IMG/VR virus record: IMGVR_UViG_3300032307_000723
Span: 1-64,000 of that record
Strand: one strand, 5' to 3'
DNA length: 64,000 nt
Source of the DNA: a virus
Under the pieces are notes generated by a model, which saw nothing but the letters and a program-made list of their open reading frames with translations, searched no databases and was not told the origin of the DNA. Positions within the stretch are counted from its first letter, which is position 1. Every line of letters starts with the position of its first letter. The position numbers were made by a program, and so were the translations under genes. Shown one piece after another: positions 1-64,000 of the stretch.

Positions 1-2277
1 ACTCAAACGCCAACTACAACAACAACGTTGACTGCTACTCCTACTCAAACAAGTACTCAGACTCCAACTACAACAACAACATTAACTGCAACACCTACTC
101 AAACAAGTACTCAGACTCCAACTACAACAACAACATTAACTGCAACACCTACTCAAACAAGTACTCAAACGCCAACTACAACAACAACATTAACTGCAAC
201 ACCTACTCAAACACCAACTCAAACAAGTACTCAAACTCCAACTCCAACTACAACTCCGATAATTTTTAACAGTTGTGATGTCGCGTTTAATAGTTCAGGA
301 AATGTATATCATTATAATCCAACTCTTAATACTTCAGAATTAGTATTATCAAGTGGAATTGGTTCTCCTGATGTTGCTATGACAAGTGATAGATTATGGT
401 TATATAATAGTAGTAATATTTATGAATATAATTTAACATTGAGTCCGTTTAGTCTATCTCAAACACCTAATAGAATAATATCTTACCCATCAGGGGCGAA
501 TGGTGCTGGATTAGGAGCAATTAGTAATACTACATTATTAATGGGTGGGTCTTCAATATATTCGTTAAATATTACAACAACAACCGCAACAAGTACCTTA
601 TTATTTAATTTACCATCCGGTACATTTGTTGATGGGGACATAATTTATAATCCAACAACAACACATTATTTTGTAACATATACGAATGGGGTTAATAGTT
701 TTATTGGTGAATTCTTAAGTGATGGTACAATTTGGAACTCCAGCCAATTACCATTTACTAGTGCTTGGGGTATGTATATTGTTGGTACCACATTATATGT
801 TACTCAGGGTACAGGTCAAGTATGGTCAATTAACCCTACAACCTTAGCGGCAACATTCGTACAAACAGTTGCTGGTGTTCCATTTATTTCAGGAGCAGCA
901 CAATCACCAAGTTGTATTACAAGTGAATTTATACAAACTCCTACTCCAACCCCAACACAAACTCCTACACCTACAAGAACGCAAACTCCAACACCAACTA
1001 CCACAACTACATTAACTGCAACTCAAACTCCGACAAGGACTTCAACGCAAACTCCAACACCAACAACAACGACTACTTTGACTGCCACTCAAACACCTAC
1101 AAGAACATCAACTCAAACTCCAACTCCAACTACCACAACAACATTAACTGCGACACAAACTCCAACAAGGACTCCAACGCCAACAACAACGACTACTTTG
1201 ACAGCAACTCAAACTCCGACAAGGACTCCAACACCAACTACCACAACAACATTAACTGCGACACAAACTCCAACAAGGACTCCAACTCCAACTACCACAA
1301 CAACATTAACTGCCACACAAACACCTACACCAACTCCAACACCGACAACGCCTGAGGTAGTTTGTGAATGTTATACATTGACTAATGAACCACCACTACC
1401 TCCTACACCGGCATTAGGTGTTACTAATTTCCAATATGTTGATTGTGACGGTGTTACTCAAAATACTGCGGCATTTGATGGTAGCCCTACTAATGTTTGT
1501 GCACGACAAGGTACTGCAGTAAGAACCGGTGGTGACCCGGGAAGTGTTTCTGTGTCAGCATATAATTGTTGTAATATACCAGTTAATTTTGGGTATAGAG
1601 TGACAGATGCAACTTGTGCATCTTCTGGTTGGTCTTTCGAAAATTTATGTATTAATGGTTCGGCAACAGATTTGTGTGATGCAACAGTGTTATATGAAGG
1701 GGATTTCGATGGAAATTGTACTTTTACTTTTGCACCTGCAGGTTATTATAAAATCACTGATAATACTAGTAGAAGATATTGGGATGGTACAACATTCCCG
1801 GCAGCTTGTTATGGATGTGGATGTCTTGTTGCTGATACAATAATAACATTATCGGATGGGTCAACCAAATTAATACAAGATATTCAAGTGAATGATGTAC
1901 TTAAATCTATTGATGTATCAGGAATGCCTCAACCTGCGAATGAGTGGTACTCTTGGAGTAGTGATACATTGAATTATGTTAGTTCGACATCAACGGTTAT
2001 TAATTTTACAACATACGAATTTGATTCAGTTGTTAACATTAATAATGGTAGATTAATTGCAACCGATTCTCATAACCACGTTGTTAAACAAAATGGTGTA
2101 TGGTATATCAGAACAACATCAGAATTAAACGTTGGTGATGTATTGTTGGATATTGATAATACTGAATTTGAAATTACTTCATTAGTGGTAATTACAGAAC
2201 CAACAACGGTATACGATGTTGATGTTAATAATAGTAACTTGTATTTTGCGAATAATGTCTTAACACATAATAAATAA
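1..2277 (+). CDS. Pro/Thr-repeat virion adhesin with beta-propeller-like region and C-terminal Hint domain (5' truncated)
   Basis: Frame open from base 1; TPT repeats; Hint motifs CLVADT (1822), TDSH and terminal THN-K-stop. Confidence 0.75.
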   Translation, partial: TQTPTTTTTLTATPTQTSTQTPTTTTTLTATPTQTSTQTPTTTTTLTATPTQTSTQTPTTTTTLTATPTQTPTQTSTQTPTPTTTPIIFNSCDVAFNSSGNVYHYNPTLNTSELVLSSGIGSPDVAMTSDRLWLYNSSNIYEYNLTLSPFSLSQTPNRIISYPSGANGAGLGAISNTTLLMGGSSIYSLNITTTTATSTLLFNLPSGTFVDGDIIYNPTTTHYFVTYTNGVNSFIGEFLSDGTIWNSSQLPFTSAWGMYIVGTTLYVTQGTGQVWSINPTTLAATFVQTVAGVPFISGAAQSPSCITSEFIQTPTPTPTQTPTPTRTQTPTPTTTTTLTATQTPTRTSTQTPTPTTTTTLTATQTPTRTSTQTPTPTTTTTLTATQTPTRTPTPTTTTTLTATQTPTRTPTPTTTTTLTATQTPTRTPTPTTTTTLTATQTPTPTPTPTTPEVVCECYTLTNEPPLPPTPALGVTNFQYVDCDGVTQNTAAFDGSPTNVCARQGTAVRTGGDPGSVSVSAYNCCNIPVNFGYRVTDATCASSGWSFENLCINGSATDLCDATVLYEGDFDGNCTFTFAPAGYYKITDNTSRRYWDGTTFPAACYGCGCLVADTIITLSDGSTKLIQDIQVNDVLKSIDVSGMPQPANEWYSWSSDTLNYVSSTSTVINFTTYEFDSVVNINNGRLIATDSHNHVVKQNGVWYIRTTSELNVGDVLLDIDNTEFEITSLVVITEPTTVYDVDVNNSNLYFANNVLTHNK

Positions 2278-2310
2278 AAAAAAGGGATAGTAGCGAACTT
2301 TCCCTTTTTA
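2278..2310. terminator. Bidirectional intrinsic terminator
   Basis: AAAGGGA..TTCCCTTTTT hairpin with A/T runs between convergent genes. Confidence 0.6.
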
Positions 2311-2335
2311 AGTGTTACCATTACTGATAACGGTC

Positions 2336-2521
2336 CTAAACGTCCTCTTTAAGAGGTGTATTTTCAGATTTTGATTTATATAACTTAAGTAGTTTTAGAG
2401 AATCTTTATAGTGTTTTTCTAACCTATCCAATTCATTTAATGAAGTTGAGGTTTCGCTAGCCTGATTATATTGTTCTTCGGCTTCTTTAATAATATTCTC
2501 AATGGTTGATAGAAGTTTCAT
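2336..2521 (-). CDS. Small helical hypothetical protein
   Basis: 61-aa ORF with TATTTATA motif 5 nt upstream on its strand (2526-2533). Confidence 0.6.
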   Translation of the reverse strand: MKLLSTIENIIKEAEEQYNQASETSTSLNELDRLEKHYKDSLKLLKLYKSKSENTPLKEDV

Positions 2522-2627
2522 ATAATATAAATATTCGAAACACCTCTATTTATTTGTTTTTTAATAAAACTATATTTCTTTTTGTATAAAACCCATTATG
2601 TGGTTATTTATAGTAAAACAAATTTGA

Positions 2628-5600
2628 ATGGCTTGTAAAGATTATGACATAATAATAAGTGCTCTTGATATTGCGAATGCAACAGGTAATAGTAATCCTA
2701 CTCAGAATGGTACTGTGTTTGTTGATTACACTGATTGTTATGGTACACCGTTTCAACTATCATATAGTAGTGCAGGTACTTATAGTAGTGCAGTCTGTGG
2801 TGACGATTCAATTTCTTTTGTCTTTTCTTATTTTAATAATAATGTAGGAACTATTACGACTAATAGTTATGAGAATCAACAAAGTGCATGTGCAACAGTT
2901 TGTTATAATGCGGATGCGACAGTTAGTTCAACTGACTTAGCTGACGCTACCGGAAATACTGATGTTAGTAAGAATAACAAAGTTTTCTTCCAATACGTTG
3001 ATTGTGATGGTAATGGTCAAACAAGTGATGGGTATGGAACCGCAGGATTTTTCCCTGATGCAGAATGTATTTCAGGTATAACAAGTACATTTGCGATATA
3101 TTATAAAAACGATGTCATTAATTACACAATTTTAAGTAGTTTAATTAATAATTATACTATTTGTGTTCCGTTAACTCCGACCCCAACTCCAACACCAACA
3201 AATACATCTACACCAACACAAACTCCAACAAATACTCAGACTTCTACACCAACACAAACACCAACAAATACAGAAACACCAACTCAAACACCAACAAACA
3301 CAGGAACTCCAACACAAACGCCAACAAATACTCAAACTTCTACTCCAACTCAAACACCAACAAGTACTCAAACTTCAACACCAACTCCGACACCTACCTC
3401 AACAGGTGGTTATATTGTTGAATTTCAGAGTTGTGTTAATTCATTAAATAAATTTAGATTTATTGGATTACCATCAACTTTTGGTAATGGAGACACTTAT
3501 TTGATTAGTGGTGGTACTGAATTTGAGGGATGTGCGACTGTTGTACCATATACAGGTTCAGGCCCAATATATAACGGTTCAGGAGTTAGTTTTACACTTG
3601 TAGGTTTTGGTTGTGGAGACCCTATATGTCCAAGAACAAATAATATACCGGCAATTTTAACAAGTTGTGGGGATGGTTCTATTCTTTATGCAAATGTTGA
3701 AGAAGGAACTGCTTTTACTGGTGCGGTTTATTTTTATAATGGTCAATGTTATTCATTCGTTGAATTTTCAGGACCGGGTGGACCTGATTTAGGTGAGCCG
3801 GATTATAAAGATTGTTCTTCCTGTACTCCAACCCAAACGCCAACACCAACACCTCAACCAACACCAACAAACACGCCAACACCATCGACAACGCCACAAA
3901 ATTGTCCAAACAATGTTTATTGTTTTAGAACAACATTATCTTCGTTATCAGGTTATAGTGGAAATTATACATCATCAGGTTCATACAATTCAAGACCGTA
4001 TTACTCAGGTGATTCTATTAATACTTCATTTATTTATTATACAGGTAACTATTGGTGTTTAAGTAATAGTTTAGGAGGTTCTTGTTTATTACAAGGTGCA
4101 ACACCTTGTTACTCAAGTTGTCCGGATATATCGGCTAATGATTTTACTGCGGGTATTTGTCCGTCACCAACACCATTACCAATTGATTGTACTACCTTTG
4201 ATTTTAGTGCTTATTTCGATTGTAATTTTGAACCAACTCCAACACCAATTCCAATAATTGATTGTGAAAATGTTAATTTTGAAGTGACTTCTGTTGCGGT
4301 TACACCAACACCATTACCACCGGTTGATAATTGTATTGGTACTGCAGTATCATTTAGTTTAAGTGGATATACTCCTGTTGGTCCGACAGTTACTTCTACT
4401 CCAACTCAAATGCCAACTCCTGATATTCCTTCGGGAGGTCAAGTAACATTTAATATGTTAGAGGAAACATTTACGTGTGTTTCAGTTAAAGTATTAAAAC
4501 TTTGTTCAGATGATAGTGTGATATATGTTAATGATGGTTTAGTTTATAATAATTTACCATTAACAACAGGAACTACATTCTTAGCATTGATAAATAATGT
4601 TCAAACATGTGTGACATATGTTAGGGATGAGTTCAACTTATCATCAAATGCTAATGTTAATTCTGTACTTAATGTTTATGGTAATTGTGCTTCTTGTGGT
4701 ATTTTACCAACTCCAACACCAACATCAACATCAACTCAAACGCCAACACCAACTCAAACACAGACTCAAACACCTACACCAACAAATACGTCAACACCAA
4801 CACAAACTCCTACTCAAACGTCGACTCAAACTCCCACACCAACTACAACATCAACATTAGGTACAACACCACCACCTACACCGACAAATACAGGTACTCC
4901 TACTCCAACACCTACTCAAACACCTACTCAAAACCCTTGTAATTGTATTACTTTTGTTGATTATGTGGGCAGTAGGCCTTATCAATACACTGATTGTTCG
5001 GGGGTAATTGTAACTGGTACTACACAACCTCTTGGTAATTTCCAACCCCCAAATGTGTTTAGTGTTTGTGGTAGTAACCCTTTAACTAATAATCCAAAAT
5101 TCACTTTCACTATTAATGGTTTATGTAGTAATCGTGTGAACTGTGATGTAATTCCAACTCAAACACCGACTCCAACATCAACACCGACACCAACACCGAC
5201 ATCAAAATATGTTTATGTGTTTGAAAGTTGTGTTGCTATTAACCCTAAAATTAGTTCACAATTAACACAAATAATACAAGATTCTCCTTTATCGTTTGTA
5301 ATTAATGTTGACGAGGTTTTCAAAGATAAAGATGAAATTTGTTGGAGATATGTTGGTAGATTTGGCACTAATTATATTCCACCAAGTAATGTAAATATAA
5401 TAACTTATAGTGGTGATTATTTTGCGGGTGTTTCACCAACAATTTACCCTAACTGTAGTACTTGTATTGAAAGACCATTATGTGATATACCTGAAAATTT
5501 AGAGAAGTGGACACTAGTTGAAAATGTGTATGGAGGACAATTCCCGAGTATTTATTGGAACTTTAATTTGGGTGAATTATCTGACGCTTGTAATGCGTGG

Positions 5601-5882
5601 AATTGGTATTATGGAAATTATAATCAAATTACCGAAATTAATTATGATATTCGTTATATAGGTGTTGAAAGTTTAGCTATTGGAAATATTGCTTATGGAT
5701 ATAGTCCGGGAGAAGATAAATTTTATTGTCCTCCATTCCCTGCCGGGAATTATTGGTTATTAAATTATAGTACTAATTCAAATATAATTCAAAATAATCC
5801 TTCGTCTCCTGATATGACAATAATTCAGATAGATAGTCAAGGTATAATAACAAATATAACAACTTGTTATTTTCAACCATAA
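2628..5882 (+). CDS. Large Pro/Thr-linker, Cys-rich virion/tail adhesin
   Basis: 1084 aa; several PT tracts separating Cys-rich modules; N-terminus paralogous to 7715; TATTTATA at 2605. Confidence 0.7.
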   Translation: MACKDYDIIISALDIANATGNSNPTQNGTVFVDYTDCYGTPFQLSYSSAGTYSSAVCGDDSISFVFSYFNNNVGTITTNSYENQQSACATVCYNADATVSSTDLADATGNTDVSKNNKVFFQYVDCDGNGQTSDGYGTAGFFPDAECISGITSTFAIYYKNDVINYTILSSLINNYTICVPLTPTPTPTPTNTSTPTQTPTNTQTSTPTQTPTNTETPTQTPTNTGTPTQTPTNTQTSTPTQTPTSTQTSTPTPTPTSTGGYIVEFQSCVNSLNKFRFIGLPSTFGNGDTYLISGGTEFEGCATVVPYTGSGPIYNGSGVSFTLVGFGCGDPICPRTNNIPAILTSCGDGSILYANVEEGTAFTGAVYFYNGQCYSFVEFSGPGGPDLGEPDYKDCSSCTPTQTPTPTPQPTPTNTPTPSTTPQNCPNNVYCFRTTLSSLSGYSGNYTSSGSYNSRPYYSGDSINTSFIYYTGNYWCLSNSLGGSCLLQGATPCYSSCPDISANDFTAGICPSPTPLPIDCTTFDFSAYFDCNFEPTPTPIPIIDCENVNFEVTSVAVTPTPLPPVDNCIGTAVSFSLSGYTPVGPTVTSTPTQMPTPDIPSGGQVTFNMLEETFTCVSVKVLKLCSDDSVIYVNDGLVYNNLPLTTGTTFLALINNVQTCVTYVRDEFNLSSNANVNSVLNVYGNCASCGILPTPTPTSTSTQTPTPTQTQTQTPTPTNTSTPTQTPTQTSTQTPTPTTTSTLGTTPPPTPTNTGTPTPTPTQTPTQNPCNCITFVDYVGSRPYQYTDCSGVIVTGTTQPLGNFQPPNVFSVCGSNPLTNNPKFTFTINGLCSNRVNCDVIPTQTPTPTSTPTPTPTSKYVYVFESCVAINPKISSQLTQIIQDSPLSFVINVDEVFKDKDEICWRYVGRFGTNYIPPSNVNIITYSGDYFAGVSPTIYPNCSTCIERPLCDIPENLEKWTLVENVYGGQFPSIYWNFNLGELSDACNAWNWYYGNYNQITEINYDIRYIGVESLAIGNIAYGYSPGEDKFYCPPFPAGNYWLLNYSTNSNIIQNNPSSPDMTIIQIDSQGIITNITTCYFQP

Positions 5883-5893
5883 TAATATATAAC

Positions 5894-6112
5894 ATGGCAG
5901 TACAAGTAACAATTAATAGTATAACAGGACAATCACCATTTGATATTTATATATGTCAATCAAATGGTACGGGTTGTTTTTATATATCAACAATAACGTC
6001 AACACCATATGTGTTTGACATACCTGAACCATACAATAGTTCAACATCTTATCAATTAAAAGTAATTGATTCAAATAATTGTACAATAACCGGAGTAGAA
6101 AACGTAGAATGA
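5894..6112 (+). CDS. Small beta-rich virion protein, paralogous to the N-terminus of the next gene
   Basis: MAVQVTINSITGQSPFDIYIC resembles MSQEVTILSVTANTPVDVYYC; ATGA overlap with next gene. Confidence 0.65.
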   Translation: MAVQVTINSITGQSPFDIYICQSNGTGCFYISTITSTPYVFDIPEPYNSSTSYQLKVIDSNNCTITGVENVE

Positions 6113-7677
6113 GTCAAGAAGTAACCATATTATCAGTAACAGCGAACACACCTGTAGATGTCTACTATTGTGATTCGTTTAGTGCGAATTGTGTTTTCGT
6201 GGATTCTGTTACAGTTTTTCCATTCACATTTGATGTTCCACCACCATACGATGGGACAAATATTGTTGTTAAAATAATTGATAATGAATTTTGTGTTGAT
6301 GGTCAAGTGATTTCAATTTCACCAACTCCAACAAGTAGTGTGACACCAACCGTGACACCGACACAAACTCAAACGCCAACTAATAGTCCAACACAAACTC
6401 CAACACAAACACAAACTCCAACAAATACGCAAACTCCAACAAATACATCGACTAATACTCCAACACCAACATCCACATCTGCTAATGCGATTCATTATGT
6501 TGGTCAAAATTCGTTCACAACTTCAGGTAATGTATGTAATCAAATAATGACTATTTTACCATATTACACTTACTTAAGTGCGTCAAATAATGTACCTGTA
6601 ATTGGTACAACAATTTATCAAACAAATGTTAACGGAGTTCTTTACAATCCATTAGATGGTGGTTTAAAATATTACAAAATGACTTTTGGTGGGTATTATT
6701 ATGTGGTTCAAATTAACGGAAACGGGGAGATAACATCTTTTGAAATATGTTCAGGATTGGTTACACCAACACCGACAAGTACAACAACTCCAACAAATAC
6801 CCCAACAAATACTTCAACACCTACAAATACGCCTACAAATACCACAACTAATACATTAACACCGACAAATACACCGACAAATACATTAACACCGACAAAT
6901 ACACCGACAAATACATTAACACCGACAAATACACCGACAAATACATTAACACCGACAACTACACCAACAAATACATTAACACCAACAAATACAGGTACTC
7001 CGACACCAACTCCAACATCCGCAGCAAGTGGAGTTTCAGAATATGGTTATTTATATGGGTCATATTTTACACATAATAGTGATAATTTTGTACCAAATGG
7101 GTGGAGAATTCCGGAATATCATACAAGTGGAGGTGTTCAAAGTGATGTATTTATTTTAAGAAATTATGTTGTTTCTAATAGTGGCCCATTGAAAAGTACT
7201 CGTACTTCTCCTACAATTTCACCAAGATGGTTAAGTCCAAACACAGGTGCTTCTGATTTATATGGGTTTGGTGCATTGCCGGCCGGAGTTCGATTCCCTA
7301 ATGGTAATTTTATTCGTAGAGAACAAGAATTTGATATGTTATTTGGAGGTTATGATTCTACAGGTAATGTTCCTGTTCAGGGTTACTTAAGTCTCCGATA
7401 TGATAATACTGTTATTAGTTGGTCGCCATCTTCATTTTTCCAAAATTATGGTGCCTCGGTTAGATTTATTAAAGAGGACCCAAATGATTGGTCGCCTGGT
7501 GACACTGTAACTGATTATGAAGGAAATGTTTATAATACGGTTAAAATTGGTACACAAGTATGGACTGTTGAAAATTGGAAATCAAGAAAATATTTTGATG
7601 GTACGGATATTCCATTGATTCAAAATAGTTCTATATGGAGTTCAACAAATACACCTGCAATGTGTTACTATGTTTAA
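6109..7677 (+). CDS. PT-repeat virion protein with permuted FISUMP (Fib_succ_major)-like domain
   Basis: YGYLY..GWRIP..GFGALPAG..ASVRFIKE followed by DYEGNVYNTVKIGTQVWTVEN; start chosen at ATGA overlap. Confidence 0.7.
   Translation: MSQEVTILSVTANTPVDVYYCDSFSANCVFVDSVTVFPFTFDVPPPYDGTNIVVKIIDNEFCVDGQVISISPTPTSSVTPTVTPTQTQTPTNSPTQTPTQTQTPTNTQTPTNTSTNTPTPTSTSANAIHYVGQNSFTTSGNVCNQIMTILPYYTYLSASNNVPVIGTTIYQTNVNGVLYNPLDGGLKYYKMTFGGYYYVVQINGNGEITSFEICSGLVTPTPTSTTTPTNTPTNTSTPTNTPTNTTTNTLTPTNTPTNTLTPTNTPTNTLTPTNTPTNTLTPTTTPTNTLTPTNTGTPTPTPTSAASGVSEYGYLYGSYFTHNSDNFVPNGWRIPEYHTSGGVQSDVFILRNYVVSNSGPLKSTRTSPTISPRWLSPNTGASDLYGFGALPAGVRFPNGNFIRREQEFDMLFGGYDSTGNVPVQGYLSLRYDNTVISWSPSSFFQNYGASVRFIKEDPNDWSPGDTVTDYEGNVYNTVKIGTQVWTVENWKSRKYFDGTDIPLIQNSSIWSSTNTPAMCYYV
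6851..6992 (+). repeat. 30-bp coding tandem repeat (TLTPTNTPTN)
   Basis: ATACATTAACACCGACAAATACACCGACAA three times perfect, then one 2-mismatch copy and a partial copy. Confidence 0.9.
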
Positions 7678-7714
7678 TAAAACAAATAAAAATATAATTA
7701 TAGAATAAAGAATA

Positions 7715-10700
7715 ATGGCTTGTAAGTATTATGACATAACGATAAGTGAAATAGATATTGCGGATGCAACGGGTAATACTATTTCCCCTAACTTAAATGG
7801 TAAAGTTTTTGTTAAATATACTGATTGTGATGGTATAGAACAAGAGGTGGGATATGATACTCCTGGTACTTATGTTGACGAGTTTTGTGCGAATAATGAT
7901 GAACTCGTTTTAATAGGGTTTTATTCTAATAATCAACCTTTCTCCCTAACTATAAATTCAACATATAGTGAACAAGGTGATTGTTCAGTTACTTGTTTTG
8001 GGTATTTGTATAATTGGTATGCAGCAACAGATGTCAGAAATATTTCTGCAGCTGGGTGGGAAGTTCCTACAATTTCAGATTATCAAATTTTAGCGAATTA
8101 TTTAGGAGCTGCTGGTAATTATGTTACAAATGTGGTTGGTGGTAAATTAAAAGAGACCGGATTAACTTATTGGAATAGTCCAAATGTAGGAGCAACTAAT
8201 GAAGTTGGGTTTAACGCTATTGGAAGTGGGGTAAGAACGACTGGATTTGGACTATTAGGTACGAGTGGATATTTATGGACAAGAGATAACCCATTTCCAA
8301 GTGGGGGATATCTAGCTATGTTATCCAATTCAAATCAAAACTTTGTCTGTGCAACTGGTAATTCGTATCTTAAAAAAGATGGATATGCTTTAAGATTAAA
8401 AAAAATAACTACAACATTAGTTAATGGACAAACAGGTACTTATGTTGGGAATGATGGAAAAACATATGACACGATTTGTATTGGAACACAAGAATGGGTA
8501 TCTCAAAATTTAACAGAAACTAAATATAGAGATTTAAGTGATATATCGAATGTTACCGTTCAAGCAACTTGGAGTGGGTTAACAACAGGAGCTTATTGTA
8601 TTTACAACAACGACCCTGTAAATGTTAGTGGTTGCCCTCCACTACCACCAACACCGACAACACTTTGTTTTGAATATATTGGTTTAAATTACCCTAACCC
8701 GTCAGAAGTATTTTTATGTGATATTAGCTCGGCTCCATCACTTTATAATGGTAAAAATTATTGGATATTATCTGATTGTGCTCAACCAGAACAATGTAGT
8801 TATTTCGATATAGGGTTTGTTTGGTGGAATGATTTAACATCTTCGTGGTATAATAGTACAACATTAGGTGGTACAGGTATATATGAAGCTTTAAGTGAAC
8901 TACAAAATCCCGGAGACTACCCTATACAAATACCAGGGGTTTATGAATGGACATTCCTACCGGCATCTTTTTGTACTTGTTGCCCATCTATTATTAATTC
9001 AAATTTAGGTTCGTGTTCTGAACCAACTCCAACACCTACTCCAACACCAACAAATACTCAAACACCAACAAATACTCAAACACCGACTAAGACACCAACC
9101 CAAACACCAACTCAAACTCAAACACCAACGAATACTGTTACATCTAGTCAAACCCCATCAACAACTCCAATTAGTTGTGGATTAGGGTTAATTAAAACAA
9201 ATAGTGAATATTATTACACTGATTGTTGTGGTAATTTTATCTCAGGTTTTAACAATACCGGTGATGGATTACAAGTAAGTTTTAATTATAACTTGCCAAG
9301 AGGAGGTGTGGGTAAATTAAATGTGCCTGCGACAATTTCTTGTCCCTCACCAACTCCAACCCCGACTCAAACTGTTACACCAACAAATACTGTTACACCA
9401 ACGGTAACCCCAACAAATACTACAACACCCACACCATCAATTACACCATCGATTACTCCGTCAAACAGCCCGGTTGCGAGAATTCAAAATAGTTGTGATG
9501 TTATTACTTTATTTGATATGGGTATTTCATGTAATGTGATACAAAATCCTTCTAGTCCTACTTCATTAGATGGTATTATTTCGGTAAATGTAACAGGAGG
9601 AACCGCTCCTTATTCATATTATTGGAACGGAAATGCGGGACCTCAAACGTTATTCGGAGTTACTCAAGGTGACTATGAGATTTTTGTTACAGATTTTTCT
9701 TGGCCTGATGGTGGTCCTGATTTTACTGCTTCAACAATATGTTCATTAGTTGGACCAACACCAACACAAACTCCAACAATGACACCAACACCAACTAGTA
9801 CACGACCAATTCAATGTGTTGAGTTGTGTATGATTATCACCGATTCACTAAGGGGTACTACTATATTAGGACCTATTCAATTTGAATGTTACGGATATAA
9901 AAATGGTCAATTTACTTGGTTTGGTGAATGGAATGGTAAACCATTATATATAATATGGAATCCAACAAACAATAAATGGGAAGTATATTCAGATTCTCAA
10001 GGTAACCAATTATTCAATTTAGGTAGTACAAGTTTATCAAATTACGGAACTATTATTGCAAGTACTAGTACGAGTGCGATTCCTGTATCAGCATGGAATC
10101 TTTATGGGGAAGAAAGTAATGGTAATGTGACAGTAACTACAGGTTCTTGTCCAGAATACTCACCACTATCATTAAATTTATTAGCAACAAATAATAGTTG
10201 TTTAAATATGGTAAATTGTGATGGTTCAATTACTGCCAATGCTCAAGGTGGGTTAGCACCATATTATTATTCGATAAATGGTGGAATTACAACTCAAGAA
10301 AGTCCTTCATTTAATAATTTATGTCCAAATGATTATGAGGTTACGGTTTATGATTCTGCAGGGGGTCAACAATCAAGTGTTGCCAATGTTGGATATAATG
10401 GTAGTCCGGTTACTTACCAACTTTCAATAACTAATTCTGGTTCACCCGTTTCATCTACCGTACCTAATGTTTCAAATAATTTAACTCAAAGTTATAAAAT
10501 CGTGTCAGTACCTCCAATACCTGTTGGGTTAACGATATCATTTAATTTGTCAATATCAAATACTAAGATATATCAAGGACCTGGTAATGGAACAATTGAC
10601 AATACATTAATTATTACTAAAAATGGTACGGAACAAACACCAACATTTGTTTCAAATGTACCTGTTATTGGTAATAGACCAAATTGTTCACCGAACATTG

Positions 10701-11776
10701 AAACAGGGATTACTCAAACGAATAGTGTTATATTAACAATGTCATATAATGATGAAATTGAAATAACTGAAAATTCTAATTTAATCCTAACAAATCCGAA
10801 CGGGGGAGACAATAGATGTACAACAACATTAACCCAAACTATTTCGGCTAACATAACACAAACTGAGTCTGTTGGTAATGAGTGTTCTACCGCAGTTGGA
10901 GGTTCAAGAACTTTATTGGAGAATACAATAACTTATTTACCTACAACTTTACAAACATGGAATCCTACGGATATTGTTTGTAATTTCCAAAGTGTAAATT
11001 TTACCTCAATAAAGGGTAGTGGTGAAGCTATGCCAACTACAGTGTATGTTCCGGTAGACGGAACTAGAATGTACTTACCTATGTATGGTACTAAAAAAAT
11101 TAACCAATATAGTTTATCTGTTCCCCATAATATAAATTCAACAATTACTTTTATAAATTCTGGACCTATTTTACCATACTATTTTAATGGAATGCAGATG
11201 AGTACTGACGGAACTAAAGTTTTTGTATTTGGTAATGCGTACGAGGCGGTAATTAGAGAATACACATTATCGGTTCCGTGGGATATTACCACTATGTCAA
11301 CGAGTGTTAATGCAAGTTTAACTTATCCAATACCAGGCTCAAGTACTGCACTTGTAGGAAGAACTCCATCTTTTAATCGAGACGGAACTAAAATTTATGC
11401 AACTTACTATATAAATTTTGGTGGTCCTAATCCTAATATCGCAGCAGATATAGTTTGGGAATTATCGACACCATACTCATTATCAAGTGCTGGTACACCT
11501 ATAACTAGTAACATTACATCCTCTATTTCGACAATAACAGGTAACATGTATTTTGAAAACGGGACTGATAAGTATTTTACTGCTGTAGGTAATGGATTAC
11601 CTCAAGTTGCAGTATTTGAGAACGGAATAACTAATAATGATTTATATGGGGTGAACAATGAATGTCTTTTTGTTAGTCCTGATTGTCAAGATAATATTCA
11701 CATCTATGACTCTTTAAGAAGTTCTGGCTCACCATTTGTATGGACTTTAAGACAAAGTAAAACAGGGTTACTGTAA
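7715..11776 (+). CDS. Multidomain virion adhesin: permuted FISUMP, PT linkers, SprB-like repeats, C-terminal beta-propeller
   Basis: GYLYNWYA..GGKLKETG..WNSPN.GATNE.GF; DGIISVNVTGGTAPYSY and DGSITANAQGGLAPYYY; MSTDGTKVFV..EYTLSVPWDITT. Confidence 0.7.
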   Translation: MACKYYDITISEIDIADATGNTISPNLNGKVFVKYTDCDGIEQEVGYDTPGTYVDEFCANNDELVLIGFYSNNQPFSLTINSTYSEQGDCSVTCFGYLYNWYAATDVRNISAAGWEVPTISDYQILANYLGAAGNYVTNVVGGKLKETGLTYWNSPNVGATNEVGFNAIGSGVRTTGFGLLGTSGYLWTRDNPFPSGGYLAMLSNSNQNFVCATGNSYLKKDGYALRLKKITTTLVNGQTGTYVGNDGKTYDTICIGTQEWVSQNLTETKYRDLSDISNVTVQATWSGLTTGAYCIYNNDPVNVSGCPPLPPTPTTLCFEYIGLNYPNPSEVFLCDISSAPSLYNGKNYWILSDCAQPEQCSYFDIGFVWWNDLTSSWYNSTTLGGTGIYEALSELQNPGDYPIQIPGVYEWTFLPASFCTCCPSIINSNLGSCSEPTPTPTPTPTNTQTPTNTQTPTKTPTQTPTQTQTPTNTVTSSQTPSTTPISCGLGLIKTNSEYYYTDCCGNFISGFNNTGDGLQVSFNYNLPRGGVGKLNVPATISCPSPTPTPTQTVTPTNTVTPTVTPTNTTTPTPSITPSITPSNSPVARIQNSCDVITLFDMGISCNVIQNPSSPTSLDGIISVNVTGGTAPYSYYWNGNAGPQTLFGVTQGDYEIFVTDFSWPDGGPDFTASTICSLVGPTPTQTPTMTPTPTSTRPIQCVELCMIITDSLRGTTILGPIQFECYGYKNGQFTWFGEWNGKPLYIIWNPTNNKWEVYSDSQGNQLFNLGSTSLSNYGTIIASTSTSAIPVSAWNLYGEESNGNVTVTTGSCPEYSPLSLNLLATNNSCLNMVNCDGSITANAQGGLAPYYYSINGGITTQESPSFNNLCPNDYEVTVYDSAGGQQSSVANVGYNGSPVTYQLSITNSGSPVSSTVPNVSNNLTQSYKIVSVPPIPVGLTISFNLSISNTKIYQGPGNGTIDNTLIITKNGTEQTPTFVSNVPVIGNRPNCSPNIETGITQTNSVILTMSYNDEIEITENSNLILTNPNGGDNRCTTTLTQTISANITQTESVGNECSTAVGGSRTLLENTITYLPTTLQTWNPTDIVCNFQSVNFTSIKGSGEAMPTTVYVPVDGTRMYLPMYGTKKINQYSLSVPHNINSTITFINSGPILPYYFNGMQMSTDGTKVFVFGNAYEAVIREYTLSVPWDITTMSTSVNASLTYPIPGSSTALVGRTPSFNRDGTKIYATYYINFGGPNPNIAADIVWELSTPYSLSSAGTPITSNITSSISTITGNMYFENGTDKYFTAVGNGLPQVAVFENGITNNDLYGVNNECLFVSPDCQDNIHIYDSLRSSGSPFVWTLRQSKTGLL

Positions 11777-11810
11777 TAAAAAAAAAATAAAGAAAAACTA
11801 TTTATAACCA

Positions 11811-14045
11811 ATGGCTTATATAATTAAAAATACTTCGGGACTAATTAACACAAGATTAACTGATGTGGGTAGAAGATACTTATCTCAGGGAAATTTCAAT
11901 ATTGCCTATTTTCAAATAGGGGATAGTGAGGTTAGTTATACTGCGGTTCCGAATTACAATCAGACTAATAATAATATTTTGATGCCGGCATTCAATGCTC
12001 AAAATGATACAGGTTCGCCTCAGAATAATAAACAAAATATTAAATATCCGTATTTTGTTCAGGGTAGTGCAGGTAATACATATGGTATTCCATATATGGA
12101 TAGTGATTTTCAGTCGGTTTATAATTCTGCTGGTGTAAAAGGGTTTTTTATGACAGGGGGAACTCAAGGAAATTGGGATGTTCAAACAAGTTCTGCATAT
12201 ACTATCACATCAAACTATCAAGTTGATATGCAAACTTTGACGGGTCAAACACAAATTGATATAAATTTAGACCCAATAATTTGTTCTCCAACAACAGGTA
12301 CACCGGCAATAAATGATTTTGTTACGATTATCTATGATGGTAATGGTGGTTGTGGTAATGTTGGAACCTATTCGATATTAACATATAAGATACAGGATTT
12401 AAATCCATCGACAGGGACTACAGGAACAACTACTTGGACATTAACATTAGACAGGTCAGTTCCTGATTATACCGGTAAAGTATTAGGTGGTGAAATGGGT
12501 AGAGTTTTAATTTATCCTTCAGGAATGACAGAACTTTATGACACAATAACACCGGCACCTTATTGGGATATAGATACAATTAACTTTGAATCTCCTTGTG
12601 ATATATCAAAACGAGAAAACACTGTGGTTTGGAATATGAATATTCCATGGACTGAAAATCCTGCAGGTTTGATGTTTGGGTATGAGGGATATTCGAACTA
12701 TGGTTCTGTAGGTTATATTGGAACTAAAGAATATTTGGGTTATAACGAGCCAAGTGGTCAAACTGACACCAGTAAAGTTTATTATTACAATTCATACGAT
12801 GAGGAGATTGTTGTTAAACCACAAGACCAAAAAGTAATATCAATTATCCATTACACCAATCAAGATATTGATAATGTGTATGGTGAGAAATTTGCGACAG
12901 TTCCATATGACCCTCAAACTCCAACTGATAATACTGGTTTAGCAAGACATTTTAAACTTACAATGCCAACATTGATGTGGCATAAATCATCAGGAACAAG
13001 TATTGGTGAAACATTTTGGATTGACCCTCCTGGTTATGATGATAAGAAATTATGTACTCCATACTATATTAAGTCAAGAAAAAATATTGATATGAATGAC
13101 CCGGGTATTAGATATTTCCATTTATGGGATACAAATCCGGATAGCAATGGTAATTTAAATAGAATTGGTAAAGTATTCCCCGACCAAGAAATAATTATTA
13201 TTGATGACGAGGAAGTTGTTGCATCTATGTCGTATAAATCAAATAGAAATTGGACATTACCTGCACCGAGATTATCTTTAATTTCTCCAAATATATGTGA
13301 ACCAAATAGTTCAACATCTACAGGTATTTTTACAACACCAACACAAAGCATGTGGATTACATATCGATTTGATTCAACAGGTTTTACTGATTCATTACAT
13401 TGTAACTATTATTCATTTATAAGTGCTAGTTCAGCGGCAACACAAACTAATAGTGATAATATTGCGGTTAAGTTTGGCCCTGAATTTAAATTTTTGAATC
13501 AACCTTTAAATACATATACAAGTGCTGATTTAAGTGGTTATTCTGCAAACTCTATGAAATTATTAGTTCAAATTGTTGAGGGAACTAATCGACCTATTTC
13601 AACGGCTTGGAAAGAAATTGATGTGACTTCTGAGATTAGTGGTTCATCTATAAATGGTTATATTACTATGAGTGGTATTACGGGAACTACATTCCAAATT
13701 AATCAACAAACGTATGATAATGCAGTACCATATAACTTGGGAACTTATATTGATTTACCACAGAATGGTCAATCAGAATATTTGAATTTTGGTGACGAGT
13801 ATTATTTTTATGGTAATTTGGAGACGGACATATCCGCTACCATTTATGAAATGAAATATCTTGTGAATTTAGGTCGAAACCAATTTACAAATACATCAAA
13901 TCCAACATGGATGTCAGGAACTACCTCATATGTTACCGAAATTGGCCTTTACAACTCACAAAAAGACCTTATGGTTGTATCTAAGCTACAATCACCTGAA
14001 TTACGACAGGGTATTCAACAATTTGTGGTTAAATTAGATTTCTAA
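11811..14045 (+). CDS. Putative baseplate/tail structural protein
   Basis: 744 aa; C-terminal VTEIGLYN..LMVVSKL..FVVKLDF typical of tail-fibre/baseplate attachment domains; TATTTATA at 11799. Confidence 0.55.
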   Translation: MAYIIKNTSGLINTRLTDVGRRYLSQGNFNIAYFQIGDSEVSYTAVPNYNQTNNNILMPAFNAQNDTGSPQNNKQNIKYPYFVQGSAGNTYGIPYMDSDFQSVYNSAGVKGFFMTGGTQGNWDVQTSSAYTITSNYQVDMQTLTGQTQIDINLDPIICSPTTGTPAINDFVTIIYDGNGGCGNVGTYSILTYKIQDLNPSTGTTGTTTWTLTLDRSVPDYTGKVLGGEMGRVLIYPSGMTELYDTITPAPYWDIDTINFESPCDISKRENTVVWNMNIPWTENPAGLMFGYEGYSNYGSVGYIGTKEYLGYNEPSGQTDTSKVYYYNSYDEEIVVKPQDQKVISIIHYTNQDIDNVYGEKFATVPYDPQTPTDNTGLARHFKLTMPTLMWHKSSGTSIGETFWIDPPGYDDKKLCTPYYIKSRKNIDMNDPGIRYFHLWDTNPDSNGNLNRIGKVFPDQEIIIIDDEEVVASMSYKSNRNWTLPAPRLSLISPNICEPNSSTSTGIFTTPTQSMWITYRFDSTGFTDSLHCNYYSFISASSAATQTNSDNIAVKFGPEFKFLNQPLNTYTSADLSGYSANSMKLLVQIVEGTNRPISTAWKEIDVTSEISGSSINGYITMSGITGTTFQINQQTYDNAVPYNLGTYIDLPQNGQSEYLNFGDEYYFYGNLETDISATIYEMKYLVNLGRNQFTNTSNPTWMSGTTSYVTEIGLYNSQKDLMVVSKLQSPELRQGIQQFVVKLDF

Positions 14046-14047
14046 AT

Positions 14048-14650
14048 ATGGCAAAAAACATGAGGAAGGATTCCCCAAAAGTATTGGGGCTTGACGTGTC
14101 AACCAAAACAATTGGTTGGTCGTTATTTGATATTCAAAGTAAAGAATTATTGGAATTAACCCACATATCACCGGTTCCAAAACCTAAAGTGGAAGATAAA
14201 ATTGAGGAATTAATTCTTAAAAGTAATATCTTTAGACAAAAGTTAGAAAGTTATGCTGGTATGGGTATTAAATATGTGGTTATTGAAGAACCATTATTAA
14301 ACTCAAACAATGTATACACCGTTGGAACATTAATGAGGTTTAATACCTTAGTATGTAAAGAGGTTTATGATATTTTAGGTGTGGTACCTCATTTCATTTC
14401 AACTTATAATTCAAGAAAATTTGCATTCCCGGAATTAGTACAAGAGAACGATAAAGGTAAATTTGTTCTTTTTGGTGGATTACCAAAAACTATCGACAAA
14501 AAGAATATCATATGGGATTTAGTTGCAAAAAGAGAACCTCAAATCACTTGGCAATACACTAAGAATAGTACATTGAAAAAAGAAAATTTTGATATGACAG
14601 ATGCTTATACTTGTGCATTAGGTTATATGAAAATGAAAGAAATTTGGTAG
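14048..14650 (+). CDS. RuvC-like Holliday junction resolvase
   Basis: LGLDVSTKTIGW, VVIEEP and DMTDAY acidic RNase H-fold motifs. Confidence 0.75.
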   Translation: MAKNMRKDSPKVLGLDVSTKTIGWSLFDIQSKELLELTHISPVPKPKVEDKIEELILKSNIFRQKLESYAGMGIKYVVIEEPLLNSNNVYTVGTLMRFNTLVCKEVYDILGVVPHFISTYNSRKFAFPELVQENDKGKFVLFGGLPKTIDKKNIIWDLVAKREPQITWQYTKNSTLKKENFDMTDAYTCALGYMKMKEIW

Positions 14651-14674
14651 ATTAGAAAAAATGTTATAACTTTG
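14643..14674 (+). promoter_or_regulatory. Bacteroidota-type -33/-7 promoter
   Basis: TTTG(14643)-N20-TAACTTTG(14667). Confidence 0.7.
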
Positions 14675-14697
14675 CTTAACAAATTAAAGTTAAGGTA

Positions 14698-15075
14698 ATG
14701 GTTAGGAAAGACATTGACACTAAAAATCTTCGAAAAACAATTTTAAAATTTTCAAAAGACATCCCTACAGTTGGAGAACGACATAGGGGTGTCTTTTCTA
14801 TTACAGGATATAGAGTTTATAATAGTTCACCAAGTACCGGTTACGTTGAGATTGATGTGATGTTTAAAGGTGAAATAAAGGCGGGTCTTTCATCTATTCG
14901 TCCTAACGAATGGTTTGGTTCGGATGTTAAAAACAATGACCGTTATCATATTTCACGGGTTAGACTTGGTAGATTCTTAAGAAGTCAGTTACTTAAAGAT
15001 ATTAATAACCACATGGGATATTTTGATGTTAAAATTAAATATGTAAACTCAATAAAAACAATAAAATGGATATAG
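14698..15075 (+). CDS. Hypothetical protein
   Basis: 125-aa ORF directly after promoter. Confidence 0.65.
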   Translation: MVRKDIDTKNLRKTILKFSKDIPTVGERHRGVFSITGYRVYNSSPSTGYVEIDVMFKGEIKAGLSSIRPNEWFGSDVKNNDRYHISRVRLGRFLRSQLLKDINNHMGYFDVKIKYVNSIKTIKWI

Positions 15076-15227
15076 CTTTTTTTATAATTTGGGGTATTGC
15101 AACCCTATGGTGTATTTTAATAATACCAATCGGTAATAAAATTGAAAAACTTGATGATAGTAGTCGTTTGAAACAATGGTGGAAAAAACATATTGCGGAT
15201 TGGGACTTTTATGATAAATCAAAATAA
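15066..15227 (+). CDS. Small membrane protein (not in ORF track)
   Basis: MDIAFFIIWGIATLWCILIIPIG... 53 aa; fills the gap before primase. Confidence 0.55.
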   Translation: MDIAFFIIWGIATLWCILIIPIGNKIEKLDDSSRLKQWWKKHIADWDFYDKSK

Positions 15228-15244
15228 TTTCTTATACTTAGAGA

Positions 15245-16159
15245 ATGGATGAAGAAGTTGAAGTATTAGTTGATTTACTTACCGATGTATTAGGTGACCC
15301 TAAAAATCATTACGAGTCAAAAGCTCAAATTTCTTTTGACTGCCCTGTTTGTGCGAATGAAAAAGGGTTAGACAAGGGTGATGGGAAAGGTAACTTGGAG
15401 ATTAATTATAGTAAACACGTTTATAAATGTTGGGTTTGCGGTGAATCAGAGGGAACACAAGGACCATTAGGTCGATTGTTTGATAAACACGGGACGAAAG
15501 AACAGAAAAAAGTTTATAACTTAATAAAACCTGAGGAGTTAAAAATTCAAGAATCTAAGAAAAATCAATTAAAACTTCCTGAGGGTTACACTCAATTTAA
15601 AGATTCTAATCCAAGGTTTATACCACATGCTGAAGCTTATCGATATTTAAAATCTCGAGGTATTACGGATGAGATTATTGAGAAATACCAAATAGGATAT
15701 ACCGTGAGTGGTGAATTTGCTTATAGGGTTATCGTACCATCGTTTGATAAAAACAATAGGTTAAATTATTTTATCGCTCGTTCATGGGTTCCAAATAAGA
15801 TGAAATATAAAAACCCTACGGCTGCTAAAGATGAAATCATATTCAACGAAAGTAGGATAGATTGGTTTAAAGATGTTTATTTGGTTGAAGGGGCGTTTGA
15901 TGGGTTCTTCTTAGATAATTCAATTGCGATGTTAGGTAAGAAAATGAGTTCATTATTATTCGAGACTCTATATGAAAATGCGTTAGGTAAGATTATTATT
16001 TGTTTAGATGAAGATGCTTGGGATGATGCATTAAAATTGTATCATGAATTAAATGGGGGTAGATTATACAATAAGATTAAAATAATTAAACCACCCAAAG
16101 ATATGGACGTTGCGGACTTGAAAGGTCAGATTGACGAATACTATTACGAAATAAAATAA
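15245..16159 (+). CDS. DNA primase (Zn finger plus Toprim)
   Basis: CPVC..CWVC zinc finger; LVEGAFD and CLDEDA Toprim motifs. Confidence 0.85.
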   Translation: MDEEVEVLVDLLTDVLGDPKNHYESKAQISFDCPVCANEKGLDKGDGKGNLEINYSKHVYKCWVCGESEGTQGPLGRLFDKHGTKEQKKVYNLIKPEELKIQESKKNQLKLPEGYTQFKDSNPRFIPHAEAYRYLKSRGITDEIIEKYQIGYTVSGEFAYRVIVPSFDKNNRLNYFIARSWVPNKMKYKNPTAAKDEIIFNESRIDWFKDVYLVEGAFDGFFLDNSIAMLGKKMSSLLFETLYENALGKIIICLDEDAWDDALKLYHELNGGRLYNKIKIIKPPKDMDVADLKGQIDEYYYEIK

Positions 16160-16168
16160 TAAAAAAAT

Positions 16169-17014
16169 ATGATAGAATTAAAAACTATTGCACAAGAAAT
16201 ACGAGAACTAATTAGTCAAAGACAACAAGAATTAGGACTTACCTTTGAAGAGGATAATCACATCTATACCATGAATGGGAGGAATGATTATCCTTCTGTG
16301 TCTAAAGTATTGAAGAAATTTTATACAGAGTTCCCAACGGAGCAAGCAGCGTATAATAAAGCTAAGGGTGACCCACAAAAACAACAAGAATTGATTGAGG
16401 AGTGGGCGGCAGCCGGAACCTACTCAACCAATATGGGTAGTAGAGTTCACTTTGTCCTTGAAAAAGAAGTTATTGACCGAAATGGGTCTTACAAAGAAGT
16501 TAGACAACCGGTTTTTGAATGTGATAATACACAGATATTCAAGGGGGATAATATGATTACTGCCGGTAAAAACTTCCTTAACTTAATGGAACAACGAGGT
16601 GCGGTTCTACTTGATACTGAGATGGTATTGGGTGACCCGGAACTTGGATACACCGGACAACCCGATAAGGTATGGTTGATTATGAACATTCATCAAAATG
16701 AGTTTGGTTTGGTAATTACCGATTGGAAAACAAACAAACCAAAGAACTTCTTGGAAACAAGATATACCAAAAGAATGTTGGAACCATATCAAAATCAACC
16801 TGATATTGCATTAGGTCACTACTTCGTCCAATTACCTTTATATGGAAAATTACTTATAAAAATGTTACAAGGAACCAAATATGAAAACATTAAATTGTAT
16901 GGTTGTATTGTAACACACTTGAAAGAGAATGCCGAGTTTGATGAATATCGAGTACCAAAAGAGGTTATCACAACAACTTTGGAAATGGATATGAAAAAAT
17001 ATTTGGCCAAGTAA
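16169..17014 (+). CDS. PD-(D/E)xK exonuclease
   Basis: GQPDKVW..ITDWKT..QLPLY motifs. Confidence 0.75.
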   Translation: MIELKTIAQEIRELISQRQQELGLTFEEDNHIYTMNGRNDYPSVSKVLKKFYTEFPTEQAAYNKAKGDPQKQQELIEEWAAAGTYSTNMGSRVHFVLEKEVIDRNGSYKEVRQPVFECDNTQIFKGDNMITAGKNFLNLMEQRGAVLLDTEMVLGDPELGYTGQPDKVWLIMNIHQNEFGLVITDWKTNKPKNFLETRYTKRMLEPYQNQPDIALGHYFVQLPLYGKLLIKMLQGTKYENIKLYGCIVTHLKENAEFDEYRVPKEVITTTLEMDMKKYLAK

Positions 17015-17033
17015 AAAACTTTATTTACCTTTG
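17002..17033 (+). promoter_or_regulatory. Bacteroidota-type promoter
   Basis: TTTG(17002)-N20-TACCTTTG(17026). Confidence 0.7.
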
Positions 17034-17055
17034 TCGTCAATATAAACCAAACAAT

Positions 17056-17943
17056 ATGTCAAAAATTGATGATTTAAAAGTTAAGTATGTCAGTTTAAAA
17101 CCTGATACTTTTACCCGATTAGTTAACGGAGACGAAACTCCGACAAAAAAATATGCGGAATTTTTATTAAAGGCTTGGAGTAATAGGTCCAATAATGGGT
17201 GTGTTAGAACAATAGATAACTTGATTGATTTAGTTAAGAGATTCGATAGTCTTTTACCGTATATCAGTGAGAAAGACATTTACCATAAAAGTTATTATAA
17301 CATTAACTTGTTAAAAAATGTTGTAACTCGTGCTGAAGAAGAAAAAGATGTGAAGTCCTTTGATAGAGATGACCATGTTGAAGTTTTATATGAAGATGAT
17401 GAAACTCTTTTTGTTATTCCAAAAACTCATAGAGGTTCATTAAAATATGGTGCGAATACAAGATGGTGTACTGCGTCAAAAAACAATCCTGCGACGTTTA
17501 ACAATTATACGAGAAATGCCTTACTTGCTTATTTAATTGATAAAACAGATAAAACGACTCCTCAATATCGAAAGTTGGCGTTTTATTCTAATTGGAATAA
17601 CGTTGGGATAACAAGTGCAATTGAAATTTATAATACATCAGACAGTACTTGTCAAGATAAGTTAATTACGAGTGGTGGTTGGGGTGATGAGACACTTCTT
17701 AAAATGGTAACCATTTATAGGTTGAAGTTTGTTACTTATAAAAAAATCAAACAATCTATAGATAATGTTAGCTCATTTGGGAATACCTTAAAAAAGTTAG
17801 ATTTTGATTTATTAAAAGATAGCTTGGAAAAACTTGAACAATCGGTAGAACCTTCGTATATTTCTAATCTAAAGGAGAACATTGATAGTTTCCTTGAAAA
17901 ACTTAATACAAAACAATATGGAATTACAGCAACCAAAGATTAA
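17056..17943 (+). CDS. Hypothetical protein, YG..T(R/K)WCT family paralog 1
   Basis: SLKYGANTRWCTAS shared with 35903 and 48810. Confidence 0.7.
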   Translation: MSKIDDLKVKYVSLKPDTFTRLVNGDETPTKKYAEFLLKAWSNRSNNGCVRTIDNLIDLVKRFDSLLPYISEKDIYHKSYYNINLLKNVVTRAEEEKDVKSFDRDDHVEVLYEDDETLFVIPKTHRGSLKYGANTRWCTASKNNPATFNNYTRNALLAYLIDKTDKTTPQYRKLAFYSNWNNVGITSAIEIYNTSDSTCQDKLITSGGWGDETLLKMVTIYRLKFVTYKKIKQSIDNVSSFGNTLKKLDFDLLKDSLEKLEQSVEPSYISNLKENIDSFLEKLNTKQYGITATKD

Positions 17944-18154
17944 TTTAAAAGAGTGTCCTACGATAAAATGTGACTCATGTGATGGAATTTACTTTAGAGA
18001 GGTTATCTACCTAAAGAGAGTCCCTAAACTAATGACCGGGTCACCTGAAGACACAACCGTACCATTCCCGATTTACAAATGTGAATCTTGTGGACACGTA
18101 AACAAAGGGTTCAACCCATTTGAAGAAGAAGAAAAAACTTTAATTAAAGACTAA
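17918..18154 (+). CDS. Zinc-ribbon protein
   Basis: CDSC..CESC; TAATG overlap with next gene. Confidence 0.7.
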   Translation: MELQQPKINLKECPTIKCDSCDGIYFREVIYLKRVPKLMTGSPEDTTVPFPIYKCESCGHVNKGFNPFEEEEKTLIKD

Positions 18155-18939
18155 TGATAAACAGATTAGTACATTTTTCTGATTTACACGTCAGGTTATT
18201 CAAGGACCACGATTTATATCGTGGAATCCTTGAATCTGCCTTAAGTGAATGGAAAACATTACAACCGGACCGAATTGTGTTCACTGGTGACTTGGTTCAT
18301 TCCAAGAACCAAATGACACCTGAATTGGTTGAGTTCGTCGCTTGGATATTAACGGAATGTTCCAAGATAGCCAAAACTATTGTTATTATTGGGAATCACG
18401 ATTTTCTTGAAAACAATAATGCGAGATTGGATGCGTTAACACCAATCATTGATTCACTAAAGAACGATAACATTGTTTATTTAAAGAATCGTGGGGTTTA
18501 TCCTGATGATAACGTGAATTGGTGTGTTTATTCTTTAATGGAACATAACATTCCACCAGACATTAACAAATCAGAGAACAAGAATATTGGGTTATTCCAC
18601 GGACCTATTCAAGGTTTATACACCGACATTGGATTTAAATTTGAAGATGGGTTTGAGGTGAGTAAGTTTGATGGGTGTGACCTTGTATTATGTGGTGATA
18701 TCCACAAGAGACAAGTGTTTGATATCCCGGGTGGAAAGAAAGCGTATATGATTGGTTCAACCATTCAACAAAACTTTGGTGAGACCGTGAATAAACATGG
18801 ATACGGGGTTTATGAGATTGATAAAGACCAATATGACTTTGTTGACCTGCCTAATCCAAAACCATTCTTATCGTTCCGTATGGACTCATTCGATTGTATT
18901 GAAAAGGGTACGGAAAAACTTGTAAATGGAGGAAAATAA
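18154..18939 (+). CDS. sbcD: SbcD/Mre11-like metallophosphoesterase nuclease
   Basis: DLH, GD, GNHD, HG and GDIH motifs; near SbcC. Confidence 0.8.
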   Translation: MINRLVHFSDLHVRLFKDHDLYRGILESALSEWKTLQPDRIVFTGDLVHSKNQMTPELVEFVAWILTECSKIAKTIVIIGNHDFLENNNARLDALTPIIDSLKNDNIVYLKNRGVYPDDNVNWCVYSLMEHNIPPDINKSENKNIGLFHGPIQGLYTDIGFKFEDGFEVSKFDGCDLVLCGDIHKRQVFDIPGGKKAYMIGSTIQQNFGETVNKHGYGVYEIDKDQYDFVDLPNPKPFLSFRMDSFDCIEKGTEKLVNGGK

Positions 18940-19754
18940 TGAATATCAATATTGAACTAACCTCTAAAGAACACAAGGACTTATTAAGTTATTGTAAACT
19001 CAACAATTTCGAACCTGAAACGATATTGAAGAGTTCTTATTTGGAGGGGTTCAAAATTGAAAAGTATGGACTATTGTCAGGTTCAGGGAATGTTATTGAG
19101 AAAGAAGTTATCAAAGAAGTTATCAAATACGTTGAGGTTCCTGTTGTTGAAGAAAAAGAAGTTGTCAAAATCGAATATGTTGATGTTGAGAAACTTGTTG
19201 AAGTGGTAAAAGAGGTTCCGGTAGAAAAGATAGTTGAGGTAATTAAAGAAGTTCCCGTTGACAGGGTGGTTGAGAAGATTGTTGAGGTGACCAAAGAGGT
19301 TCCCGTTGAGAGAGTGGTGATTCAAGAAGTCATCAAAGAAGTGCCAATTGAGAAAGTTGTTGAAAAGATTGTTAAAGTCTCAGATGATACTCAAGTTAAT
19401 GAACTGTTGTTAAAAATACAACAGTTGGAAAATCAACCACCCAAAATAGTCGAAACAATTAAGGAAGTGATTAAAGAAGTTCCGGTTGAGATAATCAAAG
19501 AAGTTGAAGTAATCAAAGAAGTTGAAGTGGTTAAAGAGGTTATTGTTGAAAAAGAGACATCCGACAATAAATTAAAACCTAAATTGGATGCTCTCCAAAA
19601 CACAGTTCAAAAATTAAAACTTGATAATATCGAAAAAGATAAGTTGATTAAGGAATACGAGAAGACTATCCAAGATATACAAAAGTTTAATGAAGGGACT
19701 AAAGCAATGTATTTAAAAGGTTCAAATTTGGACGATAAACTTTATAATAAATAA
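18939..19754 (+). CDS. V/E/K/P-repeat (VIKEVPVEK) protein
   Basis: Many KEVPVE/VIKEV repeats then a coiled-coil tail. Confidence 0.7.
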   Translation: MNINIELTSKEHKDLLSYCKLNNFEPETILKSSYLEGFKIEKYGLLSGSGNVIEKEVIKEVIKYVEVPVVEEKEVVKIEYVDVEKLVEVVKEVPVEKIVEVIKEVPVDRVVEKIVEVTKEVPVERVVIQEVIKEVPIEKVVEKIVKVSDDTQVNELLLKIQQLENQPPKIVETIKEVIKEVPVEIIKEVEVIKEVEVVKEVIVEKETSDNKLKPKLDALQNTVQKLKLDNIEKDKLIKEYEKTIQDIQKFNEGTKAMYLKGSNLDDKLYNK

Positions 19755-19757
19755 AAT

Positions 19758-20102
19758 ATGATAACACAATTATTACTTTGGATGGTAATGGCTTATGGAA
19801 TGACAAACATCCTTGTTTACGGAAGTATCTTTAATGGTACTCGAAAATTTATAAAAGAAATGGGGGATGATAAAGTAATGCCCTTTAACGGATTCTTCAA
19901 TTTTGTCTCAGGAATAGTAACCTGTATGATGTGCTGTTCAACTTGGGTTGGATTCTTTCTTGGATTTTTTGTATATTCTCCGGTACACGAGATGTTAGGA
20001 ATTTCAAGTTGGGGTTCATGGTTCTTTGATGGTATGTTAGCGTCAGGTGCGGTATGGGCAATCAATGCAATCGTGGAATGGTACGAAGAAAACCGAAAAT
20101 AA
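19758..20102 (+). CDS. Small multi-pass membrane protein
   Basis: Three hydrophobic segments; CMMC motif. Confidence 0.65.
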   Translation: MITQLLLWMVMAYGMTNILVYGSIFNGTRKFIKEMGDDKVMPFNGFFNFVSGIVTCMMCCSTWVGFFLGFFVYSPVHEMLGISSWGSWFFDGMLASGAVWAINAIVEWYEENRK

Positions 20103-20125
20103 AAATTAACTAAATAAATACAATT

Positions 20126-20320
20126 ATGCCAACATCTAAAAAAAGAGGAGGAACTAAATCTCACGCAAAGAAAGTACAACAAAGAAATCAGACTATTAAA
20201 AGTCAAAAAAATGCTTTCCAAAAAATCATGACTCAACAAATGGAAGAGTTTAAACAAAAATATGAGGAAGCTCAAAGACAAAGTGGATTAACAGAAAATA
20301 CTGAGATTGTTACTCAATAA
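20126..20320 (+). CDS. Small basic hypothetical protein
   Basis: 64 aa, K/Q rich. Confidence 0.6.
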   Translation: MPTSKKRGGTKSHAKKVQQRNQTIKSQKNAFQKIMTQQMEEFKQKYEEAQRQSGLTENTEIVTQ

Positions 20321-20326
20321 TAAACT

Positions 20327-22699
20327 ATGGATTTATTTAATCCGCCACCAATTTTTAATTTAAAAGAAATGCAACACAATTTAGATGTGGATACATTAGA
20401 TAATCCCTACATTCAAGTCGTTTGGGAAGATACCCCGGAAAATTTTACTCAAGAGAGGATTAAGTCGGCAAAACAATACTTTAGCAAAAAGTATAACTCA
20501 ACCAATGTTAATGTAATCACGAAGGTTAAAACTACCGAAGATACTCAACAAACTATTGATGTATCCGTGAATATCATGGACAAGAACTATCAAAAGGAAC
20601 TTATCAAGTCATTACTTGAGAGTAAGGGTCAAGAACAATACTTAGACCAAGTAATGGGTATTGATGGGATGGTTGAGAACCGAATGGCGGCCAACGAGGT
20701 TGAGGTAACTCCATTTAAGAAATGGTATATTAAAAAAATAGAATTTAGTAATTTCCTATCTTATGGAGAGAATCAAGTGATTGATTTTGATAAGTGTGAG
20801 GGAATTACCGTAGTTGAATCTGACCCACCAAACTTTGGGGGTAAGACGGTTCTAACCGTGGATTTACTATTGTTCTTATTCTTCAACACGACAACCAAGA
20901 CACAGAAGGCTGAAGAAATCTTTAATAGGTTTACTGACAAGAATAAAGTTAGTGTTCGAGGGGACATTCTTATTGATGGTGAGGAGTATATCATTGCTCG
21001 TCAAATTGAGAGAAAGATGTCTAAAGCTGGTGAATGGAATGTGAAGACAGAGTTGGAGTTCTTTAAGAAACTAGCTGACGGTCAATTACAGAATTTTACC
21101 GGTGAACAAAGAAGAGAAACCGAGGCGTTCATGAAAAGGTCTATTGGAACAATGGATGACTTCTTGATGACCATCTTAACTACCGCATCTAACTTGGAGG
21201 ACTTATTGGAATCAAAACCAACCGCAAGAGGTCAAGTATTATCAAGATTCTTAGGTTTAGAGTTCTTAAAGAAGAAAGAAGAAACAGGAAAAGAAATCTA
21301 TTCTGAGTTCTCAAAAAGTATGATATCTAATGTCTATAACACGGAGACATTAAAACAAGATAATGAATCCTCAACAACTGAAATTGAAAGATTGAAAGGT
21401 GAGATTAAAACCGCAACCGAAAGTATTGATGAGGTAGATAATTCATTAAAGAAAGGACAAGAATATAAGGATGGGTTGTTAAACTCAAAACATAGTGATT
21501 TAAGTCAAGAACTTATTATCTTGGACCCGGTTAAACTACAAGGAGACATTAATAGTCATGTGTTAACTAGTAAAACAATTCAATCACAAATAGATGCCGT
21601 TAAGATTGTTGAACCAAGTGGGTTTTATCATGAGGATAAACACGATGGTGTTAAAGAATTACTAACTAACCATAAAATTCTATTGGGAAATACAAACCAT
21701 AAGGTTAGTGAGATTGAGTTAATGGTTAAGAAGTATGGGGATGGTATCGAATGTGAACATTGTGGTATTAAGTTAATGGATGCATCAATCACCAAAAAGA
21801 AAATCGGTGAACTTGATGGACTGAAAGAAGAAGTTAAAATTCATAATAATTTAATTGAGGAATTAGATAAAGAAGAAAAGACCTACGTCCAACTGAAAAA
21901 AGAATTTGATGAGTACGAGAGAAACAAACTTATCAAAGAGAAACACGAGGTGTCCTTGGAATCAAACGAGTTGAAATTAGAGGCGTTAAAGTTGAAATTG
22001 AAACGATATGAGGAAGTTCAAGATAAGATTAAACAGAATAACGATATTGATGCTAAGTTGATTAAAGCAAATCTTCGTATTGATGAATTGATTAGTCAAA
22101 AGAGAGGGTACGAGAGAATTCAAAGTACCAACCAAAATCAAATTGAAAACCTATTAGCTCGTATTGAAAAGAACAATGGTCTTGTATTGAAGATTGCTGA
22201 GGAGTTCGAGAAAGAAAAAATCTATAAAATCTACAATGAGATTTATGGAAAGAATGGTATTAGTAAGATTATTATGAAGACCATGATGCCAGTGATTAAC
22301 GCAGAACTTCAAAGGTTACTTCAGGATTCTTGTTTATTTAACTTGGAAATTCGAATCAATGATAAGAACGAGGTTGATTTTATTATGATTGATAACTCAA
22401 CCGGAATTGAAAGACCAATTACATCAGGGTCAGGTTATGAGAAGACAGTTGGGGCACTTGCCATCAGAGCGGTGTTATCTAAAGTGTGTTCACTACCAAA
22501 ACCACAATTGTCAGTTTACGATGAGGTTTGGGGTAAAGTTGCGAATGATAATCTTGATATGGTTGGAGAATTTTTTGATAAATTAAAAACCTACTTTGAA
22601 AAGATATTTGTAATTTCGCACAATCCAATGATATCAAATTGGGCAAATACGGTTGTAAAGATAACAAAAACAGATAATGTTTCAAAAGTCTCTCAATAA
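20327..22699 (+). CDS. sbcC: SbcC/Rad50-like ATPase
   Basis: NFLSYG, GGKT P-loop, long coiled coil with CEHC hook, YDEV Walker B, ISHN H-loop. Confidence 0.85.
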   Translation: MDLFNPPPIFNLKEMQHNLDVDTLDNPYIQVVWEDTPENFTQERIKSAKQYFSKKYNSTNVNVITKVKTTEDTQQTIDVSVNIMDKNYQKELIKSLLESKGQEQYLDQVMGIDGMVENRMAANEVEVTPFKKWYIKKIEFSNFLSYGENQVIDFDKCEGITVVESDPPNFGGKTVLTVDLLLFLFFNTTTKTQKAEEIFNRFTDKNKVSVRGDILIDGEEYIIARQIERKMSKAGEWNVKTELEFFKKLADGQLQNFTGEQRRETEAFMKRSIGTMDDFLMTILTTASNLEDLLESKPTARGQVLSRFLGLEFLKKKEETGKEIYSEFSKSMISNVYNTETLKQDNESSTTEIERLKGEIKTATESIDEVDNSLKKGQEYKDGLLNSKHSDLSQELIILDPVKLQGDINSHVLTSKTIQSQIDAVKIVEPSGFYHEDKHDGVKELLTNHKILLGNTNHKVSEIELMVKKYGDGIECEHCGIKLMDASITKKKIGELDGLKEEVKIHNNLIEELDKEEKTYVQLKKEFDEYERNKLIKEKHEVSLESNELKLEALKLKLKRYEEVQDKIKQNNDIDAKLIKANLRIDELISQKRGYERIQSTNQNQIENLLARIEKNNGLVLKIAEEFEKEKIYKIYNEIYGKNGISKIIMKTMMPVINAELQRLLQDSCLFNLEIRINDKNEVDFIMIDNSTGIERPITSGSGYEKTVGALAIRAVLSKVCSLPKPQLSVYDEVWGKVANDNLDMVGEFFDKLKTYFEKIFVISHNPMISNWANTVVKITKTDNVSKVSQ

Positions 22700-22719
22700 T
22701 TAATTGTAATATTAGACAC

Positions 22720-23373
22720 ATGAAAAAATTAGGGTATCATGGGATGGAACCACAACAAGCTTCCTTAAAAAAAAAAGAGGGTCACAACAGAGAACATATA
22801 AGATTGTCTCAGTTAGGTGAAGGTGCTGAAATTGTGAAAGGTAATGGTAAAGTTGATATTATCAGACCCGATGGAAAAAAAGAATCGGTTAAAGGGGGTA
22901 ATAGAACCCAATGGGCTTTGTATTCTGAAGAAAGAATTAATGAATCTAAATTATCTGATAAAGGTAAGGTTGCTTTCTCAAATTGGATTAATTTTTTACC
23001 TAAGAATAAAGAAGAATATCTTAAAAACCCCAAACATTTTAGTCAAAATACAAATGTTACTGATTTATATAATGTATTTAAGGATAACCCGATGGAGTTA
23101 ATTAAATATTTTTGTGGTTATGATGATATTGACTATTATGTTTTAATGGATAAAAGAGATAACACCCAAATGGTGATAAATAAAAATGAATTTTTTGATA
23201 AAATTGAAAAATCAATAAAACGAGTTTACACAACTCCGGGTGGTAAATTATCAATTGCTGGAGGAAATAAAGATGTATTATTGTTTGAGTTAGAATTAAG
23301 AAAAGGTAAAAATTCTCATAGAGGGGTTTTATTTGTTTCTACCTTAAAACAGATAATTGATTTGTTTAAATAA
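22720..23373 (+). CDS. Putative type II restriction endonuclease
   Basis: KVDII..ESVK..TQW resembles a PD-(D/E)xK core; immediately upstream of an MTase. Confidence 0.4.
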   Translation: MKKLGYHGMEPQQASLKKKEGHNREHIRLSQLGEGAEIVKGNGKVDIIRPDGKKESVKGGNRTQWALYSEERINESKLSDKGKVAFSNWINFLPKNKEEYLKNPKHFSQNTNVTDLYNVFKDNPMELIKYFCGYDDIDYYVLMDKRDNTQMVINKNEFFDKIEKSIKRVYTTPGGKLSIAGGNKDVLLFELELRKGKNSHRGVLFVSTLKQIIDLFK

Positions 23374-23391
23374 TAGGTTATAATTATAAAT

Positions 23392-24279
23392 ATGAAAACA
23401 CCAATAAGGTATGCCGGGGGTAAATCAAGGGCAATTAAACATATTACCCCATATGTTACAAATGTAGATAAAATAGTCTCACCATTTTTGGGTGGGGGTT
23501 CATTAGAAGTTTATTGGGCTTCTCTTGGTAAAAAAGTTATTGGGTACGATTTATTTGACGTATTAGTTAATTTTTGGAATGTTCTATTAAATAACAAAGA
23601 TGAGTTAGTTGAGAAACTAAAAGAGATTTCTCCAACATCAGAAGAGTATTCACGAATTAAAGAAATTTTAATGAAGTGGGATAATACACAAGAAATGTTG
23701 AAAGATTGGAAAACAGACCATTATAAACGAGATGAAGTTATTAATTTAGATAAAATAACTGCGGCAGCTTATTATTATTTTAATCATAATACATCGTATG
23801 GACCGGGTTATTTAGGGTGGGGTTCATCGGTCTATTTGACTGAAAAAAAATGGAATGACATGATAGATAAAATATCAAAATTTGAATTACCTAATTTGTC
23901 AGTAGAACAAGGTAGTTTTGAAGAAGTGATTCCAAAACATAATGAAGATTTTCTTTATCTTGACCCACCATATTATCTTGAAAAAGATTCGGATAATAAA
24001 ATGTTTACAGGAATTTATCCTATGAGAAACATACCTATACATCATGATGGGTTTGACCATGAATTATTAAGGGATTTACTTAAAAAACATAAAGGAGGGT
24101 TTATATTATCTTATAACAATTGTGAAACAATTAGAGAATATTATAAAGAATTTGAGTTTCATTATCCATCTTGGAATTATTCCATGGGTAATGGTGAAAA
24201 ACGAATAGGTAAAAATAGAACAGAGGCGGGAATAACTAATTCAAAAGATTCTCACGAAATTTTAATAGTGAAACGATAA
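23392..24279 (+). CDS. Dam/D12-class N6-adenine DNA methyltransferase
   Basis: RYAGGKS, SPFLGGGS and YLDPPY motifs. Confidence 0.9.
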   Translation: MKTPIRYAGGKSRAIKHITPYVTNVDKIVSPFLGGGSLEVYWASLGKKVIGYDLFDVLVNFWNVLLNNKDELVEKLKEISPTSEEYSRIKEILMKWDNTQEMLKDWKTDHYKRDEVINLDKITAAAYYYFNHNTSYGPGYLGWGSSVYLTEKKWNDMIDKISKFELPNLSVEQGSFEEVIPKHNEDFLYLDPPYYLEKDSDNKMFTGIYPMRNIPIHHDGFDHELLRDLLKKHKGGFILSYNNCETIREYYKEFEFHYPSWNYSMGNGEKRIGKNRTEAGITNSKDSHEILIVKR

Positions 24280-24296
24280 CAATTTGTTTTTAAAAT

Positions 24297-24824
24297 ATGA
24301 AACAATTAAACTATAACAGGAAAGGGGAGTTTCATACTCCCCTAACTTATTGGCAAACCGATGATAAGACTAATATTGCTATTTATCAGGGTGTTAGAGG
24401 AGAAAACCCGGAACTTGATTTTATTGTAAAATACAAAGAAGAAGGTAAAAGATTGAGAACACCATCACATACACATTGGATTGTTGATTTATTGGTTAAG
24501 GCGGAACACGATAAGAAATTATTATTATCTTATGTTAATAACTTAATTTTAATTTATGAAAACTCAGTTCCATTCAACTCAATTGAAGAAAGAAATTCTT
24601 ACGAATTAAAACACAATAATGTGATGGATTTAAGGTATAATGAGTTGAACGGATGTGGATATTATTCAATTTCAACATTAACCGCTTTCATTGAGTTATT
24701 TTCAATATGTGAGAAACAAACTACAAATGCATTCATGTTCAAAGGGTTACTTGAAATGGTGAAAGAATATTGTGAAGGTAAAAAAGATTTTTACCAAATT
24801 GTTGGGTATTCCAAAAGAGTTTAA
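24297..24824 (+). CDS. Hypothetical protein in MTase cassette
   Basis: 175 aa; RLRTPSHTHW motif; co-oriented with the MTase. Confidence 0.6.
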   Translation: MKQLNYNRKGEFHTPLTYWQTDDKTNIAIYQGVRGENPELDFIVKYKEEGKRLRTPSHTHWIVDLLVKAEHDKKLLLSYVNNLILIYENSVPFNSIEERNSYELKHNNVMDLRYNELNGCGYYSISTLTAFIELFSICEKQTTNAFMFKGLLEMVKEYCEGKKDFYQIVGYSKRV

Positions 24825-24857
24825 TTACCTTTGTAAAATAATTTTAATAAAATAAAT

Positions 24858-25391
24858 ATGAATTACTACTTATTGTCAGTTACTAACGATTTTGCATCAG
24901 ACGGTTTATGTAAAGAAATTGCAATATCACTTAGTCCTATTGTCGATTCACCAAACTTAAAGTTCCATTACACTCGTAACCAAATTATATTTTCTTTTGG
25001 AGCGGAAACTGAAAAAAGTGAAATTTATGAATACATTACCGGAGTCCTATATGGTCTTGTTGAAATTTTTGTTTTAACAGAAATCGTGGATGACTATTCA
25101 GTATCTTTACCTAAAGACATTAAAGACCATCTTTTTGATTTAGAAAATGTTGGGGAAAATGTAACAATGAAGTTGGATATGGAACGAATAAAGAAAAACT
25201 TAGATTTTTCCTACGAAGATGAAGATGACGACGATGATGATGAAAATGATATTATGTCATTGATACTAAAAGATAAACACACCACCCCTAACCCTACCTT
25301 AGACCAAATATTAGACAAGTTATACTCTGAGGGAATGGATTCCTTGAGTTCAAAAGAAAAAACTATATTAGAAACTTACAGTCAAAACTAA
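24858..25391 (+). CDS. Hypothetical protein with DUF6576-like C-terminus
   Basis: LDQILDKLYSEGMDSLSSKEKTIL; TACCTTTG at 24826. Confidence 0.6.
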   Translation: MNYYLLSVTNDFASDGLCKEIAISLSPIVDSPNLKFHYTRNQIIFSFGAETEKSEIYEYITGVLYGLVEIFVLTEIVDDYSVSLPKDIKDHLFDLENVGENVTMKLDMERIKKNLDFSYEDEDDDDDDENDIMSLILKDKHTTPNPTLDQILDKLYSEGMDSLSSKEKTILETYSQN

Positions 25392-25394
25392 ATT

Positions 25395-26192
25395 ATGAAG
25401 GAAAAAGCGGGAATGCCAATTAATCAAGAGGAGATTAGCCATTATTTGAAAGATATTAGAAAAATAAGGGTAATGACCCCTGAGAGGGAAAGAGAGTTAT
25501 CCGAATTAATCTTAAGTGGTAATTTAACTGAGATTGAAAAACAAAAAATAAATAAAGAGTTATTAGAAGGTAATTTAAGATTTGTAATTACGGTTGCCAA
25601 ACAATATCAGAATCAAGGATTAGATTTTCCGGACTTGGTTGCCGAGGGGAATCTTGGTCTTATGAAGGCAATTGAAAATTTTGATTGGTCTAAAAAATTA
25701 AGATTTATTTCTTACGCTGTTTGGTGGGTTAGACAATCAATTTTACAATCATTAAATGAAAACGCTCGAACCATTCGTCTTCCGGTTAATGTGGTTCAAG
25801 AACTTCAAAAAGCAAAAAAAGAATTAGAAAAAGTTGGTGTTGATATGCCGGACAAATTTGCTAATTTACCTTATACTATTAATTTGGACAATCCATTAAA
25901 TGATGAAGGGGATACATTGGTGGATATTTTAAATAACCCTAATGCGGAATTACCTGACGCTGGTTTATCTACTGAGGACACACTAAAGGATAAATTGATT
26001 AGTATGTTAGATGTCTTGGATGATAGAGAAAAAATGATTATTCAAGATTATTTTGGATTATCAGGGTCAACTAGAACCTTGGAAGATATTGGGAACGACT
26101 TTACTTTAACTAAAGAAAGAGTTCGACAGATTAAAGAAAAGGCGTTGAGAAAATTAAGAAATGAGACGGCTAGTCTATTTGAATATTTATAA
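25395..26192 (+). CDS. Sigma70-family (RpoD/RpoS-like) RNA polymerase sigma factor
   Basis: NLRFVITVAKQYQNQG..DLVAEGNLGL..RFISYAVWWVRQSI; region 4 TLEDIG..LTKERVRQI. Confidence 0.92.
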   Translation: MKEKAGMPINQEEISHYLKDIRKIRVMTPERERELSELILSGNLTEIEKQKINKELLEGNLRFVITVAKQYQNQGLDFPDLVAEGNLGLMKAIENFDWSKKLRFISYAVWWVRQSILQSLNENARTIRLPVNVVQELQKAKKELEKVGVDMPDKFANLPYTINLDNPLNDEGDTLVDILNNPNAELPDAGLSTEDTLKDKLISMLDVLDDREKMIIQDYFGLSGSTRTLEDIGNDFTLTKERVRQIKEKALRKLRNETASLFEYL

Positions 26193-26201
26193 AAATGAAT
26201 T

Positions 26202-26230
26202 AAAGGGTGTATTTATGTAATACACCTTTT
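26202..26230 (+). terminator. Intrinsic terminator-like hairpin after sigma factor
   Basis: AAAGGGTGTATT..AATACACCTTTT. Confidence 0.6.
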
Positions 26231-26260
26231 ATATTTAAAGATAAATCTAAAAAAATACAT

Positions 26261-26545
26261 ATGAAAAATTTTATTCAAAAAAACTTTATTGTAATCGTTT
26301 TGGTAATTTCATTACTGACCTTTTTTAAAGGGTGCGGTGATTCAAGAGAATTATCTAAATTAAGAAAAGAAGTTGAAACTATTAAGGATTCTACTTACAC
26401 TAAGAAAGAATTAAATATCGAACTAAAAATTATGGGATTAGAGGCAGAAAAGAGAATGATTCAAGCTACTGACCGTAAATTATTGGATGTTCAAAGACAA
26501 ACTCAAATCGAGGAAGAGATAAAAAAATTAAAATCAATTAAATAA
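26261..26545 (+). CDS. Membrane-anchored/possible lipoprotein coiled-coil protein
   Basis: Hydrophobic N-terminus ending FFKGC, then coiled coil. Confidence 0.6.
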   Translation: MKNFIQKNFIVIVLVISLLTFFKGCGDSRELSKLRKEVETIKDSTYTKKELNIELKIMGLEAEKRMIQATDRKLLDVQRQTQIEEEIKKLKSIK

Positions 26546-27273
26546 TGAATTGGTTCCAAAGAAATTTTAAAAAGATAATTTATACGGCCTTTTTGGTTCC
26601 GATATTATCGGTTGCGTTTGTATCTATTTCACACGTAACAACATGGTATGGATTATCTAATCCATTTAGTTGGGCGATATATTTGTCGATTGGTGTTGAA
26701 ATTGCTGCTTTATCTGCTCTTGCAGCCATATCGGCTCAGATGGGTAAGAAAGTTTATTTTCCATTTGGAATTGTTACTTTAATTCAGTTTATTGGTAATA
26801 TCTTTTTTGCTTACCAGTATATTGATATTACGTCACAATCATTTAAAGATTGGATGGATTTGGTTGACCCAATTGTTAGTTATTTGGGTGTTGAATCCGG
26901 AGACCCTATTGGTCATAAAAGATTTTTAGCGTTATTTTCAGGAGGTATGTTACCAATAATCTCTTTATCATTTTTACATATGTTAGTTAAATTTGAAGAG
27001 GATGAAAATAAATCAGTATCTTCAGAAATACCAGGAGAAATCAATATTGAGGAGTTAAGTACTACAATTGGTAGACAAGAGGCAGAAATTGATAAGGAGA
27101 AATATACTCCAACACAAGAAGAAATTGACGCTCTTGAAAACGAATTAAAAAAGTTAACCGAACAAAAATTTGGAGAGATTGAAGGACCAACAGGAAATAA
27201 TGGACCGGATGACTCATCTCTTAATGAGGTTGAGGAGATTAAAAGATTAAATTACACAAGACGGGATGCTTAA
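26545..27273 (+). CDS. Multi-pass membrane protein (holin-like position)
   Basis: About four TM segments plus acidic tail; overlaps the amidase start. Confidence 0.55.
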   Translation: MNWFQRNFKKIIYTAFLVPILSVAFVSISHVTTWYGLSNPFSWAIYLSIGVEIAALSALAAISAQMGKKVYFPFGIVTLIQFIGNIFFAYQYIDITSQSFKDWMDLVDPIVSYLGVESGDPIGHKRFLALFSGGMLPIISLSFLHMLVKFEEDENKSVSSEIPGEINIEELSTTIGRQEAEIDKEKYTPTQEEIDALENELKKLTEQKFGEIEGPTGNNGPDDSSLNEVEEIKRLNYTRRDA

Positions 27274-27871
27274 CATACTAAAATTTGGAAATTTCAAACC
27301 GAAAGGGAAACAAAAAAGAAAAAAACAAATAATATTATGTCACACTTCAAGGGAGGTTCAAGAATACTTGACCTCCCTTAAACATAGGTACAATGGTCAA
27401 TATGATAAGATACCTAACTACATCATCACCCGAAAAGGGGAGATTCTTCAACTATTAGAAGATAATACCTATTCAAATTACTTGGATGATGAATACACAA
27501 ACAAAAATTCAATTATTATTTCTTTGGAGAATTTAGGGTGGTTGGAAAAGAAACCACTAACAAACTATTATATTAACTGGAAAGGAAGTATTTATAATGA
27601 GAAGGCATATGAAAAGAAATGGAGAGATTTCTTTTTTTGGCAACCTTACACATCAATTCAGATTGAGATGGCAGCTGAATTGTGTAATTATTTATCAGAT
27701 GCTCTTAATATTAATAAAAGATGTATTGGACATAATACAAGATTTGCCGGAGTGTCTAACTATGAAGGGATTGTTAGTAAAAGTAATTACGACTCTTCTT
27801 TTACAGATTTAAACCCATCATTTAATTTTGAAGAATTTAAAAAATATTTAGAAAATGAACAATTTACATAA
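27266..27871 (+). CDS. N-acetylmuramoyl-L-alanine amidase (Amidase_2-like), putative endolysin
   Basis: IILCHT, PNYIITRKGEI, SIIISLEN, GHN motifs. Confidence 0.75.
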   Translation: MLNILKFGNFKPKGKQKRKKQIILCHTSREVQEYLTSLKHRYNGQYDKIPNYIITRKGEILQLLEDNTYSNYLDDEYTNKNSIIISLENLGWLEKKPLTNYYINWKGSIYNEKAYEKKWRDFFFWQPYTSIQIEMAAELCNYLSDALNINKRCIGHNTRFAGVSNYEGIVSKSNYDSSFTDLNPSFNFEEFKKYLENEQFT

Positions 27872-28436
27872 CGAAAGGTATGATGAAATTAAATCTTTGT
27901 TACAAAAATCAAGAATGATTATGGAACAAAGTACTCAAATAAATGTTGCAAAAGACGTTGAAAAAAGAATTGAACAAGATAATCCTGAGTATGAAACCGC
28001 TAAAACCGGTTTTGAAGATGGGGATGATGTTGAAACGATGTCAAGAGACAAAAAACAAAAATATAGAATATCTGGAGGTATTTTAGCACTTCATGGTAAA
28101 GACCGAAATGATTTGGATATCACTAGTGATGAGAAATTGGCGTTTCAAGAAACAATGGATGAATTCATCGAAGAGGTTTCGGACCTTGTAGATTTCAACA
28201 CATTAAATGTTTATGCAAATAATGTGGAATGGTCAGGTAAATTAATTGATGAAGATTTGGATTTTATTTTCACCATCGGTGAGGATAGTGGAATTTATAT
28301 TAATGGACAAATGATTAAAGTTGACCCTGATTTTATGGAAACAATAAATAAACTTCAAAAATATTACCAAAAATTTAAATCTAAATGGGGTAGAGTTTTG
28401 GCTAATAGAAAGAAAACAACTGAATCACCGGAATAA
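27855..28436 (+). CDS. Hypothetical protein
   Basis: 193 aa, overlapping operon neighbours. Confidence 0.65.
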   Translation: MNNLHNERYDEIKSLLQKSRMIMEQSTQINVAKDVEKRIEQDNPEYETAKTGFEDGDDVETMSRDKKQKYRISGGILALHGKDRNDLDITSDEKLAFQETMDEFIEEVSDLVDFNTLNVYANNVEWSGKLIDEDLDFIFTIGEDSGIYINGQMIKVDPDFMETINKLQKYYQKFKSKWGRVLANRKKTTESPE

Positions 28437-28795
28437 TGAAAGATATTGTGAGTAATAACAAACAAAATATATTATTAATCATCGTTATTGTATTGGCGGC
28501 TTGGAACATATTCACAACCAATGGGATTAAAACTGATGTTAAATCATATAAAGATAAAATAGAATCTCTTCAGACTGAAATTGATTCTGCAAGGGCTATT
28601 AACGAAGGGATTGACGTTAAAATTGATTCAGTAAAAGGTAATGTGGTTAAAATTACGAAAGAAATTCATCACATAGATAATAACATAACAATAATTAAAA
28701 AACAAACGGATGAGAAAGTTAATAGTGTTGACACTCTTACTGCTAACGAGCTTGAGCAGTTTTTCACAAACAGATACGACAAAACCTCAAACTAA
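28436..28795 (+). CDS. TM plus coiled-coil protein (i-spanin-like)
   Basis: N-terminal TM then heptad coiled coil. Confidence 0.5.
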   Translation: MKDIVSNNKQNILLIIVIVLAAWNIFTTNGIKTDVKSYKDKIESLQTEIDSARAINEGIDVKIDSVKGNVVKITKEIHHIDNNITIIKKQTDEKVNSVDTLTANELEQFFTNRYDKTSN

Positions 28796-29156
28796 TACAC
28801 CTGTAGTTCAAAGTGATACTACCAAGATTAGATTAAAAGTTCCTGTTGCAAAATTAGCAATCAAGGATATTCTTAAGGGTGATGGGTGTGAAGTTGAGTT
28901 AAAACTTACACAAGAAAAAGTTATTAAATTAGAGACAAGAGAAAAAGAAAAAGATTCTCATATAATTCTTCTTGAAGAGAAAGATAAGAATAATAACTTT
29001 ATGTTAGGTAAGAAAGATGAACAATTAAAAGTGTCTGAAGACTTAACAAATAGTTTACATAAAGAACTTAAAGGTCAAAGAAATAAAACTTTCTTATGGA
29101 AAGTTGGAACCTACGCTGGTATTGTTGCATCAACATATCTTTTAATAGTAAAATAA
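28710..29156 (+). CDS. Signal-peptide coiled-coil protein overlapping the previous gene (spanin-like partner)
   Basis: MRKLIVLTLLLLTSLSSFSQ signal peptide encoded in an alternate frame; C-terminal hydrophobic tail. Confidence 0.55.
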   Translation: MRKLIVLTLLLLTSLSSFSQTDTTKPQTNTPVVQSDTTKIRLKVPVAKLAIKDILKGDGCEVELKLTQEKVIKLETREKEKDSHIILLEEKDKNNNFMLGKKDEQLKVSEDLTNSLHKELKGQRNKTFLWKVGTYAGIVASTYLLIVK

Positions 29157-29401
29157 TGGCATTAACAAGTTCAGAACAAAAGGAAATTGAAGTTATGATT
29201 CGTAAAGAGATAAAGAGCTTTATGGAGAATAATACTATTAAACAATTTGAAGATAAGTTGTTAGATAGAATAGGTCGTGAGATAAAAAGAGGTAAATTAG
29301 AAGGTGATGTTAAAGATATCACATTAAGAATGTTCCGAGAATTCTACCAATTTATGTGGATGAATAGAAGTTATTGGGAACCAAGATTAAGAAACGCGTA
29401 A
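29156..29401 (+). CDS. Hypothetical protein
   Basis: MALTSSEQKE start at TAATG overlap. Confidence 0.6.
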   Translation: MALTSSEQKEIEVMIRKEIKSFMENNTIKQFEDKLLDRIGREIKRGKLEGDVKDITLRMFREFYQFMWMNRSYWEPRLRNA

Positions 29402-29402
29402 T

Positions 29403-30326
29403 ATGGAATCATCAGGTAAATTATTTAAAAAAGAATTAGATAAAGCATTTTCTCAACCGGGTATTAAAATGAATGCAAGTGTTATGGGAGATGCTATGAA
29501 ATACAAACAATCATTCAAGGAAGAAGAACTTGAGGGAGGTCTTGCGGATAAAAAAACACTTAAAGACATTGCAAAAAAACATGATAAAAAAGGATATTAT
29601 CATGTTGATGATATGGTTTCTTCATTAAGGGTTCAATTAAACAAAGGAATTAAAAAAGAATTAGAACATACTAAAAATAAAACTAAGGCTAAGGAGATTG
29701 CGATGGACCATCTTTGGGAAGACCCAAATTATTATGACAAGTTAAAAAAAATTGAATCGAAAGAGGAGAAAGAAAAAAAATATTTAGATATTGAAGATAT
29801 GATACCTATGTTGAAAAAACAACTTATGAAAGGTACTAAAGTTGACCAACAACAAAAAAAAGAAAAAACCAAATCTAAAGAAGAATCTAAAGAGGCGGCC
29901 ACTACAGGTTCTGTAGGGTCTTTTGTAGGTAAAGTTGCATTCATGGATAGTGATTTTGTTAGAAGAAGTTTTGAAGAAACTCCAAAATTAAAGGAAAGTG
30001 AAGTTGAAAAGGTTGAAGCTACTGAAGCAACTACAGGTGTTGGAGGATATTCAACACCAGCAATGTGGGCAAAATCAACTAAAAAGAAAGATTGGGGACC
30101 AAGTAGAAAAACTCAAATACCTGGTGGAGGTTTTGTTAAGATTAATAAAAAATGTACTAAATTTCCATATTGTAACCAAGGTGAAATAAGTAATATAAAA
30201 ATAAGTAACAATGAATCCGTAAAGGAGGCAATTAAAAGAGTTTCTAAAAGGATAGGTGTTAGTGAAAGTACTATTATAACTATTTTGGAACATGAATACG
30301 AAAAAGCGAATAAAAGAACAAAATAA
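29403..30326 (+). CDS. DUF5661-like domain protein (head-associated?)
   Basis: KGIKKELEHT..AKEIAMDHLWEDPNYYDKL. Confidence 0.6.
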   Translation: MESSGKLFKKELDKAFSQPGIKMNASVMGDAMKYKQSFKEEELEGGLADKKTLKDIAKKHDKKGYYHVDDMVSSLRVQLNKGIKKELEHTKNKTKAKEIAMDHLWEDPNYYDKLKKIESKEEKEKKYLDIEDMIPMLKKQLMKGTKVDQQQKKEKTKSKEESKEAATTGSVGSFVGKVAFMDSDFVRRSFEETPKLKESEVEKVEATEATTGVGGYSTPAMWAKSTKKKDWGPSRKTQIPGGGFVKINKKCTKFPYCNQGEISNIKISNNESVKEAIKRVSKRIGVSESTIITILEHEYEKANKRTK

Positions 30327-30352
30327 AGATATTTATAATTAAAATAAAACGG

Positions 30353-31471
30353 ATGGACAAATTTAAAAAACATATTGACAACCTTGTTTCAAAAGTACTT
30401 AATGAGGAAATTGAAAGTAAAGTAAGAAAAATCACAGAAACTATGAGTGGTGAGTGGACTGAAATTGAGGTTGGTGAAGAACTTAAAGGTAATCAAAAGA
30501 AACTTGATGTTGCCAAACCAAAAGGTAAATTAACTGCTGACGACTTTAAAAAACTTAGAAAAAGTAAAGTTGCTAAAATTGGTAGTAAGTATGGTGATAA
30601 ACACGGTATGGAAGAGGCTGAAACTGAAGAAGGTAATGCGTTTTCAGGGGCTTTAGCTGATGCTAAGAAAAAGGGTAACGATTCTTTTGAGGTTGATGGT
30701 AAAGAATACCAAGTTAAAGAAAGTAAAAATAGTTTAAAATTAACTGAGGATGAGTTAATTGATATGATTGAGAAAATTGTGATGGAACAAAAAGTTAAAG
30801 ACAAAGCAGAAAAAGAAAACATCACAAAAAAAATACCTCAAGGGTTGAAAGATACTGATAAAGTATTGAACAAGAATAATGAGATTAATGATGAACATAC
30901 TAAAGAGGTCGTTAAAAAAATGAAGGACTACATGAAGGATATGTTTATGGGTGGTAATGGATATAATGAATCCCCTGATGATTTCCCACAAAGTAATTAT
31001 GATATGGAAAAAGACCATAAAGAAAAGAAGTACAACCCATCTGATGCAGTTGAAGAATATATTGAAAATTTTGCGTATCCGGGAATGACTAATTTAGTTT
31101 ATGATGAAATCAAACCTGATGAAGAAATGATTGGGAACCAAATAAAGGGTGATTCTAAAAATGGTAATGCTGTTACAGATAAAGATGGTAAAGCGTTAGG
31201 TAATGTTTCAAAAAGAAGTTTAAAGACTGGTGATAGGTTCAAAAAGAATTTTGATGAGAATTTATATGGGGCTGAACAAATGAATGGTTCATATAAAAGA
31301 GTTCCTCAACCTGTGGATGTTGCTGGTGATAAAAAACAAGCAGGGTCTTTAGGTAAAGCGGAAAAGATTTTAAATAAACTTGAATCAACTGAAAATAAAA
31401 AGTCCAAAATAGTTTCTGAAGAGATGAATAAGATGAAAAATTTAATTGGATATAACAGAAAAACACAATAA
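30353..31471 (+). CDS. Charged hypothetical protein (possible prohead core/scaffold)
   Basis: Highly K/E rich; LKLTEDELIDMIEKIVMEQ motif; TATTTATA at 30330. Confidence 0.55.
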   Translation: MDKFKKHIDNLVSKVLNEEIESKVRKITETMSGEWTEIEVGEELKGNQKKLDVAKPKGKLTADDFKKLRKSKVAKIGSKYGDKHGMEEAETEEGNAFSGALADAKKKGNDSFEVDGKEYQVKESKNSLKLTEDELIDMIEKIVMEQKVKDKAEKENITKKIPQGLKDTDKVLNKNNEINDEHTKEVVKKMKDYMKDMFMGGNGYNESPDDFPQSNYDMEKDHKEKKYNPSDAVEEYIENFAYPGMTNLVYDEIKPDEEMIGNQIKGDSKNGNAVTDKDGKALGNVSKRSLKTGDRFKKNFDENLYGAEQMNGSYKRVPQPVDVAGDKKQAGSLGKAEKILNKLESTENKKSKIVSEEMNKMKNLIGYNRKTQ

Positions 31472-31510
31472 AAATTCACATTTCGAATGATTATACTATA
31501 TTCTCCATAG

Positions 31511-31978
31511 ATGACCTCTATGGAGAATTTTTTTAATTATATGACCAATAAGATACCAAAAGATGAAATAATAATTTGGTTTAACATTCATAATATGTAT
31601 TATGAACGAATTGAATTATTTGGAGACATATTCAAATCACTAAATTTCATAATAAACGATACCTATTTGGGTAATGAATCTTATGAAACTAAAATTATTA
31701 TAACTAATGAGGATAACCAAAAACATTTTGATTGGTGTTGGGAAAAATTAGTTGAAGATTTTAGGAAGGAGAATATTATAATAAGTTTGGAGGGAGAACA
31801 CAAAGATTATTTCAAATCATTTTTTAACGATACCTTTTACAATCAGGATGGAAGTAAACTTAAAGAGTCGATTCCGACATTTTTAAGTGAGATTTTCAAC
31901 GTAAATAAGGACTTTGTTAAACCGGATTTAGATATTTTAACTGAGTTTTATAAAATACTACAAAGATATGTTGATTAA
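31511..31978 (+). CDS. Hypothetical protein
   Basis: 155-aa ORF. Confidence 0.6.
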   Translation: MTSMENFFNYMTNKIPKDEIIIWFNIHNMYYERIELFGDIFKSLNFIINDTYLGNESYETKIIITNEDNQKHFDWCWEKLVEDFRKENIIISLEGEHKDYFKSFFNDTFYNQDGSKLKESIPTFLSEIFNVNKDFVKPDLDILTEFYKILQRYVD

Positions 31979-32057
31979 AAAAACACCATTTGTATTTACA
32001 CCAGAGTAAAAAAACTTAATATTCTTCTATAACAATAAACAAAATAACTTTTGAAAA

Positions 32058-32243
32058 ATGGAAACATTAGAAAAAATCAAAGCGTTAACTGAACAATTGT
32101 CAGTAGATGCTACAAAATTCTACAACGGAAATAAAAGTGCTGGTACAAGAACTAGAAAATCTGCTCAAGAATTAAAAACATTACTACAAGAATTTAGAAT
32201 TGAAATTCTTGAACATAGTAAAAACGGAAGTGCGAATGCATAA
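32058..32243 (+). CDS. Hc1-like (histone H1-like) small DNA-binding protein
   Basis: KF.NGNKSAGTRTRKSAQELKTLL resembles the Hc1 family GNKAAGTRARK motif. Confidence 0.7.
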   Translation: METLEKIKALTEQLSVDATKFYNGNKSAGTRTRKSAQELKTLLQEFRIEILEHSKNGSANA

Positions 32244-32421
32244 ATTTGAATCAATATATCTTTTTATATTTGTGTTCACAATATTTGTGGTATTAAGACA
32301 TATTGCAAAATTTGTAAGTGCCCTGTTATCAAGAGAACCAAAACAAATGGTTTACAATAACAGGGAACTTATTTTCCTTGGATTATCATTAAGTTATTTA
32401 ATTACATACATATTACAATGA
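32236..32421 (+). CDS. Small membrane protein
   Basis: Two hydrophobic segments. Confidence 0.55.
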   Translation: MHKFESIYLFIFVFTIFVVLRHIAKFVSALLSREPKQMVYNNRELIFLGLSLSYLITYILQ

Positions 32422-32873
32422 GTTTTTATAAAGAATTAGTGCCGTTTGTGCAATATATACATTCTGTTAGGAAGTTAGAAAACTATTTAAGTTTTGACAT
32501 GGCTTTTCCTACTAAATGGTCAATACCTAAAAGTATTATTGATGAAGGTCAAGTTATTGGATTTAACTTAGATGACCAAAATTTAAAAGGAGTTACATTT
32601 GTTGCCCAAATAAACGAAAGTGATGTTTCATTAATTTTAACTAAAATTGCCAAAATTATTAAGTTAAATAAGGAAAGAGAATTAAAAGAACAATTATTCA
32701 AACAAACAATTGACCAACTAAAACAAACATTTGAAAAAAATGATTTGGATAAATTACAAAATCTATACTTTGATTTTGAAACAGATGCACCAAATTTAGA
32801 ATTAGATGAGCAAAACGGACAGGAGTCAACAATTATTGAATTGGCTGACGAGCGAGACGAAGAAAGACAATAG
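32418..32873 (+). CDS. Hypothetical protein
   Basis: 151 aa; ATGA-type overlap. Confidence 0.6.
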   Translation: MSFYKELVPFVQYIHSVRKLENYLSFDMAFPTKWSIPKSIIDEGQVIGFNLDDQNLKGVTFVAQINESDVSLILTKIAKIIKLNKERELKEQLFKQTIDQLKQTFEKNDLDKLQNLYFDFETDAPNLELDEQNGQESTIIELADERDEERQ

Positions 32874-33000
32874 AGAACTCGAAAATAGTAAGAAACGACT
32901 TATTTGGGAGATTAAAAATATAAAGAAAGAGGAAATGTTCCCTCAACCAAAAAAATTATCATTATGGAAGAGAATAAAAGTACTCCTCTTGGGGAGTTAG
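32806..33000 (+). CDS. Hypothetical protein
   Basis: 64 aa overlapping neighbours. Confidence 0.5.
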   Translation: MSKTDRSQQLLNWLTSETKKDNRELENSKKRLIWEIKNIKKEEMFPQPKKLSLWKRIKVLLLGS

Positions 33001-33194
33001 AAAAACTAGCCTTAATTGCGGAATCTTGTCAAGCTATTTTTAGTGGTAAAGGTACCATAATATTTGAATTACCGAAAGGTGAATACACAAGTGTTATTAA
33101 TCATTTTAGGGAGATTGATAGACATCATGAACAATTTTCAATTGATATCTCCGGAACTGAGTTTCACTTTATTTTGAAGGAGGTAGAGAAGTAA
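32964..33194 (+). CDS. Hypothetical protein
   Basis: 76 aa. Confidence 0.55.
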   Translation: MEENKSTPLGELEKLALIAESCQAIFSGKGTIIFELPKGEYTSVINHFREIDRHHEQFSIDISGTEFHFILKEVEK

Positions 33195-33813
33195 ATTTTC
33201 TATACAATATTTTCTTATCAATACCATAAGATTCTAACATATTAAAAAGGTATTTTCTTTGAGCGGAGGAGTGGTCTTTAACAAAAAGACAATCTCCTCT
33301 TTTTATTTTAAAAAAATGAGATGATAAACAATCTATAAATCGTGATGATTCGGATTCTGATTTTAACGTGAAAAGGTTAATATTCTCATCCTCTTGAACT
33401 ATAATCTTATTATTGAGACTTGATATCATTTTTAAACCATCTCCCTTTAAATAGGTCTTTATTAGTTGTTGAGTGGTTATCCTTTTATTTTTGGTAAGGT
33501 CGTAAATCTTTTCTTCTTTTTTATAATGACCAATATTAAACAATGTCATTCCCTCATCTTCAAGAGTTACTTTGGTATTTCTACCATATTCATCGGTCAT
33601 GTAAACTGGTACTAACTGATTATCACTTAGTTCAACTAAACCTATTTCATATCTCACATCAACACCATTTTCAATTTCGACATTAAATAGAACATCGTTT
33701 GATTCTTTTAATAATTTGTCGTAATATTGTTTAGCTCGTGAAAATGTCACGAACTTATTTATAATTTTTTTACGTTTCTTATTTTTGAATAAGACAACAA
33801 GATAGTTTACCAT
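33169..33813 (-). CDS. Hypothetical protein
   Basis: Likely start MVNYLVVLFKNKK at 33813, avoiding overlap with dnaJ. Confidence 0.6.
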   Translation of the reverse strand: MVNYLVVLFKNKKRKKIINKFVTFSRAKQYYDKLLKESNDVLFNVEIENGVDVRYEIGLVELSDNQLVPVYMTDEYGRNTKVTLEDEGMTLFNIGHYKKEEKIYDLTKNKRITTQQLIKTYLKGDGLKMISSLNNKIIVQEDENINLFTLKSESESSRFIDCLSSHFFKIKRGDCLFVKDHSSAQRKYLFNMLESYGIDKKILYRKFTSLPPSK

Positions 33814-33815
33814 AT

Positions 33816-34742
33816 ATGAAAGATTACTACAAAATTTTAGAAGTTGAAGAGAAAGCTTCACAAGATGAGATAAAAAAGAGTTATCGTACTCTATCTAAGA
33901 AATATCACCCCGATGTAAATCCTGAGGGTGATGAGAAGTTTAAAGAGATTGCAGAGGCGTATGACAACATAGGTACTCCAGAAAAACGAGCTCAATACGA
34001 CCAAAACAAAAACAACCCATTTGCTAGAAATGGTGGGGGTTCTTCATTTGAAGAAATGTTTAATCAAATGTTTAATGGTGGTGGAGGTGCAAGACAACGA
34101 AGAAAATCAGTTCCTGATAAAATTGTTAAAGTACAAATAGACCCAATTGAATCTTATAGAGGTGTTGATAAAAAAATTCAATACATGAAAGAGACTCAAT
34201 GTGGTACTTGTAACGGAAGTGGTGGAGAAAGACAAATGTGTGGTACTTGTAACGGAGCAGGATTCCAACTCAAAACATTTGGTACTGGATTTATGGTACA
34301 ACAGATAAGACAAGCGTGTAATTCTTGTGGTGGCAGAGGATATACTTTAGTTCACAAATGTCATACTTGTAATGGTCGTGGTGGAAAAAATGAAATGGGT
34401 ATGGTTAATTTTAAATTACCTAAAGGTGTTGATAGTGGTCAGTATTTAAAATTAGAGAATTTTGGTGATTTTAGAGAGGGTGAAATTGGTGATTTAGTAA
34501 TTCAAATAGAAGTTATTGATAAAGATGGTTTTGAAAAAATAAATAATGATTTAATATATAACCTATTCCTTGATTTAGAAGGGGTAAGAGAAGATAAACT
34601 TAAAGTACCTCATCCTGATGGTGAATTAATGTTAAGTCAACCAAAAATATTTGACACCTCAAAACCGTTAAGATTAAAAGGTAAAGGATATAATGGTGGG
34701 GATATGTATGTTAAGTTAAATGTAAGATTTGAAAGACCTTAA
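33816..34742 (+). CDS. dnaJ: DnaJ chaperone
   Basis: J-domain HPD; four CxxCxGxG repeats; C-terminal domain. Confidence 0.92.
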   Translation: MKDYYKILEVEEKASQDEIKKSYRTLSKKYHPDVNPEGDEKFKEIAEAYDNIGTPEKRAQYDQNKNNPFARNGGGSSFEEMFNQMFNGGGGARQRRKSVPDKIVKVQIDPIESYRGVDKKIQYMKETQCGTCNGSGGERQMCGTCNGAGFQLKTFGTGFMVQQIRQACNSCGGRGYTLVHKCHTCNGRGGKNEMGMVNFKLPKGVDSGQYLKLENFGDFREGEIGDLVIQIEVIDKDGFEKINNDLIYNLFLDLEGVREDKLKVPHPDGELMLSQPKIFDTSKPLRLKGKGYNGGDMYVKLNVRFERP

Positions 34743-34924
34743 AAAATAAGGTCTTTCAGTTTATTAAAAAGAACGATTGTTCCATATATCGATGAAAACA
34801 AAATGTAAAATCCTAAGATTATCATCCCAATTTGTTTTTTAGATACGCCTCTTTGTTTACATTTTTTACAACCTTGAGAATTAATCTCATTTTCTCCAAT
34901 AATTTGTCCTTCAACTATTTCCAT
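34739..34924 (-). CDS. Small membrane protein with CKKC motif
   Basis: 61 aa; TATTTATA upstream on its strand (34945-34952). Confidence 0.55.
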   Translation of the reverse strand: MEIVEGQIIGENEINSQGCKKCKQRGVSKKQIGMIILGFYILFSSIYGTIVLFNKLKDLIF

Positions 34925-35017
34925 TTTTTTTGATTTTTAATAAATATAAATAAAAAATAATTAAAGTGAAACTTGCTTTTTGGATTTTTATTTCGTATAA
35001 TTATAAAAAAATTAAAT

Positions 35018-35860
35018 ATGGCATTATCTTACATCGGTGGAAAATCAAAAATAGGTAAATGGATTGTACCATTTTACCATAAGGACATTGAAACATATAT
35101 TGAACCATTTGGTGGTATGTTTTGGTGTTTCTTTAACATGGACCTAACTCAATATCCAAATCTAAAAGAAGTTGTTTATAACGACTTTAATCCTTTAAAT
35201 TATAATTTATTTCAGTGTCTTCAAAATCCTGAAAGATTATTAGAGGAAATTAATAATATTCCTTGTCAACAAAAGGGAGAATCTCCAACACCGGATATCT
35301 ACAAAGAACAATTTATCAGGTTCCAATCTGAAATATTTGATGAAAATTTCAGCGTACAACCTTATGATTATGTTACGGCAGCAAAATATGCGTATGTTTT
35401 AACACAAGTCTTTAGTGGTTCAAAACCTGAAACAAGTTCATTTATTGACCTTAAAGGGAAATACAAATCAAAATATTTGACATTTAGAGATAAGTTATCA
35501 AATCCTAAATGGGTAGAACATTTTGTTAGAATTACTAAAGTTGAGAATATGGATTTTGAGACCTTGATTGCTAAATATGACTCACCAACAACGTACATTT
35601 ATTTGGACCCACCATATTGGAAAACTGAAAATTATTATTCTAATCATGACTTCGATAGTGGTGACCACCAAAGACTTGCAGATTGTATTAAGGAGATTCA
35701 ATCAAAGTGGTCTCTATCATATTACGATTTCCCTCAATTACATAGTTGGTTTCCACAAAACACTTATCGTTGGGAAGAAAAAGAATTTGCTAAAGCAGCT
35801 GCGGCAAAAAAAGGTGTAAAACAAAATTTAGGAAAAGAGCTGCTAATATTAAATTATTGA
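35018..35860 (+). CDS. Second Dam/D12-class adenine methyltransferase
   Basis: SYIGGKS, EPFGG and YLDPPY motifs. Confidence 0.88.
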   Translation: MALSYIGGKSKIGKWIVPFYHKDIETYIEPFGGMFWCFFNMDLTQYPNLKEVVYNDFNPLNYNLFQCLQNPERLLEEINNIPCQQKGESPTPDIYKEQFIRFQSEIFDENFSVQPYDYVTAAKYAYVLTQVFSGSKPETSSFIDLKGKYKSKYLTFRDKLSNPKWVEHFVRITKVENMDFETLIAKYDSPTTYIYLDPPYWKTENYYSNHDFDSGDHQRLADCIKEIQSKWSLSYYDFPQLHSWFPQNTYRWEEKEFAKAAAAKKGVKQNLGKELLILNY

Positions 35861-35902
35861 TTATATTTGCCTTCGATATATTTATAATTAAAATAGTTTA
35901 AG

Positions 35903-37222
35903 ATGAAATTTACACCATTATTAAAGTCAATAATTTTAGAACAGTCAAAGTTTGAATTTTTATCTAATAAGTACTTACAACCTAAGGTTAATAAAGAAGG
36001 TAAGAAGTTAAAACCAAAATTAACGCAACAAGAGTTAAATTCTTTTGTGGCCGCTGACCCAACGACTAGATTAAATAATGTTGATTTAGAAAATATGTCT
36101 CAAGATGACTTGGGAAAAATCAAAGCAGGTAAATATGTTGATTGGTTAGTTAACCAATATTTGAATATTAAAACTGAAAGACAACCTGGTGAGAACGGAT
36201 ATGAGCGTGAACTTAAAAATGCTAGAGAAACGTTCATGGAAGACCTTTATAAGGTGACGGATGATTTAAAGAAATTTGAGAGATTCAAAAATAAAATCAA
36301 AGGAGAAAAAGATATTAATAAATTAACTGCGGACCAATTATATGATGCGGTTAAAGATTTTGATTTGACTTTGGCAACTACAACTAAATCAGAAAGAAAA
36401 TCAGCAGAAGTTCATCCTGGTGCCAAAATGGTTTATGATGGTCCTAATTGGAGAGTTGTTGAGATTGAAGATAAGGGTCCGGTAGGTAAAGAGGCGGCTT
36501 GTTTCTACGGAGGTAATAACCAAGAGACAAGATGGTGTACTTCAACTCCGGGAACTGACCAATGGTTTAATCGTTATATTAAAGATGGGCCTTTATATGT
36601 GGTTTATAATCCTAATGATACGGATATAGCGCCAACAACAGGGTTACCTAAAAATAGATATCAATTCCATTTCCCATCGAATCAATTCATGGATAAGGAT
36701 GATAGAGACCAAAACTTAGTTCAGTTACTAACAGGTCCGATGGAAGACTTAAAAGAATTCTTCAAACCTGAGTTTGCTAAGGGACTTACAGTTGGTGGGG
36801 AAAAATTGGTTATTGATAGTTTCACTCATGGTGCGGTTGGTAAATTTATTGCATTGTATGGGTTAGATGATTTAATTAATAATTTACCTCAAACTCTTAA
36901 AGAATTCCAAATTCAAAATAGAGATAGTAAATCTGATATTATTATTAATATACCACAAGAAATTGGTAAATTTAAAGATTTAGAGATGATTATGTTAGAT
37001 AATTGTGTGGATAGTATTCCGGATTCTATTTGTGATTTACCTAATCTTAGATTTTTAGCGTTGATTAATAATCAAAGATTGAAATCAGTACCGGAATGTG
37101 TTGTTAATTTACCGTCGTTATTATTCCTTAACTTGAAAGGTAGTCCAAATGTTGAGGTACCTCAAAAGATTAGAGAAAAAGGGACCGACATGGGCGGTGG
37201 AATGTGGGACTTACAAGACTAA
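35903..37222 (+). CDS. T(R/K)WCT-family protein with C-terminal leucine-rich repeats
   Basis: AACFYGG..TRWCT; IPQEIGKFKDL, IPDSICDLPNL, VPECVVNLPSL; TATTTATA at 35879. Confidence 0.7.
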   Translation: MKFTPLLKSIILEQSKFEFLSNKYLQPKVNKEGKKLKPKLTQQELNSFVAADPTTRLNNVDLENMSQDDLGKIKAGKYVDWLVNQYLNIKTERQPGENGYERELKNARETFMEDLYKVTDDLKKFERFKNKIKGEKDINKLTADQLYDAVKDFDLTLATTTKSERKSAEVHPGAKMVYDGPNWRVVEIEDKGPVGKEAACFYGGNNQETRWCTSTPGTDQWFNRYIKDGPLYVVYNPNDTDIAPTTGLPKNRYQFHFPSNQFMDKDDRDQNLVQLLTGPMEDLKEFFKPEFAKGLTVGGEKLVIDSFTHGAVGKFIALYGLDDLINNLPQTLKEFQIQNRDSKSDIIINIPQEIGKFKDLEMIMLDNCVDSIPDSICDLPNLRFLALINNQRLKSVPECVVNLPSLLFLNLKGSPNVEVPQKIREKGTDMGGGMWDLQD

Positions 37223-37231
37223 TTAAAAAAT

Positions 37232-37579
37232 ATGAATGTAGATATAGAAGTTTATTTGAGTGGTATAGTTAAATTCTTTAAGGACAATCCAAAAGATTTG
37301 TTAAGTTTGGTACCGAAAGATAAAGAAGATGACTTCTACTTAATGTTGAGAAAATATTCTTGTGATAATCATGAAAAAGGTGAGGACTATGTCCTAACCC
37401 GAAATCAAATTCTTGAAATATGTGTCCAGCTGAATGACCCGAAAAAAGTTTTACAAGATGCAAAACTAATTGAGGTTGACGAGTTGGACGATTTAAAATC
37501 AAGATTAGATAAGGCACTCAAAGAAGAAGAATATGAGGAGGCTGCGAAACTCAGAGATAAGATAAAAGAAATTTCTTAA
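37232..37579 (+). CDS. UVR (UvrB/UvrC) motif protein
   Basis: LDKALKEEEYEEAAKLRDKIKE. Confidence 0.7.
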   Translation: MNVDIEVYLSGIVKFFKDNPKDLLSLVPKDKEDDFYLMLRKYSCDNHEKGEDYVLTRNQILEICVQLNDPKKVLQDAKLIEVDELDDLKSRLDKALKEEEYEEAAKLRDKIKEIS

Positions 37580-37590
37580 AATTATAAAAA

Positions 37591-37620
37591 AAAAGGAGAA
37601 CAACATAGTTCTCCTTTTTT
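37591..37620 (+). terminator. Intrinsic terminator
   Basis: AAAAGGAGAAC..GTTCTCCTTTTT. Confidence 0.7.
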
Positions 37621-37643
37621 ATTTTTTATTATCTTTGTCCCCT

Positions 37644-39317
37644 ATGAGACAAGAGATTTTAAAATACCAGTATGAAGAATACCTTACGATAACTCATAAG
37701 GATTCGAACCCTATTGATTATAGGGTACCTCAAACAATACCTACAGATTCTTGGTTGGATGATATATTTGATAATAAAACAGAAAGACCTGGTTCACCAC
37801 CTTCAACCAAAAGACCATTGTTCATTGTTGATACCATTCATAATAATGATGAGGAAAAATATGTTGAGAATTATGGTAATCCTATGTGTACTGTTAGGAA
37901 AGACTACGTAATGGTGGTAATCGAACGGGATGGGGATAAACTCGCTTTGAAATTATTTTATGGTGGGAAGTCGAGGACTAAAGGTACCTCATACTTTAGA
38001 GTTAAAAAGAATGTTGAATATATCACCGTGAATACAAAAACCGGTGATGTTTATAACGGGTACCTAAAAGGGTTTCAAAAAAAGAGAAACTATTCTAAAA
38101 AAGTTAGAAGAAATTATTTTTCGGATTGTTCTTTAGAAAGTATGAAATCTAAAATAAGGAATTATTTAGGGGTCTTTAAAATTGAGAACGCTACTTCAAT
38201 TGCTAGTGATTTTGTGAATGTCTTTATTGATGAGATTGATAAAAAACAATATGATAACCTAAAAATTGATGATAGGTTATTCAAATTTTATTTGGATAAA
38301 AGAAGTATTAAGTACCCTAATAATTTTGGCGCGTATAAAAATCATTTAATCGGACCGTCAATCAGAAAAAAACTTAAAAAGAATGGTGGTAAATTAGTTG
38401 ATGCATTTATGAGTGAACATAATTTACAAGGTAAGGTTTTGAAGAAATCATTACATGAATGTGAAAGAATTACTCTTGATTCTTATAATTATGCTCGAAA
38501 TGTTTTTGGGGGTGATAAGTTGAACCAAGATTCAGGGGTTATTGTTCCATTGTTGGAGTCCTTAACTCATGTTAATAATCCAACTGTGGGTGATAGGTTA
38601 AAAGAAGTTATGACATCTAGTGAAATGGATAGATACTATCGTGCTTTTAAAGAAGTGTTTGTTAATTCTAATATGGATACCTATACACTATCTGACCACG
38701 TTAGAATGTATTTAGAATTAAAACAATATGGTGTTGATGTTAAATGGAATGCGACTAATAGTACTGAATTCCATAATGAGCATTTAGATTGGACCGATAA
38801 AATATCTCATTATAGAAATGGAGCTTATACGAGAATTTATCCGGAGATTCTTCATGAATTATTGTCTAAGAATGTTGGTGAATACACTCCGGTTTTATTG
38901 ACCACATCTCAAGAATATAATGAAGAGAGTGCAACACAATCGAATTGTGTTAAAGGATATGTTGGAAGACCTGAGTCAATTATTGTTTCGTTAAGAAAAG
39001 ATAATGAACGTGCAACCATCGAATATAAAGTTAATTTAGTTAATGATGTTGTTACAATTAACAGAGTTCAATCTTTAGGTAAACGCAATCAGTCATTAGA
39101 TTCTAAATGGAATGATGTAATGTTGAGTTTAGATAATATAATGTTATCTTTCCTTAAACATAAAAATTTTGAATTAGTTAAGGTAATTAAAGAAAATGGT
39201 ATGGGTATGAAGATAAACTCAGATTCTAATTGGATTTTAAGTTCTTGGGGTTCAATGGTGTTACAATGGGATAATCCAATGATAAACGCCAATAATTATA
39301 ATGGGTTTTTTATATGA
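37644..39317 (+). CDS. PcfJ-like domain protein
   Basis: LLTTSQEYNEESATQSNCVKGY..SLRK..RATIEY; TATCTTTG at 37630. Confidence 0.65.
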   Translation: MRQEILKYQYEEYLTITHKDSNPIDYRVPQTIPTDSWLDDIFDNKTERPGSPPSTKRPLFIVDTIHNNDEEKYVENYGNPMCTVRKDYVMVVIERDGDKLALKLFYGGKSRTKGTSYFRVKKNVEYITVNTKTGDVYNGYLKGFQKKRNYSKKVRRNYFSDCSLESMKSKIRNYLGVFKIENATSIASDFVNVFIDEIDKKQYDNLKIDDRLFKFYLDKRSIKYPNNFGAYKNHLIGPSIRKKLKKNGGKLVDAFMSEHNLQGKVLKKSLHECERITLDSYNYARNVFGGDKLNQDSGVIVPLLESLTHVNNPTVGDRLKEVMTSSEMDRYYRAFKEVFVNSNMDTYTLSDHVRMYLELKQYGVDVKWNATNSTEFHNEHLDWTDKISHYRNGAYTRIYPEILHELLSKNVGEYTPVLLTTSQEYNEESATQSNCVKGYVGRPESIIVSLRKDNERATIEYKVNLVNDVVTINRVQSLGKRNQSLDSKWNDVMLSLDNIMLSFLKHKNFELVKVIKENGMGMKINSDSNWILSSWGSMVLQWDNPMINANNYNGFFI

Positions 39318-39649
39318 CAAAATCAAATTACATTGAGAAAATAGAAAAAGGGAATAATGTTTATTTTTCTATTATGGACTTACCTAATGCAACTCCGGAG
39401 TTTTTAAAATTTATTTCAGAGAAATTTGCATTGATTCATAGTATTGCTGAGATGGGGCAAGATTTAAAAATTACTTACAAAGAAAAAATTTACTTAACAA
39501 AACAAGAATTTTATTTATATTTACTAATAACCGATGATGATATCCAAGTAAGAGTTTATTACCAACAAAAACAATTAGACGAACTTAGACTTATTATTGG
39601 ACAACTTTTAAAACAATCAAATTTATGGAAATTACAACAGAAGAATTAA
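39314..39649 (+). CDS. Hypothetical protein
   Basis: 111 aa. Confidence 0.55.
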   Translation: MTKSNYIEKIEKGNNVYFSIMDLPNATPEFLKFISEKFALIHSIAEMGQDLKITYKEKIYLTKQEFYLYLLITDDDIQVRVYYQQKQLDELRLIIGQLLKQSNLWKLQQKN

Positions 39650-39945
39650 AACAAAAAATTGAAAATGGTGAGAAATTAGTAGTTGATTTCTGGGCCCCGT
39701 GGTGTGGACCATGTAAGATTATGAAACCTATCTTTGAGAAAGTGTCTCAAGAGTATAGAGATGATAACTCAGATGTTCAACTATACACATTAAATGTTGA
39801 AGAGAATAAAGAATTTGCTGCTGAGTTAGGGATTCGTGCTATTCCAACAGTTAAAACATTTGTGGGTGGGGAACAAAAATTCTCAAGTCCGGGTGTGTTA
39901 AGAGAGGATAGAATAAAAGAGTTGGCGACAGAATTATTAAATTAA
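39625..39945 (+). CDS. trxA: Thioredoxin
   Basis: VDFWAPWCGPCK..IRAIPT. Confidence 0.92.
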   Translation: MEITTEELKQKIENGEKLVVDFWAPWCGPCKIMKPIFEKVSQEYRDDNSDVQLYTLNVEENKEFAAELGIRAIPTVKTFVGGEQKFSSPGVLREDRIKELATELLN

Positions 39946-39946
39946 T

Positions 39947-40246
39947 ATGAAAGATTTAAATGTTATAGTTTACACAATGAAGGGATGTCCATTCTGTATG
40001 GACTTTAAAGAATTACTTGTTAAAGAGGGTATTGAGTTCTTCGATAGAGATATTGATGATTACAAAGATGAGTATGAAGTTTATACTCAGATAACTGAAA
40101 ATGATATGATACCATCATTGTTAATTATTGAAGGGGATGATGCCAAATACGAGTCATTCTTATATGCCCCTGAAAGAAACTATAACGAATTAACTGAGGC
40201 GGTTGATATCATTAACCAACACAGAAAAAAAGTTGGTATTATCTAA
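39947..40246 (+). CDS. Glutaredoxin-like protein
   Basis: YTMKGCPFC..MIP. Confidence 0.8.
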   Translation: MKDLNVIVYTMKGCPFCMDFKELLVKEGIEFFDRDIDDYKDEYEVYTQITENDMIPSLLIIEGDDAKYESFLYAPERNYNELTEAVDIINQHRKKVGII

Positions 40247-40998
40247 ACGATTACCAAATTTTTATTTATTTTTTTAATAAAATCATATTCTTCAAGTGGA
40301 TTGAGTAGTTCAAAACTCCAATCCACTTTTTTTAATTCTTTTTCTAACCAAGCCATATCAAAATTAAAAACATCTAAAATCGCTGAGGTTAATGTTTTGT
40401 CTATGAATGTTGAGTTAGATTGTCTTACTGAAAATATTGGTTCATCATTTTCAGTTTTATTTTTTGACATATTAAAAATAAGGGTGTTTACAGGATAGTT
40501 TGTAGGAATACTATAAAAGATATGTTTACCATAATAATAGTGTAACCTGCCTTGTCCTAATGAATAACCATAAGGAAATTCGGAAACAGATACCATATCT
40601 TCATCAGTTATTTCAGTAATCACGTAGTTATAGTCATACGATGATTTTTTATTTTCGTATGATTCAATTTGTTTGTGGTTGTATGAACAATTAGTACTAT
40701 TATGATAAACAAATTCAAAATCAGTTGGTTTATTCATTTTAACTTCATATTCGATTAAGTCTATAGTGTGAGATAATTTGATATCACCTATATTATCCTC
40801 ATATTTTTTAAGAAATTCGTTTAGTATTTCAGACAAATCTAATACTTGATTATAACTTGTTTTTCCTTTTATAATAAAAAAGTTTTTGCAATCAACAACT
40901 TTAATTGTTGACTCTTCATTGTGTGGTATTTTGGATAATATAAAATCCGCAAATAAATTAGTGATTAATATTCTACTCTCAGTATTTTTTAAAACCAT
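40243..40998 (-). CDS. Degenerate MetK (SAM synthetase)-like protein
   Basis: LFADFIL..IKGK..VLDL, FPYGYS and ILDVFNF echo MetK segments; catalytic GHPDK and GGGAFSGKD are absent. Confidence 0.4.
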   Translation of the reverse strand: MVLKNTESRILITNLFADFILSKIPHNEESTIKVVDCKNFFIIKGKTSYNQVLDLSEILNEFLKKYEDNIGDIKLSHTIDLIEYEVKMNKPTDFEFVYHNSTNCSYNHKQIESYENKKSSYDYNYVITEITDEDMVSVSEFPYGYSLGQGRLHYYYGKHIFYSIPTNYPVNTLIFNMSKNKTENDEPIFSVRQSNSTFIDKTLTSAILDVFNFDMAWLEKELKKVDWSFELLNPLEEYDFIKKINKNLVIV

Positions 40999-41123
40999 TG
41001 TAAATTATGATAAGTGTTTAATGTTTTGGAAATTATAGTAAAATTAAAAAATAAAACGAATAGTTATTAAATTGAAATAACCACATTCCTTCGTATTTAT
41101 AAGTTAAGTGAAACAAAGTTTTA

Positions 41124-43430
41124 ATGGCTAAAAATATATTAATAGTACCGAGTAATACAATTGCCCCTCAACCGGACAATATTCCTTATATTGATTTTGA
41201 GAACACTGGTTTAATCAAATTGAATGTTCGAGGTAATGGTGATATTGTATTTAGTAGCGCAACAGAAGATGAAGTACTTTTTATTAATGATAAGCAAGTA
41301 AAAACTGGAAATAATCTTAATGTAAAAGATTATTTTGCTGTTAACGGTACTCAAGTTATAAATGGTACAGGGAATTGGATTGGTCCGACAACTAATATTG
41401 CGGGTGCTCAAGGTCCTACGGGTGCGAAAGGGACTACAGGTGATGGAGGTGCAACGGGAAACACCGGTGCTCCGGGTGCTAATAGTGCGGTTTCAGGTGC
41501 TCCGGGTCCAACAGGCCCTACCGGTTCTCAAGGTCCAATAGGAAATAATGGAATTTCGGGTTCCACAGGTTCTATCGGTTCAACAGGACCAACAGGACCC
41601 AAAGGTTCTCAAGGAGCTACGGGTAATATAGGTTCACAAGGTCCAAAGGGGCCTCAAGGTTCTCAAGGACCAAAAGGGGCGACGGGACCAACCGGTAGTG
41701 CAGGGGCGACTGGTGATGCAGGACCTACAGGACCAAAAGGTTCTGTTGGAACAACAGGTGATGGAGGTGCTTCTACAGGATTTCCGGGATTTCCCGGACC
41801 ACAAGGTTCCCAAGGTTCTCAAGGAGTGCAAGGTTCTCAAGGGGCAACAGGAAATACAGGTGCTCAAGGACCTACAGGTGCTCAAGGTGCGACAGGTAAT
41901 ACAGGTGCCCAAGGAATTATTGGACCACAGGGTGCTCAAGGACTACAAGGTGCTCAAGGTGCGACAGGTAATACAGGTGCTCTTGGACCACAAGGAAACA
42001 CTGGTGCGACAGGATTTATAGGACCCACAGGTAATACAGGTGCTCAAGGACCTACGGGTGGTACAGGTGCTGCCGGCCCACAAGGAGCGACAGGAAATAC
42101 AGGAGCGGTAGGTCCAACAGGTAATACAGGATTTACAGGACCTACGGGTAATCCGGGGGCGACGGGACATACAGGTGCCCAAGGTCCACAAGGTCTACAA
42201 GGTGCTCAAGGGACTACAGGTCCTGTGGGTACTCAAGGAAGTAAAGGTCCACAAGGACCACAAGGAACTCAAGGTTCACAAGGTGCAACAGGATTTGTTG
42301 GACCTACCGGACCTACCGGACCCCAAGGATTACAAGGTTCTCAGGGAGCAACAGGAGAGAAAGGGCCAACTGGTGCCCAAGGTCCAAAAGGATTTACAGG
42401 GCCAACAGGACCCACCGGTAATACCGGAGCCCAAGGGCCTACAGGTCCTCAAGGTGCCCAAGGTCCTACAGGTGCAACAGGACCTGCCGGAGCTCAAGGG
42501 TCTCAAGGGGCGGTAGGAAATACGGGTGCTCAAGGAACTAAAGGTCCTCAAGGTCCTCAAGGTGCTCAAGGGGGTGCAGGTCCTCAAGGTGCACAAGGAG
42601 GTCAAGGTTCTCAAGGTTCTCAAGGTGGTCAAGGTTCTCAAGGTGCTCAAGGTGGTCAAGGTTCTCAAGGGGCTCCAAGACTTGGACCCCAAGGAAATCA
42701 AGGAGCTCCAGGTCCAGCAGGTGCTACAGGTGCTCAAGGTCCTCTAGGGGCTCAAGGAGCGACACAACCTACAGGCCCTCAAGGTGCCCAAGGTGCTCAA
42801 GGGTCTCAAGGGGCTTCAGGTACTGCGGCGGCTACTTGTACAACGGCTACATTAAATTATTGGAATGATTGTAGTGAACCGTGTGCCGGTTTTAAAGGGG
42901 GTACTATCACTTATTATCAACAAACAGGTTCAGGTGACCCTTATCCAACTTATAAATTTAGAACCCTTTCAAACTGTCAGAATAGTACGTGTGATTGGAA
43001 TACATATATACCAGTATCAGGGGCTAGAAACTTTTTTTGTACAATTTTAGACCCTGATTGTGGGTTTTTTGTTAACCAATATGATTGTTTTGCCTATTCG
43101 GATGTTAAACTTAAAGATGGTATAGAAACACTTGAAGGTGCGTTAGAAAACATTATGAAAATTAATGCGGTTGAATATGATTGGAATGAAAAATTAGGTC
43201 CTGACAGATATCAATTTTATTTAAATCAAGATAAATTACATACAATCGGTTTGATTGCTCAAAATGTTAGATTATATTATCCTGAAGCCGTAAGAATGAA
43301 TGATGATGGGTATTACTCTGTCGACTATCAAAAATTAAATTCAGTCTTAATTGAGGGTATCAAAGATTTACAATATGAGATAGATGAAATGGATAAAGAA
43401 CTAAACAAAATTGAATTAATACTTAGTTAA
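41124..43430 (+). CDS. Collagen-like tail fibre 1 with Cys-rich tip and peptidase S74 chaperone
   Basis: GXY tract 41403-42821; YSDVKLKD; GLIAQ; TATTTATA at 41094. Confidence 0.88.
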
Positions 43431-45496
43431 TGGCGAATATTATTATATACCCACAAGGTAATGTTGGAAATACCGACCCTAACATAATTTTTGATGATGG
43501 GTCATCTAAGTTGCAATTTAATGTTAAGAATGGTTTCTTATCTCTATCGTCATCAACAATTAGTGATGGTGTTAATATCGGTCCTCAAAATGTTGTGGTT
43601 TCAGGTACTTCAATTACAGGACCAAGTGCTTCATTAGTTGTAGGTGGGGTTCAAATGATTAATAGTTCAGCCGTATGGGTTGGACCTCCTGAACCATTAA
43701 TAGGTTTCCAAGGTGCTCAAGGTGCTCAGGGAGCTAAAGGTAATACAGGTGCTCAAGGTGCTCAAGGTGCTCAAGGTCCCGTAGGGGCTCAAGGTTTTCA
43801 AGGTTTTACAGGACCTACAGGGTTTGTCGGACCACAAGGACCTCAAGGAGCGCAAGGAGCTCAAGGGTTTCAAGGTTCCACCGGACCAACAGGTGATACC
43901 GGAGTTCAAGGTGCTCAGGGTTCTGCGGGATTTACAGGGCCAACAGGAATTCCGGGAGAGGTTGGACCAACAGGTGATGCTGGTCTTACAGGTGCCCAAG
44001 GTTCTCAAGGTTCTCAAGGACCTACAGGTAATACAGGTGCTCAAGGGGCTAAAGGTCCACAGGGTGCTCAAGGACCTCAAGGAGCACAGGGGCCAAAAGG
44101 ATTTGTTGGACCTACAGGACCTACAGGACCACAAGGTAGTCAAGGTGCACAAGGTGTGAATGCCGGTGCCACAGGTCCACAAGGGTCTCAAGGTCCACAA
44201 GGGTCTCAAGGACCTACAAGTGGTGTTCAAGGTTCCCAAGGAGGTCAAGGTGCTCAAGGTTCCCAAGGTGCTCAAGGTGCTCAAGGTGCTGTTCAAGGTG
44301 CCCAAGGTTCTCAAGGTGCCCAAGGTTCCCAAGGTGCTCAAGGAGCTAATAGTAGTGTCCAAGGTGCTCAAGGTTCCCAAGGTGCTCAAGGTTCTCAAGG
44401 GGGTCAAGGTGCACAAGGTGCGGTTCAAGGTGCTCAAGGTGCTCAAGGTGTTCAAGGTGCTCAAGGTTCCCAAGGTGCTCAAGGTGCAAATGCAGGTGCT
44501 ACAGGACCTCAAGGTGCCCAAGGAGGACCAGGTGCTCCGGGTGCTCCCGGTACAAATTCCGTAGTTTCAGGTGCTCCGGGTCCAACAGGTCCTACCGGTG
44601 CTCAAGGAGCTCAGGGTGCAACACAAGGTGCACCTGGATTTACAGGACCTACAGGTAGCCAAGGTTCTCAAGGGGCGGGTAGTATTATTATGGGGGCAAC
44701 CGGACCACAAGGTTCTCAAGGGGCAACAGGTAATACAGGTGCTCAAGGTGCAAACGCTGGTGCACCGGGAGTTCCAGGTCCAACCGGAGCACAAGGTGCC
44801 CAAGGACCCGCAACCGCTCCCGGACCACAAGGTTTTCAAGGAAATCAAGGTGCCCAAGGAAACGTAGGAGTCGGTGGTGCTCCGGGTCCATCAGGTACCG
44901 TAGGACCACAAGGTGCTCAAGGGCCTAAAGGACCACAAGGTGCTCAAGGTCCTAAAGGGCCACAAGGTGCTCAAGGTCCTAAAGGACCACAAGGTGCTCA
45001 AAGTGCTCCGGGAGCTTCGGGGGCACAAGGAGCAACAGGTCCTCAAGGAGTGCAAGGTTCTCAAGGGCCACAAGGTTCCCAAGGTGCTCAAGGAGAACTT
45101 AGACAAGGTTCTCAAGGTTCACAAGGAGGTCAAGGGGCTCAAGGTGCTCCATCCGATAAAAGATTAAAAGATAATATAACACCAATGGTAAATGTTTTAG
45201 AGAAAACAACCCAAATTAAAGGTGTTATATTTGAATGGGATAGAGAACATAAAAAAATTAAAGATAATAAATCAATTGTATTCCAAGAGGCTTTCTCAGG
45301 TGATTCAATTGGCTTTATTGCTCAAGATTTAGAAAAAGTGGTACCTGAAATGGTATTTACGGATGATGAAGGTTGGAAAAGTGTTAGTTATGGTCAAATG
45401 GTTAGTTTAGGTATTGGAGGGATTCAAGAACAAAAAAGAAGAGTTGACTCAATATATGAAAGAATAAATAAATTAAAACAAATTACAGGTGTCTGA
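43430..45496 (+). CDS. Collagen-like tail fibre 2 with S74 chaperone
   Basis: GXY tract 43703-45145; PSDKRLKD; GFIAQD. Confidence 0.88.
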
Positions 45497-47504
45497 GAAT
45501 ATTATAATAACCCCGGGTAGTGGTACAATTGATTTTAATAGTTCACTTGGAATAGATACTATTTTTATTATAGAATCTGGTTCGTTAAAATTCAAACGAA
45601 GTACTACCACAATTTTCACTATTGATAACACTTATCCTAACTTTAGAGTGAGTACTAATGATGGATTATATGTTATTAACACTTTTATTAATAATTATGG
45701 TTCTTTAATTAATTCTACAGGATGGTTAGGAAATAGACAGCCAACAGGTGCTCAAGGTTCACAAGGTGCGGTCGGTTCACAAGGTGCTCAAGGTTCACAA
45801 GGTGCCGGTGGGGCTCAAGGTAATATTGGTCCACAAGGACCACAAGGACCACAGGGGTCACAAGGTGCAACAGGTCCACAAGGTTCTCAAGGACCTAAAG
45901 GTTCTCAAGGAGCGCAAGGAGTTCAAGGTTCTCAAGGTGCTCAAGGAGACCAAGGACCACAAGGACCACAAGGGCCACAAGGATTTCAAGGTTCTCAAGG
46001 TGCAAAAGGTGCTCAAGGTCCACAAGGGTCTCAAGGTTCGACAGGACCTACCGGAGGTCAAGGACCACAAGGTTCTCAAGGTGCCCAAGGAGGACAAGGT
46101 GCTCAAGGATTAACACCTGGTTCCACGGGTCCACAGGGTCCTCAGGGGGATACAGGTGCTACGGGTCCAAAAGGTGATACCGGGCCAATAGGAGGACAAG
46201 GTTCTCAGGGTGCAACAGGTGCAACAGGTGCAACAGGCCCAGCAGGAGCGACAGGTGCTCAAGGGACAACAGGTCCTACAGGCCCAAAAGGTAATACAGG
46301 TCCAACAGGTCCAACGGGTGCTCAAGGTACTCAGGGTGCAACAGGACCTACCGGAGGTACAGGGCCTCAAGGTTCTCAAGGTGCTGCGGGAGCTCAAGGT
46401 CCGAAAGGTCCAAATGGTCCAACAGGTGCCCAAGGACCTACCGGAGGTCAAGGTTCTCAAGGTTCTAAAGGACCAACCGGACCAACCGGACCTATCGGAC
46501 CAACAGGAGGACAAGGTTCTCAAGGTTTTACAGGATTTGATGGGAATGGAGGTTCACAAGGTGCTCAAGGAGCTGTCGGTGCACAAGGATTCCAAGGTTT
46601 TACAGGTCCTCCGGGGTTCGTTGGGCCAACAGGAGGACAAGGTGCTCAAGGTTCTCAAGGGCCAACAGGTCCAAAAGGAGACCAAGGACCAACAGGTCCA
46701 CAAGGTTCTCAAGGTGCAACAGGACCACAAGGTTCTCAAGGGGCACAAGGTTCTCAAGGAGGACAGGGGTCACAAGGAGCAGCAGGAACGGTTCAAGGTG
46801 CTCAAGGTCTTCAAGGTCCTAAAGGACCAAGTGGTCCTGACGGGGCTGGAGGTTCACAAGGTGCTCAAGGAGATGTCGGTGCACAAGGATTCCAAGGGCC
46901 AACAGGTTTTCCTTCTGTGTCTCCAGGGTCCCCAGGTGCTGCGGGAACTGTACAAGGGGCTCAAGGTGCTGCGGGAACTGTTCAAGGGTCTCAAGGTAAT
47001 CCCGGAGGGGTTCAAGGTGCTCAAGGTGCTGGACCACAAGGTGCTCAAGGTTCTCAAGGTGCGGGTCCAAAAGGAGCTCAAGGAGCCTCAGGGGCACAAG
47101 GTTCTCAAGGAGCTAAAGGTCCATTAGGACCAACAGGTGCTCAAGGTGCTACAGGAGCACAAGGTGCTACTCCATCTGATAGTAGAATGAAAAAAAATAT
47201 TAGACCAATTGAAGATTCATTAGAAAAAGTTTTGAAAATGAGAGGGGTTTCATTTATTTGGAATAAAAATGAAATAACACCAAATTACGGGAAAGACATT
47301 GGATTTATAGCACAAGAAGTTGCCCACGTATTACCTGAATTAGTTTTTAAAAGTAGTAAAGAAAATTCTCACTTTCAGGTTAAATATAATGATGTAATCG
47401 CCCTTTGTTTGGAGGCGATTAAAGAACAATCAAGGTTGATTGATTTAAAAGAAGAAAGATTAGAAAGGTTAGAAAATAAAGCAAAAGAAAAGGGACTTGT
47501 TTAA
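45489..47504 (+). CDS. Collagen-like tail fibre 3 with S74 chaperone (GTG start)
   Basis: GXY tract 45747-47165; PSDSRMKK; GFIAQE. Confidence 0.88.
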
Positions 47505-47519
47505 GGTCCCTTTTTTTTT
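47488..47519. terminator. Bidirectional terminator
   Basis: AAAAGGGAC..GTCCCTTTTTTTTT between convergent genes. Confidence 0.75.
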
Positions 47520-48495
47520 ATATGTAATCACCAAATATTTCGTTGATGTTCTTGTCAATTTCACTTGAATTAGGATAATCAGGTGCCCAAACACTAAGAC
47601 ATTCACCATTTTCTTCAAGGATGTCAATAAAATTTCCAAAGTATTCTAAAGTTTGATTAGTTCCTTTATTATTATAAAGATAATCTCTGATTGGTTCATA
47701 GAAATTTATAATCGGCATTTCAAGTACTTCTATTTGAGTTTCTTTTTTATATGGGTGTGGTTTGTAAATGTATTTTCGTTTTTCAGTATCAAACATCTCA
47801 TCAAGTTTACCCCACACTTCTCTAAACACTGCGGTTTCATAAGCCATATTATATGCATTAGAGTGGATTGAGTTTAATTCACTATCTAATTCGCTCAAAT
47901 CATGGTCTAATAAATAACCCATGGTTTCTGAGTCTCTAACAACATATTCAACATTCACCATAGTTATGGTTGCGTATTCGGTATTTTGTGATGATGCAAT
48001 TTCACCAAGTAATTCAGTTTCCGGTTCGATTTGTACCCCTTCCAAATTTTTGATAATATAACTGTATAAGTATTTTAAGTTTTCTTCGTTAAGTTCTTCA
48101 ATAACATCTCTGTAAACATCATCAGTTGTGTCCCAATATCTGTCCCAATCAGCTTCTCCTAATAGTATTTCACGAATTGTATCCTGACTAATATCATTTC
48201 TACCTGCACAGAATAGTTTTGCCAAATCACTAGTATCGTTTAATTGTAGTACAGGAACCTCACCGTCAAATCTAACATCACTAATTTGTTTTGCAACTTC
48301 CTCTCTAAATTTCTCATTATTAGTTTGAGACAAATAATAAAGGTAATCATTTACCATATAATTCTCTTCCAAATCAAGGTCATCTATACGACCTCTTCTT
48401 TCGATTATTTTGAAAAAAGTTTCGGCATCGTTAAAATATTTTTCAACATCTAATTCGGTATTATTAAACGAATCTATTACATTATCTATATCCAT
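47518..48495 (-). CDS. Acidic hypothetical protein
   Basis: 325 aa D/E rich; TATTTATA upstream on its strand (48499-48506). Confidence 0.65.
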   Translation of the reverse strand: MDIDNVIDSFNNTELDVEKYFNDAETFFKIIERRGRIDDLDLEENYMVNDYLYYLSQTNNEKFREEVAKQISDVRFDGEVPVLQLNDTSDLAKLFCAGRNDISQDTIREILLGEADWDRYWDTTDDVYRDVIEELNEENLKYLYSYIIKNLEGVQIEPETELLGEIASSQNTEYATITMVNVEYVVRDSETMGYLLDHDLSELDSELNSIHSNAYNMAYETAVFREVWGKLDEMFDTEKRKYIYKPHPYKKETQIEVLEMPIINFYEPIRDYLYNNKGTNQTLEYFGNFIDILEENGECLSVWAPDYPNSSEIDKNINEIFGDYI

Positions 48496-48510
48496 ATGTA
48501 TAAATATAAA

Positions 48511-48548
48511 AAAAGGGACAAATTTAATGTCCCTTTTTATTTTTTTTT
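48511..48548. terminator. Intrinsic terminator
   Basis: AAAAGGGACA..TGTCCCTTTTT. Confidence 0.6.
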
Positions 48549-48560
48549 AACCCCTGAATA

Positions 48561-48722
48561 TTATTTTGATGTTTTATTTACATTGTAATACTTCTCAACC
48601 GTCTTTTTAATTGCTGATTTAATACTTTCTGTTTGTTGTTGTTTTACAGCTTGTGATTGTTGAATTTGAACGGCTTGTTGTTCAGGTGTTTGATTTTGCT
48701 TATTTTTGCATCCACATCCCAT
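48561..48722 (-). CDS. MGCGCK small Gln-rich protein (not in ORF track)
   Basis: 53 aa MGCGCKNKQNQTPEQQ..; TATTTATA upstream on its strand (48749-48756). Confidence 0.65.
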   Translation of the reverse strand: MGCGCKNKQNQTPEQQAVQIQQSQAVKQQQTESIKSAIKKTVEKYYNVNKTSK

Positions 48723-48809
48723 ATTGATAAATTTTAATTGTTTATTACTATAAATAGTGATTATGATTCAATTATAATATAAAAACGATATTTATTAAAT
48801 AAAAGATTT

Positions 48810-50567
48810 ATGCAATTTTCAGAATTAATTATAGAAAGTAGAGTTGACGACTTTAAAATAAAACACGGGAAGAAATTTTCACCTCAAAATATTGGTAAAA
48901 TCATAAAAACAATTTCTCCAAAATATTTGGATTGGGTTGGTAAAGTTATGGATGATGTTAATTTTGATGAAAATTTTAAAACTTTGGTGACAGCATTAAA
49001 AAGGTTTGATGCAATTTCAACTAATTTACCATTAACAGATATTAATCAATACAAGACATTAAATGATTTAACAACTTCAATTAACACATATAATAATCGT
49101 GTTAGAAGGGATGTCAAAGAAGTTAAAGGTGGTAAAGTTGTATATGATGATGGAAGATTTTTTGTGGTAAATCCATTAAACTATGAATCATCGTGTTATT
49201 ATGGTAAGGGTACTAAATGGTGTACAGCGGCCGAAACAGATAGTCACTTTAAAAGATATAATGAAGATGGTAAGTTATTTTACATTATTGATAGAACCAA
49301 ACCTAGTAGTGACCCTAATTATAAAGTTGCGTTGTTAAAGAAATTTGATGGAGACATGTCATTTTACGACGCAGTTGATGAGAGAGTTGATTTTGATGGG
49401 GTGATTGGAAATGATAAGTTTCAAGAAATTATTGGTAGTGTTGATAAATTTTTACAAGAAGTTTATCCTGAACAATTGAAAATATATGCCGATGCAATTG
49501 CGGCCAAAAAAGAAAAAGAAAGGTTGGAGAAATTAAGGATTCAACAAGAAATGAGAGCGAAATACGATGAAGCTCAAGAAAATAGAGAATTAGGTTATTG
49601 GAGTGTTAGTTTTGATGAAATGCAATTAGAAGGTTTGAAGGCACATGCATTATTAAAATGGTTGGATGATTATGATGATATTGAGGTTAGACAACCGGAA
49701 GATAACTCCGAAATAATTAGATTGGAAACAGAGATTCAAAGATTGGATGATGAATATGATAATAGTGAAGACCCAAGACCGGAATTACTTGACCAAAAGT
49801 ACGAATTAGAAGATGAGTTAGAAGAATTAAAAAACAAGATTGATGTTTATAATATTCTTTCTACAGGTGAATATTATGAAATGACAGAATTTGAGGTATT
49901 AGATAATGCACATAGAAATAGGAGATATGCGGTTGGAACTGAAAGAGAGGTTAAACAAAGTGCATATGATTCGGTTGAAAACTTAATTGATGATATTGGG
50001 TATGAAGGATTTAGTCAGTCATTCTTGGAGGATTATATTGATACAGATGAACTTAAACGATTTGTATATGATTTTTATTATGAGGATGTGTATGAATCAC
50101 CTGAATCTTATTTAAATGATGACCAAAGAGAATTATCTGATTCTCAAGAAGACATGGTTAAAATTAAAGAAAAAACAATTAGTAAACTACAAGCTCAGAT
50201 TGAGTCATTAGAAAATCAAATAGGTGGTGACTATGATGACGAAATTTCAGAAAAAGTTGACGAACTTAATGATATGATTTCTGACTTGGAATATGAAATT
50301 GAAGAAATAAAAGAAAATCCTGAAGGTGATTTTTCAGAGGAATTAATGGAAAAAATAGTTGCAAGTAGGGTTGACGACGTGTTATATGACCCTGCTGATT
50401 GGATAAAAGGTTATGGTTTTGAACTTAAAAATTTTATTGACCAAGAAGCTTTCATCGAAGGGGTAATTGATGCTGATGGTTATGGGCATACACTTAACAG
50501 ATATGATGGTAGCGACGATGAAATTTCAGTTAATGGAACAACCTTTCACGTAATGAGAATTGACTAA
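48810..50567 (+). CDS. TKWCT-family protein with long acidic C-terminus
   Basis: SSCYYGKGTKWCTAA..RYNEDGKLFYII; leader MQFSELIIES. Confidence 0.7.
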   Translation: MQFSELIIESRVDDFKIKHGKKFSPQNIGKIIKTISPKYLDWVGKVMDDVNFDENFKTLVTALKRFDAISTNLPLTDINQYKTLNDLTTSINTYNNRVRRDVKEVKGGKVVYDDGRFFVVNPLNYESSCYYGKGTKWCTAAETDSHFKRYNEDGKLFYIIDRTKPSSDPNYKVALLKKFDGDMSFYDAVDERVDFDGVIGNDKFQEIIGSVDKFLQEVYPEQLKIYADAIAAKKEKERLEKLRIQQEMRAKYDEAQENRELGYWSVSFDEMQLEGLKAHALLKWLDDYDDIEVRQPEDNSEIIRLETEIQRLDDEYDNSEDPRPELLDQKYELEDELEELKNKIDVYNILSTGEYYEMTEFEVLDNAHRNRRYAVGTEREVKQSAYDSVENLIDDIGYEGFSQSFLEDYIDTDELKRFVYDFYYEDVYESPESYLNDDQRELSDSQEDMVKIKEKTISKLQAQIESLENQIGGDYDDEISEKVDELNDMISDLEYEIEEIKENPEGDFSEELMEKIVASRVDDVLYDPADWIKGYGFELKNFIDQEAFIEGVIDADGYGHTLNRYDGSDDEISVNGTTFHVMRID

Positions 50568-50593
50568 TTTTCTTTAATTAATATTATTATCTT

Positions 50594-51370
50594 ATGGGTA
50601 GAAAAAAGAAAATATCTTTCAAGTTAAATCCGGAATGGATGTTGAAAGAACCATTGGATTTTGAGTATAACAAATATACTTTATTAGATTATATTCAAAA
50701 GTGTGAAAAAGGGTTTGATAAGTTGGAAATATATCCTGACTTTGTTGAAATTTCTTTGCACTTAGCAAACTTGCAATCATTAGTTAAAGAAAATACATTA
50801 CTATTAACAAATAAGAAATTTGAATCTTGTGATGATGAGATTTTGGTTAAGGAACTTACACCTAAAAAACCAAGAGAATTAACTCAAGAGGAGGAAGAAG
50901 AGTTGGTAAAGACTTTAAAGTTTTCCAATTCAAGATTGTTTGATACATTCAATGTTGCAAAATCAATATGGAATTTAGCATACGATAACATAGACCTTTA
51001 TATAAAGAAAAACAGAAAAGGTATTGTTGCCGGTATTGGTTATGTTTTCTATTATGATAAAACTATTGATAAAATATTTTTATGGGAATATGAAATAAAG
51101 AAAGCCAAGGGTGACAACCATACTCATAAAACTTATTTGACCTTAATCTATGAAGGTCCTTATGATGAGAATACTATTCCTGAACTAATTGAAAAATATT
51201 CTACTTGGAATCAAACTGAACATTACAAACAACTCCCAATATTTGAAATCCAATCATCTCAAAATTTCCCAATGGATGCGACATTAGTTCCAATTATGAA
51301 ACGAAAAATTATGTCATACGTATTTCAAATTGTTAACACAGAAAAAATAAATAATTTTGACTTTGATTAA
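50594..51370 (+). CDS. Hypothetical protein
   Basis: 258-aa ORF. Confidence 0.65.
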   Translation: MGRKKKISFKLNPEWMLKEPLDFEYNKYTLLDYIQKCEKGFDKLEIYPDFVEISLHLANLQSLVKENTLLLTNKKFESCDDEILVKELTPKKPRELTQEEEEELVKTLKFSNSRLFDTFNVAKSIWNLAYDNIDLYIKKNRKGIVAGIGYVFYYDKTIDKIFLWEYEIKKAKGDNHTHKTYLTLIYEGPYDENTIPELIEKYSTWNQTEHYKQLPIFEIQSSQNFPMDATLVPIMKRKIMSYVFQIVNTEKINNFDFD

Positions 51371-51391
51371 TTATTTGTTTATAATTTCTTT

Positions 51392-51607
51392 GTGGGATTT
51401 AACAAAAGATACATAACAAAACAATCATCTTTAACGGCTCTCAACGATAATAGATTAAAACTCTATTATGGTCGAGCCGATGTGATGATATTTGAGGATG
51501 ACCTTAGTGAAATCATCTACGACTTATACTTGTCCGGGAAGACCGAACAGGAAATACTAAACATTATTAATTTAAACACGGAGAAAGAAATCGATGAAGT
51601 GCATTAA
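51392..51607 (+). CDS. Hypothetical protein (GTG start)
   Basis: 71 aa. Confidence 0.5.
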   Translation: MGFNKRYITKQSSLTALNDNRLKLYYGRADVMIFEDDLSEIIYDLYLSGKTEQEILNIINLNTEKEIDEVH

Positions 51608-51824
51608 AACAATCAAGAAAACCAACTCAAGAGAGATTGGAGAAGTAATCAGAACTGAAGAAAAAGATGCTGATTTAAAAGTTAGTACAGGTGTTTGGGC
51701 TTATTGTCCAAAAAGTGAGTGGAAAGCTCTTACTAGAAGAGTTAAACCTGTTTCTAAAAAAGAAACTGAAGAAGGGTCTGAAGATAAACCGGTTACCAAG
51801 AGAGGTAAGAATAGTATTCAGTAG
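51594..51824 (+). CDS. Hypothetical basic protein
   Basis: 76 aa. Confidence 0.55.
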   Translation: MKCIKTIKKTNSREIGEVIRTEEKDADLKVSTGVWAYCPKSEWKALTRRVKPVSKKETEEGSEDKPVTKRGKNSIQ

Positions 51825-51829
51825 TCATC

Positions 51830-52048
51830 ATGAGTGGAGAAATGGTAAATAACCCACTTCATTATGGTGGTGCGGATAATCCTTATGAAGCCATCAAGGT
51901 TATTGAGGCTTGGGGGTTAGATTTTCATTTGGGTAATACAGTTAAGTATATTTCAAGAGCTGGTATTAAAAATCCTGATAAGGAGTTAGAGGACTTGAAG
52001 AAAGCTGCTTGGTATCTTCAAAGACGAATCGATAATTTAACAAAATGA
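51830..52048 (+). CDS. DUF3310 (SaV-like) protein
   Basis: VNNPLHY..GNTVKYISRAG.K..EDLKKAAWYL. Confidence 0.85.
   Translation: MSGEMVNNPLHYGGADNPYEAIKVIEAWGLDFHLGNTVKYISRAGIKNPDKELEDLKKAAWYLQRRIDNLTK

Positions 52049-64000: not shown

Follow-up and report, generated by a model that had tools for sequence, protein, structure and literature searches.

A three-gene collagen cassette of a giant freshwater phage that may encode the strands of one heterotrimeric fibre

The window analysed here, a 64,000-nucleotide stretch of viral DNA (positions 1 to 64,000 of IMG/VR record IMGVR_UViG_3300032307_000723), comes from a giant freshwater phage and bears three consecutive collagen genes (positions 41,124 to 47,504). 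We consider it fairly probable that these genes encode strands A, B and C of one heterotrimeric collagen fibre of ~135 nm with a single Cys-rich tip. The evidence, which comes from sequence comparison, also leans towards a natural non-animal ABC collagen whose strands would be selected and brought into register by three specialised, self-cleaving S74 chaperones acting as a mixed trimer and, with the same likelihood, whose single chains would accommodate domains looped out of the helix and one-residue bulges at regular intervals. Heterotrimeric collagens are credited to animals, and collagens of microbes are taken to be homotrimers; to our knowledge, the mixed three-chain design has so far been documented only in animals. 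Our literature search found no description of an S74 heterotrimer or of a non-animal heterotrimeric collagen. The original prediction had proposed either a 1:1:1 heterotrimer or a common length constraint, and the analysis supports it, several features favouring the heterotrimer.

All three genes and their domains lie on the + strand. Gene 1 (41124..43430, 768 aa) encodes a type-A N-terminal domain (41124..41402, aa 1-93) that is predicted to be mostly beta and ends with W-I-G before the rod, a collagen rod (41403..42821) with a span of 472 aa, 157 units and 4 interruptions, a tip (42822..43097) of 92 aa that contains 8 Cys and is rich in aromatics, and a type-a S74 chaperone (43098..43427, SDVKLK) whose C-terminal helix is acidic (net charge -5 in the final 35 aa). 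Gene 2 (43430..45496, 688 aa) has a type-B N-terminal domain (43430-43702), a rod (43703-45145) of 480 aa and 157 units with 13 interruptions, one per ~7 units, and a type-b S74 (45152-45493, SDKRLK) whose helix is basic (+3). Gene 3 (45489..47504, 671 aa) has a GTG start, a type-C N-terminal domain (45489-45746), a rod (45747-47165) of 472 aa, 156 units and 8 interruptions, and a type-c S74 (47175-47501, SDSRMK). The N-terminal domain of each gene is ~90 aa long. The coupling of the genes through overlaps, claimed earlier, was found in the ORF calls as 1 nt between genes 1 and 2 and 8 nt between genes 2 and 3. A recount of the Gly-to-Gly spans (472/480/472 codons, or 1416/1440/1416 nt) was identical to the hand count on which the prediction was based. 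As had also been stated, the rods differ in their interruption pattern: breaks at matching levels were looked for in the three chains of the window, and they mostly occupy different units.

Gly-X-Y runs make up 89-96% of each rod, with Gln and Thr frequent at Y and Ala, Pro and Ser at X, and the Pfam Collagen family (PF01391) matches genes 1, 2 and 3 with 207, 180 and 174 bits. The Peptidase_S74 (PF13884) scores are 42.8, 48.4 and 59.6 bits, all above the Pfam gathering cut-off of 22 bits, which confirms the claim of an S74 domain at each C-terminus; these are the only three S74 matches in the whole record. Ser, Asp and Lys of the motif are invariant across the alignments, and the catalytic Ser and Lys, five apart (S-D-x-x-x-K), lie where the domain begins. 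The serine of genes 2 and 3 comes 3-4 residues past the last Gly with no domain between, so the collagen does adjoin the predicted cleavage site. Only gene 1 has a domain in that place, the Cys-rich tip, which the prediction had rightly confined to this gene and put at ~85 aa.

One argument for a single fibre comes from the rod lengths of the relatives. For this comparison each Gly-to-Gly step d was taken as round(d/3) units, which gives 157/157/156 triplet-equivalent units in the window, an even closer match than the hand count had indicated. Co-variation of the three lengths had been set beforehand as the test of the prediction, and it was found, with more precision than anticipated: rod length varies five-fold (70-368 units), but 19 of the 25 non-redundant trios have rods that differ by no more than 4 units, mostly by 1-2. 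With 18 clade representatives, 14 had all rods within 4 units, while 20,000 permutations gave 3 or fewer (P<5e-5), so that the match in the window is not due to chance. As judged from these counts, the conserved quantity is the number of units and not of residues. In the trio L058, chain 2 has 499 aa with 19 one-residue insertions, against 480 and 477 aa for the uninterrupted chains 1 and 3, yet the unit counts are 160/160/159. Where a chain seemed too long by 70-120 units, that chain alone bears a non-collagen insert (216-346 aa), and after removal of the insert the counts become 141/139/138 (L064), 220/220/221 (L059), 342/340/342 (L073) and 354/355/354 (L077). Where related trios differ by indels, the three chains carry them at comparable points along the axis.

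In six of the 25 trios (L017, L024, L026, L031, L036 and L057), the unit counts disagree by 15-42. Two of them, L024 and L026, are 94-100% identical to the matched trio L050 except for the copy number of tandem repeats, and L026 differs from it (99-100% identity) by a single repeat copy. This difference in repeat copy number points to assembly collapse or polymorphism as the origin of both mismatches. The mismatched L031 contains short self-repeats and its two assemblies are concordant. Raw residue spans (e.g. 299/431/366 or 634/423/487) had suggested that the three lengths vary independently, a view overturned by the unit counting, the removal of the inserts and the near-identity of L026 and L050.

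Complete trios always have exactly one S74 domain of each of the three conserved types, a, b and c. The N-terminal domains also form three types, A, B and C, and almost all trios have each of them once; one divergent N-terminus was ambiguous. This rule survives permuted linkage, the domains being combined as Aa, Bb and Cc in the window and as Ab, Ca and Bc in L059. In all lineages, the final 35 residues of the type-a S74 have an acidic or neutral net charge, and those of type b a basic or neutral one. More than one tip was never seen among the trios. Phage fibres and spikes with S74 domains (K1F endosialidase, Schulz et al. 2010; S16 long tail fibre, 6f45) and the MyRF ICA domain (7dc3) belong to the same family PF13884. 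They share with the trio the S-D-x-x-x-K spacing and a C-terminal chaperone on a trimeric fibre with self-cleavage expected after folding; the trio differs in that its chaperone directly follows a collagen rod rather than a beta-helix, and in that three paralogous S74 types, one acidic and one basic, occur together. The trio S74 domains probably act as a mixed trimer, a use so far undescribed.

The cassette is, from its distribution, an optional add-on. It is cleanly absent from near relatives, one of which is a complete genome of 309 kb, and in six related records both flanking genes adjoin and no S74 occurs anywhere in the record. Partial cassettes with one or two genes were not found among the relatives, which have all three or none. 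The intergenic region 5' of gene 1 (40999..41123, + strand) is AT-rich. A visual alignment with the spacers of L005 and L006 (95-100 bp) shows that cassette-less relatives conserve roughly its first 64 nt, and on its + strand no sigma-70 promoter of consensus type was called. A terminator-like hairpin (47492..47519, + strand), read directly from the sequence and absent from the list of the automated scan, overlaps the stop codon of gene 3 and consists of GGGAC, a loop of 9 nt and GTCCC followed by a T-run. A similar hairpin occupies the equivalent place in the cassette-less relatives.

Charge patterns were compared within and between chains. Net charge complementarity is absent from the window, where the rods have few charges and are all three slightly positive; since they are nearly uncharged, charge is not the main chain selector there. 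Cross-chain pairs of Lys/Arg (Y, unit u) with Asp/Glu (X, unit u+1) numbered 5 in the window versus 1.21 expected at this offset, the one anticipated for salt bridges (P=0.008, or 0.16 over the 25 offsets scanned, of which this was the highest), a small signal. The same offset gave 5 pairs versus 0.38 expected in L014, and no cross-chain charge-pair signal was found in L004. The clearest case is L068, with rods of 254/253/252 units and net charges of -21, +27 and +24 in chains 1, 2 and 3. A 13-unit repeat runs in phase through its three chains, and the acidic X residues of chain 1 have a partner Lys/Arg at Y two units earlier in chain 2 (26/26) and three units earlier in chain 3 (24/26). Same-chain K-G-D/E pairs, through which collagen-like proteins are reported to be stabilised, number zero in L068 and are 2.5-fold depleted (36 vs 92) in the Lys-rich clade. 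An excess of K-G-D is reported for collagens from every domain and from viruses (PMC11923368). In their K-G-D/E content the relatives of the trio differ from the known bacterial and phage collagen-like proteins (Scl2, prophage EPclA and tail fibres; PMC8968730, PMC11923368), which share with the trio a Gly-X-Y repeat without hydroxyproline. For them, homotrimers are reported (PMC8968730), whereas the trio has three different chains locked to one unit count. One acidic and two basic chains, with Lys/Arg at Y and Asp/Glu at X at a fixed offset, are also the design of charge-driven ABC collagen heterotrimers (Gauba and Hartgerink 2007 and Fallas et al. 2009, as cited in PMC11923368); L068, however, is natural, exceeds 250 units and has a 13-unit period.

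The Gly register was less favourable to mixing. In gene 2 of the window, 11 of the 13 interruptions are ~22 residues apart, in a part of the rod where genes 1 and 3 have no breaks. With a single Gly register, gene 2 is in line with gene 1 or 3 over 42-51% of the length at best, and genes 1 and 3 with each other over 69%; these gene 2 breaks out of line speak against a heterotrimer. Tracking of the gene 2 breaks by hydrophobic residues of chains 1 and 3 was not significant in the window clade or in nine other lineages. Significance was reached in L068 only, where the interrupted chain is in phase with the two unbroken chains (p=0.002).

Three separate homotrimeric fibres, each on its own S74, with lengths equalised by selection and acting as a set on the virion, are a less probable alternative; they would be an AAA fibre with three tips, a BBB fibre kinked every ~7 triplets and a plain CCC fibre. 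Each chain is in register with itself over 96%, 89% and 96% of its length versus 42-69% for the mixed pairs, two same-chain K-G-D motifs occur in gene 3 of the window, and the six mismatched trios also count in favour of this reading. S74 is known as a chaperone of single-protein trimers (Schulz et al. 2010), and the solved S74 relatives that we found (6f45, 8jov and 7dc3) are all described as single-protein fibres or factors. A mixed S74 trimer would also need the tip to loop out, because its 92 aa separate the S74 of gene 1 from the rod. Yet a functional constraint on flexible fibres of 60-315 nm should not reach the precision of one triplet (<1 nm), and it should follow physical length, while what holds is the unit count, left unchanged by inserts of 216-346 aa and by 13-36 extra residues in one chain. 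Homotrimers also leave unexplained the constant retention of all S74 types, the lack of two-tip trios, the residue-exact complementarity of the L068 charges and the depletion of same-chain K-G-D/E.

Homotrimeric S74 behaviour would likewise be retained if three homotrimeric helices lay side by side in register as a nine-chain bundle, with no mixing of chains within a helix. Such an arrangement, which we think unlikely, would require equal unit counts and surface charges that complement each other, and it accounts for the cassette being all-or-none, for the unit lock and for the acidic and basic repeats that run in phase in L068, but it predicts three tips instead of the single one per trio and does not explain the same-chain K-G-D/E depletion. 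The L068 offsets run from Y to X two and three units on, which is the salt-bridge geometry within a helix after a one-unit index shift permitted by the rod boundaries; packing would be impeded by bulky inserts occurring in triplicate at the same level, and no phage collagen bundle of this kind appeared in the literature searches. That the equal lengths stem from recent triplication or gene conversion without functional coupling is very unlikely. A seven-unit motif common to gene 2 (units 8-14) and gene 3 (units 91-97) does indicate some exchange between paralogues, but its positions differ, so that such conversion would not keep the length. Moreover, the paralogues are old (identities of 23-30% for the N-terminal and 28-39% for the S74 domains versus about 90% between orthologues), each gene holds its own interruption style across lineages, and the five-fold change of rod length occurs in step in all three genes.

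For the preferred ABC heterotrimer, coupled translation would provide the chains in near-equal amounts, and the S74 domains of types a (acidic), b (basic) and c would join at the C-termini into one mixed trimer, fixing the register and starting a zipper-like folding of the 157-unit triple helix toward the N-termini. The S74 domains are then expected to cleave themselves off at the SDxxxK serine, much as the procollagen C-propeptide is removed after chain selection. The mature fibre would be held on the virion by a mixed anchor of N-terminal types A, B and C, and its far end would carry the disulfide-rich knob of chain 1 as a single putative receptor-binding tip, chains 2 and 3 finishing as bare collagen. 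In animal heterotrimeric collagens and C1q, three chains are encoded by separate, often tandem genes and a C-terminal domain picks the chains. They share with the trio three distinct chains of equal helix length and a C-terminal domain, expected to be removed later, at the place of chain selection and nucleation, and their cross-chain charge pairs in register recall those of the relative L068. In contrast to them, the trio belongs to a virus of bacteria, it ends in a self-cleaving chaperone of the serine-lysine kind that is unrelated to their C-terminal domain, hydroxyproline is lacking, only one chain bears a head and one chain has periodic one-residue insertions that the other two lack.

If the heterotrimer reading holds, this would be the first mixed-chain role for an S74 chaperone, with the S74 trimer as a viral counterpart of the procollagen C-propeptide and a tip that is monomeric, disulfide-rich and single. 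It would also offer a compact, self-removing and genetically encoded way to select and register three different chains, which collagen engineers currently build by hand, and a natural test of how well a triple helix copes when one of its strands bulges or contains an inserted domain. In phage biology, it would mean a widespread, optional fibre module of aquatic phages, tunable in length (~60-315 nm) and with a fast-varying tip.

A foreign origin of the cassette was considered and rejected, because the high G+C content (55%) is confined to the collagen part and the other domains (28-37%) match the genome. No near-identical DNA was found among cultured phages, and in a tblastn search of the phage collection the S74 part alone matched; the PHROG comparison gave tail-fibre matches for the trio proteins. 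In a model of the tip with its S74 (mean pLDDT 63), the tip is beta-rich (pLDDT 67-84). Foldseek returned no match for this model at E<=0.001, and the best VIA Z score of 3.9 falls on the helical end, a result silent on the novelty of the fold. The model of the N-terminal domain of gene 1 (pLDDT 76) also had no clear fold match (best Z 4.8), which is equally silent on novelty; scattered weak rows to phage spikes and fibres were observed. The tip is the fastest-varying non-collagen part of gene 1, with 32% identity to L004 versus 83-94% for the flanking domains.

The three collagen genes of the window (plus strand, 41124-47504) encode proteins of 768, 688 and 671 aa, and overlap by 1 nt (TAATG) and then by 8 nt. 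They share a common layout, in which an N-terminal domain of 86-93 aa, beginning with (A/S)-x-N-I-(I/L)-I-x-P and finishing with W-x-G, is followed by a collagen rod of Gly-X-Y triplets and a C-terminal Peptidase_S74 domain (42.8-59.6 bits in a Pfam profile search, cut-off 22). Genes 1, 2 and 3 carry the S74 motifs SDVKLK, SDKRLK and SDSRMK, respectively. The overlapping, coupled genes each ending in S74, as described in the original prediction, were thus confirmed, and its hand-counted spans from first to last Gly were reproduced exactly (472, 480 and 472 aa). The tip that it had restricted to gene 1 is indeed the sole domain between rod and chaperone in the trio (92 aa, 8 Cys). In the rods, the Y position is rich in Gln/Thr and the X position in Ala/Pro/Ser, and charge is nearly absent. 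The paralogues are old: they share only 23-30% (N-terminal domains) and 28-39% (S74 domains) identity, versus about 90% for the orthologues in the nearest relative.

Searching metagenome and viral contigs with the N-terminal domains yielded many further trios. Because gene 2 is longer than genes 1 and 3 by roughly one residue for each interruption, rods were measured in units, every Gly-to-Gly distance d being scored as round(d/3). The window rods have 157/157/156 units, and those of relatives 153/153/152 (L004), 154/154/153 (L014), 70/71/70 (L038), 141/141/140 (L050), 97/98/97 (L054), 167/168/167 (L055), 160/160/159 (L058), 143/142/141 (L060), 342/341/342 (L067) and 254/253/252 (L068). Some chains seemed 70-120 units overlong, the excess consisting of non-collagen inserts of 216-346 aa, each in a single chain; without them the rods were 141/139/138 (L064), 220/220/221 (L059), 366/366/368 (L066), 342/340/342 (L073) and 354/355/354 (L077). 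Locus L026 (141/141/126) is 99-100% identical to L050 bar one 41-aa tandem-repeat copy, and L024 is set apart from L050 by complete repeat copies of 41-42 aa and a single 6-aa gap, so that these mismatches, at least, probably reflect polymorphism in the population or collapse during assembly. The window clade contains no self-repeat longer than 36 nt, and its rod lengths are therefore reliable. An early lean towards separate fibres, drawn from residue spans that gave both matched and badly mismatched sets, was overturned by the unit counts, the removal of inserts and the comparison of L026, L050 and L024.

Length co-variation among relatives, named beforehand as a test, gave a positive result: the rods were equal within 4 units in 19 of 25 non-redundant trios, over lengths of 70-368 units, and in 14 of 18 when one representative per clade was kept. 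When chains were permuted among genomes, never more than three trios agreed (P<5e-5, 18 clade representatives). Where related trios differ by indels, these fall at similar levels along the axis in each of the three chains, for example near residues 670-790 (L066 versus L067) and near 65-80 and 260-310 (L060 versus L063).

Charge patterns were most telling in L068, where the net chain charges are -21, +27 and +24 and the three chains run in phase through a common 13-unit repeat over more than 100 units. Each of the 26 acidic X residues in chain 1 is preceded, two units earlier, by Lys/Arg at Y in chain 2, and 24 of them, three units earlier, by Lys/Arg at Y in chain 3; same-chain Lys-Gly-Asp/Glu pairs number zero. 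After a one-unit index shift, which the rod boundaries permit, the geometry of these offsets is that of the axial salt bridges in designed ABC heterotrimers (Gauba and Hartgerink 2007 and Fallas et al. 2009, as cited in PMC11923368). Same-chain Lys-Gly-Asp/Glu pairs are also 2.5-fold depleted in a Lys-rich clade (36 against 92). Collagens from viruses and every domain of life are reported to be enriched in K-G-D (PMC11923368). Direct support is weaker in the window itself. Its cross-chain pairs of Lys/Arg (Y, unit u) with Asp/Glu (X, unit u+1) numbered 5 against 1.21 expected (P=0.008 at the expected offset), this offset being the highest of 25 with P=0.16 over all of them. Three of the five are retained in L014, for which the count was 5 against 0.38 expected; no such excess was detected in L004.

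Taken together, we consider it rather probable that the trio encodes one heterotrimeric collagen helix. The Gly-registered unit count is conserved despite bulges and looped-out domains in one chain, as strand-to-strand pairing within a single helix would demand. Three separate homotrimeric fibres kept at one length are a possible but doubtful alternative: agreement to one triplet is not expected of flexible fibres of similar reach, and a constraint on reach should follow physical length, whereas the conserved quantity is unit number. Three homotrimers bundled in register seem improbable, and equal lengths due to inheritance or gene conversion, without any coupling, very improbable.

Several observations nevertheless weigh against the mixed helix. 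A mismatch of 15-42 units remains in six related trios, and the window rods are all slightly positive. Gene 2 of the window has 13 interruptions, 11 of them spaced about 22 residues, opposite unbroken stretches of genes 1 and 3, and no hydrophobic pattern tracks these breaks there. A single Gly register covers at most 42-51% of gene 2 against gene 1 or 3, compared with 69% for gene 1 against gene 3 and 89-96% for self-pairing. The S74 domain of gene 1 lies 92 aa from its rod, and the literature searched contained no description of an S74 heterotrimer or a non-animal heterotrimeric collagen. As for the unmatched interruptions, the interrupted chain of L068 keeps in phase with two unbroken chains despite 35 breaks, with which the hydrophobic residues of the unbroken chains coincide (p=0.002); in-register association is thus compatible with such breaks.

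The S74 domains fall into three conserved types (a, b, c), each present exactly once in every complete trio; nearly every trio likewise has one N-terminal domain of each type (A, B, C), a divergent MGRDIK N-terminus being classified ambiguously. The linkage differs in some clades (Aa, Bb, Cc in the window; Ab, Ca, Bc in L059), with one of each kept. In every lineage the last 35 residues are net acidic or neutral in type a (-5 in the window) and basic or neutral in type b (+3). The tip, where present, is always on the type-a chain, and two tips in one trio were not seen among the trios compared. It is absent from the whole trio of L055 (7876-14258) and from the type-A genes of L015 (100-2304) and L018 (1307-3577), so this Cys-rich knob can be removed as a module. 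The gene 1 tip is 32% identical to that of L004, flanking domains being 83-94% identical; this fastest-evolving non-collagen part would suit a putative contact surface. Neither the tip nor the N-terminal domain had a clear match in fold searches.

In the assembly that we propose, coupled translation would supply the three chains, and a mixed trimer of S74 types a, b and c would set chain choice and register. The helix would then zip from C to N, as known for collagens (PMC11923368), before S74 cleaves itself at its conserved serine. The mature fibre would measure about 135 nm (157 units of 0.86 nm), with a mixed N-terminal anchor at one end and a single Cys-rich knob at the other.

The 6.4-kb cassette sits between two conserved minus-strand genes and is a clean presence/absence polymorphism, bounded by a conserved upstream spacer (40999-41123) and a terminator-like hairpin (47492-47519). 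It occurs at the same locus in L004, L014 and L013, making four related records with the window, and is missing from six (L005, L006-L009 and L010, one a complete 309,177-bp genome), where the flanking genes adjoin with about 100 bp between them and no S74 domain was found anywhere. No relative with only one or two trio genes was found. The module is thus optional, gained or lost as a whole; its presence does not track flanking-gene identity, suggesting that it has been lost repeatedly or exchanged by recombination. Recent foreign import was ruled out, since the G+C content of 55% is limited to the collagen parts and the other cassette domains (28-37%) are genome-like.

Some further features were observed. 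The type-B chain (43703-45145 and orthologues) has one extra residue per about seven triplets in nearly all lineages, a spacing that equals the repeat of a 7/2 collagen helix and would place the bulges on one face. A seven-triplet motif occurs at units 8-14 of gene 2 (approximately 43727-43789) and units 91-97 of gene 3 (approximately 46020-46082); a stretch of rod has moved out of register between these paralogues. Non-collagen inserts of very similar size (13/17, 103, 30 and 24/27 aa) lie in chain 1 of L031 (1289-4063) and chain 3 of L042 (6535-9114); others are common to L059 and L047 (168 and 70 aa) and to L066, L072 and L077 (47, 108, 17 and 174 aa). In L070 (4676-10001), the two outer genes are intact, but the middle one, which bears the tip, is broken into three open frames with 644, 517 and 197 aa of rod, through gene decay or an error in sequencing.

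The source IMG/VR record (117.6 kb, its first 64 kb being the window) was judged about 40% complete, has about 30% G+C and contains few genes matching phage families. Its frame open at the 5' end (1-2277) has a weak terminal match to an intein splicing domain (22 bits, under the cut-off). Directly upstream of the cassette, two small genes (39625-40246) are putatively thioredoxin-like and glutaredoxin-like by their CxxC motifs. Giant genes at 2628-14045 encode candidate primary adhesins of 1084, 532, 1353 and 744 aa; matches to Fib_succ_major in those of 532 and 1353 aa, and to the SprB repeat in the latter, hint at a Bacteroidota-like host.
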